A stretch of 64,000 bases of DNA, taken from positions 13,578,001 through 13,642,000 of the forward strand of contig NC_087447.1 of the NCBI RefSeq assembly GCF_036321535.1. The letters run 5' to 3'. The notes under the pieces were generated by a model. That model was not told the origin of the DNA. It worked only from the letters and a program-made list of their open reading frames with translations, and did no database searches. The stretch's first letter is position 1. Every line of letters starts with the position of its first letter. Shown piece after piece: positions 1-64,000 of the stretch. Source of the stretch: Camelus dromedarius. Lineage: Eukaryota. The position numbers and the translations under genes are program-made.

Positions 1-59
1 GGGTGTCTGTGTGTGCTACTTGGAACTTCTTTTAAACAATTTACACTGCAAATAAAAAC

Positions 60-250
60 AGTCTTCTGAATAATCAGAAGACTCCACGGAGAAAATGGAC
101 AGAGAGCTGAATAAAATCAAACATCTCCTCAAGAAATAATGCAGCCTTTTGCCCTCTGCTGTGATACTAGATGACAGAAGAATCCCAGATATCTATGAAT
201 GAGTTAAAAAGTCTCCCTTCAGGTAGTGAACAAGCCTCCACAAGGTAAGA
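60..250 (+). promoter_or_regulatory. Putative 5' non-coding exon and splice donor of the OR at 1505-2422
   Basis: Donor CAAG|GTAAGA at 244/245. The exon and the first ~50 nt of intron align with 18240-18560 on the minus strand, upstream of the paralogous OR4A47-like gene (shared GGAGAAAATGGACAGA, TTTTGCCCTCTG, AG|GTAAGACT, AATAGTRGAAACCAG). Confidence 0.6.
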
Positions 251-1504
251 CTAAAAGTAAATAGTAGAAACCAGTCTTCACAATTGTGTAACTTCATTAT
301 GTAAGAAAGCAAATCATTTCAAAATAAATCAAACTTAGACCCCATTTCTAGTTTGACCTAAAAATGGGTGACCTTGGGGATATTCATGAGATGTTCTGAG
401 CCTCATTGTCTTCTAATATAAAATGAAGATTATTGTTCTTGTTAACATAAATGTTAGATGTGATATATTAAATTGTGAGTGCATGATTGAAACCATTGTA
501 GGAGATGTGAGCAATTGAGTGATATAATCAGAATAAGGTTTAAAGAGAATCATTTGAGCTGTTTCAGGAGAACAAATTGTTGGGGGCCAGAATAAAAGTG
601 GAGACTTGACTGGAGGCTTTGGCAGTGGGCCAGTAAGGAGATGGGAGACAGGGAATGATCAAATTTGTGATAAATTTTGAAAATAGAGATGACAGTATCT
701 GTCAAAGGAATGAATAAGTAATATGACCAACAACAGGGTAAATAACACTGTGAGATTTATTGACTGAGCAATTATAATGGAGGTGGTACAACTTAATGAA
801 ATGGGGAACACCTTTTTTTATTGTGGAAACTTAAAATACTGTTTTGTAAATACTAAACTGATATCCAACAGCAGATGTCCAAAATTGATATGTTCCTTAG
901 ACAAATGTTAAAATTAAGGTAGAGACAGGGGCCAGAGACACAAAATTGAAGTAAAGACCCTCAGAAAGAAGTCTCAGTTCTGAGACAGTTCAAGGCAGTG
1001 ACCTTCTATTCACAGTTTGATCTACTCACACTAAGTACATAAATTAGCTTAAATGGGACTCAGTATTACATGTTTTTGACTTTCTAAATGGTGTGCCTTT
1101 TCTTGGAATTCCCTTCCCATCTTGTCTTGTCCTTTCCCTTTTCTTTAAAACTGAGCTAATCATTGCTTTTTCCAGGAAGTCTTCTCTGATTCCAGGTTGA
1201 CTGATACGTTCCTACTCCACGGGCCTTAGCTTGTGTGAATATCCTTACAATGGCACTTACTACATGAGTCTGGGATTTTCTGATCCCTAGTCTTTGTATA
1301 TCCCTGAAGTCAGGGAACTAGGTCTTATTCAGTTTGGTACTCACAATGTCTATGGCACATTGGACTCAAAAATATACTCCATACAATTTATTTTAATTGA
1401 ATGGGTAAATTAAAAGTTAAATTTATAATGCATTTGAGAGTTTTCCCTATTGTTTTCTAGGTAAACTGCTTCTAATATGTGAAGTCAGCTCCTGTACAGA
1501 CTAG

Positions 1505-2422
1505 AAGAAATCAAGGAACAATGTAACTGAGTTTGTCCCCTTGGGGCTCACTCAGAGCCTCCAGGGTCAGAAAATATTATTTGTTGTGTTCTTGCTCATC
1601 TACATGGTGACAATGGTGGGCAACCTACTCATTGCTGTAACTGTGGTGGTCAGTCCAACCCTGAATTCCCCTATGTACTTCTTTCTTGGCTATTTATCAT
1701 TTACGGATGCTGTTTATTCTACTACAGTCACCCCAAATATGATTATAGACTTACTCTATGAGAAGAAAACCATTTCTTTCCAAGGCTGCATGACCCAGCT
1801 TTTTATAGGGCACTTATTCGGTGGTGCTGAGATTTTACTCCTGGTGGTCATGGCTTATGACCGCTACGTGGCCATCTGCAAACCCTTGCATTATTTGACA
1901 ATCATGAATAAGCGAGTATGTGTTCTGCTGCTGCTGTTGGCTTGGGTTGGTGGGTTTTTACATGCTGTAGGTCAACTTCTCTTTGTTTACAACCTTCTCT
2001 TCTGTGGCCCCAATGTCATTGATCACTTCCTCTGTGACATGTACCCTTTGTTAAAACTTGCCTGCACTGACACCTACATTATTGGCCTCACTGTGGTTGC
2101 CAATGATGGGGCAATGTGTGTGGTCATCTTTATGCTCTTACTCATCTCCTATGGGGTCATCCTGCACTCCCTGAAGAGTCTTAGCCCAGAAGGGAGATGC
2201 AAAGCCTTGTCCACCTGTGGCTCCCACATTACTGTGGTGGTCCTCTTCTTTGTCCCCTGTATCTTTATGTATGTGAGACCTCCTTCTACCTTACCCATTG
2301 ATAAGTCTTTGACTGTGTTTTACACCGTTATCACTCCTATGTTGAACCCTCTAATCTATACTCTGAGAAACGGAGAGATGAAAAATGCCATGAGAAAGCT
2401 CTGGACCAGAAAAAGAAAATGA
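1505..2422 (+). pseudogene. OR4A-type olfactory receptor, open frame but start codon lost (ATG>AAG); probable pseudogene
   Basis: OR motifs present: [44 protein letters not shown]. The leader aligns to the 14813(-) gene: gactag-AAG-AAA-TCA-AGG-AAC-AAT vs gaatag-ATG-GAA-CCA-AGG-AAC-AAT. In-frame TAG at 1502-1504. The ORF track start (TTG 1541) is not a real start. Acceptor ttttctag| at 1460. Confidence 0.85.
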
Positions 2423-3839
2423 GAAATCAGAAAGGTATATCATCTATTTTCAATGAAGAATTGCTCTTTCCAGGTAACCCATGTGTGATTATTTAACTGT
2501 AGTAAATTTCTCCTCAGGTTTGATAAACTTGGGCATGATGAGAACCATTTATTATATGAATACTTCCAATGATCAAAATATACTTTTAAGATTTTCATAA
2601 TTTGCTAGTTCAAAGTATATATTTTGTTTTTAAGTATATTTTTAAGGTTTTCACAATTTCTTAGGAAAATATATTTTGTTTTTGAAGTGTATAATGATTA
2701 TTGAGATTATAGATTTATGTTCTATACGATGAATTAAGCTATTTTAAGACTGTAAATTATTTTAGTTAGTGGAAGATATTCTCATGTTTCTCTTTAATAA
2801 TATAATTTTTCAGAATTATGGGACTCGATACAGATTTCAGAAAAATAAAATAAAAAATAAGACATAAAACTAGGATACTCCTCCCATAGGTAGCCCATAT
2901 TAATATTTGAAGTTTATATCTTATTTTTTGTATCTGCAAGATACTTTACACATATTATTTTATTCCTATTGCTTGTGTTAATGTTGAAGAATAATGATGC
3001 TTCAGAGTTGTAATATTAATCATAAGGAAGTTAAGTATATAAAAATTATCCAAATGAACAAAATGTATATGCAGAAAATAATTAAATCATACTTATTTTC
3101 CCAACTGGGCAATCACATTATCTCCTCAAATGAAGCAGCTTTGTCTGGAGTTATATTTTCATAAAGATGATCCATTAATCTTCGCAGATACTTTAGAATG
3201 TGTGTTCACATCTCTGCTCCTTTTCAATATTCCCATTGCTTTTTTGTTTAAAGTGTTTCATAGCCTTCTGTAGATACCCAAGCTCTGCCTTTCATGTGTG
3301 AATTTAGCATAATCTATAATCCATAAACTAAAAACTTGACACTAATATTTAGGGTATCATTGTTAAGAAAGTTGCTGACAATAAATGCCATTCTTATCTC
3401 TCTTATTAATGAAATATAGTTTACTAGGTAATAAAGAGTCCAGAATATATTGTTTTATTTAACAGATATCATTCATAACATTCTCTCTCTCTCTGAATCA
3501 GACTTGAAAAAAAAATATCTGCCAGAAGCATGTGGTCAAAGAACTTACTATTCTGCCTCCCTTACTTAGTCTGGATTCACCAGGGGCTAAGGCTTTGGGG
3601 CAATCATTGCTTTTCACTGGTGAACCACACTGTATGAGAGATTTTATATCCTGCTGTTTATATTACATGAAGATTTCTTACACCAAAGTCTTATCAAACA
3701 TAACAATATTGACCTAAAATATCAAATATTTGAGTTGATCTGAATTTATATAATTCCTCTGCTTTTGGTTGTTGCTATAAACTGAAAGTTTACATCTCCC
3801 TTCAAATTCTTAAGTTAAATCTTTTTACAATATGGTTTT

Positions 3840-4050
3840 GTATTAATTTTTGTATTGATGCATAGTCTATTTACAATGCTGTGTTAATTTCTGGTGTACA
3901 GCATAATGATTCAGTTGTACATATAGATATTCCTTTTCATATTATTTTTCATTATAGGCAATTACAAAGTATTGAATATAGTTCCCTGTGCTATATAGTA
4001 GAACTTTGTTCCCTATCTATTTTATATATAGCAATTGTTAATTAATTTCT
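3840..4050 (-). mobile_element. Artiodactyl-type L1 3' end fragment (antisense)
   Basis: Typical L1 3'UTR strings such as tttacaatgctgtgttaatttctggtgtacagc and aatatagttccctgtgctatatagtag; homologous to 39030-39225 and 43300-43550. Confidence 0.7.
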
Positions 4051-4559
4051 GCATTTACTCTTACTACTTTCTCATTCTTCATTTTGTTTTTGGTCAGATT
4101 CTTATTTTTATAATCTTCATTCTCTATATTATATTAAATATTTAATGTTGCATAGACTAGCTTTATTCCATTTTATGTGCCTTATCTATAAAATTTTTAG
4201 TGTAATATTTTAATTTTAGAATGAAAATTATAAGTATGATGGAGAATAATAAATTTTAAGAACAGAATTTATGAAAAATGGAATAGTGTTGAATAAACCT
4301 CCAAACTATCCCAAACAAGTTTCTTCCAGTCCTTTCAGATGCAATCACTATACTTTGTTTCCAAGATTCTTCAAGTAATAATCTTTGCAAATTAAGCATT
4401 TTTCATATGTGTGTGTATATTTATGTTTCAGTGTATACATTTTGCTTTTTATCACTCAACCCCCTATAGGTCTTTATGTGCCAGTTTATATAAATGTAAC
4501 TCATTCTAGTTTCTTCATACTGATTAAATTCTTCATAAAGCAGCACTGTAATTGATGTA

Positions 4560-5200
4560 TCTGGTCCTCTTTATATTTTCCCCACTCTTTTTTGATGTTA
4601 AATAATTCTGCAAAAGCATCTTTTTGAAATTTTTTAGTATGAGTTCCTAGAAGTGAATTCCAGTCAATTTCTGTATGTATTTAAAATGTTGATGTTCCTA
4701 TTTATTGCCAAAATGCCATCTATTTGGGCACCTATTTACATGTTAAAAATGATTTTATTCTTTTTCTATGAATTGCTTACTAATCAGTTTTACATGTTCT
4801 ATTTGATTTGGTATGATGGTGATATTTTCTGTACTGATTTGGATGGTGTAGGTGTATCTGTAATATTTATTCTTCCAAATCATGAACATGGGATATCTTT
4901 CCATTTACTTGTGTCTTCAATTTTTTTCATCAATGTCATATATTTTTCAGTGTACAAATTTTCACTTCCTTGGTCAAATTTTTCCTAAATATTTTATTCT
5001 TTTTGATGCTTCTGTAATGGGATTAGTTTCTTAATTTCTTTTTTGGGTAGTTTGATGTTAGTATATGTAACTGCAAACTAATTTTTGTGTGTTGGTATTG
5101 TATCCTGCAAAGTTGAATTTTTTTATTAGTTGTAACTGTTTTGTTGTAGTTTTTTGCATTTTCTATGTGTAATCTCATGTCTACTATATAGTCTGTGAAA
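4560..5200 (-). mobile_element. Old L1 (L1M) ORF2 fragment, antisense
   Basis: attcttccaaatcatgaacatgggatatctttccatttact and following sequence is the reverse complement of a recognisable L1 ORF2 segment. Confidence 0.7.
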
Positions 5201-7123
5201 TAAGATTTTTTGCTCTTAGTATCATGCATTTGAGATTTATGCATATTAATGGATTTATATATAATCCGTTCATTTACTGCTAAGTAGTTTCCCATTTTAT
5301 GAATGTATCACAGTTCATTTAGCTTTTTCTCAATTAAGAGATATTTTGGTTGTTTCCAGGTATTTGAAATTCTGAATAAACTGCTATGAATATTCGCATA
5401 TAGTTTCTGACAGAACAAGGAAACAAACAAGGGAAAATTTAAAATAACTATTTTCAGGACACCAGATATCAGAAACAACTGACAGTGTTCACTAAAAGAT
5501 GGGAAACAAGTTGAGCTCTAAGATCTTTCCACTTTATTAGGCTGGGGAAAGATCTGCCCAGAGAGATTAGAGAGAGGGGGGCTTGGTCCTCACACTGGGC
5601 CAGGAATATTGCCTGCTCTCACCAGCTGAAAACCCTCATGGTTCAGAAAGGCCAGGGCACGGAGTTGAATACTTAGGAAGTGGTGGGTCATGATTAGGCT
5701 TAGACTGAGAACATCTCAAGATCTGCCTCAAAAACCATAATAGCAAGAAAAAAAATCCACAAGAAAACATCTGAAAGAATCAAACTAAATACTAAATACT
5801 GTGCTTAGAATTTTGTGTCTTTGTTAATGTGAGATGTTAATTGAATTGCTTTCTTTATGACACCCTTACTCTTGTTTCATTCTAGTATAAGGGTTATGGG
5901 TGCATAAAATGCATTAGGAATTATGTTAATTCCTCCCCTCTGTGAAAGTGTTTATGTAAGATTGGTGCCGTTTCTTGATTAGTTGGTGTATAGAACTCAA
6001 TGATTCAATCTATATGGGAATGAAGTTTTGTTTTAGAAATGGTGAGATTCTAAAGAATCAATTTATTTATGTATTTAATTATTTCAGCTTTTAATTATTT
6101 TTCTCTGTGTGTTTAGAAAGTTGTGGGGGTTTTATTAATGGCAGTGGTCCACTTTTGGCAAGTATACTGTCATAAATTCCCTTATCATCTTTTGTTAGCT
6201 TTTTAAGATCTATAGAATCTGCAGTGATGACTCTCTCTTTATAGTTGATTCTGATAATCTGTTCTTTCTCTTATTTTTTCTTAATCCATTTTGCTAGGCT
6301 CTTATCAACTTTATTAAACTTTCAAAGAACCAATTCCTGGTCTTAAATATTTTCTTTATTTTCTATTAACTTCTGTTTCAATGACTGCTGTCTTCTATCT
6401 GTTATTTCTTTTCTACAGAGTTCTCTAGGTTTATTTTAATGTTCCTTTTCTAGCTTCTTGAGACAGTAGCTTAGTTCATTCCTTGTAATTTTTCTTGTTT
6501 TCTAATATCTGCATTTAAGCTATAAATTTCTCTCTAAGCACTCCTTTAATTGCATACAGTTGATTTATATATAATAAAATGTATTATACTACATATAATT
6601 TTATATGCATATATAAATTTCATAGATACCTTTCACATACATTTGTATCACCATCTTTGTCTTGAAAATGTACCTTTCAAAATGTTCACGGTTAATTTAG
6701 GTGTATGTTGCTTAATTTGTAATTATTTGGAAACATATTTTTGTCATCAGTTTCTAGTAGAACTACATTATTGTAAAATATTTATGTAACAAATATATGT
6801 ATATATACCTATAATTATTTGTGCTCTATAATTTAAGTCCTTTGAAATGTATTGCAGTTATGTCATGGCCTAGTGTACTGCCTACTTTGATGAGTGCCCC
6901 ATGAGGTATTTGAGATGAACTGAATAGTCCCACAAATGTCTTCTTCCCCTGTTTCCACACTAACACAAATTCTTTCAACTTGCCTGTCTGAAAATATACG
7001 ACAAAGTATGAGAAAACTTTATCTGCATTTGAAAGAGACTTTAAGTGACTTATTCTGAAATTAGCATTCATAATGTTTTGGAAATTTGTTCAGATATCAT
7101 CTTCAAAGGCAGAGTTAAATTTA

Positions 7124-10007
7124 AAAAGATAACCTAGAGGAGATGGACAAGTTTCTGGAAACATACTGTCCACCAAGACTGAATCAAGAAGAAACTGTCC
7201 ACCAAGACTGAATCAAGAAGAAACTGACCACTTGAACAAACCGATCACTAGAAATGAAATCAAAATAGCAATAAAAAACCTCCCTACAAATAAAAGTTCA
7301 GGACCAGACAGCNNNNNNNNNNNNNNNNNNNNNNNNNNNNNNNNNNNNNNNNNNNNNNNNNNNNNNNNNNNNNNNNNNNNNNNNNNNNNNNNNNNNNNNN
7401 NNNNNNNNNNNNNNNNNNNNNNNNNNNNNNNNNNNNNNNNNNNNNNNNNNNNNNNNNNNNNNNNNNNNNNNNNNNNNNNNNNNNNNNNNNNNNNNNNNNN
7501 NNNNNNNNNNNNNNNNNNNNNNNNNNNNNNNNNNNNNNNNNNNNNNNNNNNNNNNNNNNNNNNNNNNNNNNNNNNNNNNNNNNNNNNNNNNNNNNNNNNN
7601 NNNNNNNNNNNNNNNNNNNNNNNNNNNNNNNNNNNNNNNNNNNNNNNNNNNNNNNNNNNNNNNNNNNNNNNNNNNNNNNNNNNNNNNNNNNNNNNNNNNN
7701 NNNNNNNNNNNNNNNNNNNNNNNNNNNNNNNNNNNNNNNNNNNNNNNNNNNNNNGAACATATCTTAACATTGTGAAAGCTATATATGACAAACCTACAGC
7801 CAGCATATTACTCAATGGTGAAAAACTCAAANNNNNNNNNNNNNNNNNNNNNNNNNNNNNNNNNNNNNNNNNNNNNNNNNNNNNNNNNNNNNNNNNNNNN
7901 NNNNNNNNNNNNNNNNNNNNNNNNNNNNNNNNNNNNNNNNNNNNNNNNNNNNNNNNNNNNNNNNNNNNNNNNNNNNCACTATATGCCAACAACATATTGC
8001 TATATATAGAAAACCCTAAAAAGTCTACACAAAAACTACTAGAGCTGATCGGAGAATTCAGCAAGGCAGCAGGTTACAAGACTAACGTTCAAACATCAAT
8101 GGCATTTCTTTACACTAACAATGAAGCAACAGAAAAGGAAAGTAAAGAAGCAATCCCCTTTAAAATAACACCCAAAGTAATAAAATACCTAAAAATAAAC
8201 CTAACCAAGGAGGTGAAAGAATTATACACAGAAAACTATAAACCATTGATGAGGGAAATTAAAGAAGACTTTTAAAAATGGAAAAATATCCCATGCTGTT
8301 GGATTGAAAGAATCAATATTGTTAAAATGTTCACACTGCCCAAGGCAATCTACAGATTTAATGCAATCCCTATCAAATTACCCAGGACATATTTCACAGA
8401 ACTAGAACAAATCATAATAGAATTTATATGGAACCATCAAAGACCTAGAATTGCCAAAGCATTACTGAAGAGAAAGAAAGAGGCTGAGGGATTAACTCTC
8501 CCAGACTTCNNNNNNNNNNNNNNNNNNNNNNNNNNNNNNNNNNNNNNNNNNNNNNNNNNNNNNNNNNNNNNNNNNNNNNNNNNNNNNNNNNNNNNNNNNN
8601 NNNNNNNNNNNNNNNNNNNNNNNNNNNNNNNNNNNNNNNNNNNNNNNNNNNNNNNNNNNTGGAATAAAGACAGTCTCTTCAGCAAATGGTGTTGGGAAAA
8701 CTGGACAGCAGCATGTAAAACAACGACTCTAGAACACTCTCTTACACCATACACAAAAATCAACTCAAACTGGATCAAAGACTTAAACATAAGACAAGAT
8801 ACAATAAAACTCCTAGAGGAAAATATAGGCAAAACATTATCTGACATACATCTCAAAAATTTTCTCCTAGAAGAAAGAAAAGCAAGAATAAACAAATAGG
8901 ACCTAATGAAACTTACAAGCTTCTGCACAGCAAAAGAAACCATAAGTAAAACAAAAAGATAACCTACAGAATGGGAGAAAATCTTTGCAAATGGAACCGA
9001 CAAAGGCTTGAATCTCCAGAATATATAAGCACCTCATACGACTTCATAAGAAACAACCAAACAACCCAATCCAAAGATGAGCAAAAGNNNNNNNNNNNNN
9101 NNNNNNNNNNNNNNNNNNNNNNNNNNNNNNNNNNNNNNNNNNNNNNNNNNNNNNNNNNNNNNNNNNNNNNNNNNNNNNNNNNNNNNNNNNNNNNNNNNNN
9201 NNNNNNNNNNNNNNNNNNNCGGCCATCATTCAAAAATCCACAAATGACAAATGCTGGAGAAGCTGTGGAGAAAGGGGAACCCTCCTACACTGCTGGTGGG
9301 AATGCAGTTTGGTGCAGCCACTATGGAAAACAGTATGGAGATTCCTCAAAAGACTAGGAATAGACTTATCATATGACCCAGGAATCCTGCTCCTGGGCTT
9401 AGATCCAGAAGGAACCCTACTTCAGGANNNNNNNNNNNNNNNNNNNNNNNNNNNNNNNNNNNNNNNNNNNNNNNNNNNNNNNNNNNNNNNNNNNNNNNNN
9501 NNNNNNNNNNNNNNNNNNNNNNNNNNNNNNNNNNNNNNNNNNNNNNNNNNNNNNNNNNNNNNNNNNNNNNNNNNNNNNNNNNNATATGCAGCACCATGGA
9601 TGTTCCTGGAGAATGTCATTCTAAGTGAAGTAAGCCAGAAAGAGAAAGAAAAATAATACATGAGATCACTCATATGTGGAATCTAAGAAAAGAAATAAAT
9701 ACAAAACAGAAACAGGCTCATAGACATAGAATACAAACTTGTGGTTGCCAAGGGGGCGGGGGGTGGGAAGGGACAGACCGGGATTTTAAAATGTAGAATA
9801 GATAAACAAGATTATACTGTGTAGCACAGGGAAATATATACAAGATCTTTGTGGTAGCTCACAGTAAAACAAAAATGTGACAATGAATATATGTATGTTC
9901 ATGTATAACTGAAAAATTGTGCTCTACACTGGAATTTGACACAACATTTTAAAATGACTATTATTCAATAAAAAATGTTAAAAAGAAAGAAAAAAAGAAA
10001 AGGTAAC
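7124..10007 (+). mobile_element. 5'-truncated young (camelid-type) LINE-1: ORF2 RT/C-terminal part, 3'UTR and A-rich tail; inactive
   Basis: ORF2 peptides [59 protein letters not shown]-rich tail ~9968-10001. Candidate TSD aaaagataac (7124-7133) / aaaaggtaac (9998-10007) at a TT|AAAA site. Stops and frameshifts present; five N-runs inside. Confidence 0.95.
7166..7223 (+). repeat. Perfect 29-bp tandem duplication inside L1 ORF2
   Basis: ctgtccaccaagactgaatcaagaagaaa at 7166-7194 and again at 7195-7223. Confidence 0.95.
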
Positions 10008-10009
10008 AT

Positions 10010-10200
10010 TTTACCTGAGATCCAAAAAATGAAGAGAAGCTACCAGGTGAAGCTCTGTTACGTGTGTTAAGCTCCAACATTGGAAAGAGCTCAGCAAGTT
10101 CAAGACGCTGAAAGGTCATTGTGCCTGAAGGGAAATAGAAAAGGGAGTGGACAGAACAGTCTGAGGTCAAAGAGGTGAACAAGACTACAGATCTTGGTAA
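10010..10200 (-). mobile_element. L2 remnant (the target into which the young L1 inserted)
   Basis: aaaaggtaacattttacctgagat...gaagagaagctaccaggtgaag resembles antisense L2 sequence. Confidence 0.45.
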
Positions 10201-10949
10201 AGAATCTGGATTTCACTTAATGCTCCTTTAAGATTAGAGTAAGTAAAGTAAAGCAAGACAAGCAAATTTTTTTAGTTAAGGAAAACACCCAACTCATAAA
10301 TAGACATTTTGCCAAAGTTTACATTGTAAGTGGCAAAGCTGAGATCTGAACTCAGAATTATCTTTTTAAACACTATGCTCTTTACCATCATAAATTTTAT
10401 CACCTATTCCTCAGCAACGTATATATGATACATAAAATCCCAATCAACAAAGCAAAACTGGAAAAAGAGGTTTTTAATTCAAATATCTGTTTAAGATTAT
10501 AATAACAATGAGTTTTCCACAAATAATACAAGAAAAATACATGGTAGACTTTATCTTTTGGAGGAAGAAATAGAAAAATAGAGAACCAGACAAGATGTGC
10601 CAGAGTATTAGAAAGTATCAAAAGAGAAATTGGAAAATAAATACCCTAAAATTCCTATTTTCCCAAAATGTTTATTTTGCTTTGCAATTTCATAGATAGT
10701 GAACTGCATTTTAACAAGAAACCAAACTGGTTCTGACAGTACTTTAACATTCGACCAACAAATTGGCAATAAATACATCTAAATAGGCTATTTTTATAAC
10801 GATGATTTCCTGTTAAGGTCTCCTCAGATTGCCTAATGCCAACATCCACATACCTTTGACAAATAGTGTGCCCTTGGCCCTGAAAATTAGGAATTATCTT
10901 CTTTAACTTGTAACCATTTAAGGGATAAAGTTGTTTTACATTGTTTTCA

Positions 10950-11690
10950 TTATTTCCCTGATGAAGTCATCTTTTGACTTGGAACTTCTCCATCGCATTT
11001 TTAACCTCTGCATTTCTGAGGGTATAATAGAGTTTAACACAAAATTTAGCACAGTATAAAATATAGCCATGGCTTAATTAATTGAAAAGGTAATAATTTG
11101 AGGCAGATACATACATATACAAGATACAAAGAATAAAATGACCAGAGTAATGTGAGAGACCCAGGTGGAGAGGGCTTTGCACCTACCATCCAAACTATTA
11201 GATTTCAAACTGTATAGGGCCATGATTTAGGAGGCCATCAAAAGGAGTAAGTTTAACAGGAAGATGACCCCTTTGTTGGTAGCAACAAAGAGACCAAAAG
11301 TATGAGTGTCCATGTTGATAAGTTCCAACAGAGTTCATGGCACACACAAAGTGATCCATGTCACTGGGGCCAAAACAGGGCAGCCCAACTGTGAAGAGGA
11401 TTTAAACTGCTGGATGGATAAGTCTTCAGCCCCAGTGACTCCCAGAGATGACCACATCTCTTTCAGCTTTTGGTGGTCAGGTAGTACAGGTGGACACATA
11501 GTAGTCACAGGTCGTACCCATCAGCAGAATGATCTCAGCAGCACCAAAGGATGTTCAGCAAAGTTTTAAGTCACGCACTTCCTAAAAGATGGTTTTTCTT
11601 ACAGCAAGAGTGTCAGGACCTTGAAGGGGTCAGGGAAGAAGAATAGCCGCTATCTATGAGGAATAAGTAACCCAGAAAGAATACGTAAAG
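10950..11690 (-). pseudogene. Decayed, 5'-truncated OR4C-type pseudogene (paralog of the 22978-23889 locus)
   Basis: Minus-strand translation gives FGAAEIILLMGTTCDYYVSTC, MDTHTFGLFVA, KALSTWVSHIT and [14 protein letters not shown], with stops and indels. Nucleotides align with 22960-23725. Similarity stops near the PMYFF region, where an L1ME-like remnant begins. Confidence 0.9.
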
Positions 11691-11699
11691 CATTACCGC

Positions 11700-13200
11700 A
11701 GAGCGTAAAAAGGACTACATGAAAACACCTAACTCTCTTTATGGAGAGGAATTCTCAAATCTCTAAAGATATAAACCCTTCCTAAATTAGTCATCCTAAA
11801 TCAAAATGCACTGAAAATAACAGAAATTTTTGTGACTAGCCTGGCTTACTATAAGTTTAATTTGACATCATAAATATGCAAGAACAGACATAATGCTGGA
11901 AAAGAAGAGCAATGAGGGAGTGTTAGGCTTATTATTCTAAATGTATTATAGATGAATTGCAACTATATCATAAATTAAATGGTACATCACTGAAAAGACC
12001 AATGGAACTGAGTCCTGAACTGCATTCAAATATTTATGGAAATTTAGAATACAGTAAAATGAGGGTTTCAAATTAATAGTGAAAGATAATTAAGCAACTA
12101 CAAAAAAAGGTCATTCAGAAAACAATAAAACACAATCCTCTTTAACTATATATGAAAATAAATACCTTACGTACCAAATTTTTGATACGTCAAAATTTTC
12201 ATGTTAAATATAAAACCGCAAAAGTTCTATAAATATTAACTTCTTAAAAATGTAGAATGTTATGGTTAGAGTAAAAAATCTTTTAAGATTGATGCAAAAA
12301 AATAATCAGTGTTCATAAACTGGGCTAGATGAATAACAAAAAAAAATCTACATAGCCAAAAAAAAAATTCCTCATAGCATAAGTCAAAGTCAAATCACAG
12401 GCCAGGAAATTAAGTACATAAACAATGGTTTAAAAAAGATTGTTTTCTTAGTATATAATTCCTCATAAAAATAAGTATGGAAAAGACTTAGAAATCAAAG
12501 AAAATTGGTTAAAAATCAATAAACAAATCAGAGATAAATATATACAACTTTACCTGTGAAAAGATGCTTAAATCAGTTATATTTAGGGAGTTTCAATTAA
12601 AGTTTGAAAGTGAATTATAATTTCTTTAATGAACCATATTATTATATACCCAAAAATATTCACTGGTTGTTGAGAATATGGACAAGCTGACAGTCTCAGA
12701 CTATGGGCAAAAGTGTAGGTACAACTTCATGAATGGCATTTTGGCAATGGCTATGAATATCAACATTTTAAATACATATTCCCTGTTGACCCAAAAATTC
12801 TACTTATAGCAACTGACATTTCTAGGAACACATACTTGAGAAGATATATACTTATTGAATAATTATGTATCATAGAAAAAGATTGAAATGACATGAAAAG
12901 TACTGGGTACATTAATTCAGGAATATTATAAGGGAACATCACATATTATACAAATAACTGAGAATGAGTTAGATCTATATAGACTGGTATGGAAAGATGC
13001 TCAAGATGTTGAATAGTAAAATGTAAGTGTTTACATGCAGGCATATATCCACATACACATATGTAAATATGCTTGTATGTGCAAAGATTGATACTTGAAA
13101 CATCCTAAGAAAGAGGCTTTGCAACAACTGTAGGTAAGAACACTGGGAAACACTAAAAAAGGATGAAAAAGAAGTTTGGTTCGGTTTGGTTTTACAGGAT
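11700..13200 (+). mobile_element. Ancient L1ME-like fragment (ORF2 3' part and 3'UTR)
   Basis: aaaagaagagcaatgagggag...gaccaatggaactgagtcc...tatggaaatttagaat; 3' part aatgagttagatctatatagactggtatggaaagatgctc is typical of L1ME. Confidence 0.6.
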
Positions 13201-13883
13201 GTTTTACTAAGCTTTCAAGGCATAAATGATCCCAATTTTATGTGAATACTTTCTCAATTCAGTTTGTAACTTGCCTTTTTGCTTTCTTTCAGAAGTTTTT
13301 GTTGAACGAAGGTTCTTACTATGGTCAAATTTATCATTCTTGTCTTCTTACTTGCACCATTTCATATGGTTTCTATTTTTATATTCATTATTATTGTGTT
13401 TTCTTTTTATTTTAAACAGAAGTGTCATATTAAATATTTTATATATTATGCAACTGAAACTGAATACAGAGGACATTATATATATAATTAAATATTTTCA
13501 CTAGTAAAATTAAAAGAATGGACAAAATAAAAAGAACCTAACTAAAAAGATAAGACTAAGTCTCAGGAAAATACTTAAACATAAATACATTAATTGATTA
13601 CAAATCACCAAAACTGTAAAAATTTCATATATTATATATTTTTATCAACTCCCCCTTTATATGTATTACACCTTTCTAGGCAAAGAGATACACAAGACAC
13701 TACATAGAGAGTTGACATTATAGTAGAGAAATATGTTAATAACCCAATCACACAGATAATTACTTATTATAATTATGATAAATGCTTTAAAGGATAGAGA
13801 TAGGTGCATCAGTTTTGAGACTTTTGGTTTCCAAGGAGATAAGCCGTCACATCATATGGCCCTCTTCACAGTGAATGTCAAAT

Positions 13884-14813
13884 TTATTTACTATGAGATA
13901 CAATGTTTCTTCTCCAGAGCTTCTTCATGGCATTAGTCATCTCTGAATTTCTCAGACTGTAGATTAGCGGGTTCAGCATGGGGGTGATGACTGTATAAAA
14001 TACACTCAATGATTTATCAATAGGAAAGGTCCTAGCAGGTCTTGCATACATGAAAATACAAGGGACAAAGAAGCAGACAACCACAGTGATGTGGGAACCA
14101 CAGGTCTGGAGGGCTTTCCACCTCCCTTCCTGACTCAGGTTCTTTAGAGAGCGCAAGATGACTCCATAAGAGATGAGTAAGAGCAGAAACACAATAGTGC
14201 AGATCAGTCCTCCATTGGCCACCACTAAGATGCCAATGACATAGGTGTCAGTGCAGATGAGTTTCAGTAGGGGGTACATGTCACAGATAAAGTGATCAAT
14301 GACATTGGGGCCACAGAACGGGAGCCCATAAATAGTGCTAAGTTGAACCACTGAATGCAGAAAACCTCCAACAAAGGACACCAGCAGCAGCACAACACAC
14401 ACCCTTTGCTTCATGATAATCAAATAATGCAAGGGCTTACAGATGGCCACGTAGCGGTCATAGGCCATCACCAGCAGAAGGAAGACCTCTGACCCCCCAA
14501 AAAAGTGTTCTGTAAAAAGCTGAGCCATACAAAATTTGAAAGATACTGTATTTTCCCCAAAGAACAGATCTGAAATCAATTTTGGGGAAATGACTGAAGA
14601 ATAAATGGCATCCATAAGTGACAAGCTAGCAAGAAAAAAGTACATTGGTGAGCCCAGAGTCTTACTGAAAGCGACAGTCACAACAATGAGCAGGTTGCCC
14701 ACCGAGGTCAAAATGTAGAAGAGCAAAAACATGACAGAAAGGACTTTCTGTTCATTTGGATTCTGTGTGAGGCCCAAGAGGACAAAGTGAGTCACATTGT
14801 TCCTTGGTTCCAT
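13884..14813 (-). CDS. OR4A47: Olfactory receptor, OR4A47-like (309 aa, intact)
   Basis: [25 protein letters not shown]..., [44 protein letters not shown] closely match my recollection of human OR4A47. Acceptor ttttatag| with exon start at 14858. Orthology not computed. Confidence 0.9.
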
Positions 14814-15297
14814 CTATTCGTTTATAAGTACTGATTTCAGATGTTAGAAATAGTTTACCTATAAAACAAGGGAAAATATTTTAGCTTAGTATTTTCTTTA
14901 TTCATTCAATCAAAAATGCGTATGAAAATTCTGTTATATCACACAACCTTCCATGGAAATTGAATGTTGAATAAGATTGTTTCCATACTCTCAGTGATTT
15001 GACATATAATGATGGGATCATACAATTTAAGATCAATTTAATAAGTACCATTGTAATTATATTTAAATAGTGCTAAGGAACATCTAAATCAAAGTGGGAT
15101 CAGGCAATGCTTCCCAGAGAAAGCAATGCGTTAGTTGAATTTAGAGAACTGAGAAAACAAAAGAGAGTATGAAGGGAGTAACATGAAAAGGTGCACCATG
15201 TGTAAAGTCACAAAAGTGTGATACTGAAGAGTCACTTAAAATAATCTACATATTCAAAGTCAGTAGAACAAATCTGAATGTAAGACTAGAGGTCACT

Positions 15298-16075
15298 GTA
15301 TTAGTTGCTAGGGCTGCTTCTTTAGAACAACAATCACCCCTCTTCCAGTTTCCAGTAACGTGTCCTTCATTCCATTTGAGACCTCAATCTGAACATCATA
15401 TTTCTAGCAACATTCTGTTCATGATGATATATATGTATTTATTCTCTCAGATGATAGATGCTTTCTCTACAGCCATACTTGTTCCCTTCTGGGTCCTCAC
15501 CAAGATCACCTTTTATTGTTCATATTTCTACAAACAGCCTTTTAAAGGCAGTTTAGGCTCTTTCTATCACACACCTCAAAACTCTCTCAGCATCTACCCA
15601 CTACCCAATCCCAAAGCCACTTGCACATTTTTTGGTATTCATTGCAGCAACACCCCCCTTCTCGGTATCCAAATCTTTATTAATTTGCCAGAGCTTCTAT
15701 AACAAAGTAGCACAATTGGGTGGATTAAACAATAGAATTTTATTATCACACTACTCTCAATGTTGGAAATTAAAAATCAAGGTGTTAACAGTGTTGATTG
15801 TTTTTAAAGACTGTGAGGAAAGGAGCTGTTCGATGCCTCCTTCCTTGGCTTAAAGATAGCCATATTTAAGTTCTCGTGATGTTCTCCAGATAAATGTGTC
15901 TGCATCCACATCCTTCTCTTAATAAGAAAGTCAATCACATTGGAGCAAGATTTACTCTATTTTAACTCAATTACCTTTGTAAAGAACCTATCTCCAAATA
16001 AGGTCACATTCTGAAGTTTGAGGATAAGGACACCAGCATATGAATTTTAAGAGGACACAATGGAACCATAATTAT
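15298..16075. mobile_element. ERVL-MaLR (MLT1-type) LTR plus internal fragment
   Basis: tgtattagttgctagggctgc start, MLT1 strings (aacaaagtagcacaattgggtggattaaacaatagaa; ctatctccaaataaggtcacattctgaag) and the int/LTR junction cagcaacacccccc...gtatccaaat. Confidence 0.75.
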
Positions 16076-18308
16076 GTCTTCTGACATATCATATAACCCA
16101 TAACAATCACTCTCCTGGATATCCTGAGGACATACTAAAACCTCCTTTGTAGTTAGTGCCTTTACTTGGAGCCTCTTCTTTTTTGTAAACCGTAAATGCT
16201 AAAGCACTCTAAAATTGTGCATTCAGTCCCTATCTCTCCCGTAATTTTTAAACTTGAATATGCAACTATCTAACTGATATCTCCAATTAAATATCAACTT
16301 GGTATTTATAAAACTAAATATTTAATTTTCCACAATAAGCTTAATCCTTCCTAGATATTCCCTAATTAAATGGTACCACCTTACATATTATTGTACAGAA
16401 TTTGTATCTGACAGTATCCGTCACTCCTTTATTCCTCTTGCATTATTTATTGAACATTTTAATAAGTCCTATTGACTCTCCCTTTAAAACATATTGCAAA
16501 TTTGGTCATTAAACCTCCCTTGTCTATCACAGTAGCCTCCTGCAAGTTCTTCCTGTTTTGGTTCTGGCCTTCAACAATCTATTCTCATGAAGCAACCCAA
16601 GTGATCTTCTCTAAATCTTACTCAAATTATATTATTCCCCTGTTGAAAATCTCTACAGTAGATTTCTATCACAGTCAGTAAAATCCAATTCCCTGGTATA
16701 CTTTGGCTTAAGAGACCCTAGATGTCTTAGAAGCTGGCCGCCACCCCAAACTGCCTCCCTAAACCCATACCCGTGTAAACTTATGTCTTATAATTCTCCA
16801 TGTTCATTCTGCTGAGAACTTTATACTAATCCTCAAATATTCAAAGTGCTTTTCCTTCTCTTTAGTTCCATTAATTCTTTTGTAGATGCTGATTTCAGAG
16901 ATAGAAAGCACATTACATTTAAAATAATGGGAAGTGTTGTAGAACAGTATATTGAAAGTTTAATCTTCACTTATTTATTCAGTTGACAAATGTTTATCAA
17001 ATACTTAACATTGTGGCACACCTTTTAGATAACATAGGCTCCCAGACATCTCAGCATGTCCACTGGTCCATTAGCAGTCAAGGTCTTTGCTGGGAGTGAC
17101 ACCATCAGAGGACAGAAAGTTGGTGGTGACGGAGGAAGCATCTTTTCACATCACTCTCTTACTTTTCCAGATAAGTAACCACTTGAGGTTGTAAAATGGC
17201 TGCTGATGTCATTTAATTTTTTTAATCTATTCACAACAAAAATCACATAAGTCCTGATCTTGTTCCATTTATTAATCAATGATATTGAACTTCCCTGAAG
17301 AAGTTTCCATTTAGCTAATCGACTATCACGTCTGATTATATATGCCTCTTCCTACTCAAGACACTTAAGTTTATTTGCCCTGAAAGCCAAAAATCCTTAT
17401 GATACAAGGTTTCACATAAATCTTATATTAATATATACACAGAAACAGTTTTATGTTACTCAATGTCTATAAAATTAATTTTTTAGAAAATACATATCTC
17501 TCTTCTTAAAAAAGATATTTCAAAACTAGTAAATTATATTTTTATAAATCTAACTGTAATACCTTAAATAACTGGCAGTCACCACGCTGGGTCATAATTT
17601 ACATATTTATAAAATGAGATTATGATAGATAATGAGTTTTTGTGAGTATCTACTGGGCTAAAATATATAAATATATGTAACACAGTTCTTGGACCAACAT
17701 GGATAATCAATCTTCATTTTTTTACAAAATATCAGAGGCTTCAAATTAAGCATATCAGCATGAATCACAAGGTTATAACCCTCTGAAATGCAAAATAGCA
17801 TGGTGAGAAAACAAATATTTGTATTCTGTTATTTCCATTGAAATAGACCAAAAAATTTTATTGAAAGGAAATACTAACATTATAAGAACATCTATAATTT
17901 CATTTTCTATGAAAAATTATGTTCAGATGTTATTCTTTTGCATAAATACATGTTATATATACACAATCAGAAATATATGTGCATACATATACACATAAAT
18001 ATATATAAAATTATATTTAATGTATCACAATTTATGTTCACAATAGCAAGATTTATTATCTCCATTTTATAGTTGAAAAACTGAGGCTCATAATATAAAA
18101 TGAATTTTCCCAAAGTTACCTGTTTTTAAGTGACAGACCTGGAATTGGAATCTAAGTTTGATTTACTTAAAAGTCTCTTCATGGCCAGAAGTTTTTTAAA
18201 CTTATCAGTTCTTATAAACTCAAGTGATATCATTTCCTATGTACTATAATAAAGAAATTTACACAACTGCAAAGCCTGGTTTCCACTATTAACTATTAAA
18301 AGTCTTAC

Positions 18309-18560
18309 CTTTTGGAAACTTTCTCACAATTTGAAAGAGGAATTTTTTCTCACTCATAAAGATCTGGAAATCTCTCTTCCATCCACTGTCCCCACAGAGG
18401 GCAAAAAGCTGCATTATTATTTGAGGGTATATTTTATTTCATATGCTTATGTCTGTCCATTTTCTCCACAGTCTTCTCAATATTCCAGAAAATTATTGCT
18501 TGCATTGTAGCTCTATTTCAAAGGAATCATGATACAAGAAAAACTAAAAATTTCTCATTA
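18309..18560 (-). promoter_or_regulatory. Putative 5' non-coding exon and donor of the OR4A47-like gene
   Basis: Minus-strand donor AAAG|GTAAGA (tcttac at 18303-18308); homologous to 60-320(+) upstream of the other OR4A gene. Confidence 0.6.
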
Positions 18561-19454
18561 GAAAAATTTATCAGAAATGAAAAGAAAAAATCTTACATCT
18601 GCATATGAAGACAGCAACTAGCCATTTTTCCAGGAAACTTTTTATCTAGTCAATTCTTTGACAGCAACATCAATAAAGAATAGTTACCATTCAGATGTTT
18701 AGCCTATCTCATTTTATTGTACCAGTATGGCCAAATATTAGTACTTGAGATTCAGAGAGGGCATTCTTGTGCTTCTTTTATATCATGATTTTAGCCTAGT
18801 AAAGCATCTCCTGAAATTATTATATTAGTTCTTAGGAAGACCGCATCTCCTACCTAACACAAGAGAAGAGCATTAAAGTTTTATACCTTGTGATGATGTG
18901 AATCAAGGAGTCCTGCAGTTGGAATGTGTCCAAAACTGACTGTTGCTTAATTAAATTCACTGGGATTTTCCACCAAATTTTAAAAGAATACCTATATTTT
19001 TTTTTTTAAAAAATGCCTGTTAGACCAATCACGTAACTAGGGTTAAGAAGGATGTAACAAGGGGGAAAACATAGCCTCAGGACCTTAATGGAACTACTGT
19101 CAGCTGAAAATATATACCAGCCCTGCCATTTTTTTTCAGAGAAAATGAGTTTGCCATTTATTTCTCCCATAGCAAGACATTTTTTCCTTTTATCTAATAC
19201 TGAAAAGTTTTTTCTGTATAAGTGAAGTTGAATATGTAACAATTTTATCTCTAATGTAGCTATAATAACTAATTATTTATCAAATAACTTATTATTTTTT
19301 AAAATGTTTGAGCATCTATTTTGTTCCAGGTTCCATGCTATGAACGATGGATATCATAGTTATTAAAATAGAAAAAAATCAGGATAAAAACTCTGCTTGC
19401 ATTGACATTATACTCTCATAGTAGAGTCAGACAAGAAAAAATGGAACCACTTAG

Positions 19455-19915
19455 TAAGGTAATTATAGTTAGAGGCTTCAAAAATCCACTGTCAGAAATG
19501 GACAAATCTAGAAGACACAAAATCAGTTAAGGACAGAGCTAAACTCAACAGCAATGTCAATCTACTGTATATAATTGACATCTATAGACTACTTCCTTCA
19601 ACAGCAGCAGAATGCACATTCTTCCAAACTCACATGGAATATTCACCAAGCTAGACCACATTCTGGGCCATAAAACACACCTTAACAAATTTTAAAGAAT
19701 AGAAATTGTACAATGTTTTCTCTCAGACTACAATGGAATTAAATTAGAAATCAATTATAGGAAGATAGCTGAGAAATACCAAAACATTTGAGGAATAAAT
19801 AAAACAATTCTAAATGACATGGGGTCAGGGAATAAACCTCAAGAAAAATTTTTAAATATTTTAAACTCAATGAAAGTGAAAACAAAACTTATCAAAATTT
19901 GTAGGATACAGTGAA
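19455..19915 (+). mobile_element. L1M ORF2 endonuclease-region fragment
   Basis: cagcagaatgcacattcttc...tcacatggaatattcaccaagctagaccacattctgggccataaa...gactacaatggaattaaattagaaatc. Confidence 0.85.
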
Positions 19916-19924
19916 AAGTAGAGA

Positions 19925-20400
19925 TGATGGCCTTTTATTCATTAAATAGTTGTTAAGCATTTACTCTGTTCCAAGTCTATTCTCTGTACTTGGAAATGCG
20001 GTGGTGAACAAAACAGACACTGCCTCTACCACATAGAATTTATGTTCTAATTAGAAGAGACAGAGAATAAACAAGCAAATTGGATAATCAGATAATGAAG
20101 ATACTTAAAGAAAATGTAACAGAGTGATGTGATTGAGAGTAATTCAAGGAGATAGAGAATGGCTTCACTTCGGTGGTTAAAGAAGACAGTGGGGATAATG
20201 GCCCAGCCATAGGAAGGTCTAGAGGAAGAGTATTTGGGGAATAAAGAAGAACTAGTTCAAAGGCTCGTGGGCAAAAAGGAGGGCATTGCAACTGGAGTTA
20301 GTGAACATGAGAAGGAATGATGTAAGATAATTCAAGAAGGCACATGTTTGAGAAGGGGTACAACTGGGCAGAGCCTGATAAGCCAAGAAAAGGCCAATTA
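19925..20400 (-). mobile_element. L2 3' fragment
   Basis: ttattcattaaatagttgttaagcatttactctgttcc...gtggtgaacaaaacagac is the characteristic L2 3' end in reverse. Confidence 0.65.
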
Positions 20401-21054
20401 TAATTTCATGTAAATTTAGTTAAACAGATAGCTTTCTCTCTACTGATCAGTTTAGCTTAGTTCCTCTAATGAATGCTTTTACCTGAGAAAAAAATTGTAG
20501 AAATTAAAATCTAAAAAGCCACAAAGAGGCAAAGTGGAGGTCAATGCTGTCGACTACACCAGAGTCCACCAAAGAGAGCAACCTGCCAGGAAGCAAATGC
20601 AAGCTCCAAGGAAAGAGGATTGCTTGAGTAGACATGTTTTATTTTGCTTTGTCCTGATTTTAATCGGAGCTTAATCACTTGTAAGTTTAAGGTTGCTTGG
20701 TGATCTTTGAGTTATAAAGAAGAGAGTCGTTAATGGTACTCATCCAAGTCAGATAAAAACCCCCTTCCCCTGTATGAGAACTCCCCTCTGGTGAGTTTAC
20801 TCATAACCTTTAGCTCAGTGTCTCCTTTCCTGGACATAGTTAAGTAAATGCTGTAAATTCGTGCTCTTGGGTCTTCCTTGAGCACATAATCTAGAGTGGC
20901 CCCCTGCCATCTAAGTCACCACCACATCACACCTTTCACTTTTTTCAGCACTTTTTTCTCTCGGTGTGGCTTGTTTATATGTTTACTGATTGGTTGCCTG
21001 TCTCCCTCCACTAGAAAGTGCTACGTGGTATGTGTCATTTTAAGACGTGTGCTG

Positions 21055-21250
21055 ATACTGTAGTGTTTAAGAGTGCAAGTTCTAAAGCCAAACTACGTGG
21101 GTTCAAGTCCCACCCCAGGCATTTTCTAGTTCTGTGACCTCTGGTAAATTATTTACATTTTCCAAGCTTCAGTTAATTCTTCTGGAAAGCATGAGTAACA
21201 TTATCTATTTCGTAAGGTTCTTATAGGGATTAAATAATAACTTGCTTTTG
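21055..21250. mobile_element. MIR SINE
   Basis: gtagtgtttaagagtgcaagttctaaagccaaactacgtgggttcaagtccc...ctgtgacctctggtaaattattta...agggattaaataa. Confidence 0.7.
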
Positions 21251-22594
21251 TAGCACCAGCGAAGTTGTAATAAGTGGCAACAGTTCTAATACAATTACCA
21301 AGTATTGTACTGCAGATTTATTCTTATTTGTCATAAAAATTTTATCAAATGTTGGGGGGCTTCCTGAACCTGATTTTAACTTTGGAGGCATTCACATTTT
21401 TAAGGTGAATTGTTTAGAGAGTGAATCTCATTCATCTTGTATTAATTTGGGGGCGTTACTCTCCGACTTCTGAAAATTCCTCATGACCTCCTACTATAAT
21501 AGTTATGTAGGGGTGAGTAACAAGTATATATTATAGAGTTTTTTTAAGTCAGAGAGAATGGAATGCTGATGGAGAAATGAGGGAAGCAGCAAAGACAGGG
21601 ACATTTGTTGAAAACCCACTGAGTAACAAGCACTGTCCTGGATACTTTCCATACAATGTCTCATCTGGTGCTTAAAACAACCCTATGAAATAGGGGCTAC
21701 TATTTCACCGTACATATGAGCTAAGATTAATATAAGATCTTGAGACCTTATGAAATACATCCAATGTTACATAACGTAATGAGGTAGAATTTAATACCAG
21801 TTCTGTTAGTTCCAGGGAAAACTTATCTGACACAGTATTGGTCATACAGGGAGCTGCCTTTTTCACCCAAGGCACCAAGGCAAGATCCACAGAGGTCCTG
21901 ACCCAGACAGAATGAAGCTCTTGCTAGTTCCAGAAAAGATATAAACCAAAATAATTGGTAATAAAAGATCTACAAGGATTATTTATTTAATCCTGATAAT
22001 ATCTCTATTATTCCCCTTTAACTCAAACTTAAAGAGGCATGGTTTGCCAAAGCTCACACTCTAATGACAAAACTAAGTTTGGATCTCAGAACTATCTTAC
22101 TCAGTGACTATTCTCTTAACTACTATTATATATTAAACTCTACCACCCATTCCTCCAAAATATACATATAATAATAATACATAAAGCCTCTTTCACACCG
22201 TAAATTCATGAAAAAAAATGTTCTCAATATGAATGACTAGGTGATATTATAATAATAATGAATTTTAGTGCAAATAATTCAACAAGAATAGATGATAGAT
22301 CTTCCCCTTGGAAGTACAGAAAGAAAAAAAGAGACCAGATGGAGCAAAAGATTAAAAAGTATAGAAAGAGAAGATGGAGAATAAATACCAAAAACATCTT
22401 TATTTTCCCAGAATACTATAATTTTGTTTTGTAATTGCAAAGGTAGTAAGCTTGCATTGCATGATTTATGAAGAAATGAGAGTTTCATGATTCTCATAGC
22501 ATCTGCTATGCAAGATAATCCCTAGGAAATGCCTTAATAAGGTGATCCATTCGTAGGCTGAGGACACAAACGTAATCTGTAGCACTGTTATTCA

Positions 22595-22770
22595 AAGCGT
22601 CTGCATAAATCACCTGCTTAGAAACATCTTGATAATTTGTTTAGAATGCAGAGATGCCAATCCAGTAACAGTCCTGTTGAATTAGAATCTCTAGAGCTGT
22701 ATCCTGGGAATGTGCATTTTAACAAGAATTCCAAATAATTCTGAAAGTACACCAAAGTCTGACAACTAAA
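22595..22770. mobile_element. MER5A-like hAT-Charlie fragment
   Basis: gaattagaatctctagagctgtatcctgggaatgtgcattttaacaagaattcc. Confidence 0.65.
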
Positions 22771-22977
22771 ATGGCACTCAGTAAATCTAAATGGTATATT
22801 TTTAAATAATAAGTAATTTTCTGCCTGGGATTTTCTCAAAGGGCTTGTATGCCAACATCAACATACTTTTACATATAGTGTTCACTTGTCCCTGAACCAT
22901 AGAAATTATGTGGTTTTCTCTTTGCCATTTAAAAAACAAAGTCATTGTATACTGCTGTGATTATTTCTCTGTTGAAG

Positions 22978-23889
22978 TCACCTTTTGATCCAGAGCTTCT
23001 TCACAGCGTTTTTCACCTCTGCGTTTCGGAGGGTGTAGATTAAAGGGTTTAACATGGGAGTTATCATGGTATAAAACACAGCCACAGCTTTATCAATGGA
23101 AAAGGTGATCGCTGGACGCAGGTACACAAATACGCAAGGCACAAAGAATAGAATGACCACGGTGATGTGGGAGACACAGGTGGAGAGGGCTTTGCGTCTC
23201 CCCTCCAAGCTATAGGCCCTTAGGGAGTGTAAGATGACCACATAGGAGACCATCAAAAGGAGGAAGTTTAACAAGCGGATGAACCCACTATTGGCAGCAA
23301 CAAAAAGACCAAGGGTATGAGTGTCCATGCAAACGAGTTTCAACAAAGGGTTCAAGTCGCACATGAAGTGATCTATGACATTGGGGCCACAGAAGGGCAG
23401 CCAGACTGTGAAGAGGATCTGAATGGTCACGTGGACAAAGGCTCCAGCCCAGGCCACTCCCACAAGAAGGCTGCACACCTATCGACTCATGATGGTCGTG
23501 TAGTGCAGGGGTTTGCAGATGGCCACATAGTGGTCATAGGCCATGACCGTGAGAAGGATGATCTCAGCAGCACCAAAAAGATGCTCAGCGAAGACTTGAG
23601 TCATGCATCCCCTAAAACAGATGTTTTTTCTCACAGTGAGGGTATCAGCTAGCATTTTAGGGGCCACGGAGGAAGAAGAGCAGCCGTCTATCAGGGATAG
23701 GTAAGACAGGAAGAAGAACATGGGGCAGCCCAGGGCCCTGCTGGTGCTGACGGTGATCATGATGAGCAGGTTGCCTGCCAAGGTGACCAAGTAGACCATT
23801 AAGAACACAACAAAGGAAAATTTCTGAAGCTCCACATTTTGAGTCAGGCCCAGGAGGATGAATTCTGTCACGTTATTCATCCTTTCCAT
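22978..23889 (-). pseudogene. OR4C-type olfactory receptor pseudogene with one in-frame nonsense codon
   Basis: The two ORF-track pieces are in the same frame: ...ATG AGT CGA TAG GTG TGC... (TAG at 23481-23479). True start is ATG 23889 (MERMNNVTEF). Motif decay includes DRY>DHY, PMY>PMF and GFIC>GFIR. Acceptor tcttttcag| with exon start at 23918. Confidence 0.92.
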
Positions 23890-26372
23890 CAACTCAATTC
23901 AGGGGACAAGTGACTTCCCTGAAAAGACAGTCACAGTCATCCTCAGTCATGACACCTCTACTTAAGGAATAAATATGTTCATGGAGTGCCTTATTTTCTT
24001 TTCTTCTACAAAAGGCAAAAGCAAGCACAAAACCATAACAGTTGTGAGGTTTTGGTATATTCGTACAAGTAACAGTATAAGGGGTATTTATTTTGTTCTT
24101 TATAATTCACTCATGTGCTTTTAATTTTTGATGATAAAAATGCAAACTTTTAAAATCAGAAAAGAAAAATATCATACATCAAGTTTTAAGAGCCAATCCA
24201 TGATGTGACCATATATGTGGCACATTCATAAATACCCAAATATGCATGTATTTTATCCCCAAAATGGGTGGGCATATTTACCAGTGAAAAATCTGATTTG
24301 TTCTATTCACTTAAGTCATACAAAAAGGCTCAAAGACATGAAGATTCTTGCATGAGTGATACCTGTTCCTACCTGGCCTGTCTGGAAGCTTCTCCACTTC
24401 CTCAAAACTGAAAAGTGATGCTGCTACCTCCCCCAACCTCAGAGAATGTGGCAAATGTCCACTATAGCACCTGCCACATTGTCTCACATGCATATCTCTT
24501 TATTCATCAATGTGGGCCCGTGAAGGCAAAAATATGCTTTACTACAATTGTAATCTTATTCATATCTGTATCCCCAGTGCTGGCCAAAAAGGAAACACTC
24601 ATAAAACATTGACTGAGAGAGGGAGAAGAAAAAAAAGAAAGAAAGCAAATGGGAGAGAAAGAAAGGAGAAAGGGAGAATTAGAAATGCATTAAAAAGCAA
24701 AGAAAGAAAAATGGGCTTAAAATCCCAAGACTTAGTTTGGAGTTCAGGATCTACCCCTTATTAACTATATAACATTAATTCATTTTATCTCCCTTTGCTT
24801 CAATTTTTCATCTGTTAGAAGGGTAAGTACACCTGTATTTAAGATTGTTGTGAATATTAAATCATTTTAAGCATTATTATTGTTGTTGTTGGATGGTCTT
24901 TATTTTCTCATGGCTTTATCACTAAAGAAAACCTTCAAAATTCTCTCCAAACATCTCCAAAAGGCAAGGATTCTGAAATTGTAAGCTACCCAATTGAAGA
25001 GAACAAGGTTAAATGTCAAAAAGGAAGGTCCTCAGATTTTTTTTAAAGGTTTTTGAAGCAAGCTATTAAAAGAATCTTTAACATAAAGATTTAATTATTG
25101 TTCAGTTTGCTTACTTTTATGGGAATTCATTTCATTATTCATTTAATTAATTCATTTGCTAATATTTCATATTCCAAAACATTAAAAATAATGTAGTCCT
25201 TCTAATTTCAACTCTTAACAATTAAATGCAGAGTTTTCTGGGAAACAGGAAACTTTAAGCTCAGCTAATTATTCAAATAAAGGCTTTGTAGATATATTCA
25301 TTTTTGTATCTGTAGTGCTGGCCAGTATTAGGCATTTTAAAGCATTTGGTGAGAGAGTGAGAAAAGAGATGTGGCAAGAGAAAGAGAGGAGAAGAGAAGA
25401 AAAAGAAAAAGGAGAAAAGGTAAAACAAAGAAAGGAAAAGAGGAAAAGGAGGAGGAAAATGGGCACATTACAGAGCCATCTAAGAAAGACATTTTTCAGG
25501 CAGATGTGTTGTAACATTTCCAACAAGTGTTGCCCTTGAATTCCGAACTTTTTATCAAACACCTTTGTTGATTGTGGCCCTTAGGATCGACATCACAAAA
25601 AATACTGACATATAAGAATCAGGTTGTTCTTACATACAAATTGGTCAGAAAAAAAGTTTCTATTGCCCAGCTCAGTACTGAGGATTTTAAACTACTGACT
25701 TGTCACCAGTTGGTCCCTTACAGGCTCGGCAATACTTAAAATAAACCCCATCAGGGTTTTCTTCAGTCTAAGTTGTGTGCAACCAGAATCATGATCATGT
25801 TAATTTACTGTAAAAAAAAAAAAAAAAAAAAAAAGTGTTTCCAGAAAAGAAAGCCCTGAAGTAAAATCAAAAAGAAGAAAGTCGTGTCTCTCCTATATAC
25901 CAGTGCTCACCACATCCTGTCTAGGACTTCTCATCCTGGCCTGCCTTGTTCAAATAATAAACTAGCCCAGAAAGAAGACACATTCACTTTGTATTTAAAA
26001 GGAATTTGGGTTTGGGGGGAGGGGGGAGATTTCAGCAGCTCTTTCCCATTTCTATTTCTATGGGATTCATAGATGTCTATAATTTTTTTTAATATATGTA
26101 TAGAATTTAGTCTGCTAGGCCCTAAGAACATGGTTGCCATTTCTAACACTAGAAAAGTAAATCCAATTATGAAAATCAGCAGTGGATTAAAGATCCTCTG
26201 GATGAGAAATGTCCTGAAGCCAGTTCTCCCAAGCCTTTTTTCAGAGCATCTATACTCAGCGCAAAGTTAGATATTTTGGTCTTGGGGACTCATCCTTCCT
26301 CCTCCCATCTTTTCACTAAACTCCCCGGTTTTACCCAGAGGAGGTCAGGGAGAGACACTGCCTTTGTGGTTT

Positions 26373-26600
26373 ACTCACCAAAATGTCCTCACAGCCCTGC
26401 CTTCTCAAATCCTTCAGTTCTCACCGTATAGAGACACCAGTTTTCTGCAAGTGGGTGACTTACTTCTTTGCTATTTCCTCAAGGGAAGAGTAATTAACTT
26501 TCGTAGACTTTGCCAAAGTAGCAACCAAATGCTTCTCCCTTCTGGCTACAGCCCTTCCAACTAGAGAATGACATTTTTGACAATGATTAGAACTCATCTA
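26373..26600 (-). promoter_or_regulatory. Candidate promoter/5' exons of the 23889(-) OR
   Basis: Minus-strand donors GTGAGT (26373-26378) and GTAAGT (26458-26463); O/E-like TTCCTCAAGGGAA (26475-26487) next to TAATTA (26491-26496). Confidence 0.4.
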
Positions 26601-27572
26601 CAAGAATGAGAGAAGCATCAGGCTACAGTCAGAACGTGGATTCTTCATTTCTGGTTTGTTTTTTTTTAATGGAATATCTGAAATGTACCAGGCAGCTTTG
26701 TTCAATAATAAAAATGACAGCAACTAACTATTAAGTGCTGTAGGCCAGGCCCTACGTTAAACACACATATGTGAGGTATGCTTCATGATGAGCACCATTG
26801 TTATTCCCATTTTACATTGAGGAAAATGAGTAATTTACACGGGATCAGAATTGAGTAGTGGCAGAACTGAAATTTAAATACAAACCTGTCTCCAAAGCCT
26901 AGATAATGTCTTTGCCCTCATGATGCAAGAATTCAACTATTAAAAAAAAAAAAAAAAGAACAGTGAGCACTGTGAAAAGGGACATATATATCTTTATGTC
27001 ATTTGGACATGGCTTAAAGTAGGGTGGAGGTGGAAATGCTCAGGTAAAGTATTCTTTTAAAAGTGATATTAAAGTTGAAGTAAAAAAAAAAAAAACCTAC
27101 ACAAGGCCTAGATTAGATAAATTAAGTGAGGGCTTGGGAAGGTTAACAGGTTTCAGAATGGATCTGGACTATATCATTTGGTGAATAGTGAAGAGGGTAC
27201 CTGTGTGAGCCCACCAATGCATTGGTAATTCCATCCTCTTATGAGCTAACTCCAATCAATTGTACTTTTGCAAATATCATCTTCAAGTATATTATATGCT
27301 TTCCTTGTCACTGTCAGTTAGCTGGAAATTACTGCAGCCAAAGAGTTAAAATGCACTGAGCAACTGAAAAACCCAGTGATAACTGATTCACTCAGATGTG
27401 AACAAAGACAGCTTAAAGCACATAGCTGTCCAGGAAGCACAGACCTGGTTTCTATCCTAAGCTGGGGTATCATATTTTCTTACCTTGAATGAGCTATTTA
27501 AGCTTTCTTAGCCTGTTTTTATCATCCTCATTGCTTTAAAGAATAAATAGAAATAATTTTTTAATATTAATA

Positions 27573-27891
27573 AAGGCAGCCGTATTTTTCACTTTTTTAG
27601 TTGTATTAGGTAGAATTATTACAGTTTGACTGCACATTATATTGCATATAAATACATATACACAGTATAATACACATTATTTTAGTTTACATATATGTAC
27701 TGATTATTGTTTCTAAGAACAGATTAGAGCTTTCGCTTTTTAAACTTGTATAGTTATCAAAGGAATAAAGCCAACTACAAAATAAGAATCAACAGAATGT
27801 AGTAATCCAATCATAAAGGACAGTCAAATGTGCTTACACATATTCAAGAGATCAATCATCTTAGTTATAAATAATAAGTAGCTCATCTGTG

Positions 27892-27940
<49 letters not shown>

Positions 27941-28080
27941 TTAGATTCCTCATATAAATGATGTCATATGGCATTTTTCTTTCTTTTTCCAGCCCTCTTC
28001 AATTAGAATGACAATCTTCAGGTCCATCCATATTGCTGCAATTTTATTTTATTCTTTTTTATGAAGGCAGCCATCTTTTT
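27573..28080 (-). mobile_element. TSD-bounded retroposed insert: short L1 3' segment, (AAT)14 and ~290 bp atypical tail
   Basis: 17-bp direct repeats aaggcagccgtattttt (27573-27589) and aaggcagccatcttttt (28064-28080), 15/17 identical. L1 strings atggatggacctgaagattgtcattctaa and tatatgaggaatctaa on the minus strand. Confidence 0.75.
27894..27935. repeat. (ATT)14 microsatellite
   Basis: Perfect trinucleotide array at the position of the L1 3'UTR A-rich linker. Confidence 0.95.
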
Positions 28081-28429
28081 ACTAACTTAAAAAAAAAAAC
28101 AAGATCTCAAACTCAAGATGAAATTTCCACTAAAATTTTGAGAATCTGTTTTCAAGTGACTGAAGAAACGTACCTTGTCAAACACTCTTCAGGAATGATT
28201 TCCCATCACACAACAACTAGCATGGCTGCCCTGTCTCCCAGGAGCTGCTTGTTCTGCAAGCCCCCAGTACTAAAGTCTGCAGTTGATGTATCTTGGGGTA
28301 CAATTTTGGGGGTTCAAACGATGCTTGTGGTGGTGCTTCAGAGCTGATGTTGGTTGGTAGATTTCTAGGTAATTCCACATCTCAGTGTTACTGACAGGCT
28401 GTTGTAAAGACTAGAACACAAATCTAGAC

Positions 28430-29640
28430 ATACATATGCCAACTATTTCCTGAGTAGAATCAAGGTTATGTGGTGTTCAGGATTACTAGATAGCGCCAAA
28501 TTTGTTTCCAAAGTAGCTGTATCAATCCATACTTCCAGCAGCAATGTAAAAGACATCTATTGGTTCCTGTTCTCTACATTACATAGTAATCTTAAACTTC
28601 CTAATTTTTGCAAATTACATGGATACAGAGTGTTATCTCATTGTGGGTTTGATAGGCATTTCTATACTTATGAATTGATTATCACGTCACATGTTTATTC
28701 TTCACATCAGTCTTCCGCTGAAATGCCTGCTCATGTCTTTGGACTATTTTCCACTTGTCTTTTTATTTTCAGTTGGTAGAAGTTTGTTAAGCATGCTAAA
28801 CAGTAATCCTTTATGATTTAAAGTCTTGCAAAGATTTTCTAGTTGAGGCTTGTCTTTTCACTTATTTTAAGGTTTTCTTACTAACAGCAGTTCATAATTT
28901 AAATATTGATGTTTATATGCTTTTTCTTTATGAAAAAAAGTATTTTGTGTTTCCTTTAAAAAATTCATATACTTCAAAGTCACAAACATACTCACCTCTT
29001 TTTTCTTCCAAAGTACTTGATGTTTGGCTTTTGATATTTAAATGCTAAAACTAACACAAACTATGAAATCTTTGTCAAGCCCAAGTCTTCAAAAATATAC
29101 TCCAGGTTTCTTCTAGAAGATTTATACTTTTTACTCTTTTCTTTTGGTCTGTAATTCATCTCAAATTAATTTTTATGTACTTTGAATTACAAGCTCAGGT
29201 TTATTACTATCAATATGATTATCCACTATCACAGCATCTTTTGTTGAAAAGATTTTCCTTTCCCCATAGCTGCACTAGCAGCTTTTTGTGCAGCTCAATT
29301 AACCATATACGTGCTGGCCTATTTCTGGACTCTATATTCTGTTCCATATATCTGTCTGCTTACTTCTTGTTGATATCACACTGCCTTGGTTACTGCATAT
29401 TTATATTAAGTCTCAAAATCAGATAGTGTAAAATTTCAAGGTAGAGCTCTTATACATAATTGATTATATTTTTTCTTAAGTATTTTCACTTTTATCTAAT
29501 GTAAGCAGTGCTTTTCAATTTAATTTTTCAATATTTTTATTCTTGATGCAGAGGCATAGTTTGTTTTTATGTGTTGAACTTTTATATAGCAATATAGCTA
29601 CATTCACTTATTAGTAATGGCTTCTCTACGTACAAAACCA
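28430..29640 (-). mobile_element. Old L1M fragment, antisense
   Basis: ccaaatttgtttccaaagtagctgtatc...ccagcagcaatgta; cagcatcttttgttgaaaagattttcctttcccca. Confidence 0.7.
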
Positions 29641-29779
29641 TAAATTTTGCAAATATACAGTTTAATTCTTCCTTTTCAAACTCTGTCATTTTTCCATCTT
29701 TATTGCACTTTCTACAAACTCCAGTTTTTGCAAAAATCATTTAGAAAAGTCAATAGACCAACAAACAACTACAGCCCAC

Positions 29780-29987
29780 TAAAAAGTTTTCCTCATACAG
29801 TCAGAACAATACAAGGGTGTCCACTCTAAATTCTTCCTATTTAACATTTTATTATAGGTTTCTATCCTAAAAAATTAGGTTTAAAGAAAAGAATAAAAGT
29901 CATCCAAATAGAATAGGAAGAAAGTAAAACTATTTTTATTTTCATAGGAATGATCTCACATACAGATAACCGTAAAGAACCCACACC

Positions 29988-30018
<31 letters not shown>

Positions 30019-31860
30019 CTTAGAGTTAATAAACAAGTTAAGGAAAATTGCAGGATACAAAATCAACATACAAAAAACACTTGTATTTCTATACACTAGT
30101 GATGAACAATCTGAAAATGAAGTTGAGAAAAATTATTTACAATAGCATTAGAAAGAATAAAATATAGAAGAATAAGTTTAACCAGTAAGGTAGAAGACTT
30201 TCACAATGAAAAATGTAAAATGTTTTTTAAAGAAATTAAATACCGAAATCTTCATGGATTGGAAAATTTAATATAATTAAGATCACTCTTCAAAGTAATT
30301 TACAGGTGCACTGAGTCACTGTCAAGATCCCAATACCTTTTTCTGCAGAAATAAAAAAGCTGATCTTAAAATACATATGGCATTGCAAGAAACTCCAAAT
30401 AACCAAATGATGGCACATTTTTTGCTCTCTAAACTTACCAAAAGTTCTAGTAATTAAAGCACTATAGTATTGGCATGAGGAGACACATATAGACTAAAGG
30501 AACAGAATTGAGAGTCCAGAAAAAAACCCGTACATGCATAGCCAAATGAAATTTTACAAGGTAGTCAAAACCATTCATTAGAGAATGAACATTATCTTCA
30601 ACAAATGGTGCTGGAACACCTGGATATTTAAATACAAAAGAATGAATTTAGACCCCAACCTCATACCATATACAAAAATTAACTCAAAATGGATACAGGA
30701 CCAAAATGTAACCTAAAATTATAAAACTCTTAGAACACATAAGAGCAAATCTTTATGGCCTTATGATTAGGTAATGGTTTATTAAATATGGCAGAAAACA
30801 CAAGTAACAAAAGAAAAGTAGAAATTAGACTTTATCAAAATTTTATATCTTCCCCCATCAAATGTCAACATTTTTAAAAATGAAAAGGCAATACATGGGC
30901 TAGGAGAAAACTATATATACACATGTAATTTTATAAGTTTTATATACATGAATTTTTAGGACTCTATTTTTAAATGTACAAAGGACATGAATAGAAATAT
31001 CACAAAAAAAGATACATAAATGGTCAATAAGAACATGAAAAACAAAGTACTCAACATCATTAGCAATAGGGAAGTAAAAACTAAAATCACAATAATTTAC
31101 CATTCTTGGTGGGAATGTAAATTGGCATCGCATTTATGGAAAACAGAATGGAGATTCCTGAAAAAATTAAAAATAAGATTTTTGACCCATCACCCCCACT
31201 TCTGGGTATATATCCAAAGGAACTGAAATCATTTATCTTTAAGAGATATCTGCTCATGTTCATTATGGCATAATTTACAAGAGCTGGGATATGGAAACAA
31301 CATATATGTCCACTGATAGATGAATGGATAATGTGGTGTATATATATATACAATAGGGACAACCAAGGGAAAACGGTCATCTGTGACAACATGGAGTGAA
31401 CCTGGAGAACATAATGCCAAGTAGAATAAGGCAGAGAAGAGAAACACTGCATGATCTTACTTATACGTGGAATCTGAAATAGTCAAACTTACAGCAGAGA
31501 GTAGAATGGTGGTTGCCAGAGACTGGGGGAAGGAGAAATAGGGAAATGTTCACCAGGGAGAACAAAGTTCCAGCTATGCAAGATGAATGATTTCTGGAAA
31601 TCTGTTGTACAGCAATGTGACCATAGTTAACAGTACTGCATTGTACACTTGAAATTTGCTAAGAGGGTGGATCATAAGTACTAATGTCACACAAAAAAAA
31701 TAGTTAGAATGTGAGTGATAAATGTTAATAGCTTGATCACAGAGATTATTTCACAATGTATACTTATATCAAAATACAAAGTTATACACCTTAAATACAC
31801 CCAATTTTATTTGTCCTTGATACTTCAATAAATCTGGGGAGTAAGAAGAAATAAAAAAAG
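29780..31860 (+). mobile_element. L1MA-type element, ORF2 3' half through 3' end
   Basis: RT-region string cagtcagaacaatacaagggtgtccactc; 3'UTR gtagaatggtggttgccagagactggggga...ttcaataaatctgggg followed by an A-rich tail. Confidence 0.85.
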
Positions 31861-32103
31861 CTTTTAGAGTCAAGAACTTTCAAAACTCTGCCTTTAATTT
31901 TATGTCTCACTGATCTAACTCTCAAGCAATTAACAGTGATTTCCAATGAAGGTTTAATATTGGTAAGAAAATAAAAATTTCCCCTATGACACGAGTCAAC
32001 AGAGAAACTATATCACAGGTCCACACGCTGGAATTATCCCACCTGGCTCTTCACATGACATTCAGTTTTCTTAACAACCCCAGGGGCAGAAAGAGAAAGG
32101 TAA

Positions 32104-34351
32104 CTCTCACATGTTTAAGTTCTAAGTGTAGGGAATACTGTTACTCACTGAAGAATGGGTGTTTCTCCAACATATCTCTCCAGAATACCAGCTTCTGGAC
32201 AGTCTTTCCATCAAAGGAGACGATTAATTCCTAGGAGAGAAAGCGATTACTATAAGACAAGTAAGTTCTCTGAGCCTTATAGAATCTACTTTAAGTATCT
32301 ATACAAGGGCAAGGTGAAAATGATTTTTGTTGCTGCTTACATGTCCAGAGCAAGATTCATGGGCAGAGTGAACCGTTTGAATGTGCTTTTTCCACGCTGT
32401 CTGCCTCTTGTGCTACAGGACCAGAGATATCTTATTTAAAGTCATTTCTCCATGGTGCTTCAAGTGAACCCATTGCAAATTCAGAATCAGAAAACATTTC
32501 AAACAGATTTTCTGTGAAAAGCATTTGAGGCTTCAGGCTATGTGGAAAGATTTAGATATGTTAGAACACTTTCTTTTTTTAACAGGTTTATTGAGATATA
32601 ATTGAGATACCCAAAAAAAGTGTACATGTTCAACGTATACAATTTCTTAACAATTGTTCATTTGATAGTTAATAAGCTCTTCTCAAGTGTGACGTGTTTC
32701 CTACTGCAAGTTGCTTACTGTAAGAAATGGTCACTTTGAACATGGAACTGCTTCTGAACATACCCAGACATCACTTAAGATCATCTAAGACAGCTAAGGT
32801 AAGAGTTCAACAGTGCTGATGCTTATTTTAGATCGCTACTTTCCCTACACAGTAATCAGTATTTTTTGACATTTTTCAGATATAGTAATAGAATATTTCA
32901 TCTTCATTCTAATTTTTCAAGAGATATGTGTAAATATCATTAACCTAATTTGACAGTTGAATATTTTGAGGCTCATAGAGATTAAGGAAATTGTGGGAGC
33001 CAGCTCTCTGACGCCAGGCACCATGTTTGCCACGAAACGCCTCCTTTAGTAATCAAAACTATTGATGAGGATGAAAATAAAATTGAAATACACTTCACAC
33101 ACACAGGGAGGAAATTAAGAATATTAGTGACAAACCATCAGCTGTTTCATCAAGCACAAATATGGAGAAAACTGGGGAAACTGCTAAGCATAACATGAGT
33201 TTCCGTTGCTTCTTTGAGAGTAAAGTTGGTGGTGATTCTTCTGGAGCCTGTTCCATGGTTAATTATGTCTCTGTATTGCTGCCCCAACTGGTCGTTCTTC
33301 CTATCCCACAAGTGCATACACAGTCATAAAAACCACGGAGAGTCCTTCTTGTGTCCACAGCAGTGTGGTGACTGTGTTCACACATATTCCCTCAATCATC
33401 ACAACAATCTCTGAGATGGAGATTATTATTCTAACTTTACAGATGAGAAAACAAGGTGGTAAGGTGCCAAAGAGACGTACCTCAGGGGAAAGAAATTGCA
33501 CTTGGAAGAACCATGATTCTAATCTGGTCTTTCTGGTTCTCAAACCAATCCATTTAATCACTTGGGATAGTCTTTTTCAATATTCTGCAGAGAAATCTGT
33601 GGTCCCATTCTTTGGAGTGGTATCGGACAAGGGAGAGTGAGTTGTGAGGGAGAAGTCGAGATGAAAGGGCCATGCAGTGAATGCAATACCGCATATTAAT
33701 TACACTTTGAAAGTTCAAAGATGTCACTGTGTGTGTCTGTGTGTGAGAGAGAGAGAGACCTAATGAAATTGCTTCATATAAACTTGCCTCTGAAGTAATA
33801 TTGAAGTAATTAGAACAATTTTGGTCATTTCAAAAAGAGATTACTAGTTCAATATTGTTTATCATAACAATGTTGGGTATAGGTTAAGAAGTAGGAGGAG
33901 AAAATTAATAAATAAGAATGACCTGAAACCTCGTCTTGACCCTGCCCTTCATTAGCTGCTTGGTCTTGGGCAGCATTCTTAACCTCTATGCTTCTGTTTC
34001 CTTACGTGTAAAATAAGTATAAAAATGATAGTAGTAACCGTCTCTGAGATTTATACTGAGAGTTAAATACCAAATGTCTCCATAAACACTTAAGCCACAG
34101 TAAGTGTTCAGCTTTAGTTAATAGTAGCATTTTCATTCAACTATTAACATTAGTCTCTGAGGTTGTTTCCTCATCTGCAAAATGGATGATACAATACCAA
34201 CCACACAGATTGTTACCACGATGAAAAGGAAGCGTGCGTGTGAAACATTTACTACCACACCATGCACGCGGCAACCAATCATTGAAAAGTATATGTTATC
34301 ATGTATTGTAGTGATTAGATTTAGTCAACATGCATTATAAATACTTTTAAA
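32104..34351 (+). repeat. Copy A of a ~2.3 kb tandem segmental duplication (promoter, 5' exon and intron)
   Basis: Colinear with 34460-36693 from end to end (roughly three quarters identical by eye). attaattcctaggag at 32223-32237; donor CTAAG|GTAAGA at 32798/32799. Confidence 0.92.
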
Positions 34352-34458
34352 GGGGGGGGGGGGATTTAGCTCAGTGGGTAGAGTGCATGCCTAGCATACA
34401 CAAGGTTCTGGGTTCTATTCCCAGTATCGCCGTTAAAAATAAAAACATAACTACCTCC
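34352..34458 (+). mobile_element. tRNA-derived SINE, camelid vic-1-like
   Basis: G-run start, A box TAGCTCAGTGG (34367-34377), B-box-like GGTTCTATTCC (34411-34421), then aaaaataaaaacataactacctcc. No poly(A) or TSD after it. Confidence 0.8.
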
Positions 34459-34459
34459 T

Positions 34460-36693
34460 TCTCCCATGCTTAGGTTCCAAGTGCAGAGAATATAGTTTCC
34501 CCACTCAAGAATGGGTGTTTATCAAACATGTCTCTCCAGAATATCTGTTTCTAAGACAAAGCCTTTGACACAAAAGAGATAATTAATTCCTGGGAGAGAA
34601 AGCAGCAGCTTTGAGACACAGTCCCTGAACCTTATGGAGACCTCTTTAAATATCTGTACAAGGGCAAGGTGAAAATGATTTTTGTTGCTGTTCACCACTC
34701 CAGAGCAAGCTTCATTATGGGCAGAATGAGCCATTTGACCTCTGCACTGTCTGCTTCTTGCCCTGTGAAACCAGAGTCATATATTTAAGGTCATTTCTCC
34801 ATAGCATTTTTAAAGAATCTGTTCTAAATTTAAAACCAGAAAACCCAAAGAATTTTTGAGGCTTCAAGATAGATGGAAAGATTTAGGTTTATAAGAACAT
34901 TTCCTTTTTTAACAAGCTTATTGAAGTATACATGACATCCACAAAAAAAAAAAAAACTGGACATAATGTATACAATTTCTTAAGAATTGTTCATTTGATA
35001 TGAATTATCTGAATAGGCCCTTCCCAAGTGTGACATATATTTCATATTGAGAATTACTTATTAAGAGAAGCAGTCAATTTGAAAAGAGGATTGTTTCTGA
35101 GCACCCGGAAGCATCATTAAGACCATCTGAGACAGCTAAGGTAAGTGTTTCAGTAGTGCCGATGCTTATTAAAGATTGTTACTTACCATACATAGGACTC
35201 ACTATTTTCCAGCACTTTTCAGATACAGTGATAGAGGATTTCATCCTCACCCCAATTCTTGAAAAGACCATTTATAATTATCAGTAACCTAATTTGACAA
35301 CTGAAAAATTTGAAGCTCATAGAAATTAAGCAAATTGTAGGACCCAGCTCTCTGATATCACGCTTTTGCCATTAGATGTCTCCTTTGATAATGAAGACTA
35401 ATTGTAAATGAAAACAAAATTTGACTACATTTCACAGACACAAAAGACATAAATATGAATATTAAATGACATAAGTCATCAGCAGCTTAGTATAAGCACA
35501 AGCATAGAGAATCCTTCCAGGGATTGACTATTATAGATAGTATGAGTCTCTGCGGATTCCTTGGGAGTGAAATTGGTAATGATTCTTCCTGAGATCATTG
35601 CATAGTTAAATGTTTCTCTGTATTGCTACTAAAACTATCAATTCTTATTTCCTAGGTGCACACACAGTTATTAAATTAAATAAAAGTACTATGGTGTCTC
35701 AAACACTATGGTGGATGTGTTCTATATGTTATCTCAAGTCATCCTCATAGCAGCCTGTGAGGTAGGCACTATTCTCACTTCATAGGTGAGGAAACAAGGA
35801 TATAAGGTGCCAAAATAATGTAGCCGGATTTTTTTTTAAAAGTGCTTGTGGAAGAACTAGGATTCTAATCTGGTTTTGCTAACTCTCAAGCCAATACACT
35901 TAACCAGTGGGATATTCTTTTTCGATATTCTTCAGGAGAGTCTGGAGGCCCACATTTTGGAGGATGATGGAGGAAATATTTGGGGCTGAGAGAGAGGCCA
36001 AGATAAAAGGGCTGTTCCGTGAAAGCAGCCCCACAGTTTTCCTCCACACTGGGGAGTTCCAATATGTTATTGTGCGTTGTGTGCATGAGAGAAAGCAGAC
36101 TAAATTGCTCCATATAGACTTGCCTCTGAAGTAGGAGTAAAGTCATTATAATTATCATGATCATCTCAAAAAAAAAAAAAAGATTACTAGTTCAATACCA
36201 TTTATTATAACATAGCCAAATGGGTCATGGGTTAAGAATTTGGAGGGAGAATTTAACAAGTATAAATCTGATCTAATCTTGACTCTGCCTTTTATTGGCT
36301 GCTTGATCTTGGGCAGGACCCTTGACTTCTTTATACATCTATTTCCTGATGTTTAAAATAAGTATAGACATGATAGCAGTCACGTCCTGAGGTTTATACT
36401 GAGGACTGAATACCAAATGTCTGCCAAATCACTTAGAGCACACTAAGTGTTCAGTAAGTTAATACTATCATTTTTATTACAACCACTAACATTAGCCTGT
36501 GAGACTGTTTCCTCAACTGCAAAGTAGATGATATAAAACCAACCACATAGGTTGTTATCATATGAAAAGGGATCATAACTGCAAAACATTTGCTATTATA
36601 CCAGCCATACAGCAATCAATTATTTTAAAATATATATTATTAGCTATTGTAAAGTTACTGGATTTAGGAAACATGCATTATGACTACTTTTAA
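34460..36693 (+). repeat. Copy B of the tandem duplication; likely promoter/5' exon of the OR4C46-like gene
   Basis: attaattcctgggag at 34582-34596; donor CTAAG|GTAAGT at 35140/35141; continues uniquely to the acceptor at 37436. Confidence 0.92.
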
Positions 36694-37029
36694 GTGCCTC
36701 TTGTATCCATTCTTTACATTCCCATCACCAATGCCCTGTTGCTCCTTATTCAACTCTTGTAAGTAGTCTACTACTGGGGTTCTTGTGCCTGCCTTCTACC
36801 CCTCACTGAACCTCAGTCCATTTCATTCAAGACACACAAAGATCTTTACTAGAATAACATCCAAGATTCCCCCTGCTTCAGATTCCTTTCATTCCTAGTC
36901 ATTCTTTCATTCATATTTTCAGTAACCTTCCATGGCTTTCTATTTCCTAAATATTAAGGCAAATATTCTTTAGCTTTGCATTTACCGATTTTATGCCCAA
37001 CTTGTACCTCTTTTTAAGAGTTCGTGTAC

Positions 37030-37095
37030 AACTGAAGCATTATGCTGTACACTAGAAATTGACACAACATTGTGAACTGACTATACTTCAGTAAA
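37030..37095 (+). mobile_element. Very short L1 3' terminal fragment
   Basis: actgaagcattatgctgtacactagaaattgacacaacattgtgaactgactatacttcagtaaaaa; homologous to the 3' end of the 7.1-10 kb L1. Confidence 0.7.
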
Positions 37096-37465
37096 AATAT
37101 ATATACCAAAAAAGAGTTGGGTACACTATGTATGCAATGTATAATGTCAAATTAGACTCAGTAATCTGTGATGATTACGTGTGCACAAGTGGTCTCTTGC
37201 CTATGTGTTTACAAAAGTTACTTTTATCTATAATCTTAACAAAGACTGCACCTGGGAGGTAATTTGAATTGTCTTTATAATCTCACAATCTTTTATTTCC
37301 AATGTGCAGGCACACACACACACACACATAAATCAAAAGAATTCAAAACTCTATGGAATTTTGAAATGTATTATATAGTATAACGGGAAGTTCAATAAAT
37401 TCAAAGTTGCATTCATAAAAATTGTTTTCTTTTCAGGTAATGCAATTAACCATCACATAAAATAC

Positions 37466-38395
37466 ATGGAGAATAGAAACAATGTGACAGAGTTTGTTCT
37501 ACTGGGGCTCACAGAGAATTCAAAGATGCAGAGAATTGTATTTGCTGTATTTTTTGTCATCTATTCCATCACTGTAGTAGGAAATGTGCTCATTGTAGTC
37601 ACCATCAATGCCAGCCCATCATTGGGGTCCCCCATGTACTTTTTCCTGGCTTATCTCTCCTTTATTGATGCCTGCTATTCCTCTGTCAATACTCCCAAAC
37701 TGATCATAGATTCACTCCATGAAAAAAAGACCATTCTATTCAATGAATGTATGACCCAAATCTTTGGGGAACATTTCTTTGGAGGTGCTGAGGGCATCCT
37801 GCTTACTGTGATGGCCTATGACCGCTACGTGGCCATCTGCAAGCCCCTGCACTACACAACCATCATGAATCGGCGGGTGTGTGGACTATTAGTTGGAGTG
37901 GTATGGGTGGGAGGCTTTCTTCATGCAACCATACAGATCCTCTTCATCTTTCAATTACCCTTCTGTGGCCCTAACGTCATAGACCACTTTATGTGTGATC
38001 TGAACCCTTTACTCAATCTTGCCTGTACTGATACCCACACCCTAGGACTCTTTGTTGCTGCCAATAGTGGGTTCATCTGTCTGTTAAACTTCCTCCTGTT
38101 GATGGTCTCCTATGTGGTCATTCTGCACTCTCTAAGAACCCACAGCTTGGAGAAAAGACGCAAGGCCCTCTCTACCTGCATCTCCCACATCACAGTGGTC
38201 TTCTTATTCTTTGTGCCCTGCACATTTGTGTACATGAGACCCGCAGCTACTTTATCGATTGATAAAGCAGTTGCTGTGTTCTACACAATCATAACTCCCA
38301 TGTTAAATCCATTAATCTATACCTTGAGAAATGCCCAGATGAAAAATGCCGTTGGGAAACTGTGTAGTAGCAAAGCTATTTTAGGTGATAAATAA
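37466..38395 (+). CDS. OR4C46: Olfactory receptor, OR4C46/OR4C13-like (309 aa, intact)
   Basis: [63 protein letters not shown] and C-terminal GDK match recalled human OR4C46. Acceptor ttttcag| at 37436. Confidence 0.9.
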
Positions 38396-39029
38396 ATGTG
38401 CCTGTAGCCCAACATTGATTCAACTGAAGCAGTGGTCAAAAAGACATTGTGGATAATCTCAGCAAGGAATACTTATGGGATAAATAAAAAATTAACTGCA
38501 ATGAATCTTAGATTGTGTTGTATCAACTGAAGCAGAAATGGGTGCAAGAAAAGAGAGAAAAACGCCACCCAGGACCACTCTTTCCACATTTAGAAAATTG
38601 TTTTACTAGCTTCAACCACATATATGGATTTACATGCTACCCTTCTAATCACAAATTAAAGAAATAATAGAATTTATTGTTATTGAGCAGTAATCTCTGT
38701 AATAATCCAAGGAGATAAGCACTGTTTTGACTGCCATTTTTCAGATGGGAAAACTCACATAAAGGAGAAGGTATCAAAACAGATGTATTGGAAAGCCAGT
38801 AACCAGAAGTGACTGATTTCCCAGATCATGCTCTGAACTGCTATGAACTTCCCAGCAATGATAATAACAAGATCAGGTAACTATAATAGTTACCATTGAC
38901 TGAGCTAGGACCTTTGCTGGGCAGTGTATATATTAGTTCATTATCACTAAAACTCTAATGATTTTTCATTAATAACTGCTTATTTTCATATATCACAATT
39001 GATTGTCCCTGTTACAGTACGTAACTATT

Positions 39030-39225
39030 TTAGTAGTGATTTAGATACAAACTACTGTATATAAAATAGATAAACAATAAGGTCTTACTGTATTGTACAG
39101 GGAATTATACTCAATATCTTGTAATAACCCATAATGAAAAAGAATATGAAAATATATATATGAATCACTATGCTGTATATCAGAAACTAAGACAACATTG
39201 TAAATCAACTATACTTCAAGAAAAA
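39030..39225 (+). mobile_element. Artiodactyl-type L1 3' end
   Basis: tacaaactactgtatataaaatagataaacaataagg...gacaacattgtaaatcaactatacttcaagaaaa. Confidence 0.8.
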
Positions 39226-39449
39226 TTTTTAAAAATAAAAAAATTTTTAAATAAAAATACATGGCTCTTCCACACATAAACAATGTTAGGATAAATATAT
39301 TTATTTTTTCCCTTTGTCTTTAATTCATTAATAGCAAATATTTTTGAGCACAAGGAAAGTATCAAGCATGTTGACAGTTGCTGGGGCTTCAGTGGTGAAT
39401 AAAGAGACCTGGATTCTGCCTTCATAGAGCTTAAGAAAATGAAACACAA

Positions 39450-41245
39450 GCAAACTGAATTCAGTACATCCAAAAGATTATACACCATGACCAAGTGGGA
39501 TTAATCCCTGGGATGCAAGATTGATTTAAAATATGCAAATCAATTAATGTAATACACCACACTCACAGAATGAAAGATAAAACCCCATGATTATGTCAAC
39601 ACATCTAGAAAAAGCATATGATGAAGTTCAAAAACATTTCATGATTAAAAACTCTCAACAAAATAGATTTAGAAGGAAGTTTCCTTAACATAATAAAAGC
39701 CACTCATGAATAACCCATGGCTAACATGATAATCAATGAGAGAAAACTGACAGCTTTTCCTCTAAGATCCAGTACAAAGTAAGGATTCCCACTCTCTCCT
39801 TCTATTCAACATGTTATTAGAAACAGTAGCAAAAGAGACAAGAAAATGTAGTAATAGGCACCCAAATTGGAAAGTCTGCAGGTGATATGATTATATATGT
39901 AGAAAACCCTTAAAACTCCACAAAAATACTGTTAAAACTAATAAATGAACTCAGTAAAAACATAGAATACATTATCAAAATACAAAAATTATTTGCATTT
40001 TTACAGCAAATTATATGAAAAGGAAATCAAGAAAACAGCCCCATTTATGATAGCATTAAAAAGAATTAAATACCTAGAATGAAATTTAACTGATGAGATG
40101 AAAGATCTCTACACTGAAAACTATTAGACATTAACAAAAGAAATTTTAAGTTACAATAAATAGAAAGATATCTATGTTTATGGGTCAGAATTAATATTTT
40201 TAAATTGCCATATGGTTTGCCCATATGACTCCAAACCATCTAAGTTTCAATGAAATTCATATAAGAATTTCAGAACATTTTTTACAGAATTAGAACATAA
40301 AATCCTAAAATACATATGGAACCACCAAAGACCTTGAATAAGCTGGAGGCATCACATGTCCTGATTTCAAAGCACACTTCAAAGATATAGTAACCAAAAC
40401 AGTGTGGCACTGGCATAAAAACAGACACCTAGAACAATGGAACAGAACTGAGAGCCCAGAAATAAACTCTTGCATATACAGTCAATTAATATTTGACCAG
40501 GGTGCCAAGACAACTCAATGGGAAAACGACAGTTTCTTCAATAAATAGTGATGGGTAAACTGTATATTCACATGCAAACGAATGACATTTGACCCATATC
40601 TTATACCCATATACAAAAATAAACACAAAATAAAGACTTAAATGTAAAACCTGAAACTGTAAAACTGCTAGAAGAAAACATAGAGAAAAAGCTTATTGGC
40701 ATTTGTCTGTAATGATTCTTGAAAATTACACTAAAAGCTCAAGCAACAAATGTAACAATAAACAAGTGAGACTACTTGCTTATCAAACTAAAAAATCATC
40801 TGCACATCAAAAGAAGCAACCAAAAAAAGAAAATGCAATAAAAAAAAAGGAAGCAAATATTTACAAACTGTGTATAATAATAAAAGGTTAAAATCAAAAA
40901 TATATAAGAAACTCATACAATTAATTTAGTAGCAAAAAAGTAAATAATTGAATTTTTNNNNNNNNNNNNNNNNNNNNNNNNNNNNNNNNNNNNNNNNNNN
41001 NNNNNNNNNNNNNNNNNNNNNNNNNNNNNNNNNNNNNNNNNNNNNNNNNNNNNNNNNNNNNNNNNNNNNNNNNNNNNNNNNNNNNNNNNNNNNNNNNNNN
41101 NNNNNNNNNNNNNNNNNNNNNTAAATATTAGTGAGAATGTCTAAAAACTGGAACCCATGTGCACTGTTGGTAAGAATGTAAATTTGTCCAACCATAATGA
41201 AAAAAAGTATGGAGGCTCTTCAAACAACTAAAAATATGTGAAACT
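39450..41245 (+). mobile_element. Older L1 ORF2 (RT to C-terminal) fragment with an internal N-run
   Basis: atacaccatgaccaagtgggattaatccctgggatgcaag; acctagaacaatggaacagaactgagagcccagaaataaac. Confidence 0.9.
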
Positions 41246-42197
41246 TAACTTAAGCAATGTAGTACAATGTGAGTAAATATCATCCTTTATCAAGACTACT
41301 TAACTAATGATCATCTCTGGCAACATCTGAACATAAGTCAACAGAAACCTATTTGAACATTTTTAAACCAGTCACACGAGCTTCACTGACCTAGTTCCTG
41401 TCCAAAATGCCTGTACATCTTCATTATTTTTCTTACAACTCTAGATTGAGTCAAAAAAATAAAAAAACATCCTACAGTTTTATCCCGGGAATATCTTCCA
41501 GGTTCCACTTTCTTACCACCACTCTAAAATGTCTTAGGTATCTTCATATCAGATATCTGTCTTGTGGGCTTTTGTATGACATGGCCTTTCTGCCAGATTG
41601 GAGTTTCATTCATCTTTGGATATCATTTCTGGTTTTGTCCTAGGATGCTTATCTACTTTCAGATTTTTCCATAGCTTCACCTTCTGTAGACATTCCTGCC
41701 CCCATTCTGGTGCCAAAGTTTATCTCCCACAACCCCATCATAAACTCTTTTGATAAAGACTAGACCCTTCATTCATTTGTAAAGAGTGTTATACTTAACT
41801 GAACTATGAAAATTTAAAGTTTAAATAACAAGGATGTTTAAATCTGTTGTACAATACCACCTACAAGTGATTGTTTATCTCTGTTTATGCATCTCCAGTG
41901 AAAGGATTGATGAGATAACAGAACATATCTAATGTTATATGAAATTATGGCAAATTAGTTATACAGAATAATTCAATAAATTAGACTTTTACTTATTTCC
42001 AGACTTTACAATAAAAAAAATTGCAGCTAATTACTACCAACAAAGAAAGGGAATTCTTACTTAAAGCTGTGAATTATATCTGACATGGAGTCATTTCTCA
42101 CTTTATAGCACTTTTCTAACACGAACTTGAGATTTGGTCAAATCAAGCCATCTGTTTGTATACTATAAAACGGGTTGTAAGAATTAAGGATAAAAGC

Positions 42198-43008
42198 TGT
42201 ATGCCAGTTATCAATTAATTGTCTCTCAGGTGCAAATAAACCCTTTATTGCCTGCTCCATATTAATGAAAATAGACCCTGTAAGCATTCCTCCCCTGTGC
42301 TTTGCCTAACGATGTTAGACTTTGTCAGTAGGGGGCATTGAAAAGAGGCATCTCTTTCAGCTTTAAATGTGCTTATCTTTTTGTCTTGCTCTGCCTGTGT
42401 AGCTTCCAACGTTGTGTATGCTGTGGAGGGTGGAGAAGGGAGACATCTACTGGTGTTTACTGCCACTGAGTTTCACTGACACCTCCATGGACAGTTTCCC
42501 ATTGAGTTTCAGTGGCACCTTTGCAGGAAGATCCCAGTGAATTTCACAGGTCTATCTGCACCATAGAGGGGTGTTTTCTGCCAGCCTTGCTCCATGGGCA
42601 CCCAAGAGGGGTTTTTCAGGGCCGCAGTTCCTTTTCATGAGCCTGAGCCAACCAGCACTCCAGTGGGAGACTCCCATCTTGCCAGTCCCAGAGACCTTTA
42701 ATGCTTACCAGCCTCTGTCTAGCCACCATGAACAAGCACTGGCTCAAAGCAACCCAGTAAACTTCTTTACCTTTCAATGCACACAACTACACCCTATCCA
42801 AAAGATTGGAATTCCAGCCTTGGGGAGGATGCCCACATCTAAATGTGCTCCTCCCATGGATGTTCATCACTCTGCCCCAGGGCCGCCTTTAGAGTGCTCA
42901 TGACCCCTTTTTATAGTTAATTTCCCAATATAATTAATAATCTTATGTGAAGTTTTTCTGTTCAAATTATTCTGTGGTCTGTCTCCTGGCTGGATCCCGA
43001 TCTATACA
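42198..43008. mobile_element. Old solo LTR (ERVL-class-like)
   Basis: Begins TGTATGCCAGTTATCAATT and ends ...ctgttcaaattattctgtggtctgtctcctggctggatcccgatctatACA; GC-richer than flanks; TSD not preserved. Confidence 0.65.
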
Positions 43009-43299
43009 ATATGGAAAATACCTAATGCAATGCCAGTCTTATAGGCATTTCATAAATAGTATCTCTTTTCACTGTACAACCAAGATTTAATGAACAAGGA
43101 AATTCACAAAAGAATTTATATTGAAGCAGAATTCAAAGTAAAAAAGAAAACCATTAAACATGTTATTTTCAATAATCAGTATAAATGTTACATAAGACAA
43201 TTTTAATATCAATCCAATATTCTAGATTCATACTTTTTAGCTTCTGATTTCAAATTTCCCAGTAATAGATATTCATTTATTAAGAAGTTTTAATTGTTT

Positions 43300-43550
43300 A
43301 TTTTTATTGAAGTATAGTCAGTTTACAATATTGTGTCAATTTCTAGTGTATAGCATAATATGTCAGTCATCCATAAACATACATATATTCCTTTTCATAT
43401 TCTTTTTTCATTGCAGGATACTATAAGATATGGAATATATTTCCCTCTGCTACACAGTAGAAACTTGTATATCTATATTATATATAGTAGTTAGTATCTG
43501 CAATTCTTGAACTCTCAATTTATCCCTTTCCCCCAATAACTATGAGTTTG
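43300..43550 (-). mobile_element. Artiodactyl/camelid L1 3' end, antisense
   Basis: ttattgaagtatagtcagtttacaatattgtgtcaatttctagtgtatagc...ttccctctgctacacagtag. Confidence 0.8.
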
Positions 43551-43757
43551 TTTTAAGAAGTATTTATATTTGATGACAAGATTGTGGGATGGAAGACAGT
43601 AAGTCTGGATTCCAGTCCAAGATTTAGATCTGTGCTTAAGTGGCTACCTGCAAGTATTATTCATTCTCTTGTTAGAATTAACATCTTCATCTATAGATCA
43701 AGAGGCTTGGACAAGTTTACCTCCATTACTTCTGTCTGTAATGCTCAGTGATTCTGT

Positions 43758-44687
43758 TTAATCACTATCTGAAGTCACTCTCTTCCTCCAGAATTTCCTT
43801 ATAGCGTTTTTTACCTCAGCATTTCTGAGGGTATAGATTAAAGGATTTAACATAGGGGCCACCAGAGTATAAAAGACAGCAACAGCTTTATCAACGGGCA
43901 GAGTGGTCACTGGGCGCAGATACACAAATACGCAGGGCACAAAGGATAAGACCACTACTGTGATGTGGGAGACACAGGTGGAGACGGCTTTGCGCCTCCC
44001 CTCCACGCTGTAGCTGTTTAGGGAGTGCAGGATGACAACATAGGAGACCAACAAGAGGAGGAAGTTTAACAGGCAGATGAGCCCACTGTTGGCTGCAACA
44101 AAGAGACCAAGCGTATGAGTGTCCATGCAGACAAGTTTCAACAGAGGGTACAAGTCACACATGAAGTGATCTATGACATTGGGGCCACAGAAGGGCAGCC
44201 AGACTGTAAAGAGGATCTGAATGGTCGCGTGGAGAAATCCTCCAGTCCAGGCCACTCCCAGCAGGAGAACGCACAGCCTGTGGCTCATGATGGCTGTATA
44301 GTGCAGAGGTCGGCAGATGGCAACGTAGCGGTCATAGGCCATTATCGTCAGCAGGATGATCTCAGTGGCACCAAAAATGTGTTCTGCATAGACTTGAGCC
44401 ATACACCCATTAAAGGAGACAATTTTCTTCTCGTGAAGGGAGTCTACAATCAGCTTAGGTGCTGAAGAAGAAGAATAAATTGTGTCTATCAAGGAAAGGT
44501 GGGTCAGGAAGAAGTACATGGGGGAGTTCAGAGTCTGGCTGGTGGTAATGGTAACCACAATGAGCAGGTTGCCTGAGAGGGTTACCATGTACAAAACCAG
44601 AAACACCGCAGACACTGCTTTTTGCATTTGGGGGTTCTGTGTAAGACCTATTAAAATGAATTCAGTCACATTCCTTTCCTTCTCCAT
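43758..44687 (-). CDS. OR4C12: Olfactory receptor, OR4C12-like (309 aa, intact)
   Basis: [51 protein letters not shown] and C-terminal VTSDSD match recalled human OR4C12. Long pyrimidine tract and acceptor with exon start at 44731. Confidence 0.9.
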
Positions 44688-47600
44688 CTATGTGGTGTGG
44701 ATGATAAAAACTCCAGGAATGAATGTTTTACCTTTAAAAAAAAAAAAAAAGAGAGAGAAAAGAAAAAAAGGGGGAAAGGGGGAAAAAAGAACCATATAAG
44801 AATGAAATGCATCAAAACTCTGCTTTTTAAGAGTACTCTGACAATCTCACATATGATTCCTTCTTTCCCAAAACTCTCTGAGAATAGGTAACTTAAAGCT
44901 TCCATTAGTTGACTTAGTCATTTATTATTCTGCCCTCAAAACTATTTTTATAAGACATAGGATAACCAGAAGAAAGAATTCAATTTCCTTGCCTATGGTA
45001 GTCTGCAAAACTTCACTGACACAGCATTGTAATGGAATAATTTTGTCATTAGAAGTAATTTGGAGACCAACAAGACTTAAAAATTTATGAACTTTAAAAA
45101 ACACAAAATAATCTGTTTACATGAATTATAATCATGTAAATATAGATTAAAAGTTAGTGAATGATACTTACTGAGTTAGTATTTAAAGATTATAGGTTTT
45201 ATACATTTTTAAAATAATATTCAAATTCAAATATTTCACTTATAAAATTTTATATAGGTTTTTTTAATCTATGCTAAAAACATGTATATAGAAAAGTTGA
45301 TGAGGAAATAATTTAATACACTGAGGACATTTACACCTAAATGTGAGATTACGGTTGATATTTTATTTCCTAATGGTTTTTAGTATTTTCCAAATTTCTA
45401 TATTTTACATTACTAATTTTATGATTGGAAAATAAAAACAATTTCCATGTTTTGTCTTAGAGTCCTGAAGTTGAAACTGAATTTTTTAATTGATTGGCAT
45501 ATTTATGGGAAAACAAACATATGAAATTGTACATTGGCACATCATGAGACTCCAAGAAATAGTATCTGAATGTAATTGAAGTAGCTGTTCTAACATACTG
45601 AGCTGTTATCAGTTCACCAAATGGACACAGCATGAGGACCTGAGTGGGCTTTGAGAAGATCAGAGTAGAAGGTGAGTCTGCCCTGACTTCCCCATGGATC
45701 ATTTATTAATCATGCTAAACCGCATCTTTAGTCTGCCAACCAAAATTATTGATATCTGATCTTAACTTATACCATTGACTGATAATCAATAAGTCATGTC
45801 TGATAATCAACCAGATCATTTCAATGCAAAATCTCTTTCCATTTACTTAATGAGAAATAAACATATTACTCAATTAAACTTTAAGATAGTATATAACACT
45901 AAGTTTTGTCATTACTAATTTTCACTTTTGCCTAGACTTCAGATTCTATTATTTGCTTTATTTTTTTTTTATTCTCTTTATCTTGATGTATTCTTTTAAA
46001 AAAAATATAGTGAAAGGTAAAGTGAATTATCCCTGTTACATGTGGACAAGGTATATAATGAGGCACATGGAAAGGAAACCTCCTCAAGATGATCCCACAA
46101 AGGCTTCATTGAGAGACTAGCTTTAGAGTTCCAAGCTCCAGGATAATGCTCTCCCTTCTGGATAGCCTAATGCATCAGAGAATCCTTCCAACAACAAGAG
46201 CACTTGAGAAGGAAGTTGAGTGCACTTCTAATTGCCAACTCTTCTCTAGAGGAGATGGCCCTTGGGAGAACCAACAACCAAGTAATATATTTTTATAATT
46301 TCCTGAAATCTGTACCAAAGGGTGGATTTCGTGATCAAAATCAGACAGAAAACCCCAAACTTGACTCACTCGTCCTCATTATGTCACTTATTACTTCAAT
46401 TTCTTGCAAACCTTGAAGTAATTAGAATATATTTTAAAAAGAGTTCTCTTATAGATGTCTTTGATATTCTCTGTTAATTGACAAGCTCAAAAACAGGATC
46501 ATTTTCTTTCTCTGTTCTAAACCTAGTTCATGTTTATTAATACTCAAATCCTCTAATATCCATATTTTTGGAGAAATGAGAAATGGAGTAAAGTGTTAAT
46601 CTCACAAAATAATCCTGATCTTCCATAAAAGGGCACTCAGACTGCAACTGAGAGGCAAGAACTTAAGCAGACAAACTTCTTCCCAAGCAGAGATACCTTT
46701 GTTACTTATTTAAATTCCATACACTCAAACATTATGAAATACAAACTTTTGCTATAAATCTGCTTTTTCTCAGTCTTAATAGAATGCAGGGATTAATTTT
46801 TTTCTATGTAGTTCCTATAATTATCATTAATTTTTGTTGAGTTTTGCTATGTTCTAGGCACCATACTAAGTACTTTATACGCATTATTTCATTTACAACA
46901 TCTTCACAACAATCCTACTAGGTTGGTACACTATTATCTATATTTTAAAGGAAAGGAGAATGTGGTTAGAAGAAGGTAAATGACTTGCCCAAGTCATGAT
47001 AAAAAAAATAAACAATAGAGGAGCTTGTATTCAAAATCAGGAAGTCTGTCTCTAGCTCTTTATAATTTAATACTTCTCCAGTACAGATCCAGTTTACTTC
47101 TGGGAATCAGCAATGTCAGAGTTTGGACAAAGCTACCACCTAGGACCGTATATAATTCGTGGCAGTTATTTTGCTAACCTATGAAGTGTAAAGTCAGATT
47201 TAATGAATTCAAGGGTCTATTTGACAGACCCAGAATTTTTGTACACTACAATTCTTCCAGCACCCTGAATTATATCAACTCATATGCTCTTTAAAGATGA
47301 GGAAACTGAAGCCCAGAGAGGAAGCACAACTAATTAATTAGTAGTAGATAAGAATCCAAGTCTTCTAATGCCCAACACAGTGATTTTTTTCCCCCCACAA
47401 CTATATCTTACCTTCCTTAAGCTGCCTTAAGGTGAGTGTATACAAGGGGAAAATCGCCATACGGTGACAAAGGGAATTAACATTTATATCTTATCTTCAA
47501 AAATTCCTGTCTTGATTCTCTAAGAAAAAGGATCATATTGCTAAGACCACATGCATTGCAGCAGAAATAAGGTCTTGCCTGGTTAGAACAAGATCTAGAA

Positions 47601-47939
47601 AAGCTTGAATATAATCAGAATTTAAAATGCCCATGAGCTTAGAGTTTAATATATGTTCCCAACCACAGCAAAGGGTACTTTCTTTCATCACAAATGCTTT
47701 ATTGTAATATATTCTCCTTTTGGATCTAAATTTTGTGAGCTGATGATTTCCTTCAAAATATAGAGTCCAAATGCTTTGTCTTCAATCCCATGCTGACCTA
47801 AAAACTGACTTAGGAATGCATAAATTGTAAACCTCTTCTTCATAAACTATAGCTAAATCCACATACAGTGAGGAGAACAAATGTTTCTGCAAAATATCCT
47901 AAAATATCTAAAGGTAATCTGCCACAAAATATCAGAAAG

Positions 47940-48780
47940 TAAAGCTTTAATGATTTAAATTATAAACCCCTTGGGAGAAAATGGAAATGTAGAAACTGGT
48001 TTATAAATCAGCAATTCTAGCTCACTTACCGTGGTTGCCTCTGTAGTTAAGGAGTATGCCCAGTGTATTCAGGAGCAAGAAATAACCATTACATGTAATG
48101 TCATATCATGTGTATTGCTTAAGTCCCCATTGACTGGACAATTCCATAGGAAGCAGATATGTCAAGATGACGCAAATTTATTCAAATGGATTCAGCAAGC
48201 ATTTTTAAAGTTCCAATGCCTTGGAAATTTAAGTTAAATGAAAAACAAATGAATGCTATGTTGAATTTGAAACCCCAAATCCTTACGTATTAATGGGAAT
48301 CTTCTGATCTTCAACACCTGGTCTATGGTGTCAGAACAAGAGATATAAATGTTTCTATTACTTAATAAGCCTCTCAATCTGCTCTTGAAACAAGAAAACA
48401 GCTTAGTGAATCTGAGTGTTTAGAGAGGATACTGAGAATGTCAAAGGATCTGTCTTTCTATCTAGACATTTGCCCTCCCAGGAATTAATAATCTCTGGGT
48501 TTGTTTTCTTTCTTTTTTTTTTTTTTCTTTCTTTCTTTCTTTTTTTTTTTTTTTTTAGATTTTGCCTAGAAGCAGATATTTAGGAGAACTCATCCATGAA
48601 CACATCTCCACCTCATTGGTTCTTTTTCCTGCACTTCAAACTAATATATTAACAGCCTACATTCCTGGTCTGGACATTTATGTGATAAAGCATTCCTCAA
48701 ACAAGCCCTTGGGTATCATGAACTGGGACATGAAGGACTCTAAATGCTGTGTAGACAACCCCAAGGGGTTCCATCCAGGT
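47940..48780 (-). promoter_or_regulatory. Candidate promoter/5' exon of the OR4C12-like gene with clustered O/E and homeodomain sites
   Basis: Donor ACG|GTAAGT (48024-48029); TAATGA 47948-47953; CCCCTTGGGA 47967-47976; ctcccaggaattaat at 48475; CCCTTGGG 48706-48713; CCCCAAGGGG 48759-48768; residual homology to copies A and B. Confidence 0.6.
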
Positions 48781-50226
48781 GGCATACCCCTGAGAAAATT
48801 TCCACACTGCCTGAGGTCACCAGAGGAGGTTGAGATAGTGAGTCAGTCTCTCTACTGTACTACAAACACATCAGGACACACTGTGTCTTACAGGAATCTT
48901 GGGACTTGCCAAATTTTCAGGGGAAGTAATATCTAGACTTGGAAGCCAAACAGAGGCAAAATTCTAGTGCCAACACTTTCAGTGCAGAAATATTAAAAGA
49001 TATATTTTTATGCCTTCCCATTGACTTTTTTTTTTTTTTAGGAGTTTGGGCTTTCCACTGGCCATTCAGTGAAAGAAGTCTACCTAGGCAAACAGATTTC
49101 TTCAAAATTTCTTCACACATACTACCCTCAGGACAGTGGAGAGTGGAGAAGCCAAATATGTTCTATCATCTTGAAGTACTCTGCAGCCTAGAAGAGAGAT
49201 TGTTGTTTTAAATCACATACTTAAAGCAGCTGAAGCAGTTATTATATTTAAATGCATGGCTAGGCAGTAGATGGAGAATTGGAAAGGACTAATAATAGCA
49301 GCTATCATCACTGAATAGTGTGTCCTTTTTCCAATCAATATAGTGTATTACACTGCTTGATTTTTCATATATTGAGTCAACTCTGCGTTCCCGGGATACA
49401 TCCCACCTGCACTTGGTATATATTTTATAAGATACTGAATTCAATTTGCTAGTATTTTGTTGAAGACTTTATGTCTATATTCACAAGATATATTGGTTAT
49501 AATTATATTTTATTGGTCAAAGTTTAATGTTTATATAAAATATTTATAAAGTATTTTACTGTATTTATAGTTCTATTTTCTTTGATATCTTTGTCTAGTT
49601 TTGATATCAGGGCAATACTGGTCTTATAGAATTGGGAAGTGTTGGGAAGTGTTCCCTACTGTTTTATTTTTGGAAAGGTTTGTGAAGGATTGGTGTATTC
49701 ATGTTAATTTTTCTTTAAATGTTTGATAAAATTCTCAGGTGAAGCCATCCTGGCTAGCATTTTTCTTTGTGAGAATTTTTAAATTACTAATTCAATCTTT
49801 TTACCTGTTAAAAGTATATTCTGATCATTTATTCCACTTAAATATGTTTCAGCAGTTTGTGTCTTAAATAATTTGTTCACTTCACCTACGGTACATAAAT
49901 TGTTGGCATACAACTGTTCGTGGTATCCCCTTATGTCTTTTTTATTTTCGTGATTTTGGTAGTAATGCCTCCACATTCACTCCTCATTTCTCATTTGAGT
50001 CTTCTATCTTTTTTTCTAGTCGCACTAACTAAAGTTTTGTCATTTTGGTGATTTTTTCAAAGAACCTACTTTATGTTTTGTTTTCTTTTTTATATTCTCT
50101 ACTCTTTTCTCTAATTTATTTGTTTCTACTCTAAACTTTGTTCCTCCCTCCCTGTTTCCTTTGGTTTTAGTTTGTCCTTTTTTCCTAATGTCTTTAGGGG
50201 GAAAGTTAGGTTACTGATTTGAAATC

Positions 50227-50726
50227 TATGGGAAAACAAGTTAACATGATGTCTCCATGAGAATAAGAATACAAAAAGTTTCCTTGTGTGGCCTGGGGTG
50301 AGGCCCGAAACTAAGATGTTTCCTAAGGGCAAACAATGCTGGTCTGGAACAGGCAGCCATGCATGAGCAGAACACTGCTCCAGCATATACACAATGCCGT
50401 TTGCCTAAGGGACTCACTGAAGTTTCTGTGACGTTCATCGGCCCCCTCACAAGGGGAACAGATGGAGTCATGAAGATGATTAATACTGCTTCGCTATTCT
50501 TAGAGTATTGGGGTTTTGTAGATTGTTATTACTGCATTGAATTACTCAGAGTTATTTTCTGCAACACTATTATAATAAATACGATGCGAACCAGCCATTC
50601 AGGGCCCTTGATCCTTGAGATCTTGAGTCCTCTGGTCCCATCTTTGATTCTCTATCTGTCTGTGTGTTTCTTAAGTTCTGCGGCCCCCATCCATAAGCAG
50701 GAAACTTTGTTGTGCTGGATGCAACA
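50227..50726 (+). mobile_element. Solo LTR, ERV2 (betaretrovirus/ERVK-like), 500 bp
   Basis: Splits an L1 with a 6-bp TSD gaaatc (50221-50226) / gaaatt (50727-50732). Starts tatgggaaaa (like TGTGGGGAAAA), ends CA, and has AATAAA at 50574-50579. Confidence 0.75.
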
Positions 50727-51654
50727 GAAATTTTTCTTCTTCTGCTAATATGAATATTTATAGCTATAAATTTCCCACTAAGCACTGATTTACATGTATC
50801 CTATAGGTTATAGTATGTTGTGTTTTCATTTTTATTTATTTCAATTTATTTTCTAATTTTATTATGATTCCTGCTTTGACCAGTTGATTATTTAGGAGTA
50901 TGTTGTTTAATTTCCACGTGTTTGTGAATTTCCCAAATTTCCTCCTGTTATGATTTGCAATTTCATTACATTGTGGTCAGAGAACATACTTTGGGAGAGA
51001 AGATATTTAAATTTATTGAGTCTTGTTTTATGGCCTAACATATGGTCTAACCTGAAGAATATCCATGTTTACTAGAGAATTTTTATTCTGCTGTTGCTGA
51101 ATGGGGTGCTTTAAGAATATCTGTTAAGTGTAGTTGGTTTATAGCATTGTTTAAGTCTTCTATTTGCTTGTTGAACTTCTGACTTGCTTTCTATTTCTAT
51201 TTATTATTGAAAGTGGGTTTTTAAAATCTCCCACTTTTGTTGTTGAATTGTTTATTCATCCTTACTATTGTGTCAGTATTATATGTGTATTTATGTACTC
51301 TAGGGACCTATTAGATACATGTATGTCTATGATTATTATATCTTGATTAAATGACTATTTAATTATTATAAAATGTCCTCTTTATTCTCTAGTGACAATT
51401 TATGGCTTAAAGTCTGTTTTTCTTATATTAGTATTATCCATTCTTTCACCTCTCCTTTTGTTGTGATTTCCATGATAAATATTTTTTCACTTTACTTTCT
51501 ACTTATTTGTGTCTTTGAATCTGAAGTATGAATCTTGTAGACAAAATATATATGGATTATGCTTTTATCTGTTCTGCCAATCTCTGCCTTTTAATTGAGA
51601 TGCTAAACCACTTATATTTTATTTAATTGTTGGTAAGGTAGGATTTACATCTTA

Positions 51655-51970
51655 CATCCACTCCTACTAGTCTCTCCCCTTCATTCTTCCCCCTGCCCCC
51701 AGGTCCATAAAACCATGAGAACCTTTTGTTCACGGCTCCCTCAGCAATGAGATGACTCCCACATCTCTACCAGTCCACCTGACTCTTGGCTGGTGCAATG
51801 TTCCATGAGGGATAATGGAGCAGGATGCTTACTCTAGTTTTAGCCTCTTCATTATATTATCTCAGCCATTGATTAAGGCTTGACTTTTATTTTCATTTGT
51901 GGCTTATTAATTTATTAACTACTCTGTCATCTGACAGCTCAACTCTCTCTTCAGCTCAGCCGAGCCCATG
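51655..51970. mobile_element. LTR-like fragment within L1
   Basis: GC-richer block (ccccaggtccataaaaccatgagaaccc...) interrupting AT-rich antisense L1; ends not resolved. Confidence 0.4.
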
Positions 51971-54900
51971 AGTATATACATAAAATTATGTTATCTCTGA
52001 ATAATGATAGTTTTATACTTTCTTTTTCAATCTTTATATCTTTCATTTTATTTTCCTGTCATAATGCACTGGATAAGACCTCCAGTATTATATTGAATTG
52101 TAGTACTTGTAGTAGGCATTCTTAACTTGTTTCCAATCTGAAGGGGAAAGTGTTTAATTTTCCCTGTGAAATACACTGAAATTTATTGAACTTTTGTAGT
52201 TCTTTACCTGCAAAAATACTCTTTACCAGCAAAGAATTTGTTTTATTAGTATTTGCTGAGAGTTCTAATATGAACAGCTATTGATTTTATGTTTTTCTGC
52301 ATATATTGAGGTAACCCTGCAGGTTTTCTCCCTTATTCTACTAAAGTGATATATTATATTGAATAAATTGTTAATGCTAAAATAATCTTGCATTCTTGGA
52401 ACAAACACAATCTGAATAAGGCATATTACTCCTTTTTATACATTGCTGAATTAACTTTGCTGATATTTACTTTGGATCTTTTATTTACTTTCATATGAAA
52501 ATCATTTGCAATTCTTTGTCAGATTTTAGCATCATGCTTATTTAGCTCTCACTTCTTTGAGAAAAAAATTTGTACAATGAGTATTCTTTTTTTCATAAAT
52601 ATTTTGTAGAATTCACTGGAGAAGCTATCAGGGCCTAAGTTCTTCTTTGAGGCAAGGCTTTAATTACAGGTTCTAGTTAATATACAGAGAAATGTTCATA
52701 TTTTAATTTAAGTTCATTTGTATCATTTTTTTAGATTCCACATAGAAGTGATATCACATTATTTGTCTTTCTCGGTCTGACTTAGATCACTTCTTATACA
52801 CAGTCAGAAAGGTACTGCAAACCCAACACAGATGGCTCTCCCCTGCCCCCTTGGTCACAGATGCCTTGGCCACAAGAAAGAAAGGATAACCTGGCTTGGC
52901 TACCATTTTGGTTGAAGCTGCTAATTCTAATCCTCTGGGAGTTGAGAGATCAGAGACTCCCTACCTCCCTGCACTTGAAAAATACCTATTTAAATATTTC
53001 CTTGTAATCACACTTGAAAATGTTGATAAGGATGAACCTAGGAAGATCATATAAGCATAACCAGCCACGGATCACAGAAGCTCTTAGGTTCTGAATTTCC
53101 AGACTATTTGGATCCAGATTCCCAAGGACCAAAGGAGATATCTCCAGGCTTAGCACAGGCTTACCAAGAAAAAGACTTAAAGGCACTAACTTCAGGGACT
53201 TGCCACTCCAAGGCAACTTTTATTTGTTGCTGATTTTATGGTGCTTGCAATCCCTAGTTTTTCTGTTTTAACACCGTTTGTTATTTTCAGAATTTTAAAT
53301 CAGGCTAGATCTCAGATCACATGGCTATTTTAATATTCTTCATCTGGTACCAAGAAAGACTGGCAAATATCTAGTAAGGTGACTTGGAGACAAATAGCCT
53401 CCAATGGTTAGGTTTTTCCCTCATCACTTTCTTTTGAAGCCTAACATTTTGGAAGGTGTTTGACTAAAGAAATTCATTATCTGAGCTGGGATGCTCATGC
53501 CTCACACTCACTTGATGTTGTAAGCAGACAAAGAAAATCTAAACACGGCCCATGAACTCAGCATTGTGAGGAAATCTCTTTCCGCAATCATTTTCAAGTC
53601 ATTAAGTGAGGAAAAGGAATAATACACATAAGATAAAAACAGATGAACTACTTAAAGCAGTAGTTAGTGATGGGTCAGTAATTGCCGCCTCCATGCAAAT
53701 TGTGCTCTACAAATAATGCCTTTTTATGAAATGAATCTGTTACTTCTTTCCCAAATGCATCCAGAGAGGTAGGTACAATCTGTGATCCCTTTATTACTAA
53801 TATTTTTCTCAAGGTGATAGTAGGGTCCTCAATTTACAGGTGAGTTAGATTTAAATGTGTTTCTACTGTCACAGATGTTTATGAATAAGGGTGAGCATTC
53901 GTAGTCTACTAAGAAAAAGTGACATTATTTCTTTTATTCAATTATTATATTCATTATAAAGATAATACATTCTCTCTGTAGAAAACTTGGATCATAAAAT
54001 TTTAAAAAGAAGAATATAACTATTTCCCTTAAATCATAATTCAAAACAGCACTATTAGTGTTTAGAGCACTTTTTCCAGGTACTTTTATATATATATATA
54101 TATCATTTTGTACAATTTGGATCATAATATATAAGCTGTTTAATGTCTTCTGTTTTACACTCAATATTATGTTGGAAGAATCTTTCCACACAATTAATTC
54201 TCCTTGCAAATAACCTCAGCATTCACCTAATATTTCATAACTATAATTTATTTAATTGTTCCTCTTTATGGAGACATTTGGATTGTTTTAACTTTTGCAT
54301 TATCACAAAAATGTGAAATATAAACTGCATGCACAATTTTTGTTCATATTCTTTATCTGGAATACATCCCTAAGCAAAAGTAGTACTAAATCAAGGGTCA
54401 TGATCAGTTATTAAGCCCTTATTATTATATGGAGTTAAACTTCTTTCCAGAATATTTTGTATCAACACACTCTCACCAAGTAATATAACTGTCATAAATA
54501 TTTGCTAATTTGCCAATTAAAAGTATTTCACTGTCTTTAAATTGTATTCTTCTTTGATGACTTATGAAATAGAAGATTTTTTAGACATCTTAAGTTTTCT
54601 CTAAGCATCTTTTTTTATTAGTTTTGCCTTTGTTTTTAAAAGTGTGAGTAGAGCTTTTTTGTAAAAACTATTTCTATAATAATGGTGACCTGTGATATTT
54701 GTTGCAAGTGTTTTTCCAATATATTCTTTATTTTTATGTAGTTGAACCCATTAGCTTTGCCTTGGTTTTTATACCATCACATTTTGCTTAATGCTCTTCC
54801 TCATCCAGAGATTAGGTATATATTGATTTCTTTTTCTGTTTTTGAACAAATTTGTGTTTTTCTTAAAGTCTTTAGTGAATTCCATTCTTTTCCCTCTTTT

Positions 54901-56348
54901 TCTTTAAACTTTCTTTTAAAATGATGGCCTTTTGCTATTTGACCATACTTGCTTTCTATTGAGCTTATCTGTGCTCACTAGTTTTATCTGTACTTTTAAA
55001 ATACTAAAAAGCCTTTGAATTCATTTATTAAGTCCAATATTTTTCTATTACCTGATGTATTGATTTCTGCATTCAACCTTTTTCTGAATATAATTGATTG
55101 TTTTTCTAACCTCTTGAGTTGAGTACTTAATTTATTTTCTCTCTTCATTTATGTTTTTCCTTAATATTATAACAATCAAATATTTCAAAGATAATAATAA
55201 TAGTATGTGGGGGGGTTAATTTTTTATCAAGAATTTAGGGTATGTGGAAAGCTATGCATTCTACTTTTAAGCTAAAATCTTGGCCTACATAATAATGATA
55301 TTCTTCAATTCCTCTATGCCATTTGTAGTTTTTCCTAATTTGTGTATGAGAAAGTTTACTTGCAGTAAAACTAAGGTCTGTACCTAACATCACATAGCTA
55401 CTAATCAATGAAAACAGAATGAAAAAAATAGTCTATCCGACTACACAGAGCACACTCCATCCAACAAATTATTATGCTTTAGTTTCCTACCTTAAAAGTT
55501 CTTGTTTTCTAAATAGATCTAGAGAATTTTTCCTCGTCTTCCTGAAGTTGAGTTTGATTTGCAAGATTCCTCTGAAACCTAAACATGACAGAAGTTCTGC
55601 AAATAGTTTCAGATAAATCTGGGGGACACGGCATTGCATCATGCTGACTTATCCTCTTCAGAATATTCTTTCTTCTTGTTTGATGGCATCCTTAGATTAT
55701 TTTATTTGAATGTAATGTAAGTTCACAAATCTAACTGCCAGTTACACCTTACTAAAGTCTTAAACATTCACTCAGTTCAGTTTTTTTTTTCCTGAAATGT
55801 GACTGTATTATCCCTAATTTCAAATTGGACTCACCTTATATTTTATATTCACCCTGAAACAAGTTAAGAATAAGAAGAATAACAAACTGCAGCTTAGCCT
55901 CATCAGCACAAGTGACTAGAGAAGAGACGCAAGAGAGTAAATTCTCAGGAATTCAAGCCACTGCCCCTCTTTCCAAGTCCTCTTTTTATTACTGTTTTGC
56001 TATGGGAGAAAATACTACCGCAATTGTTGGGAGAATATCAATCCATGTACAGTTACAGAAAGGTGCCGAGAATGTCAACAGTCATAAAACCATGTTTGTG
56101 TATATGAATGTGTGTGTGTGTGTGTATGAGAGAGAGAGAGAAGAGGGCTGTGTGTCCATTATGTAACTAATAACGTGGCCTAACTTTAAGTCTTAGGTTT
56201 ATCTTCTTGGGTTTCTTATCAGTTTTACAGAAAATAATCCTAACAGAAATTACTATGCTTGATCAAATTATATCCTCCACAATTGTAATCCCTGAGCTAT
56301 TTACAGAGAAATCCGTTATCCAAATGCCGAACTGGATTCACGGAGCAA

Positions 56349-57272
56349 ATGAACAACGTGACGGAATTCCTCCTGCTCGGCCTGACACAGAACCCAGATG
56401 TGCAGAAGCTCCTGTTTGCTGTGTTTACAGTCATCTACTTTCTTACTGTAGCAGGCAACCTACTCATTGTTGTGACAGTCACCACTAGCAGAGCCCTGGG
56501 GGAGCCCATGTACTTTTTCCTGTCTTTCTTATCCTTCATAGACTGCTGCTGCTCATCTACCATGGCCCCCAAAATGATATTTGACTTACTTATTGAAAAG
56601 AAAACTATCTCCTTCAGTGGGTGCATGACTCAGCTCTTTGCAGAGCACTTCTTTGGAGGAGTTGAAATCATCCTGCTCACGGTGATGGCCTATGACCGCT
56701 ACGTGACCATCTGCAGGCCCCTGAACTACGTGATCACAATGAATAGGCAAGTGTGTGGCCTCCTGGTGGCCCTGGCCTGGGCCGGAGGATTTCTTCATGC
56801 TCTGATTCAAATTCTTTTTATAGTCTGGTTGCCCTTCTGTGGCCCCAATGTCATTGACCACTTCATCTGTGACCTTTTCCCTCTGCTAAAGCTCTCCTGC
56901 ACTGATACTCACATCTTTGGACTTTTTGTTGCTGCCAACAGTGGGCTGATGTGTATGCTTATCTTTTCCATTCTTATCACCTCCTACATTCTCATCCTTT
57001 GCTCTCTAGGAACGCACAGCACTGAGGGACAATGGAAGGCTCTCTCCACGTGTGCCTCCTATGTTACTGTAGTCGTCCTATTCTTTGTACCCTGTATATT
57101 CGTGTACCTTCGGCCCATGGTCACCTTCCCTACTGATAAAGCGGTGGCTGTGTTTTATACCATAGTAACACCCATGTTAAACCCTTTAATCTACACCCTC
57201 AGAAACTCAGAGGTGAAAAATGCCATGAGGAGGCTCTGGGGCCAAAGAGTAACCTTGGGTAACAATTCATAA
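56349..57272 (+). CDS. OR4C5: Olfactory receptor, OR4C5-like (307 aa, open frame with several motif substitutions)
   Basis: [52 protein letters not shown] match recalled human OR4C5. Acceptor tttacag| at 56306; ACG at 56340 occupies the ancestral first-ATG position. Confidence 0.85.
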
Positions 57273-58339
57273 GAGTAGACAAGATAAAAACAAAATCTAT
57301 TCATATTTTAGGAGCAAGGGTGACTAATAGAAAGGATAATGGTTTGCAAGTCAAAATATGCGACTTTAAGTATATTTTACTCCACTTGCTTTCTGAAATA
57401 TTTAATGTTCCTCTGAGTTGATTCAATGATGACTAAAGCCTCTTCCAGTTAGAAAGTTCTTTGCATCTACAAATTACTATGAATCAAAGGGGCATTGCTA
57501 ATCAACATAAAAATCACAGGGTATGGGAAATCTTTATTGATGTATTCAGTAAAAAAAATTTTTCTTAAAGCTTCAGGTTTAGATTATATAACCAGTAGGC
57601 CAAATAATTAAAATATCTAAACAATAATTCCTAATGGCTGTTTTGTTTAAAATGCATAGTTTTAATTCCAACTATTGTAGTCAAGGTAGATTTACTATTG
57701 TGAGAGATAGAAATTAGTCAGAAATGAATGAATTTTAAGTAATGAGAGTCATTAAAGCAGGCCTTATCCCAAAATTAGTTCCACAGTGCTGCACAATTCC
57801 AGGGGGCACCATTTACACTGTAATCTGGGCTCTTCTTAGAATGAATTATTTTCTGTGCCTAAAGCCAAGGAAGGATATAAAATTCTTCCAGGTACAACTG
57901 TAGAGCAATCTTGCACATGATTTCCCAGGCAGAAGATATTTTGTGGAGCACTTTTTTTGTAAAAGACATTCAAAGTAGCTTTTATTGGATGGATTTGTGC
58001 CTTAGCTAATAGAATCAAAAGAATCCAGTACTAAAAAAAAGTTGATGATACCTGAGTAATCAAGACAGAAAGTGTACAATTCAAATTTGAACAGAAAATT
58101 GCAGACCAATTGTAGACCAAGGAGATGGGAAATAATTTGAGATATAGACAGAGTGCAATTTTAAGAAGAAGAACCCAGATAAAAGAAGGGGATCCAGATC
58201 TGGACCAGGACAGAAGTCCTGCAAATCCTAGCAATTTTACTTCTACCTTCATCAGGACTGAATCAACCCAAATGACTCCATAGGCATGCCTAGATCTTAT
58301 GTTAATTATTTATTACATACACATTAATATTCAACCGTT

Positions 58340-59048
58340 TAGTAAACAATTCATTCTAAATGGNNNNNNNNNNNNNNNNNNNNNNNNNNNNNNNNNNNNN
58401 NNNNNNNNNNNNNNNNNNNNNNNNNNNNNNNNNNNNNNNNNNNNNNNNNNNNNNNNNNNNNNNNNNNNNNNNNNNNNNNNNNNNNNNNNNNNNNNNNNNN
58501 NNNNNATCCCTCTTCTGAGTATTTATCTAAAAGGACTGAAATTTGGATCTCAAGGAAGTATTTGCACTCTTATGTTCATATTAGCATTATCCACAATAGC
58601 CAAGATGTGGAAACAACCTAAATGTCCATCAATGGATAAATCGATTATTTAATGTGGTACATGCATGTGTGGAATATTATTCAGCCTTTAAAAAGAAGGA
58701 AATCATGCCATTTGTGACAACATGGATGAATCTTGAGGTCATTATTCTAAGTGAAATGTAGGTAATAGAAGACCAAATACTGCATAATTCCATGTACATG
58801 AATTATATAAAATAGTCAAACTCATAGAAACAGAGTAAAATAATGTTTTCTAGGGGCTGGAGGAAGGCAGGAAAAAGAAGTGATTATTCAATAGATACGG
58901 AGTCTCAGTCTGAGAAGATTTAAAAAGTTATGGAAAGGGTGGAGTCATTTGCACGACAATGTGAATGTATTTAATGCCACTGAACTGTGCATTTAAAATA
59001 CTTAAAATGATAAGTTTTATGTTGTGTGTATTTTGCCACAACAAAAAA
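58340..59048 (+). mobile_element. L1MB-type 3' end fragment with an N-run
   Basis: cacaatagccaagatgtggaaacaacctaaatgtccatcaatggat; gtatttaatgccactgaactgtgcatttaaaat...tttgccacaacaaaaaa. Confidence 0.85.
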
Positions 59049-62000
59049 GTCAAGAGAGAGGGACAGACTATGAGTAAAGTTGGCAACAGAGGAGCAGAAC
59101 TGTTAACTGTGGAGGATAGGGCTGTATGCGTTGCTTCCCTCTCTGTTTTGAACTTCAGGAGTGTGTCAATTTGGCCTTAAGGTAAAGGCTGGTGACAAAG
59201 AAAGGTGATTCTGCACAGGGTTCCAGCCAGCTCTTCATCACCTCAGAAGCTGAAGGAGAGAAGATTACAGTGGAACCTCCTTTCAATACTGTTTCTATTC
59301 TCTACCTCTGGATGTCTTTATACATCAGTGTTTGCCTGAGTGTGATTTTCTCAGTGGCTGCTGTGTGAAAGCATAGTACTTTACAGTAAGTCCCCGGGAT
59401 TCTCTCCCTGTGGGGCAGAGAGAAAAGCTACATAATACATCACAAGAATCTGTTGCCTAGGTTCTCACACTAAAAGAAGCTAATATGTCTATGACTTTTA
59501 AATCACTCGATCTTTGGGAGCTGGGAATTCTGCCATCTAAGTCTCCTTAGTCAGTCACTAATAAAAATGTCACACTCCCTCAGGGTAATCTGGCACATAG
59601 CTTTGAAGATTGGCGTTTCTATTCTCAGGGCAACCATACCGTTTAGGACAGTCACATTCTCAGAAAGAAATCCATTCTCTGAACTCTGACCTATGCCTAA
59701 AACCACCCCATACATCCTATGTCAGGCTCACCAATGTCAAAATGAGTGACGAAGCCCTATCATGAAATTTTCCATTTACCTTACTTGGTAAGGTAAATAT
59801 AGCGGGAGGTATGTGTTTAACCAAAGGGCAACTGCATTTCTAAAACTGGACTCTAATGATGTTTGTGGGTGTCAAGTGGGAGTAAATGAATGGCTGTGGC
59901 TGATGCTTCAGCTATGATTCCAACAGGACCAATTACTAATCCTCTGAGGACTTGAGAGGTCAATGCACTACCATGCATTAGAAATCCTGCACTTCATGAA
60001 AGTCTATTTAAACATTTTCTAGAGTCAGTGAAGAAAGAATTACAAATAAGGACCTTCAAGTAAATAATAGCTACATAGTCGTGCATCAACAAACTGAAGA
60101 CCTGTTTGGGAGACACTGCTCCCAAGCTTCGTATGGGTTAGAAAGAGGGCTTAAATCAGGAGTGAAAGGAATTCTCTCCACATTGCTCATAGACTTTTGG
60201 GGAAACAAAAATTTGGCAGAATTGGTTTGAGAAAATCATGTCCAATCAAATGGATTTGACTTACATTTTATAATTCCATATACTAACTTTTCCTGATTTG
60301 AAGAATTTTTCATGATATATATTTTGAAGATGCATTTATACTTTCATAAGAAACCAAGAAAATGAATCAAAATTAAATCCTAGAACTATCAAGTTTTCCA
60401 TATCCAGACTGATAATGGGGAACAAAATAAACTAAAATGTCCAAGACTTGGAGAGTTGTCTAGAGAGATATAAGAGTTCCAGCGTCTCACTGGTTAGTTC
60501 ATGGAGTCTATTTGCAGATGTGGGGCAAATGCCTGAGAGGAAGAAAGCAATGGCTGGGCTTAATCTAAAAACTGAAGAATCCACAATCAACTAATCCAGG
60601 TTAGTGATAACTACTTCTTTTGCCCAAAATTTAAGCAGATTGTCTTAATTTAACCAACTTAGTTTCACTAAAATAATTTTTAGAGTTAAGTTCTGTTCAT
60701 TGGAAGTTAATCTTTCTCTCTAAAACTGAATTTGGACAAAATGATATGAAAATATCAATAGAAAACACTGGCTGTAGTGTTCCCAGACAAGACGCTGTTG
60801 AGAACTACAAAAGTCACTTTAACAAGACTGTGGTTAATGCTTATGTCTCACTGAGTAGATTGATTCTGTAGACTTCTGTTTGTAGTTACTAGAAATTCTT
60901 TTCCCTTGTCATGACTTCCATGTCCCACACTGAAGTTAGAATTTGTGAATTAAATCTTTTAAGAGTGATTAACCACGTAGTCACCATCTGTAGGAGCCAT
61001 AGATACAGAAGAAACAAGTCAGAGCCTTAAGCTTTCCTGGAAACTAAAGGTATCTTTCCTCACCTTTATTGAAAACTGAGAGATCATGATGCTGACTTCT
61101 GTGCCCAGAAAGTTTTGAGGAAAAATATGTGATTATGTTTTTTGGCAGGGACTGGGGAAAGAAGAAAAAGAGGGATAAAGAATAAAATATCTCATGAACT
61201 TTCACAACAACATGTACTCACTCTTGAAAATCCATGTACAGATCATTCCCCCCAAAAAAGAAATATTCTTACATATATTCAATATTTCTACCAGTTAGCA
61301 ATGAAAACTTCAAGCTCATTTTAATTGATTAAACTTAAGCCAAAATTGAACATTGTATTATCTCGGATGACCTTAACCTTTCTGTCTTGTCAATAGGAAA
61401 CTCAGGGAAACTTCATGATTCATTTAATTCCATTTGTAAAATGTGAGTAGGGTAATATACGTACTCCAGAGCATTATTCTATATGTGATGAAAGACCAAA
61501 TAAACAGAAAATTCATTTCAGAAATATTGAGAAAATTTCAGAGAACTTTGTACCACTTACATGTTGACATTCAAAGATGTGGAAAGTGAATATGAAAAGG
61601 TCATGCCGAGCCAGACACAACATGCGGGGCTGTTGAGTGAATGCTGCTCAATGAGCTGTTATAAAGGTTAATTCCTTGGCACTTTGAGGGACAAAAATGT
61701 CATCTGCAGCTCGTCTGTGTGTGTGCATGTGAATTCATTTGACAGAATGGAATAACAGCTCACAGAGCACAGCTGGTGTACATATAGTAAAGCTTGGTTG
61801 GCACTTCCATATCTGATATACAGTTGACTTTTAGAAGAATATTGTGTCCATATACATGTAAATATTCATGCCAATAGACAAGTATAACTTTAAAATAACT
61901 GTTGTTGATGGAATTTGTCCCCCAAAGTGAAAGAAAGCTATCTGTGAGACTTTTAAAACTATGAAGAAAATCTAGAAGTCAACCGTAAGTCAACATTCAT

Positions 62001-62269
62001 AATAACATCTTTTTCTTATTGCAGTGTTTGTAAGGTATTGTCACCATATATTCAATTAATATGAATAAGGAGAAATTTAGCCTCCTTTTATTTGTTTTTA
62101 CAACTATCTGCAAAATGCCAGAGGTGAGTGAAAGGTGTAGCTTCACCAATCCCAGAGCCCAGGACTAAAGAGGTGATGAACTATTTTAGCATTGAATTTA
62201 ACATTTCATCACTCAGAAATAATGTGATCTTTCCAGATGGACCATGTGCTCATAACCCAAGATGAGTTG

Positions 62270-63199
62270 ATGGAAAGGATGGGCAATGTAACAGAATTCA
62301 TCCTGCTGGGCCTGACCCAGAATCCAGAACTGCAGACATTCTTATTTGCTGTGGTTTTAATTACCTACTTGACCACATTGGCAGGTAACCTGCTCATCTC
62401 AGTCACCATCTTCATCAGTCCAGCCCTGGGTTCTCCCATGTACTTTTTTCTATCCTGCTTATCCATTATAGATGGCTTCTACTCTTCTTCCATAGCACCC
62501 AAAATGATCTTTGACTTGATCTCTGGAAAGAACACCATATCCTTCGATGGTTGCATGACTCAGCTCTTTGCTGAACATTTCTTTGCTGCAGCTGAGATTA
62601 TCTTGTTAATTGCCATGGCCTATGACCGCTATGTAGCTATCTGTAAGCCTTTGCACTATATGACCATCATGAGCAGACATGTGTGTGGATTCCTGGTTGG
62701 AATGGCTGGAGTTTTAGGGTTTCTTCATGGAGGGATCCAGGTTTTATTCATGATCCAGTTACCATTCTGTGGCCCCAATGTCATTGACCACTTTATGTGT
62801 GATTTAATACCTCTCCTGGAGCTAGCCTGCACGGACACTCACACTTTGGGGCCTCTGATTGCTGCCAACAGTGGGTCACTGTGTTTGCTAACTTTCTCAA
62901 TGCTGGTTGCCTCCTATGTTTTCATCCTGCGCTCCCTGAGGACTCACAGCTCTGAAGGGCGTCACAAAGCTCTGTCAACCTGTGCCTCTCATGTCACTGT
63001 TGTCATCTTATTCTTTGTACCGTGTTCACTCCTGTACCTAAGACCCGTGACCTCCTTCCCCACTGACAAAGCTGTGACTGTGTTTTGCACCATAGTAACT
63101 CCTATGTTGAACCCTTTAATCTACACCCTGAGAAATGCAGAAGTGAAAAATGTCATGAAGAAACTCTGGGGGCAAATAATGAAAACTAGCGATAGATAA
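62270..63199 (+). CDS. OR4C45: Olfactory receptor, OR4C45-like (309 aa from ATG 62270; in-frame upstream ATG at 62237)
   Basis: [55 protein letters not shown] match recalled human OR4C45. ATG 62270 is homologous to the start of the 23889(-) gene (gagttgATGGAAAGGATG in both). Confidence 0.9.
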
Positions 63200-63337
63200 A
63201 TCTTGGGTGGAGTGTGTAGGCAAAAAAAAAAAAATCTAGTGATATTTCATAGAGCTTTATTCCTCTTCATAGCTAATTAAACTTGGAAAAATTATCCAGT
63301 CTGGATCAGTTTTCTTCAGGAGCCCATATATTGTGAG

Positions 63338-63581
63338 CAGGGCTGATATCCTTGAAGGCATAGTAGATGCGGTGCCTGGAGCCCACAATGGTTTTAGGAT
63401 CCCCTGAAATGTTTTAGTTTCTTTTAAAACATAAAAAATTAATATACTCCAAATGCAACTTGGATTATAGACATCTATACATCAATGCAGTCATAAAATA
63501 TAACTTTTCATATTTTTATGGAGGAAGGGCCCCATGAAGGCAGACGTACCAAGGGCCCACAAAAGTCATAATGTTGCCCTG
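63338..63581. mobile_element. Non-autonomous hAT DNA transposon (MITE, Tip100-like)
   Basis: TIRs cagggc...gccctg; 8-bp TSD attgtgag / gttgtggg (6/8 identical); internal GGGCCC motifs. Confidence 0.7.
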
Positions 63582-64000
63582 GTTGTGGGTATGAAATAGA
63601 TCAACAGCAATATTCTTGAACACTCATTATACCCAGCGCTATAGCTAGAACTAAGTTTTATTTTAAAAGAGGAAAAACAATTATACATTTTTAAAGGTGT
63701 AGAACAGTAGGAAAAAAGTCTTCAAAGTGCATTTATCAAAATATACTTTTTCTGACCTTTCTAAATGTGAGAGGCTTATAAATGTTCTCCCACCACGGCA
63801 AATAAAAACTTTTACTTACCACAGTCCCAAGAAGAGAGCATTTGCACACAAAAGTACTTTCCAACAATTATATTTCCATCATTCCCCGTAGTAGACAGTA
63901 GTCTACAAAAAGAGTTGGAAATAGAATCAGCTGGCATAAAAGAAACGTAATTGATAAAGTCTGCAGAGTTAAGGCAGAAAATACCTGTACATTAAAATCT

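Follow-up and report, generated by a model that had tools for sequence, protein, structure and literature searches.

Alternative promoters and first exons have been described for several mouse OR genes, among them Olfr266, Olfr267, Olfr370, and Olfr466 (PMC4721658). A related case is the mouse P element, which has conserved sequence in common with the promoter of the neighboring Olfr713 (P3) gene (PMC4721658, PMC12547500), and homeodomain (HD) elements have been multimerized in OR transgenes, with 4-5 copies of 21 bp according to the portion of D'Hulst et al. 2016 that is relayed by PMC12547500. We analyzed here a 64-kb window of camel DNA (the term denotes the whole stretch under analysis), in which two related units lie upstream of a single OR4C46 coding exon. 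Genomic deletions associated with repeats, mediated by Alu/SINE recombination or by insertion, provide a further point of comparison for this locus.

Repeat architecture, splice signals, and coding exon

Units A (32105-34350, plus strand) and B (34460-36693, plus strand) form a colinear direct repeat upstream of camel OR4C46. A blastn comparison of the two intervals gave 70.95% identity over 2317 columns (E=0), a global MAFFT alignment gave 72.8% identity over ungapped columns, and the units share 14 colinear seed families with spacings of 2331 to 2359, so that the two colinear, diverged copies of ~2.3 kb reported by the first-pass annotation are borne out at 71 to 73% identity. When computed in sliding windows, the identity between A and B was flat (0.60 to 0.87), with one maximum at the promoter and another toward the unit's 3' end, and neither the motif nor the donor stood out. 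No further copy of the unit was found within the 64-kb window at the blastn level, and a blastn search of A and B against the upstream region of the neighboring minus-strand OR returned only a weak match of ~80 nt around the motif. Likewise, tblastn with OR proteins found no OR-like coding remnant in 24000-37400, in agreement with the earlier statement that no CDS lies between the copies.

An independent Camelus bactrianus assembly shows this arrangement too, joined at the same point (99.07% identity over 10.9 kb), and 98 to 99% of the words sampled from the A-B arrangement were present in DNA runs; an assembly artefact was therefore ruled out. Among the RNA-labelled runs X1-X5, 16 to 22% of the sampled words were present.

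On the plus strand, AAGGTAAG occurs within 27.5-47 kb only at 32796 and 35138, and the donors were placed between 32798 and 32799 and between 35140 and 35141, at homologous positions of the two units. The 5' splice site of A reads AAG/GTAAGA (32796-32803, plus strand, exon end at 32798) and that of B reads AAG/GTAAGT (35138-35145, plus strand, exon end at 35140), with AAG/GTAAG unchanged across seven aligned units. The 3' splice site, TTTTCTTTTCAG/G (37420-37437, plus strand), ends the intron at 37436, 29 nt 5' of the ATG, and its TTTCAG is unchanged in eight loci. Both the shared donor and the acceptor at 37436 had been proposed at first pass, and both stand. The OR4C46 coding exon (37466-38395, plus strand, ATG at 37466) is intact and encodes a protein of 309 aa, with 98% identity to OR4C46 of C. 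bactrianus and roughly 90% to orthologues from across the placental orders. Taken together, these features support the view that a genuine OR promoter/first-exon unit is present twice, as A and B, upstream of one coding exon.

Units A and B are ancient paralogues

The units were compared with eight related loci from bovid, hippo, horse, dog, pig, and rhino. All eight of these non-camel loci are organized as one unit, then an intron, then the CDS, which at the sequence level identifies the repeated 2.2-kb unit as the conserved 5' module of OR4C46-family genes. In the unit tree, A pairs with the unit of pig L006, whose OR4C46-like gene is intact (100/100 support), and B groups with bovid and hippo (100/100), followed by horse and dog. 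A clade of A and B was rejected by the AU test (p=4.3e-8, dlnL 238), and a clade of all artiodactyl units gave p=0.043. In addition, 40 diagnostic sites join A and pig and 24 join B, hippo, and bovid, while 3 join A and B. A and B are thus ancient paralogues, with A orthologous to the 5' unit of pig L006, and the tandem (local) promoter duplication that the first-pass annotation had proposed does not hold. We also rejected gene conversion between A and B.

A second tree, built from the 3' end of the intron, the CDS, and the 3' flank, places pig with the rhino paralogues L007 and L008 (100/99), and non-coding sites by themselves return the same grouping (98/97). Placements of pig with bovid and hippo (p=2e-11) or within an artiodactyl clade (p=0.0017) were rejected for this region. 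The coding exon and flanks of pig L006 hence belong to an old paralogous lineage that is common to the pig gene and the rhino paralogues. The CDS-only DNA tree was weak (80/74), and an OR protein tree of 49 sequences formed a polytomy at the relevant depth, leaving the pig gene unplaced. In the following, alpha denotes the lineage of A and the pig gene, and beta denotes that of B and OR4C46.

The flanks and a relic in bovid bear on how the two lineages came to be adjacent. The upstream flank of A aligns with the sequence immediately 5' of the lone unit in bovid, hippo, horse, and dog, and B begins abruptly at a SINE. Upstream of the bovid beta unit lies a 400-bp relic (L002:4377-4775) that groups with A and pig (97/94); its interpretation as a bovid-internal copy is disfavored (AU p=0.013), and its order is that of camel, with alpha upstream of beta and no CDS between them. 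No alpha relic turned up in horse, dog, or hippo when the 10 kb upstream were searched with greater sensitivity. The camel-like order of the bovid relic would fit an ancient local duplication in tandem that copied just the unit (alpha-beta-intron-CDS), preceded the artiodactyl radiation, and later collapsed elsewhere, pig having kept alpha and bovid and hippo having kept beta; unequal crossing-over can collapse tandem copies in this way, and the relic is awkward for independent losses because pig keeps an alpha coding exon. We nevertheless regard such a history as highly improbable. The intron end, CDS, and 3' flank of pig are paralogous to those of camel and go with rhino, against an artiodactyl clade; proteins of both types, alpha and beta, occur in peccary; and the beta units elsewhere are each preceded by a flank homologous to that of A, a flank that copying 32105-34350 alone would not have supplied.

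The grouping of A with pig and of B with bovid and hippo, together with the paralogy of the pig gene, points to A as the orphaned front end of a lost gene. In our judgment, A is probably the decaying front end of a deleted OR4C46-like paralogue, and B the working OR4C46 promoter. Unit A would then comprise an orphaned promoter, a putative non-coding exon 1, and the 5' part of an intron, and unit B would comprise the OR4C46 promoter with its own putative exon 1 and 5' intron part. [quoted passage not shown] A whole-gene duplication before the artiodactyl radiation, probably older than the artiodactyl-perissodactyl split, would have given rise to OR4C46 (beta) and an OR4C46-like paralogue (alpha), each complete with a module and a coding exon. 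A deletion in the camel lineage would later have taken the alpha gene from the 3' part of its intron through its coding exon, along with the intergenic DNA and the far-upstream beta flank, leaving the alpha module directly 5' of the beta module with a SINE piece exactly between them.

The filler at this junction (34351-34459, plus strand) consists of a G-run and a tRNA-derived SINE piece, in which 34360-34432 matches the Rfam tRNA model RF00005 at 39.2 bits; ARAGORN called no tRNA at the junction. The element is identical in C. bactrianus and is the sole copy within the window. Unit A is truncated at the 5' edge of the SINE piece and B starts at its 3' edge, no target-site duplication was seen at the junction, and pig retains the alpha intron end and coding exon. 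From its position, the piece may be the scar of a SINE-associated deletion, with no parental SINEs seen. If this reconstruction is correct, an apparent duplicated promoter becomes a dated piece of OR-cluster history, in which a whole-gene paralogue was reduced to its 5' module.

Promoter motifs and constraint on unit A

The 16-mer ATTAATTCCYRGGAGA occurs at 32223 and 34582, and a third copy with one mismatch lies on the minus strand at 48474-48489, where 0.27 would be expected by chance. In B, the HD plus O/E-like block (34574-34600, plus strand, GAGATAATTAATTCCTGGGAGAG) is identical in hippo, bovid, horse, and dog, and a block of this type is conserved in the OR4C46-family units of bovid, hippo, horse, dog, pig, and rhino. 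The corresponding block of A (32215-32241, plus strand) keeps the O/E-like site TCCTAGGAGA but has lost the TAATTA core, which is broken by two A-specific substitutions (TA>CG at 32221-32222), so that only a TAAT core (ATTAATT) is retained. B and all seven non-camel units carry TAATTA, or TAATGA in one rhino paralogue, 8 nt 5' of an O/E-like site that has 1-2 mismatches to TCCCNNGGGA; A is the only one of the nine units from which the canonical HD hexamer is missing. The claim that both copies keep the HD and O/E motif is accordingly correct for the 16-mer, but not for the canonical TAATTA, which is destroyed in A.

Besides the O/E-like site and the TAAT core, A retains a near-consensus donor and, downstream of the motif, a 32-nt block identical to that of B, and this retention counts against a relic.

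At otherwise conserved core-promoter sites, 20 of 102 had an A-specific change, compared with 6 of 109 for B (p=0.003) and with 63 of 592 in the intron of A itself (p=0.013); several of the A changes cluster at 32245-32249 and may be one event. The maximum likelihood (ML) branch lengths for core and intron were 0.185 and 0.121 in A, 0.062 and 0.115 in B, 0.038 and 0.092 in hippo, and 0.062 and 0.142 in bovid, with core/intron ratios of 1.5 for A and 0.54 for B. The core promoter of A thus shows no sign of purifying selection in this sequence-based test, whose power is limited because ratios near 1 also occur in horse, pig, and one rhino paralogue, the units of which are presumably functional. 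Excess conservation of the motif and donor of A over the rest of the unit, a point raised at first pass, was not found, the core having evolved at 1.5 times the intronic rate and TAATTA having been lost. The retention of the donor and of part of the motif is the expectation under neutral drift: at 0.12 substitutions per site, we calculated a neutral chance of about 0.4 of keeping an 8-nt donor. A can still be read as a second promoter and first exon because its branch carries only ~0.12 substitutions per site, too little to erase the 8-nt donor or a 10-nt O/E-like site.

These results weigh on the proposal that both units are working promoters of one exon, with a doubled homeodomain/O-E input having been selected and raising OR4C46 choice in camels. 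The O/E-like site, the TAAT core, and the near-consensus donor do stand at homologous positions in both units, nothing between the donor of A and the acceptor at 37436 would forbid splicing, and added HD sites increase OR choice in transgenes (review PMC12547500). Against this, the arrangement appears to stem from the loss of a paralogue's coding exon and not from a promoter duplication, the core promoter of A shows no constraint, TAATTA is lost in A alone, and the donor could well have been retained neutrally, so that we give the proposal very little credence. Two co-selected working promoters are, on the sequence, unlikely; we infer that A is transcriptionally unimportant, although weak residual activity would be compatible with its sequence.

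A could also act on OR4C46 as a proximal enhancer, or provide it with a weak alternative start, without any implied selection for doubling. It holds a juxtaposed HD-core/O-E-like block, the O/E half of which resembles the Sfaktiria composite probe (probe ATTCCTTGGAGA, A ATTCCTAGGAGA, B ATTCCTGGGAGA). OR enhancers are marked by composite-type motifs (PMC5608512), the homology between P and the P3 promoter is on record (PMC4721658, PMC12547500), and alternative OR promoters are common (PMC4721658). The absence of constraint and the loss of TAATTA speak against such a role, and, relative to the Sfaktiria probe as the single composite example compared, the HD site lies on the opposite side of the O/E site with a spacing ~1 nt closer, which together make an enhancer or weak start doubtful. 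Similarly tentative is the idea of a promoter capture, in which the deletion that killed one paralogue would have given its promoter and first exon to OR4C46, which would then be driven, or boosted in choice frequency, by two paralogous HD/O-E modules lying 2.36 kb apart. A capture of this kind, if true, would be a natural case in OR gene choice, and an active copy A would offer a natural test of how additional HD/O-E input close to a promoter alters OR choice. The cross-species footprint of the OR4C46 family, made up of the juxtaposed TAATTA/O-E-like block, the exon 1 donor, and the acceptor, helps to annotate OR 5' ends in non-model mammals.

Comparison with known systems

As in repeat-associated deletions, a single SINE piece without target-site duplication lies exactly at the proposed camel deletion joint; the camel joint differs in that its mechanism is read from position and the parental SINE copies are not seen. 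The HD multimer transgenes share with the camel proposal the notion that more HD/O-E input leads to a higher choice frequency. As relayed by the source, however, they are tight helical-phase multimers inside one promoter, whereas the camel blocks are separated by 2.36 kb and the upstream block has no TAATTA.

In mouse Olfr266, Olfr267, Olfr370, and Olfr466, two upstream non-coding exons, each with a putative promoter, are joined by splicing to a single coding exon, a layout also predicted for the camel locus. These mouse cases rest on 5' RACE and RNA-seq, whereas the camel case is known from sequence signals alone, and in camel, unlike in mouse, the two units are paralogues of each other. Like A, the mouse P element is a promoter-homologous sequence with HD and O/E-like sites that is located 5' of an OR gene and has no coding exon itself. 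However, the P element is conserved and has demonstrated enhancer activity, while A shows no constraint, has lost the canonical HD hexamer, and apparently originated as the 5' unit of a paralogue since deleted.

Two 5′ units upstream of one coding exon

Two colinear copies, units A (32105-34350) and B (34460-36693), lie in direct orientation on the plus strand 5′ of the OR4C46 coding sequence, as the first-pass annotation had described. They align by blastn with 70.95% identity over 2,317 columns (72.8% over the ungapped columns of a global alignment), and 14 colinear seed families from a repeat search link them at spacings of 2,331 to 2,359. The sliding-identity comparison that had been proposed gave a rather flat profile, with values of 0.60 to 0.87 per 100 nt. 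No further copy was found in the window at the blastn level. The 109-nt spacer consists of a G-run and a piece of a tRNA-derived SINE (Rfam tRNA match at 34360-34432, 39.2 bits), with no second element of this kind in the 64 kb. Using tblastn, we found no OR-like remnant in 24000-37400, in line with the statement that no coding sequence separates the copies. An assembly artefact was ruled out, since an independent Camelus bactrianus assembly has the identical arrangement and junction (99.07% identity) and DNA runs contain 98 to 99% of the sampled words. RNA-labelled runs (X1 to X5) contain 16 to 22% of the sampled words of 32104-38395, with run X2 (0.20 of sampled words) labelled as a “reproductive system metagenome” transcriptome; the source of these words could be OR4C46 mRNA, carried-over genomic DNA, or a relative.

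The homeodomain (HD) plus Olf/Ebf-type (O/E) motif reported for both copies is present at 32223 (A) and 34582 (B) as the 16-mer ATTAATTCCYRGGAGA. The shared donor is AAG/GTAAG, cut between 32798 and 32799 in A and between 35140 and 35141 in B, and these are its only plus-strand occurrences between 27.5 and 47 kb. The acceptor, TTTTCTTTTCAG/G, was confirmed to end at 37436, 29 nt 5′ of the ATG of an intact 309-amino-acid ORF. The product is OR4C46, with an identity of 98% to the proteins of C. bactrianus and C. ferus and of ∼90% to orthologues across placental orders.

For comparison, we took eight related loci with 10-kb flanks, from C. bactrianus (L001), the bovid Budorcas (L002), horse (L003), the canid Lycaon (L004), hippo (L005), and pig (L006, an OR4C46-like gene), plus two white-rhino OR4C46-like paralogues (L007 and L008). 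The non-camel loci carry exactly one unit each, ∼0.6 to 0.7 kb 5′ of the coding exon. In the multiple alignment, the block GAGATAATTAATTCCTGGGAGAG is shared unchanged by B, hippo, bovid, horse, and dog, and pig and A have kept a recognisable form of it; the donor AAG/GTAAG does not vary in 7 of 7 aligned units, nor the acceptor TTTCAG in 8 of 8 loci. This conservation of motif block, donor, and acceptor identifies the unit, on sequence signals only, as the conserved promoter, putative non-coding exon 1, and intron start of OR4C46-family genes, and this part of the first-pass reading stands.

Related signals occur elsewhere in the window. A third copy of the ATTAATTCCYRGGAGA type, with one mismatch (ATTAATTCCTGGGAGG, 48474-48489, minus strand; 0.27 expected by chance), lies ∼3.8 kb 5′ of a minus-strand OR at 43758-44687. 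Its flanks (48420-48590) show weak homology to A and B over ∼80 nt, with a GAAA/poly-A microsatellite inserted just 5′ of the block, and the region looks like a paralogous promoter of that OR. Exact AAGGTAAG is also found at 27479-27486 and 47407-47414 (both minus strand), 5′ of two minus-strand x-type ORs, whose exon-1 donors these sites may be.

Ancient paralogy of A and B

In a maximum likelihood (ML) tree of the units, A pairs with pig (support 100/100) and B groups as (B,(bovid,hippo)) (100/100), with horse and then dog attaching on the B side and the two rhino paralogues forming a third lineage. The proposed tandem duplication of the unit failed here: constraining A and B as a clade was 238 log-likelihood units worse (AU P = 4.3e-8). 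Constraining all artiodactyl rows as one clade gave a P value of 0.043. The path from A to B measures 0.37, compared with 0.21 from B to hippo, 0.27 from B to horse, and 0.28 from A to pig. As for shared sites, 40 join A to pig, 24 join B to hippo and bovid, and only 3 join A to B, counts that rule out both a camel-specific duplication of the unit and gene conversion between the copies. The sequences thus mark A and B as ancient paralogues, of an alpha lineage and of OR4C46's own beta lineage, and not as products of local duplication.

The alpha lineage was once a whole gene, because a tree of downstream sequence (the final 366 intron nt, the coding sequence, and 615 nt of 3′ flank) separates the pig gene from camel, bovid, and hippo. 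It groups pig with the rhino paralogues (100/99; 98/97 on non-coding sites alone) and rejects both pig with bovid and hippo (P = 2e-11) and pig within an artiodactyl clade (P = 0.0017; 0.012 on non-coding sites alone). This grouping identifies the pig gene as a paralogue of camel OR4C46 along its whole length, its 5′ unit being the orthologue of A. Peccary has an alpha-type protein, 96% identical to that of pig, as well as a beta-type protein, 92% identical to that of camel. The pig alpha gene (L006:10001-10921) and one rhino paralogue (rhino-4, L007) have ATA where ATG is usual, and the annotated 306-amino-acid pig product begins at a downstream ATG.

Bovid, hippo, horse, and dog have, immediately 5′ of their single unit, a flank homologous to that of A (beginning at camel positions 31891, 31949, 31105, and 31712, respectively), and B begins abruptly at the SINE; therefore, the duplication originally spanned more than the repeat seen today, and the flank that B once had upstream is gone. 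Pieces that we take to be MIR-core-like (32926-33011/35270-35355 and 33427-33471/35770-35814) occupy homologous positions in A and B and would thus predate the alpha/beta duplication. An OR pseudogene (23003-23877, minus strand; 166-amino-acid ORF at 22978-23478) lies head-to-head ∼8 kb 5′ of A, its readable ORF being close, by eye, to the OR at 43758-44687. The pig counterpart (L006:1573-2484, minus strand) is intact and lies 4.7 kb 5′ of the alpha unit.

Proposed history of the locus

In the simplest history, a whole gene would have been duplicated into alpha and beta, after which one deletion in the camel lineage would have started in the alpha intron (at the equivalent of 34350) and reached the region upstream of beta (at the equivalent of 32105), removing the end of the alpha intron, its coding exon, and everything between. 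The joint is occupied precisely by the SINE piece, whose 5′ edge truncates A and whose 3′ edge truncates B. The piece shows no visible target-site duplication, and its position suggests the scar of a SINE-associated deletion.

A 400-bp alpha relic in Budorcas (L002:4377-4775) complicates this single-deletion history. It lies ∼2.1 kb 5′ of the flank of the beta unit, with no OR remnant between them, and groups with A and pig (97/94; AU P = 0.013 versus a bovid-internal copy). The order matches that in camel, with different breakpoints, and the alpha gene may have been lost in ruminants and camels either independently or stepwise.

Constraint on A and comparison with known OR regulation

For the core promoter (32191-32345), we counted changes specific to one lineage at sites where the other six sequences agree. 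A has 20 changes at 102 core sites, versus 6 at 109 in B (Fisher P = 0.003) and 63 at 592 in its own intron (Fisher P = 0.013). With the tree fixed, ML branch lengths (core and intron, respectively) are 0.185 and 0.121 for A, 0.062 and 0.115 for B, 0.038 and 0.092 for hippo, 0.062 and 0.142 for bovid, and 0.051 and 0.147 for rhino-4; the test is weak, because the presumably functional units of horse (0.139 and 0.117), pig (0.160 and 0.157), and rhino-2 (0.122 and 0.137) show no constraint either. Changes specific to A, some of which may be single events, include TA>CG in the TAATTA core (32221-32222), A>G in a conserved TAAATA (32274), a 4-nt insertion after 32260, and a replaced pentamer (32245-32249). 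Of the nine units, only A has a 270-nt promoter region devoid of any canonical HD hexamer. Its kept donor and O/E-like site are uninformative, because at ∼0.12 substitutions per site on its branch we calculate that eight donor positions stay unchanged with a probability of ∼0.4, and in the 23-nt block ∼2.8 changes are expected, with two A-specific changes and one on the alpha stem seen. A 32-nt block ∼60 nt 3′ of the motif (32297-32328 in A, 34652-34683 in B) is identical in A and B, one base off in pig, and several off in hippo, bovid, horse, and dog; the block may mark a start-site region or be ancestral sequence that was retained.

The sequence evidence argues against A being maintained, and the suggestion that two working promoters raise the choice of OR4C46 is not supported. 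We are confident in reading A as an ancient paralogue's 5′ unit, now orphaned, and lean towards its being functionally unimportant today, with a low probability that some activity as a promoter or enhancer persists.

The presence of HD and O/E sites close to OR start sites and their role in choice are established, and multimerised HD sites increase transgene choice (reviewed in PMC12547500). Greek Island enhancers are reported to be characterised by directly juxtaposed Lhx2/Ebf “composite” motifs, and promoters to be depleted of them (PMC5608512). The O/E half of the Sfaktiria composite probe, ATTCCTTGGAGA, is much like ATTCCTGGGAGA in B, but the HD site of the OR4C46 block lies on the other side and ∼1 nt closer. 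Alternative promoters or first exons are documented for mouse Olfr266, Olfr267, Olfr370, and Olfr466 (PMC4721658), and the P element and the neighbouring Olfr713 promoter have conserved sequence in common (PMC12547500, PMC4721658). The camel case therefore falls within known kinds, as a new example in which a relic of OR gene loss mimics a second promoter.
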